The notes: a model not told the origin generated them from the sequence alone. 11,895 bases of DNA from Candidatus Thorarchaeota archaeon (GCA_038893995.1 JAWAQK010000064.1:1-11895); one strand, 5' to 3'; shown: positions 1-11,895, numbered from the stretch's first letter. Numbers and translations: made by a program.

Positions 1-1
1 G

Positions 2-415
2 CTGATCTCCGAACTCTCTGGCGGCGAGGTCCAACGTACTATCATTGCTCGCGCACTAGCGCAGGAGCCGGAACTGCTCCTGCTTGATGCGCTATTCGCT
101 GCGGTTGGAGCCTACATTGGTGAGAGTACAGGCAGTGTCTATGGTGCAGTCATAGGAGCTGTGGTGGGAACTGTGTTCGGCATTCTATTTGGATACTACA
201 CGCAGGCGATTCTTTGTGATGAGGCTGGCTGCATATGGTGGTGGTCTAGTCGTTCCTTCGAGGAATGGCTGGCGGCCAACGCCCTGTGGATATATATCCT
301 GTCCCTCACGCCAGGGGGAGCCACTGGTTTCGTGGTCTCTGGATTCGCGGCCTATGGTTACCTGAGGATCGGCAGCTATACATTTTATGATGCCGTGGGA
401 GCTGGCAGTCCCTGA
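2..415 (+). CDS. 5'-truncated chimeric ORF: ABC-transporter ATPase fragment (signature to Walker B) fused in frame to a glycine-zipper hydrophobic tail; possibly a pseudogene or assembly chimera
   Basis: Frame 2 is open from the window edge and in frame with the listed 161..415 ORF. It reads [29 protein letters not shown] (ABC signature LSGG(E/Q) plus Walker B hhhhD), then [35 protein letters not shown]... instead of the expected EPT/D-loop/H-loop. Confidence 0.7.
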
Positions 416-713
416 GTGATAAGTCATCCCAGGGTATAAGGAGAATACACGCTCGTCTGCCTACACGAACAGACATACAGTTTGTTTGAAACGATTTACA
501 GGCTAGTGGTCTGAGGAAGGGTTTAGGGACCACCCCCTACAACCCCCTGTACCGTGGCGGGCCCTAAGCCCGAGACAGGAATGACGTGCCTGCGTGACGC
601 AAGAAAGAGAAACCACCAGTGCTCTCAAGAAACTCGGGAGCCATTCCGGCCCGTTGCAAAGATGCGAGGTCGTACAATGCTACCGGATCAGCAACACCCA
701 ATGAAAGGCACAA

Positions 714-855
714 CACTCACATTTCACGTCTGCTAGTATGTCCCATCTTGGGGAGCCACACCCATATTGAGGGTGTCACCAAAACATTCAATAGGTAGCA
801 GACGAATGTGAATGACCTTGCGGGGCTAGGTTCACATATCCCTCTCGTGGTGAAC
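714..855. promoter_or_regulatory. Candidate structured RNA / cis-regulatory element upstream of the 4-TM gene
   Basis: 717-735 (tcacatt-tca-cgtctgcta) pairs with 796-811 (tagcagacg-aatgtga). It encloses hairpins tccc/ggga (741-754) and acaccc/gggtgt (758-776). Alternative helices are 806-812/831-837 and 830-835/850-855. Confidence 0.35.
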
Positions 856-860
856 GGATC

Positions 861-1271
861 TTGACTAGTATGAATACTAGTGTCTGGGCTGTGCTGGGGG
901 CAATTTCACTAGCTGTGTTCAGTATAGTACGGTTGTTTCTCATTGTGTTTCAGACCACTCCGACCGGACCTACGCTCTGGGAGAACGTTGTATCACTACC
1001 CGTCCTTATACTGGGAGTGGCCGCTCTTGATATTTCAATCGTTCAGAGGACGCAGGAACGCTTCAGCATAACCATGATGGCTGTCCTACTAGTGATCATC
1101 GGGATCGTCGGCTTTGGAATGGGTCTTCAAGCACACAACGCAATCATCGAGCTTGTGTATCCCCGTACCAATATTGTCAGCTCGATGTACTACGTATTTT
1201 GGGGAGTGACGATGATGGGGGTCCTTATGCCAATCATGAGTAGGGCTCTCAACAAGTCCCCGAGCTCGTGA
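861..1271 (+). CDS. Hypothetical integral membrane protein (about 4 TM helices)
   Basis: 136-aa ORF with four hydrophobic stretches (VWAVLGAISLAVFSIVRLFLIVF; VVSLPVLILGVAALDISIV; ITMMAVLLVIIGIVGFGMGL; MYYVFWGVTMMGVLMPIM). GGTGA at 849-853 lies 7 nt before TTG 861; ATG 870 is an alternative start. No family recognised. Confidence 0.7.
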   Translation: MTSMNTSVWAVLGAISLAVFSIVRLFLIVFQTTPTGPTLWENVVSLPVLILGVAALDISIVQRTQERFSITMMAVLLVIIGIVGFGMGLQAHNAIIELVYPRTNIVSSMYYVFWGVTMMGVLMPIMSRALNKSPSS

Positions 1272-1293
1272 TCTCGGTAAACACTATTAGAAA

Positions 1294-1450
1294 CTACACA
1301 CTCTGAAGATGGTGGCCTGCTGTACCCCAAGTGCTGCCTAGTCGGATCTGTGGCCACGAAGGACCTGCAATGATATCTGCACCGGCCAGGGCAAGACAAC
1401 GGGGCCATACATCACCCTGAGATGTCATAGACAACACCTACTTCAACCTC
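1294..1450 (-). pseudogene. Degraded fragment of a carbon-nitrogen hydrolase (nitrilase superfamily) gene
   Basis: The minus strand reads EVEVGVVYDISG* (1450-1412) and, after a frameshift, VWPRCLALAGADIIAGPSWPQIR (from 1410). This resembles the family segment G-x-x-ICYD-x-x-FPE-x-x-R-x-LAL-x-GA-D/E-II-x-x-PS-x-WP-x-x-R. The catalytic Cys and FPE are missing. Confidence 0.4.
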
Positions 1451-1459
1451 TATGGAGGT
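1446..1459 (-). terminator. Short hairpin just downstream of the rph stop
   Basis: acctc-tatg-gaggt begins 4 nt beyond the rph stop codon. There is no clear U-tract. Confidence 0.2.
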
Positions 1460-1463
1460 CATT

Positions 1464-2180
1464 TCAGCGTGCGCCAAGATCTGTAGAGAGAACCCTCCCC
1501 TGAATCTCCATGATCTGTCGAATTCCCTTCGTGGCCAGGTCAAGGAGAAGGTTCAAGGTGCCTCTGTCAAACGAGTGTCTCTCCCCCGTCCCCTGAATCT
1601 CGACAAAGAGATCACCACACATCACGACATTCATGTCAACGCCTGCCCGGGAGTCTTCCTCGTAGGTCAGATCAACAACGCATTCGCCCTCAAGAATACC
1701 AACACTCACGGCCGCCACAAGACCTCTGGCTGCATGTGAGGAGATCATCTCTCTGCGCACCATGCTGGACAGAGCGTCGTGAACAGCCAGACATGCGCCT
1801 GAGACTGCAGCAGTCCTCGTTCCACCATCTGCTTGAATTACATCACAATCTACTCGGATCGTGTACTCGCCCATATGCTCTAGGTCCACTCCGGCGCGCA
1901 AGGAGCGTCCAATCATGCGTTGAACCTCATACGTTCGTCCGGAGGCCTGTCGGCCCACTCTCTGAGAAGTCGACCCTGGCAGCATACCATATTCTGCGGT
2001 AATCCAACCCTGCCCGGAACCTACAAGCCAGTCGGGAACTCCATTTTCGACCGTGGCGGTGCATATCACCTGAGTGTCACCCATCCTCACGAGCACCGAT
2101 CCGTCGGGATACTTCAGGAAGGGTCTGACAAACTCTATCGGTCGAAGCTGGTCATTTGTCCTACCATCAGCACGAAGCAT
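1464..2180 (-). CDS. rph: Ribonuclease PH (tRNA 3' phosphorolytic exoribonuclease), bacterial type
   Basis: N-terminal R-x-DGR...LRP, then GSVLVRMGDTQVICTA, GWITAEYGMLPGST, GRTYEVQRMIGRSLRA, the RNase PH signature CDVIQADGGTRTA, DLTYEEDSRAGVDMNVVM and VEIQGTGE. Length is 238 aa. Confidence 0.96.
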   Translation of the reverse strand: MLRADGRTNDQLRPIEFVRPFLKYPDGSVLVRMGDTQVICTATVENGVPDWLVGSGQGWITAEYGMLPGSTSQRVGRQASGRTYEVQRMIGRSLRAGVDLEHMGEYTIRVDCDVIQADGGTRTAAVSGACLAVHDALSSMVRREMISSHAARGLVAAVSVGILEGECVVDLTYEEDSRAGVDMNVVMCGDLFVEIQGTGERHSFDRGTLNLLLDLATKGIRQIMEIQGRVLSTDLGAR

Positions 2181-2242
2181 TAGACATCATCGCCTTGAGC
2201 ACAGCGAGGCTCCACTGAATACAGAGCCCAGCAGTTACAGAT

Positions 2243-2256
2243 AGTTTTATTCTTAG
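2243..2256. promoter_or_regulatory. AT-rich TATA-like element in the divergent rph / nucleotidyltransferase intergenic region
   Basis: agttttattcttag is the most AT-rich patch in the 115-bp gap between two divergent starts. Confidence 0.35.
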
Positions 2257-2295
2257 CTTTGGTGGGATACATCTGGGTGCATCTTAGCCTCTGAG

Positions 2296-3330
2296 GTGCA
2301 GGTCAGGTTGGATATTAGAAAGAGATTCGCAGATGCCCTCGACGATACCGTGAACACCTGGAAGTCGAAGAAAGAGGTTGAGGGTCTATTTGTATATGGG
2401 TCCTATGTAAGAGGCACGATCACAAATGCCTCAGACCTGGACCTCTGTGTGGTCTTGAAAGAGGGCGAATGTGAATCGCAGTTGCTATCTGAGCATAAGG
2501 GAGTACGCATTGATATGACCTGCCTTACCTCTGAGGAGATCAAGAGGGTGTTCGATGGCAATGTCTCAGACCCAATCAAGATCTCCGAAGTTGTAGGTCG
2601 ACTGAGAAATGCTCAGATCGTATATGACAGGGGACATGATCTCAAGAAATGGGAGGAACTTGCCAGGCGATTCACGTGGAATCAGGACCATATAGACCTG
2701 ATGAAACAGAGAGCCCTCAACTCCCTCGAGCGGGCATCTAGATTCACAATTCGCGAGGACACCGTGAGTGCGGTCTGCGAGATAAGGAGAGCGCTCTCCG
2801 ACATTGGCAGAGCTATAGTGATGAAGAATGGCCGGTTCTCAATACTTCGTCCGGCGGAGGTCTTGAGCGAGATCAGACTACTTGACCCAATCACGTACCA
2901 AGTATTCTTGAGGACATTCAAACTCAAGAGTTTTGATGATGAAGAAGAGCTGATAGGAGTACTCAGTGATGTACAGCACTGGCTCGAGATAGCTGAGGAT
3001 AGGTACCGGGAGGCAGGTAAGGCCGGAAGGATCACGGAAAATCTTGCTGCTGCTCAGCGACAATATCACGGAGCAGTGGGACTTACACTATCAGGCGATT
3101 ATGAACTCGCAGTCCTGGAGATGAGACATGCAATCTACTCATTGGCTGTTTCACTGCTGCTGCTAGACGGGAGCGGTGAGCTGGAGGAGATTGGCATCGG
3201 AGATGAGCTCAGAGAGAGAGAACCAGACTTCTACGAACAAATAGTTGTGGAGTACGGTGCCTTCGATTTCCAGTCAAAGGGAGTCGAACGCAGTATAGGC
3301 GAAGCAAGGTTCATTGCGGCAAGACTGTGA
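2296..3330 (+). CDS. Pol-beta superfamily minimal nucleotidyltransferase (MNT) fused to two tandem HEPN-like helical repeats
   Basis: GLFVYGSYVRGTITNASDLDLCVV gives an exact GS-x10-DxD (G35,S36,D47,D49), with a likely third Asp in RIDMT (D73). Residues ~131-238 and ~244-344 align at offset ~113 with a HEPN-like first-helix pattern (A-x6-A...(G)D(Y)..AV.E.R.A...G). GAGGTG at 2293-2298 suggests the real start may be TTG 2308. Confidence 0.85.
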   Translation: MQVRLDIRKRFADALDDTVNTWKSKKEVEGLFVYGSYVRGTITNASDLDLCVVLKEGECESQLLSEHKGVRIDMTCLTSEEIKRVFDGNVSDPIKISEVVGRLRNAQIVYDRGHDLKKWEELARRFTWNQDHIDLMKQRALNSLERASRFTIREDTVSAVCEIRRALSDIGRAIVMKNGRFSILRPAEVLSEIRLLDPITYQVFLRTFKLKSFDDEEELIGVLSDVQHWLEIAEDRYREAGKAGRITENLAAAQRQYHGAVGLTLSGDYELAVLEMRHAIYSLAVSLLLLDGSGELEEIGIGDELREREPDFYEQIVVEYGAFDFQSKGVERSIGEARFIAARL

Positions 3331-3388
3331 TCATTTGGAGTGCCCCTTCCCAATGTACAGAAATGTACTATCATATTGAAACAGGAGT

Positions 3389-3949
3389 ATGACCATGCGG
3401 GCGGAACAGCTGAGAATAGTGCACCTGACGAGTGTCAGGCTGACCAAGGAGAAACAGAGAATACTACTCAACGAATTTGAGAGATACGCAGCAGCCGTCA
3501 ACTTCACGATAAGGACCGCTCTGACGAAGCACTTGACTGTCGAAAAGCGGATCGAGGACGGGGTCGCTGACACGCTGGCTCAACGATATGGTGTAACGCC
3601 GGAATATGTGAAGGACGTCGTGAAGACGGCTCGAATTACTATAGCAAGATACCGACGTCAGGTCCTGCGTTCTCCGACTGTACGCAATAATAAACCATAC
3701 TTTGCACGGGGGACCGTGATACTATCTCCCCCGATGATACGATTTCAGGGACCGGTCCTAGTGTTTTCGACTACAGGGAATGCAATCCCAATACCACTTG
3801 ATGAAGCCAGCAGAATCAGAGAGGCCTCGACCATCCAGTGCATGAACGAGAAGAGGGCGGTCCTGGATCGAACAAGGCTGGTCTGGAATGAACCAGGGGT
3901 TCTCGGGATAACAGTCAGGATCTACCTCAAGGGGAGTGGGCAGCCATGA
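3389..3949 (+). CDS. Basic 186-aa protein resembling the N-terminal WED/REC lobe of TnpB/Cas12f, lacking RuvC and zinc finger
   Basis: An N-terminal strand is followed by LTKEKQRILLNEFERYAAAVNFTI (the TnpB-like T-x-E-x-x-x-x-L...Y-x-x-A-x-N helix) and a helical REC-like segment (LAQRYGVTPEYVKDVVKTA). Then come KPYF and a beta-rich WED-like run (VLVFST.GNAIPIPL...RLVW..PGVLGITVRI), which ends where RuvC-I (GxDxG) should start. 31 R/K versus 16 D/E. AGGAG at 3383-3387 fits ATG 3395 better than 3389. The CDS call is firm; the family call is moderate. Confidence 0.6.
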   Translation: MTMRAEQLRIVHLTSVRLTKEKQRILLNEFERYAAAVNFTIRTALTKHLTVEKRIEDGVADTLAQRYGVTPEYVKDVVKTARITIARYRRQVLRSPTVRNNKPYFARGTVILSPPMIRFQGPVLVFSTTGNAIPIPLDEASRIREASTIQCMNEKRAVLDRTRLVWNEPGVLGITVRIYLKGSGQP

Positions 3950-4013
3950 GATCAGTCCGCCAAAGCGATGAGCAAATCGAACGTAGGAGAGTCATGATGG
4001 TGGGTCTTTGGGG

Positions 4014-5063
4014 TCAATTCCTGGTGAAACTCTCGAATCGGCGACCGATCATACGTCGTCGTTTCGGGTCAAGCACAACTGCCATGGCCAATACTACTCC
4101 TGTGGCTGAGATGATGACGATAAGGACCGCGTAATTGGCAGTCTCCGTCAGGACAAGACCTTGTCGAATAGACAGTACCAGGAACGTTTCTGTGACATCT
4201 CCAACTATCTTCAGACTAGTCGCGCTACACTTGTCAGGCGTATCTTCTGTTGTATGCCAATATGACGGAAATGGTGAGTGCTGTATGATGTCCAGGGCAG
4301 GAATGCCCGCGTCGAGGAATGGCCGATGATCGTCCAGTATTGAAGCACCCCATGAATCTATGAATACATTGTGGTAGCCCATTCCATGCGCCAGTTCCCA
4401 AACCTTGTTCTGTAGAGATCGTGTTGATGACAGTTCCCGAAGAAGAGACAGATCGCTGGCCCCGACCATGTCGAGGAGTATCATTGCAGTTATCTGAGAC
4501 CGCTCAGAACTTGTGAGCGAGGATACATAGTGCGTGGAACCTCGGATCCACTCCCATCCGTCAAGATGCCCGCTGTCCTCTGCATCAAAGAATACCAACT
4601 TGACAGAAGACCGGACATCCACGGGTAGACACCGTGCGAGCTCGAGGAGTACAGCCACTCCACTGGCCCCGTCGTTTGCGCCCAAGACGGGCTGTGTTCG
4701 CTTCTCGGGGGAGGGGTCCCGGTCTGCCATGGGCCTCGTGTCGTAATGGGCTCCAACAAGAATGTGCGAAGACGACGATCCAAAGATTGCAACGATGTTG
4801 GAGCAGTTCACGCCACGATAGATGAAATACTGAAACGTCACATTCCACCCGGCGGACTCAAGAATGCTACCAATGAGCTGTCGACACATCTGAAGAGATA
4901 CCGATCCGGGTAGTCTAGGACCCAGTTCGCACTGTTGAAGGAGGTAGGCGTAGGCATTTTCCCCTGAAAAGGTGGGGGAATAGGGGACACTGTCTGTCAA
5001 TCCTGTGAAGAAGACCGTGAACTGGGGCAGGGTAATCAAGTAGACTATCAGTATGATCTTCAT
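4014..5063 (-). CDS. M28-family zinc metalloprotein, glutaminyl-peptide cyclotransferase (type II QC)-like, with signal peptide and C-terminal membrane anchor
   Basis: Motifs GAHYDTR, GANDGASGVAVLLELAR, FFDAEDSG, LLDMVG, DDHRPF and YWHTTEDT. The N-terminus is hydrophobic (MKIILIVYLITL). The C-terminus has a TM segment YAVLIVIISATGVVLAMAVVL followed by KRRR. Confidence 0.88.
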   Translation of the reverse strand: MKIILIVYLITLPQFTVFFTGLTDSVPYSPTFSGENAYAYLLQQCELGPRLPGSVSLQMCRQLIGSILESAGWNVTFQYFIYRGVNCSNIVAIFGSSSSHILVGAHYDTRPMADRDPSPEKRTQPVLGANDGASGVAVLLELARCLPVDVRSSVKLVFFDAEDSGHLDGWEWIRGSTHYVSSLTSSERSQITAMILLDMVGASDLSLLRELSSTRSLQNKVWELAHGMGYHNVFIDSWGASILDDHRPFLDAGIPALDIIQHSPFPSYWHTTEDTPDKCSATSLKIVGDVTETFLVLSIRQGLVLTETANYAVLIVIISATGVVLAMAVVLDPKRRRMIGRRFESFTRN

Positions 5064-5078
5064 ACCACAGGCGCTCCG

Positions 5079-6305
5079 TCAGTTCCTGCTACGGGTCGAG
5101 GCGAGATGGTCCGATATGTATTCTCTGATAAGCCTCGGGAGGTGGTATGGTAACCGAAGGATCACACGCGGCGGAATGTCTGAATATCCCATTTCGCCTC
5201 GGGCAACCGCAGCCATGATCTCAGACGAGAACTTCATCTCGCTGGCCTTGTTTAGGAGGGACCTTGCAAAGCCAGTACCGCGCATTCCGGCCCAGGAGGC
5301 TATGGAGAAATCCGCCGCGAAGGTCTTCTTACAGAGAGAATCGTATTTGGCCAGTGTTGCATCAGCATTGTGATCTGAGTCAAGTGCCTCCCGCAGCACA
5401 TCTGCAGCGAGAAGAGACGATCTCATTGCATAAGAGATCCCCTCACCCATCATTGGGTCTACGAAGCCGGCTGCATCGCCCACGAGGATCACGCGGTGGA
5501 ACACATTTGTCTGTCTGTGGCCATCTGCCCCAAGGAAGGAGACCCGTCGTTTGAGTATAGGCAATCTGAACCCAAGTCTCCTCTCAACCCCTGACACAAA
5601 GCTGTCGAACAGAGAACGAAGAGAGGACATATGAGATGCAGCACCCGCGATTCCCACGGCCAGGCTGGTCTTTCGTGGGAAAACCCAGCCATAGCTTACT
5701 CGTCCCTCTACAGGATAGATCTCCAAGACCGATGGGTTTCCACCTAGTGCCTCTATCACACGATCCTCGCCTATCTCGACAACGGACTCCATTCCAAGGC
5801 CGGCTCTATTGAGGTCCTTTCTGTGAGGTCGGAGGCCAGTCGCACGAGCAACCGTTGAGCTGGCACCATCAGCCCCGACAAGGAATCTTGCTCGGACAGA
5901 GGACCCACCCTCAGTAACTGCCTCAACGTCAGATGGGTACAGCTGCACACCGATGACTCTGGTCTTCTCTCTCAGCTCAGCACCAGCCTGCTCGGCCCTC
6001 CTCGCCAAGAACTCGTCGAATCTTGCTCTCTCGGTCGTTACTCCAAGGAGCCGGTCCGACGTGAACTCAGCTGCAGTACCATCAGAGAATCTGAAACGTA
6101 GACCGTATATCTCACGTTCCACAAGGTGTCTTGGGAAAGAGGGGCCGATGAGCCGAAGGCCGCGATACATCGCGGCTCCTCCACAGGCCTTCTCCCTGGG
6201 AATGGAAAACTTCTCTAGCAGAAGCGTTCTGTATCCAGACCTGGCCATCTCGTATGCAATCATGGACCCAGCAGGTCCAGCACCCACCACGATGACGTCA
6301 TACAC
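5079..6305 (-). CDS. Geranylgeranyl reductase family FAD-dependent oxidoreductase
   Basis: YDVIVVGAGPAGS (FAD GxGxxG), REKACGGA, RARFDEFL, VGADGA, YGWVFP and LVGDAAGFVDPMMGEGI. I moved the start from 6374 to GTG 6305, which is preceded by AGGAG and sits directly before the Rossmann motif. Confidence 0.92.
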   Translation of the reverse strand: MYDVIVVGAGPAGSMIAYEMARSGYRTLLLEKFSIPREKACGGAAMYRGLRLIGPSFPRHLVEREIYGLRFRFSDGTAAEFTSDRLLGVTTERARFDEFLARRAEQAGAELREKTRVIGVQLYPSDVEAVTEGGSSVRARFLVGADGASSTVARATGLRPHRKDLNRAGLGMESVVEIGEDRVIEALGGNPSVLEIYPVEGRVSYGWVFPRKTSLAVGIAGAASHMSSLRSLFDSFVSGVERRLGFRLPILKRRVSFLGADGHRQTNVFHRVILVGDAAGFVDPMMGEGISYAMRSSLLAADVLREALDSDHNADATLAKYDSLCKKTFAADFSIASWAGMRGTGFARSLLNKASEMKFSSEIMAAVARGEMGYSDIPPRVILRLPYHLPRLIREYISDHLASTRSRN

Positions 6306-6423
6306 GTGAAGCAGGACTCCTACACATGTACTTGCACCGAAATGCCTTGCATCGACCTTGTAGAATGTCTGCAATCATATCGCTTTTAGATTTGCTGTGC
6401 GGCAGGTCCTTATAGAAACAACC

Positions 6424-7065
6424 CTAGCAGCGCCCATCGCTCCCAGAGGGACGTAGTCTTATGTGTTTCAGGATCTTTCGGCCGCGATCATGTTCTTCGC
6501 GTGCGGGCTCGAGTGTCGGAAGATGAGGAATCTCTCGTCTTCCAACCTCGGAGAAACCGTAAGACGTAATCAGTAGTCGAGAGGGCAGGTTCGATTCATA
6601 GACCTCACAATACACCTCCTCGACGCCCCTACGGACGAAGAACTCCGCCGCCTGCTGTATCAGCAAAGTGGCAACCCCCTTGCGTCTTCGTGATGGCAAT
6701 ACTCCAATCGCTGTGATCTCTCCGTATCGACCAGTGTCACTCTCCTCCACGAAGCAGGCGATGAAGCCTATGGGTTCTCCTCCCAGCTCGGCAACAAAGA
6801 TACCATCAAGTTCGAGCTTCTCAGCATCATCCATGGTCAGAGGACAGAAGGGGTCCGGAGCCGACATGAAACAGCGATTGTATAGGTCAACGAAAGCACT
6901 GAGGTCCTCACGACTCAGCTGGCGGACCTTGATATATGTGGGCAAGTTTCGTTGGGACCAAGACTCACGGGCCAGCTTCAGCGCCTCGGTTGTCTTGGCC
7001 CTCATGATGAGATAGGCACTTCCTCTTGTGCTTGGTCCAGTGGGCTCCACAGTCAAATTCATCAT
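6424..7065 (-). CDS. GNAT family N-acetyltransferase (RimI-like core, with N- and C-terminal extensions)
   Basis: Motif A is GEITAIGVLPSRRRKGVATLLI and motif B is VYESNLPSRLLITSYGF. AGGAGG lies immediately upstream of the ATGATG start. Confidence 0.9.
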   Translation of the reverse strand: MMNLTVEPTGPSTRGSAYLIMRAKTTEALKLARESWSQRNLPTYIKVRQLSREDLSAFVDLYNRCFMSAPDPFCPLTMDDAEKLELDGIFVAELGGEPIGFIACFVEESDTGRYGEITAIGVLPSRRRKGVATLLIQQAAEFFVRRGVEEVYCEVYESNLPSRLLITSYGFSEVGRREIPHLPTLEPAREEHDRGRKILKHIRLRPSGSDGRC

Positions 7066-7104
7066 GGCCTCCTAGGGATGTAGGATCGCACCCTATTGTC
7101 TCAA

Positions 7105-7887
7105 TTACTGGGACCTAGACACGGATGGCTCAGACAGAAGTGAGTCTATTGCTCGGACTGCTGCATCGATAGAGTGTTCAACGGCTTCCACGAACTTCCG
7201 GTCTTGCTCACCCGACTCCTCACTCTCGTCGACCTGCTCGCCTTTCTGCCCTGTGTGGAGGTTCCCATCGCATGCAAGGATTGATGCAGCATCATATCCC
7301 CTTGTGGTCGCGAACACAAATAGCAACGAGCTCTCCATCTCCACACACTTGACTCTTGCACGGGTCCACAGATCGAGCTTGCTTCTCTCAGAAGACAGAT
7401 AGTAGATGTCGCTGGTCCAACAGATCCCGGAGTGCACCCTCGCGGAGAGTGTTCTCCTGATCTCATTGAGCAGGGTAGAGTGCCAGACTGGTGAGGCAAC
7501 AGCAGGATACTCGATGGGAGCGTAGTTCAGACCAGTGCTCTCATCCCGGACACATGCAAACGGAACGACCACATCACCGATCTGGACGTTCGGGTCGATG
7601 CCACCACAGGAACCAACACGAATGAACACGCGTGCTCCCAACCTCGCAAGCTCTTCTATACATATATGAGTGGACCCAGTGCCCATCCCAGTGGAGGAGA
7701 TCGTGACAGGAATGCCCCCGGGGGTGTATGCGTGGTGAGTCACGAGCCCACGATATCTGGCGATCTCACGTCCATCTCTCATGCGGGCTGAGATCATCTG
7801 AACACGATCAGGGTTCCCAGTGATTATTGCAACTTGCTCTACGTCACCCAGCCCGACACGTAGATGTGGCTGTATCCTATGCTTCAT
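7105..7887 (-). CDS. udp: Uridine phosphorylase / NP-I hexameric nucleoside phosphorylase
   Basis: QPHL, GNPDRV, STGMGTGSTHICIEEL, FIRVGSCGG, VRDESTGLNY and VEMESS. The start is placed at ATG 7887 (AAGGTG upstream). The family is certain; uridine versus purine specificity is less so. Confidence 0.85.
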   Translation of the reverse strand: MKHRIQPHLRVGLGDVEQVAIITGNPDRVQMISARMRDGREIARYRGLVTHHAYTPGGIPVTISSTGMGTGSTHICIEELARLGARVFIRVGSCGGIDPNVQIGDVVVPFACVRDESTGLNYAPIEYPAVASPVWHSTLLNEIRRTLSARVHSGICWTSDIYYLSSERSKLDLWTRARVKCVEMESSLLFVFATTRGYDAASILACDGNLHTGQKGEQVDESEESGEQDRKFVEAVEHSIDAAVRAIDSLLSEPSVSRSQ

Positions 7888-7996
7888 CCGAGACACCTTC
7901 CACAATTGAGTGTTGGGACCTAATTAGCGTAACTGAAGGCAGGGAAGCACAACCAGAAGCTCAAGAAGATGCCGATACGAGAAACGAAACCACATA

Positions 7997-8671
7997 TCAA
8001 CGGGATGAAGACGCGTAGAAACAGTGTCCTTGAACAGGACACCTGGCACACCGAGGATTTCTTCTAAGACAGACAGTCGCTACAAGGTCGATGATTCCCC
8101 AGTAGAACCTCCTGTCATGCAGACCGCCTATGTCACTCATTATCGCCCATGCCTCTGTGTCATGAGGGCCAGAGAAATGGATGTCGAAGACTCGGCGTAG
8201 GAAGTGCAGAACATTGCCATCCACCAGCGGTCGTGGAACACCAAAGGCGAAATTCAGTACTGCAGAGGCACCGTAAGGACCCAGACCAGGCAGGGCAAGC
8301 AACGCATCATAGTCTGCGGGTACAGATCCCCCATACTTCTCAACCAGTATCTTGCTGGTGGTCAGGAGGTCCCTCACACGTACCCTTTGAAGCCCAAGAC
8401 TACACACGATAGTGGTCAATTCACTGACATCTGCACTCGCCAGCATCCCAGGCGACGGATATCTTTGTACAAGTGATCGATAGACTCTGGATACAGCTGA
8501 CGCCGTGGTCCTTCGAAGAAGCATCTCTGCAACGAGTATCCTGTAGGGGTCGGTTTCCTCTCTCCATTCGAAACGGCGACCAAACCCCGAGTACCAATCA
8601 ATGACGGCACTGCGGACTTTCTCCGCTAAGTCAGGACTGACGCGCACAATATTTGACATGACTGGTTCCAT
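7997..8671 (-). CDS. mig: HhH-GPD DNA glycosylase with [4Fe-4S] loop, MIG-type (T/U:G mismatch glycosylase)
   Basis: RRFEWRE..DPYRILVAEMLLRRTTA has LLRRT as in archaeal MIG rather than MutY LQQT or Nth LSAQ. The HhH LLALPGLGPYGA has Tyr at the Nth lyase-Lys position. It also has LVDGN and C-x6-C-x2-C-x5-C (CLRRNPRCARCPVQGHC). It is 224 aa with no MutY C-terminal domain. Confidence 0.8.
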   Translation of the reverse strand: MEPVMSNIVRVSPDLAEKVRSAVIDWYSGFGRRFEWREETDPYRILVAEMLLRRTTASAVSRVYRSLVQRYPSPGMLASADVSELTTIVCSLGLQRVRVRDLLTTSKILVEKYGGSVPADYDALLALPGLGPYGASAVLNFAFGVPRPLVDGNVLHFLRRVFDIHFSGPHDTEAWAIMSDIGGLHDRRFYWGIIDLVATVCLRRNPRCARCPVQGHCFYASSSR

Positions 8672-8786
8672 ATGTTCTGCGAGAGGTATTCATGGGTTGC
8701 GGCAATTAAACGCGGGTCGATCTCGGCCGCAAGCGGATTGCTTATGGCATCATCATACGATCAGGATGGTAGGGTGGTCAGTATCG

Positions 8787-9158
8787 ATGCTGTTGAGAGT
8801 ACTGAGCGAGCTCAAGGAGATAAGAGCGATAGACGGAGTCAGGTTGCGTGAGATACTCAACCCAGTTCACGGCGACCCACCAATTCTGGGATACAGCCTT
8901 GCTCATGCAATCTTAGAACCGGGACAGCAGTCACAGCCGCACCTATTGAGAACAGCCTCTGAGGTGTACTACATCCTCAGCGGAGAGGGAGTGATGAGTA
9001 TTGACAATGAGGAGAAGATGGTCCGGGAGGGGGATGCGATATACATCCCCCCTGGTGCAGTCCAGTTCATCCGAAACAGTGGACGGGAGGAACTGAGGTT
9101 CTTGTGTATAGTCAGCCCTCCATGGAGGGCGGAGGACGAGGCACTCTACAGACCATAG
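8787..9158 (+). CDS. Small cupin-domain protein
   Basis: Cupin motif 1 is PGQQSQPHLLRTASEVYYILSGEG and motif 2 is GDAIYIPPGAVQFIRN, followed by LRFLCIVSPPW. The start is moved to ATG 8787 because 8601 would overlap the divergent glycosylase. This gives 123 aa. Confidence 0.9.
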   Translation: MLLRVLSELKEIRAIDGVRLREILNPVHGDPPILGYSLAHAILEPGQQSQPHLLRTASEVYYILSGEGVMSIDNEEKMVREGDAIYIPPGAVQFIRNSGREELRFLCIVSPPWRAEDEALYRP

Positions 9159-9175
9159 ACGTAGGTGCCACTTCA

Positions 9176-10366
9176 TCACCTTACGCGTCGCGCAAACTCC
9201 CTTCCGAACTCGTATGCCCTTTCGAGTTCTTCCGCGTTTGGCACCCACCTTACAACAAACGGTTCCATCACAATCTCCATCTTACCTGCTCGCATTGAAG
9301 ACGTGATCTTCTCAACCGCTCCACCACTCCATCCAATTGAGCCAAATGCCGCGCCTTTCTTACCGGCTGGCTTGAGTGCCTCGATGTCAGACAGCAGCGG
9401 CGCCACCGTAGGAAGAACCTCATTATGCATAGTAGAGCTTCCGAGGAGGATCCCCTTTGCCTCAAGGAGATCGGCGATTATGTCACTGCGGTCGCTGTGG
9501 GGTATCAGATGGAGCAGAGTCTCAAGTCCCTCAGCACTGATCCCCTCTGCAATTGCACGCGCAAGTTTTGTGGTACTTTGCCACATTGTGTCCCATGCCA
9601 CAATGACCCTATCACGGACTCTCGCTCCCTTAGCCCATTCGAGATACCTCGTCACTATCTGTAGTGGGTCCTTTCGCCAAATCAGTCCATGAGAGGGAGC
9701 AATCATCTTGATGGGCAGGTTCAGCTGGACAAGCTCCTCAATCTTTCTCCGAACAAGAGGACTCAGCGGCCAGAGGATGTTCGCATAGTACTTTTCGGCT
9801 TCGCGCCATAGCGTGACCTGATCAACCTCATCTGCAAAACGTCGTTCTGTGGCATAGTGTTGGCCAAATGCATCATTCGGCAGTAGGAGTTGACCGGTAA
9901 CCTCGTAGGTGAACATGCTCTCAGGCCAGTGAAGCATAGGGGCCTCGTAGAACCGGAGGGTCTTCTTCCCCAGTACTATCTCGTCTCCTGTCTTGACGGT
10001 CTCTATGGTCCAGCCGTCCGGGTAGTGCTTTCGGAGTGCATCCACAGCCCTCGCAGTACATACGAGCGTTGCATTGGGGACCCTTCTGAGTACGTCGGGA
10101 ATCGCTCCAGAGTGATCCATCTCTGTGTGATTGGAGATGACATAGTCTATCTTGGAGGGATCCATGATGTGCGATATTCTAGTGAACATCTCATGGGAGA
10201 ATGGCCCATAGACCGCGTCGACTAGTGCCGTCTTGTCATCTACGATCAGGTACGCATTGTAGGTGGTACCATGATGCACTGTGTAGGTGTACCCATGGAA
10301 GTTCCTAACATCGAAATCAATAGCTCCAACCCAGTATACTCCATCAGATATCTTGACAGGTTTCAT
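9176..10366 (-). CDS. fprA: Class A flavodiiron protein (O2/NO reductase; metallo-beta-lactamase + flavodoxin domains)
   Basis: GVYWVG, RNFHG, GTTYNAYLI, di-iron ligands NHTEMDHSG / LHWP / NDAFGQH / PSHG, KYYANIL, and flavodoxin motifs DTMWQST and FGSIGWSGG. Length is 396 aa. Confidence 0.96.
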   Translation of the reverse strand: MKPVKISDGVYWVGAIDFDVRNFHGYTYTVHHGTTYNAYLIVDDKTALVDAVYGPFSHEMFTRISHIMDPSKIDYVISNHTEMDHSGAIPDVLRRVPNATLVCTARAVDALRKHYPDGWTIETVKTGDEIVLGKKTLRFYEAPMLHWPESMFTYEVTGQLLLPNDAFGQHYATERRFADEVDQVTLWREAEKYYANILWPLSPLVRRKIEELVQLNLPIKMIAPSHGLIWRKDPLQIVTRYLEWAKGARVRDRVIVAWDTMWQSTTKLARAIAEGISAEGLETLLHLIPHSDRSDIIADLLEAKGILLGSSTMHNEVLPTVAPLLSDIEALKPAGKKGAAFGSIGWSGGAVEKITSSMRAGKMEIVMEPFVVRWVPNAEELERAYEFGREFARRVR

Positions 10367-10379
10367 TTCGCATCATGGT

Positions 10380-10476
10380 ATTAACTATAATTAATCGGAT
10401 ATAAGTCAGTTAGTTTCTTGATGGTAACGTCAATGTGAACACGTCACCCCCGTCTGTGTTACCTCCGAGTAACGCA
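10380..10476. promoter_or_regulatory. Divergent promoter region with TATA-like tract and several operator-like dyads
   Basis: attaactataattaat (10380-10395, 14/16 palindromic), ttgat-ggtaac-gtcaa (10418-10433), gtga-acacg-tcac (10435-10447) and tgtgttac-ctccga-gtaacgca (10455-10476). Confidence 0.5.
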
Positions 10477-10518
10477 CCAGCTTATTTGAAGTGGAGACTA
10501 CTGATTGGTCGAGTGGTA

Positions 10519-11712
10519 ATGACCGAGGACATGAAAAGTGCAATCAAGCGGGTCCTGCGAAGAATACACAACGGCGAGGACCCAGACGACGTAAAGAGAG
10601 AGTTTGCGGCAGTACTCAGACAGGCTCGTCCGGCAGATATTGCACAGGCCGAGGAGGAACTTGTCCGCGAAGGGCTTCCCCGGGAGGAGATACAGAAACT
10701 CTGCGAGGTACATCTCTCACTGTTCGGGGAAGGACTTGAGAGAAAGGACTCACTCGCACCAGAGGGCCATCCCATATACATTCTGATGAGAGAGCACGAG
10801 ATACTCCTCGAGAAAGCAGCAATGTTGAGCGAGCTGATCGAGAATCAGAAAGATGCGACCGGCAGCGACAACATGGCGAGAGTCAATGAACTAGTCCGCT
10901 ATTTCAGGGAGTCTGCAAATCACTACCTAAGGGAGGAGAACGTGCTCTTTCCCATCCTGGAGAAGCATGGAATAACCGAGCCACCAAAAGTGATGTGGAT
11001 GGAGCATGATCAGATCAGAGCACTTGAGAAGCAGCTGTATGAGGCCCTGCCAGGGGACGAGTCAGGATTTGGGCAGAATAGCAAGACAATCCTCAAGATC
11101 GCGCGTGAGCTGAATAGTACTCTTTCCAGCCACTTCTACAAGGAAAACAACATCCTCTTTCCGACATCAATCAGGCTGTTCACGTCCGAGGACTGGCAGA
11201 CAGTCATGAGAGGTTTTGACGAAGTTGGCTACTGTTTCTTCTCACCCGAGAGGAAAACAACAGACATGCGAGTGTTATCCGAAGCAAGGGTTATGGAGGA
11301 GGGTATAGACCTGGGAAGCGGTACTCTACCTGCCCGGGTACTTCGATGCATCCTGAATACGCTGCCAGTAGACATCACCTTTGTGGACGATCAGGATCGC
11401 GTACGATACTTCAGCGAATCCCCCGAGAGGATCTTCGTTCGGTCCAGGGCCGTGATTGGTAGGAGCGTACAGATGTGTCATCCGCAGAAGAGCGTTCACA
11501 TCGTGAACAGGATACTTGAGGACTTTCGAAACAAGAAACGGGATGTAGCTGAGTTTTGGATAGACCTGAGAGGACGCAAGGTGCATATTCGGTACTTTGC
11601 AGTCCGAGACGAAGGTGGTAGGTACCTCGGTTGCCTGGAGGTATCACAGGACATAACTGAGATAAAGAAGTTGGAGGGAGAGAAGAGGCTTCTGGATGAT
11701 AGGCCAGCTTAG
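10519..11712 (+). CDS. DUF438 / hemerythrin (HHE) / PAS-domain protein
   Basis: The N-terminus has IHNGEDPDDVKREF...IAQAEEELVREG...IQKLCEVH (DUF438). The hemerythrin-type part has GHPIYILMREH, HYLREENVLFP, VMWMEHDQIR and HFYKENNILFP. The C-terminal PAS has LPVDITFVD...RSVQMCHPQKS...GCLEVSQDIT. The start is moved from 10435 to ATG 10519. Confidence 0.93.
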   Translation: MTEDMKSAIKRVLRRIHNGEDPDDVKREFAAVLRQARPADIAQAEEELVREGLPREEIQKLCEVHLSLFGEGLERKDSLAPEGHPIYILMREHEILLEKAAMLSELIENQKDATGSDNMARVNELVRYFRESANHYLREENVLFPILEKHGITEPPKVMWMEHDQIRALEKQLYEALPGDESGFGQNSKTILKIARELNSTLSSHFYKENNILFPTSIRLFTSEDWQTVMRGFDEVGYCFFSPERKTTDMRVLSEARVMEEGIDLGSGTLPARVLRCILNTLPVDITFVDDQDRVRYFSESPERIFVRSRAVIGRSVQMCHPQKSVHIVNRILEDFRNKKRDVAEFWIDLRGRKVHIRYFAVRDEGGRYLGCLEVSQDITEIKKLEGEKRLLDDRPA

Positions 11713-11718
11713 ACTCTG

Positions 11719-11760
11719 CGAATGAACGTGGGGCCGCTGAGGGCCTCCACTTGACATTCG
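11719..11760. terminator. Hairpin filling the gap between convergent genes (possible bidirectional terminator / 3' stabiliser)
   Basis: cgaatg (11719-24) pairs with cattcg (11755-60). gtgg-ggcc (11728-35) pairs with ggcc-t-ccac (11742-50), closing the loop gctgag. Confidence 0.5.
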
Positions 11761-11762
11761 AC

Positions 11763-11894
11763 TCAGAAGCTTGGTGGGTTGTTGTTGTACCATCTGGGAA
11801 CTGTCTTCATTGCGGGTTCATAGCCGTCAAGCACAAACCTTGACAATATGAGCCTCTGGATCTCACTGGTTCCCTCATAGATCTTGTATAGCTT
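11763..11894 (-). CDS. C-terminal end of an acyl-CoA dehydrogenase (gene starts beyond the window)
   Basis: The minus strand reads KLYKIYEGTSEIQRLILSRFVLDGYEPAMKTVPRWYNNNPPSF*. IYEGTSEIQR is the ACAD C-terminal catalytic-Glu motif. Confidence 0.92.
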   Translation of the reverse strand, partial: KLYKIYEGTSEIQRLILSRFVLDGYEPAMKTVPRWYNNNPPSF

Positions 11895-11895
11895 C

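Follow-up and report, generated by a model that had tools for sequence, protein, structure and literature searches.

All Cas12 enzymes descend from TnpB, a protein that has repeatedly been domesticated. In the exapted forms described to date, which include the fliC- and oppF-associated TldR regulators and come from bacterial hosts, the protein is immobilized, kept by the host, non-cutting and tied to a conserved neighbor, and an adjacent guide RNA is bound by a RuvC domain that is either degenerate or truncated at its C-terminus (PMC10691335). A survey of TnpB exaptation reports inactivated as well as C-terminally truncated forms, the most reduced of which lack RuvC-III only (PMC10691335). The TldR structure places the TAM duplex in the REC-WED groove, with the scaffold of the guide RNA running along RuvC and WED; in the binary, RNA-only complex the RuvC helices alone are ordered on the RNA (10.64898/2026.09.22.753285). 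A protein made of REC and WED alone would thus keep the duplex-reading groove and lose most of the guide-holding surface.

Here, we analyze a candidate for such a protein from an Asgard (Thorarchaeota-type) archaeon. The window, by which we mean the whole stretch of DNA that was analyzed, is 11,895 bp long and is an entire contig (C64); the assembly to which it belongs totals 2.33 Mb and is 91% complete. Its gene of interest, which we call the lobe gene, encodes a protein that shares the WED and REC order and the N-terminal motif of TnpB from IS200/IS605-type elements (ISDra2; 8H1J, 8EXA, 8BF8), but lacks the RuvC domain, the lid, the TNB zinc finger, the adjacent omega-RNA, the IS ends and tnpA; moreover, the gene is single-copy and appears to be vertically inherited rather than mobile. 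The best structural matches to the protein are Cas12f enzymes (AsCas12f, SpCas12f1, OsCas12f; 8J12, 7WJU, 8DZJ, 9I8Y; Z 14–16, TMq about 0.7), and the WED and REC resolved in the second protomer of the Cas12f dimer are about the size of the whole lobe protein. In contrast to Cas12f, however, the lobe gene has neither a CRISPR array nor a nuclease half, and identity is only 10–12%. Like TldR, it is immobilized and tied to a conserved neighbor, but it has neither the RuvC/TNB half nor a guide alongside, and it is found in an Asgard archaeon. Reduction has gone further in the lobe protein than in the TldR-type derivatives described so far; with no RuvC, TNB, guide, array or mobility, it falls outside the definitions of TnpB, TldR and Cas12f alike.

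Our searches of the full-text literature outside subscription journals returned no description of a stand-alone TnpB lobe without RuvC. All exapted TnpBs that we found in the searchable literature retain a guide RNA and a RuvC that is at least degenerate. A first-pass annotation of this DNA had stated that known dead TnpB derivatives retain an inactivated RuvC, which agrees with the degenerate RuvC of TldR (10.64898/2026.09.22.753285).

Results

Gene and genomic context

The lobe open reading frame (ORF), stop codon included, occupies positions 3389–3949 of the plus strand, is open throughout and codes for 186 residues. It lies between an MNT-type nucleotidyltransferase (NTase) gene and a convergent peptidase gene, with the following features:

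2296–3330, plus strand: MNT-type NTase gene, 344 aa; Pfam NTP_transf_2, 7.6e-9; HEPN-like helical C-terminal part
3331–3388, plus strand: spacer from NTase gene to lobe gene, 58 bp
3384–3388, plus strand: Shine–Dalgarno-like AGGAG, 6 nt upstream of ATG 3395 and abutting ATG 3389
3395–3949, plus strand: lobe coding sequence from the preferred start at 3395, 184 aa; longest ORF from 3389, 186 aa; stop codon TGA at 3947–3949
3950–4013, no strand: spacer from lobe gene to convergent M28 gene, 64 bp
4014–5063, minus strand: convergent ORF, Peptidase_M28 (Pfam E 5e-38)

Judged from the sequence, ATG 3395 is a likelier start than ATG 3389, because its spacing from the AGGAG motif fits better and because a public database record (P0002) has 184 residues, which are 100% identical to residues 3–186 of the lobe protein. 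In orthologues, a GTGG/GGTG-like element is found 6–10 nt ahead of the ATG. The lobe protein has a pI of 10.63, with 31 lysines and arginines versus 16 aspartates and glutamates, and strongly basic lobe proteins are the rule in the family (median pI 10). The first-pass description of an intact, basic ORF of 186 residues with a Shine–Dalgarno-like motif therefore stands, the spacing of the motif suiting ATG 3395.

The same annotation drew attention to the short distance from the M28 gene and to the housekeeping character of the surroundings, and we find both as described. The 64-bp spacer is too short for a RuvC/TNB half or an omega-RNA-sized gene. Alongside the NTase, the other genes of the window are of housekeeping types and encode RNase PH, a geranylgeranyl reductase, a GNAT acetyltransferase, a purine or uridine phosphorylase, an endonuclease III-like glycosylase, a cupin, a flavodiiron-type protein and a hemerythrin/PAS protein. 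The reported absence of tnpA, IS ends and a CRISPR array likewise agrees with our ORF and repeat searches: no tnpA-type protein is encoded among the window's ORFs, and the window contains neither IS-end repeats nor a CRISPR-like array, so the array association that characterizes Cas12f is missing. An Rfam search of the window at E<=1 returned zero matches. We found no omega-RNA at or after the 3' end of the lobe gene, using the Rfam search for the window and the length of the downstream spacers, which is 64 bp here and ~20 bp in an orthologous locus (L001). An adjacent guide matching a host promoter, the hallmark of TldR, is also lacking, as the gene has no adjacent non-coding space and no structured RNA beside it.

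Predicted fold and domain boundary

An AF2 model of the lobe protein, built from a 42-sequence family alignment, has a pLDDT of 91.6 and a pTM of 0.86. AF2 gave a confident model only with this alignment; from the single sequence the result was unusable (pLDDT 32.7). In the confident model, a beta-strand leads into a three-helix bundle, which is followed by a beta-rich domain closing in a hairpin. Numbering residues from position 3389, the predicted elements are:

3407–3433, plus strand: first WED beta-strand, residues 7–15; AF2, aligned to the Cas12f/TnpB N-terminus
3446–3688, plus strand: REC helical bundle, residues 20–100; AF2 secondary structure
3698–3928, plus strand: main WED part, residues 104–180; beta-strands, two short helices and the final beta-hairpin

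The REC bundle carries a TnpB-type N-terminal motif, L-T-x-E-K-Q ... Y-x-x-A-x-N, and the C-terminus of the protein lies 6 residues past the WED hairpin, which ends at residue 180.

In a Foldseek search of the PDB, all 24 matches at E<=1e-3 were Cas12f or TnpB (best E 1.1e-7; TMq 0.69–0.70). The top VIA-align match was the Cas12f chain 9i8y_A (Z 15.9, rmsd 3.6), with 176 of the 186 residues aligned and model residues 6–186 placed on chain residues 3–218; ISDra2 TnpB (8h1j_A) aligned over 166 residues (Z 12.0), with model residues 5–186 on residues 1–181. The last residue of the model, 186, pairs with residue 181 of ISDra2 TnpB and with residues 215–218 of Cas12f proteins. In a search that did not depend on Foldseek and covered 48,161 representative chains, ranks 1–30 were all Cas12, TnpB or Fanzor proteins (Z 14.2 to 7.3), and the first unrelated chain appeared at Z 6.9 with only 91 residues aligned. 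We regard this structural evidence, which is drawn from the predicted model, as decisive that the lobe protein corresponds to WED plus REC and ends where RuvC would begin. It bears out the first-pass call of a TnpB/Cas12f recognition lobe stopping at the start of RuvC, both in the restriction of the match to WED and REC and in the membership of the 30 top-ranked chains in the same superfamily.

Consistent with this boundary, the lobe protein has no PF01385 match and lacks a RuvC nuclease domain with its D-E-D triad. The TNB/zinc-finger domain (PF07282) is found neither in the lobe protein nor anywhere across the 91%-complete assembly; these zero matches speak against a split gene whose RuvC/TNB half is encoded elsewhere in the genome. 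Profile alignment by hhalign places a conserved aspartate of the family, Asp175 (Thr in the window copy), on the RuvC-I catalytic aspartate of TnpB, whereas the structural superpositions stop about 10 residues short of that aspartate. Between a vestigial RuvC-I aspartate and the boundary drawn from the modeled structure, we lean toward the latter.

Sequence similarity to TnpB

Pfam gave no match for the lobe protein or for any of the 42 family members, and searching PDB sequences, whether with the protein itself or with the family profile, returned chance-level matches only (a MAGUK protein, E 1.3, and the VPS4 MIT domain, E 0.35). The best PHROGs match of the lobe protein was phrog_130 (E 0.044). 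Among the NCBIfam models, TIGR01765 (TnpB N-terminal domain) produced weak, sub-threshold matches in 10 of the 42 members (best E 4.7e-6), the window protein itself scoring 14.5 bits (E 0.027) where the cut-off is 47.25; the Cas12f2 model NF049972 weakly matched 14 of the 42. Compared by hhalign with nine Asgard TnpBs, the family aligned colinearly, its columns 38–198 pairing with TnpB columns 38–206 of 433, at E 9.4e-5 and a probability of 59%. The only genome matches outside the family (E 3e-4 to 8e-3) were proteins of ~395 residues, which by their domain content appear to be true TnpBs because they carry both Cas12f1-like_TNB and OrfB_IS605. With homology this modest in sequence, as the hhalign probability and the Pfam result indicate, the case for a TnpB relationship rests mainly on predicted structure.

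All named relatives are annotated as 'hypothetical protein' and assigned to Candidatus Thorarchaeota, except in a few MAGs that bear other labels. Longer forms of the protein were sought by a word-indexed search for lengths of 327–2000 aa, which returned none and counts as weak evidence by the tool's own note. An exhaustive phmmer search yielded a sole long member, of 377 aa, whose extra part is a helical repeat and not RuvC.

Distribution, selection and descent

When 400 genomes of the phylum were searched in six frames, the lobe gene turned up in 79 of the 85 genomes of the window's Asgard family, and no convincing score was obtained among these 400 genomes outside that family. The gene is single-copy in 78 of the 79 carriers, the exception being a genome (G327) with two lobe/NTase pairs. 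Orthologues are 179–198 aa long with intact frames, and a long form of 232–260 aa, which occurs in five genera, has about 50 residues inserted between REC helices. Intact orthologues sharing the same end point are present in at least 15 genera, and the family alignment contains 8 invariant and 23 nearly invariant columns. Strongly conserved residues include K22, Q23, Y33, N38, R99, K139, R142, R161, R163 and R177. The gene order RNase PH (divergent from the NTase), NTase, lobe gene and M28 gene is the same in 31 of 31 loci. Pairwise dN/dS is 0.05–0.30 where dS is unsaturated (0.23–1.5), figures that concern the family, the genus of the window being represented by a single genome. Because intact orthologues occupy the same place in 30 other genomes and dN/dS is in this range, sequence comparison indicates that the lobe gene is more than a chance ORF. 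A maximum-likelihood gene tree needs only 8 genus-label changes, the smallest number possible, versus a mean of 18.8 when labels are shuffled, and is consistent with vertical descent.

Full-length TnpBs of the same archaeal family have a different distribution. They are present in 70 of the 85 genomes and behave like mobile elements, the number of PF07282 matches per genome ranging from 0 to 45 (none in the genome of the window). By contrast, the lobe gene does not reside in a mobile element: it is single-copy, its synteny is fixed in all 31 loci, and neither tnpA nor terminal repeats accompany it. The first-pass annotation had favored a domesticated, reduced derivative over random decay, a view that agrees well with retention in nearly all genomes of the family, conserved length, dN/dS values well below 1 and fixed synteny at an almost always single-copy locus. 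Moreover, the closest homologues are short syntenic proteins and not full-length TnpBs borne by IS elements.

Upstream spacer

In 29 of the 31 orthologous loci, the spacer between the NTase and lobe genes contains a 10-mer, ATTGATTAGG, with at most one mismatch. This element sits about 45–65 nt before the ATG that is aligned with the conserved N-terminus, and the GTGG/GGTG-like element lies between the two. Inside the 10-mer is TTGAT, which we take to be the ISDra2 TAM. The window spacer has no version of ATTGATTAGG within two mismatches and instead contains ATGTAC-N4-ATGTAC at 3353–3368. Genome-wide, the 10-mer occurs 3–9 times per genome versus 1–9 times for a reversed control, and a role as a genome-wide operator or IS end was rejected on these chance-level counts. 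A structured RNA or hairpin following the 10-mer, suggested by apparent covariation in some subgroups when inspected by eye, was rejected after RNAalifold analysis of 25 spacers gave no consensus pairs. A promoter-like element that is as conserved as the 10-mer precedes the NTase gene:

2239–2251, plus strand: promoter-like element AGATAGTTTTATT (AGATAG-Y-TTTATTGA), upstream of the NTase gene

ATTGATTAGG may be the promoter of the lobe gene, or its operator. Because a similarly conserved promoter-like element lies before the NTase gene, the 10-mer is at least as likely to be an ordinary promoter as to be an operator. In the genome of the window, AGATAGTTTTATT may drive both the NTase and lobe genes by read-through.

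The upstream NTase

The NTase contains the MNT motif G-S ... S-D-L-D; a match to HEPN was faint and seen in an orthologue only. In its G-S...D-x-D motif and its helical C-terminal part, it resembles fused MNT-HEPN/KNTase-like nucleotidyltransferases, but one catalytic aspartate is not conserved in this family: roughly one orthologue in three has a different residue at one of the two DxD aspartate positions, which clouds an enzymatic partnership with the lobe protein. The NTase gene adjoins the lobe gene on its upstream side in 31 of 31 loci, occurs in exactly the 79 of 85 genomes that have the lobe gene (the six others, 65–88% complete, lack both) and, in G327, is duplicated together with it. 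This adjacency is suggestive only, because the whole neighborhood is syntenic in the family. In a sister family represented by a single genome, an NTase homologue with 29% identity is followed by a small membrane protein and not by a lobe gene; the NTase therefore does not need the lobe gene.

Prediction of a complex between the lobe protein and the NTase, using both alignments, gave a score of 0.50 (runs of 0.50, 0.55 and 0.50; best control, 0.01), which is weak support by the calibration of the prediction tool, in which only 7 of 80 solved complexes passed the mark with a score of 0.60 or under and both mismatched pairs that passed also fell there; the mark itself was reached by 58 of the 80 solved complexes and by 2 of 110 mismatched pairs. 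The predicted complexes share at least 77% of contacts among runs, and the pLDDT of the partner is at least 84. No described pairing of an MNT-HEPN/KNTase-like protein with a TnpB lobe was found in the searchable literature.

Discussion

The origin of the lobe protein from TnpB is well supported. We consider it likely that the lobe gene is a domesticated TnpB-type fragment that has a complete WED beta-barrel and REC helical bundle, lacks everything from RuvC onward, the TNB zinc finger included, and encodes a non-cutting, probably guide-independent protein that is predicted to be a binder of nucleic acid. By analogy with its relatives, the basic lobe protein would bind nucleic acid without cutting it via the REC-WED groove, which in TnpB and TldR accommodates the TAM duplex together with the adjoining heteroduplex, and we infer that it most likely functions without a canonical guide RNA, because the RuvC surface that anchors the scaffold is gone and no genome has enough non-coding room beside the gene for a guide. 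Assuming a TnpB origin, our preferred model, held tentatively and at somewhat less than even chances, is that the lobe and the upstream NTase-like protein form a two-protein module in which the lobe is the subunit that recognizes nucleic acid. The next option under the same assumption, which we judge somewhat unlikely, is a plain DNA-binding regulator, which might act at ATTGATTAGG before its own gene in other genomes. That a TnpB lobe has become the targeting subunit of a new NTase machine, with the entire nuclease and the guide RNA discarded, is a doubtful but possible outcome.

Several other explanations can be weighed against a guide-independent, domesticated lobe. For example, the lobe protein could bind DNA under RNA guidance and without a nuclease, in the manner of TldR or Cas12k, repressing promoters with a guide that is encoded elsewhere or within coding sequence. 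Its fold is that of the recognition lobe of RNA-guided enzymes, and the second protomer of asymmetric Cas12f dimers is resolved for roughly WED and REC (7wju_B, 200 residues; 8dzj_B, 197 residues; TMt 0.65–0.66), showing that a lobe of this kind can be resolved alone in a complex of guide RNA and DNA. Nevertheless, the guide scaffold of TldR sits along RuvC as well as WED, and RuvC is absent here. In addition, non-coding room at the gene amounts to 58 + 64 bp in the window and, in the orthologous loci that we read, to 1 to 139 bp upstream (from ORF calls) and ~20 bp downstream (L001); the window yields no Rfam match, and the upstream spacers share no consensus RNA fold. A guided binder is decidedly unlikely. 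An anti-TnpB factor, acting as a dominant-negative decoy for TAM sites or omega-RNA to restrain IS200/IS605-type elements, is very unlikely. Full-length TnpBs are indeed common and variable in the family (70 of 85 genomes, up to 45 matches), and a nuclease-free recognition lobe has the obvious shape of a competitor. However, the lobe gene persists in genomes that yielded no TnpB (G000, G320, G323, G327 and several others), and the TnpBs of the family are diverse in length and type whereas the lobe gene is single, vertically inherited and unlinked to IS elements.

More fundamentally, the likeness to TnpB could be convergent or a modeling artifact in an unrelated family of small basic proteins, a reading to which the blank Pfam result for 42 of 42 members, the lack of a significant match in PDB sequence searches, the hhalign probability of only 59% and the single-sequence pLDDT of 32.7 all lend some weight. 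It is rendered highly improbable by a two-domain match that spans 176 of 186 residues, with its parts in matching order and an identical domain-in-domain topology (WED strand, REC, rest of WED), that recurs over about 30 superfamily members with nothing else close, and that agrees with independent sequence signals for TnpB from TIGR01765, Cas12f2, hhalign and the out-of-family TnpBs. Finally, the gene could be the truncated relic of an old IS insertion, decaying neutrally and still open by chance. The window copy, taken alone, offers some encouragement for this idea, as its branch length is 3.15 versus a median of 0.14 and it has lost conserved residues and the upstream motif. For the family as a whole, sequence comparison has already refuted neutral decay, given intact orthologues with the same end in at least 15 genera, dN/dS of 0.05–0.30 and 8 invariant and 23 near-invariant columns, and the window itself has no IS ends and no tnpA; a relic is barely credible.

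If the lobe is indeed a domesticated TnpB fragment, there are several implications. Purifying selection on a lone lobe across an Asgard family would mean that the halves of the enzyme are separable in evolution, and retention of the lobe implies that WED and REC have a useful activity of their own. At about 180 aa, the protein would be a natural minimal module for asking what a TAM-reading lobe can do without RNA and without RuvC, and what part it plays in archaea of a lineage related to eukaryotes. The exaptation would be one in which only the sequence or structure recognition of WED and REC has been kept. Under our preferred two-protein model, an NTase-lobe machine might direct nucleotidyl transfer or regulation to specific sites in RNA or DNA. 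In current annotation, the family bears only the label 'hypothetical protein' and is invisible to Pfam.

No member of the family is more diverged than the window's own copy, which has the longest branch by far. It is 34% identical to copies in other genera, whereas 47% is typical at matched NTase divergence. Nine of its residues (T70, Y88, V92, P96, E139, I143, I149, V165 and T175) depart from one that is shared by at least 85% of the other sequences, and these changes include K139E, H88Y and R96P. Its locus also lacks a WD40 gene, which separates the lobe gene from the M28 gene in L001 and L002, the two orthologous loci compared by gene calls. The function of this copy may have shifted or its constraint relaxed; despite its divergence, it retains an intact frame and a very basic composition.

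Nucleotidyltransferase motif and lobe size variants

In the MNT/HEPN-like nucleotidyltransferase (NTase) encoded directly upstream of the lobe gene (window 2296-3330), the MNT-type G-S...S-D-L-D motif is intact. The first Asp is replaced by Thr or Val in four orthologues and the second by Asn in four different ones (loci cited for this comparison: L001, L005, L007, L012, L019, L023, L025 and L031). Judged by sequence, the NTase may therefore be inactive in about one-third of genomes, because one motif Asp is replaced there. No Rx4-6H HEPN motif is conserved in the window's NTase and its orthologues.

The lobe protein itself, a TnpB-like WED+REC protein, also occurs in a long form of 232-260 aa, with an insert of ~50 residues between REC helices, in genera g3, g4, g7, g8 and g9 (for example, at loci L045 and L046, and in protein records P0005 and P0007); these long-form genes still adjoin the NTase gene. 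Genome G327 carries two NTase and lobe pairs, on contigs C82 and C67, one with a short lobe and the other with a long one; either the pair has been duplicated or the bin, at 6% contamination, is mixed. A metagenomic member of the lobe family, P0015 (377 aa), bears a C-terminal extension of 190 residues. The extension consists of helical repeats with the motif RPWEVL... rather than RuvC, and it matches no Pfam family.

Beyond the Cas12/TnpB superfamily, the nearest structural neighbours of the WED part of the predicted model m5f1ee7f965b2 are HIRAN domains (Z scores of 6.8 for Rad5 and 5.7 for HLTF) and lp_0118 (6.9). HIRAN domains bind DNA 3' ends, and the resemblance of the modelled WED part to them and to lp_0118 may reflect merely a common barrel.

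Flanking elements and gene order

Features of the spacers and of the neighbouring locus are as follows.

Window 2239-2251: AGATAG(Y)TTTATTGA, promoter-like element upstream of the NTase gene
Window 3353-3368: ATGTAC-AGAA-ATGTAC, direct repeat (6 nt, 10-nt spacing) in the spacer just 5' of the lobe gene
L001 8561-9457: convergent gene for a WD40 beta-propeller protein, separating the lobe and M28 genes

The promoter-like element, conserved across most genera, the window's copy included, lies in the divergent spacer common to the NTase and RNase PH genes, 44 nt from the NTase gene in the window and ~55-70 nt from it in most other loci. Each ATGTAC unit of the direct repeat includes a GTAC palindrome; in other genomes ATTGATTAGG occupies the position of this repeat.

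Downstream, the convergent WD40 gene (298 aa) separates the lobe gene from the Peptidase_M28 gene in orthologous loci L001 and L002, and spacing suggests the same arrangement in other loci too. The window has just a 64-bp spacer (3950-4013) between the lobe and M28 genes, without a WD40 gene, which has therefore been lost from, or moved within, the window's genome.
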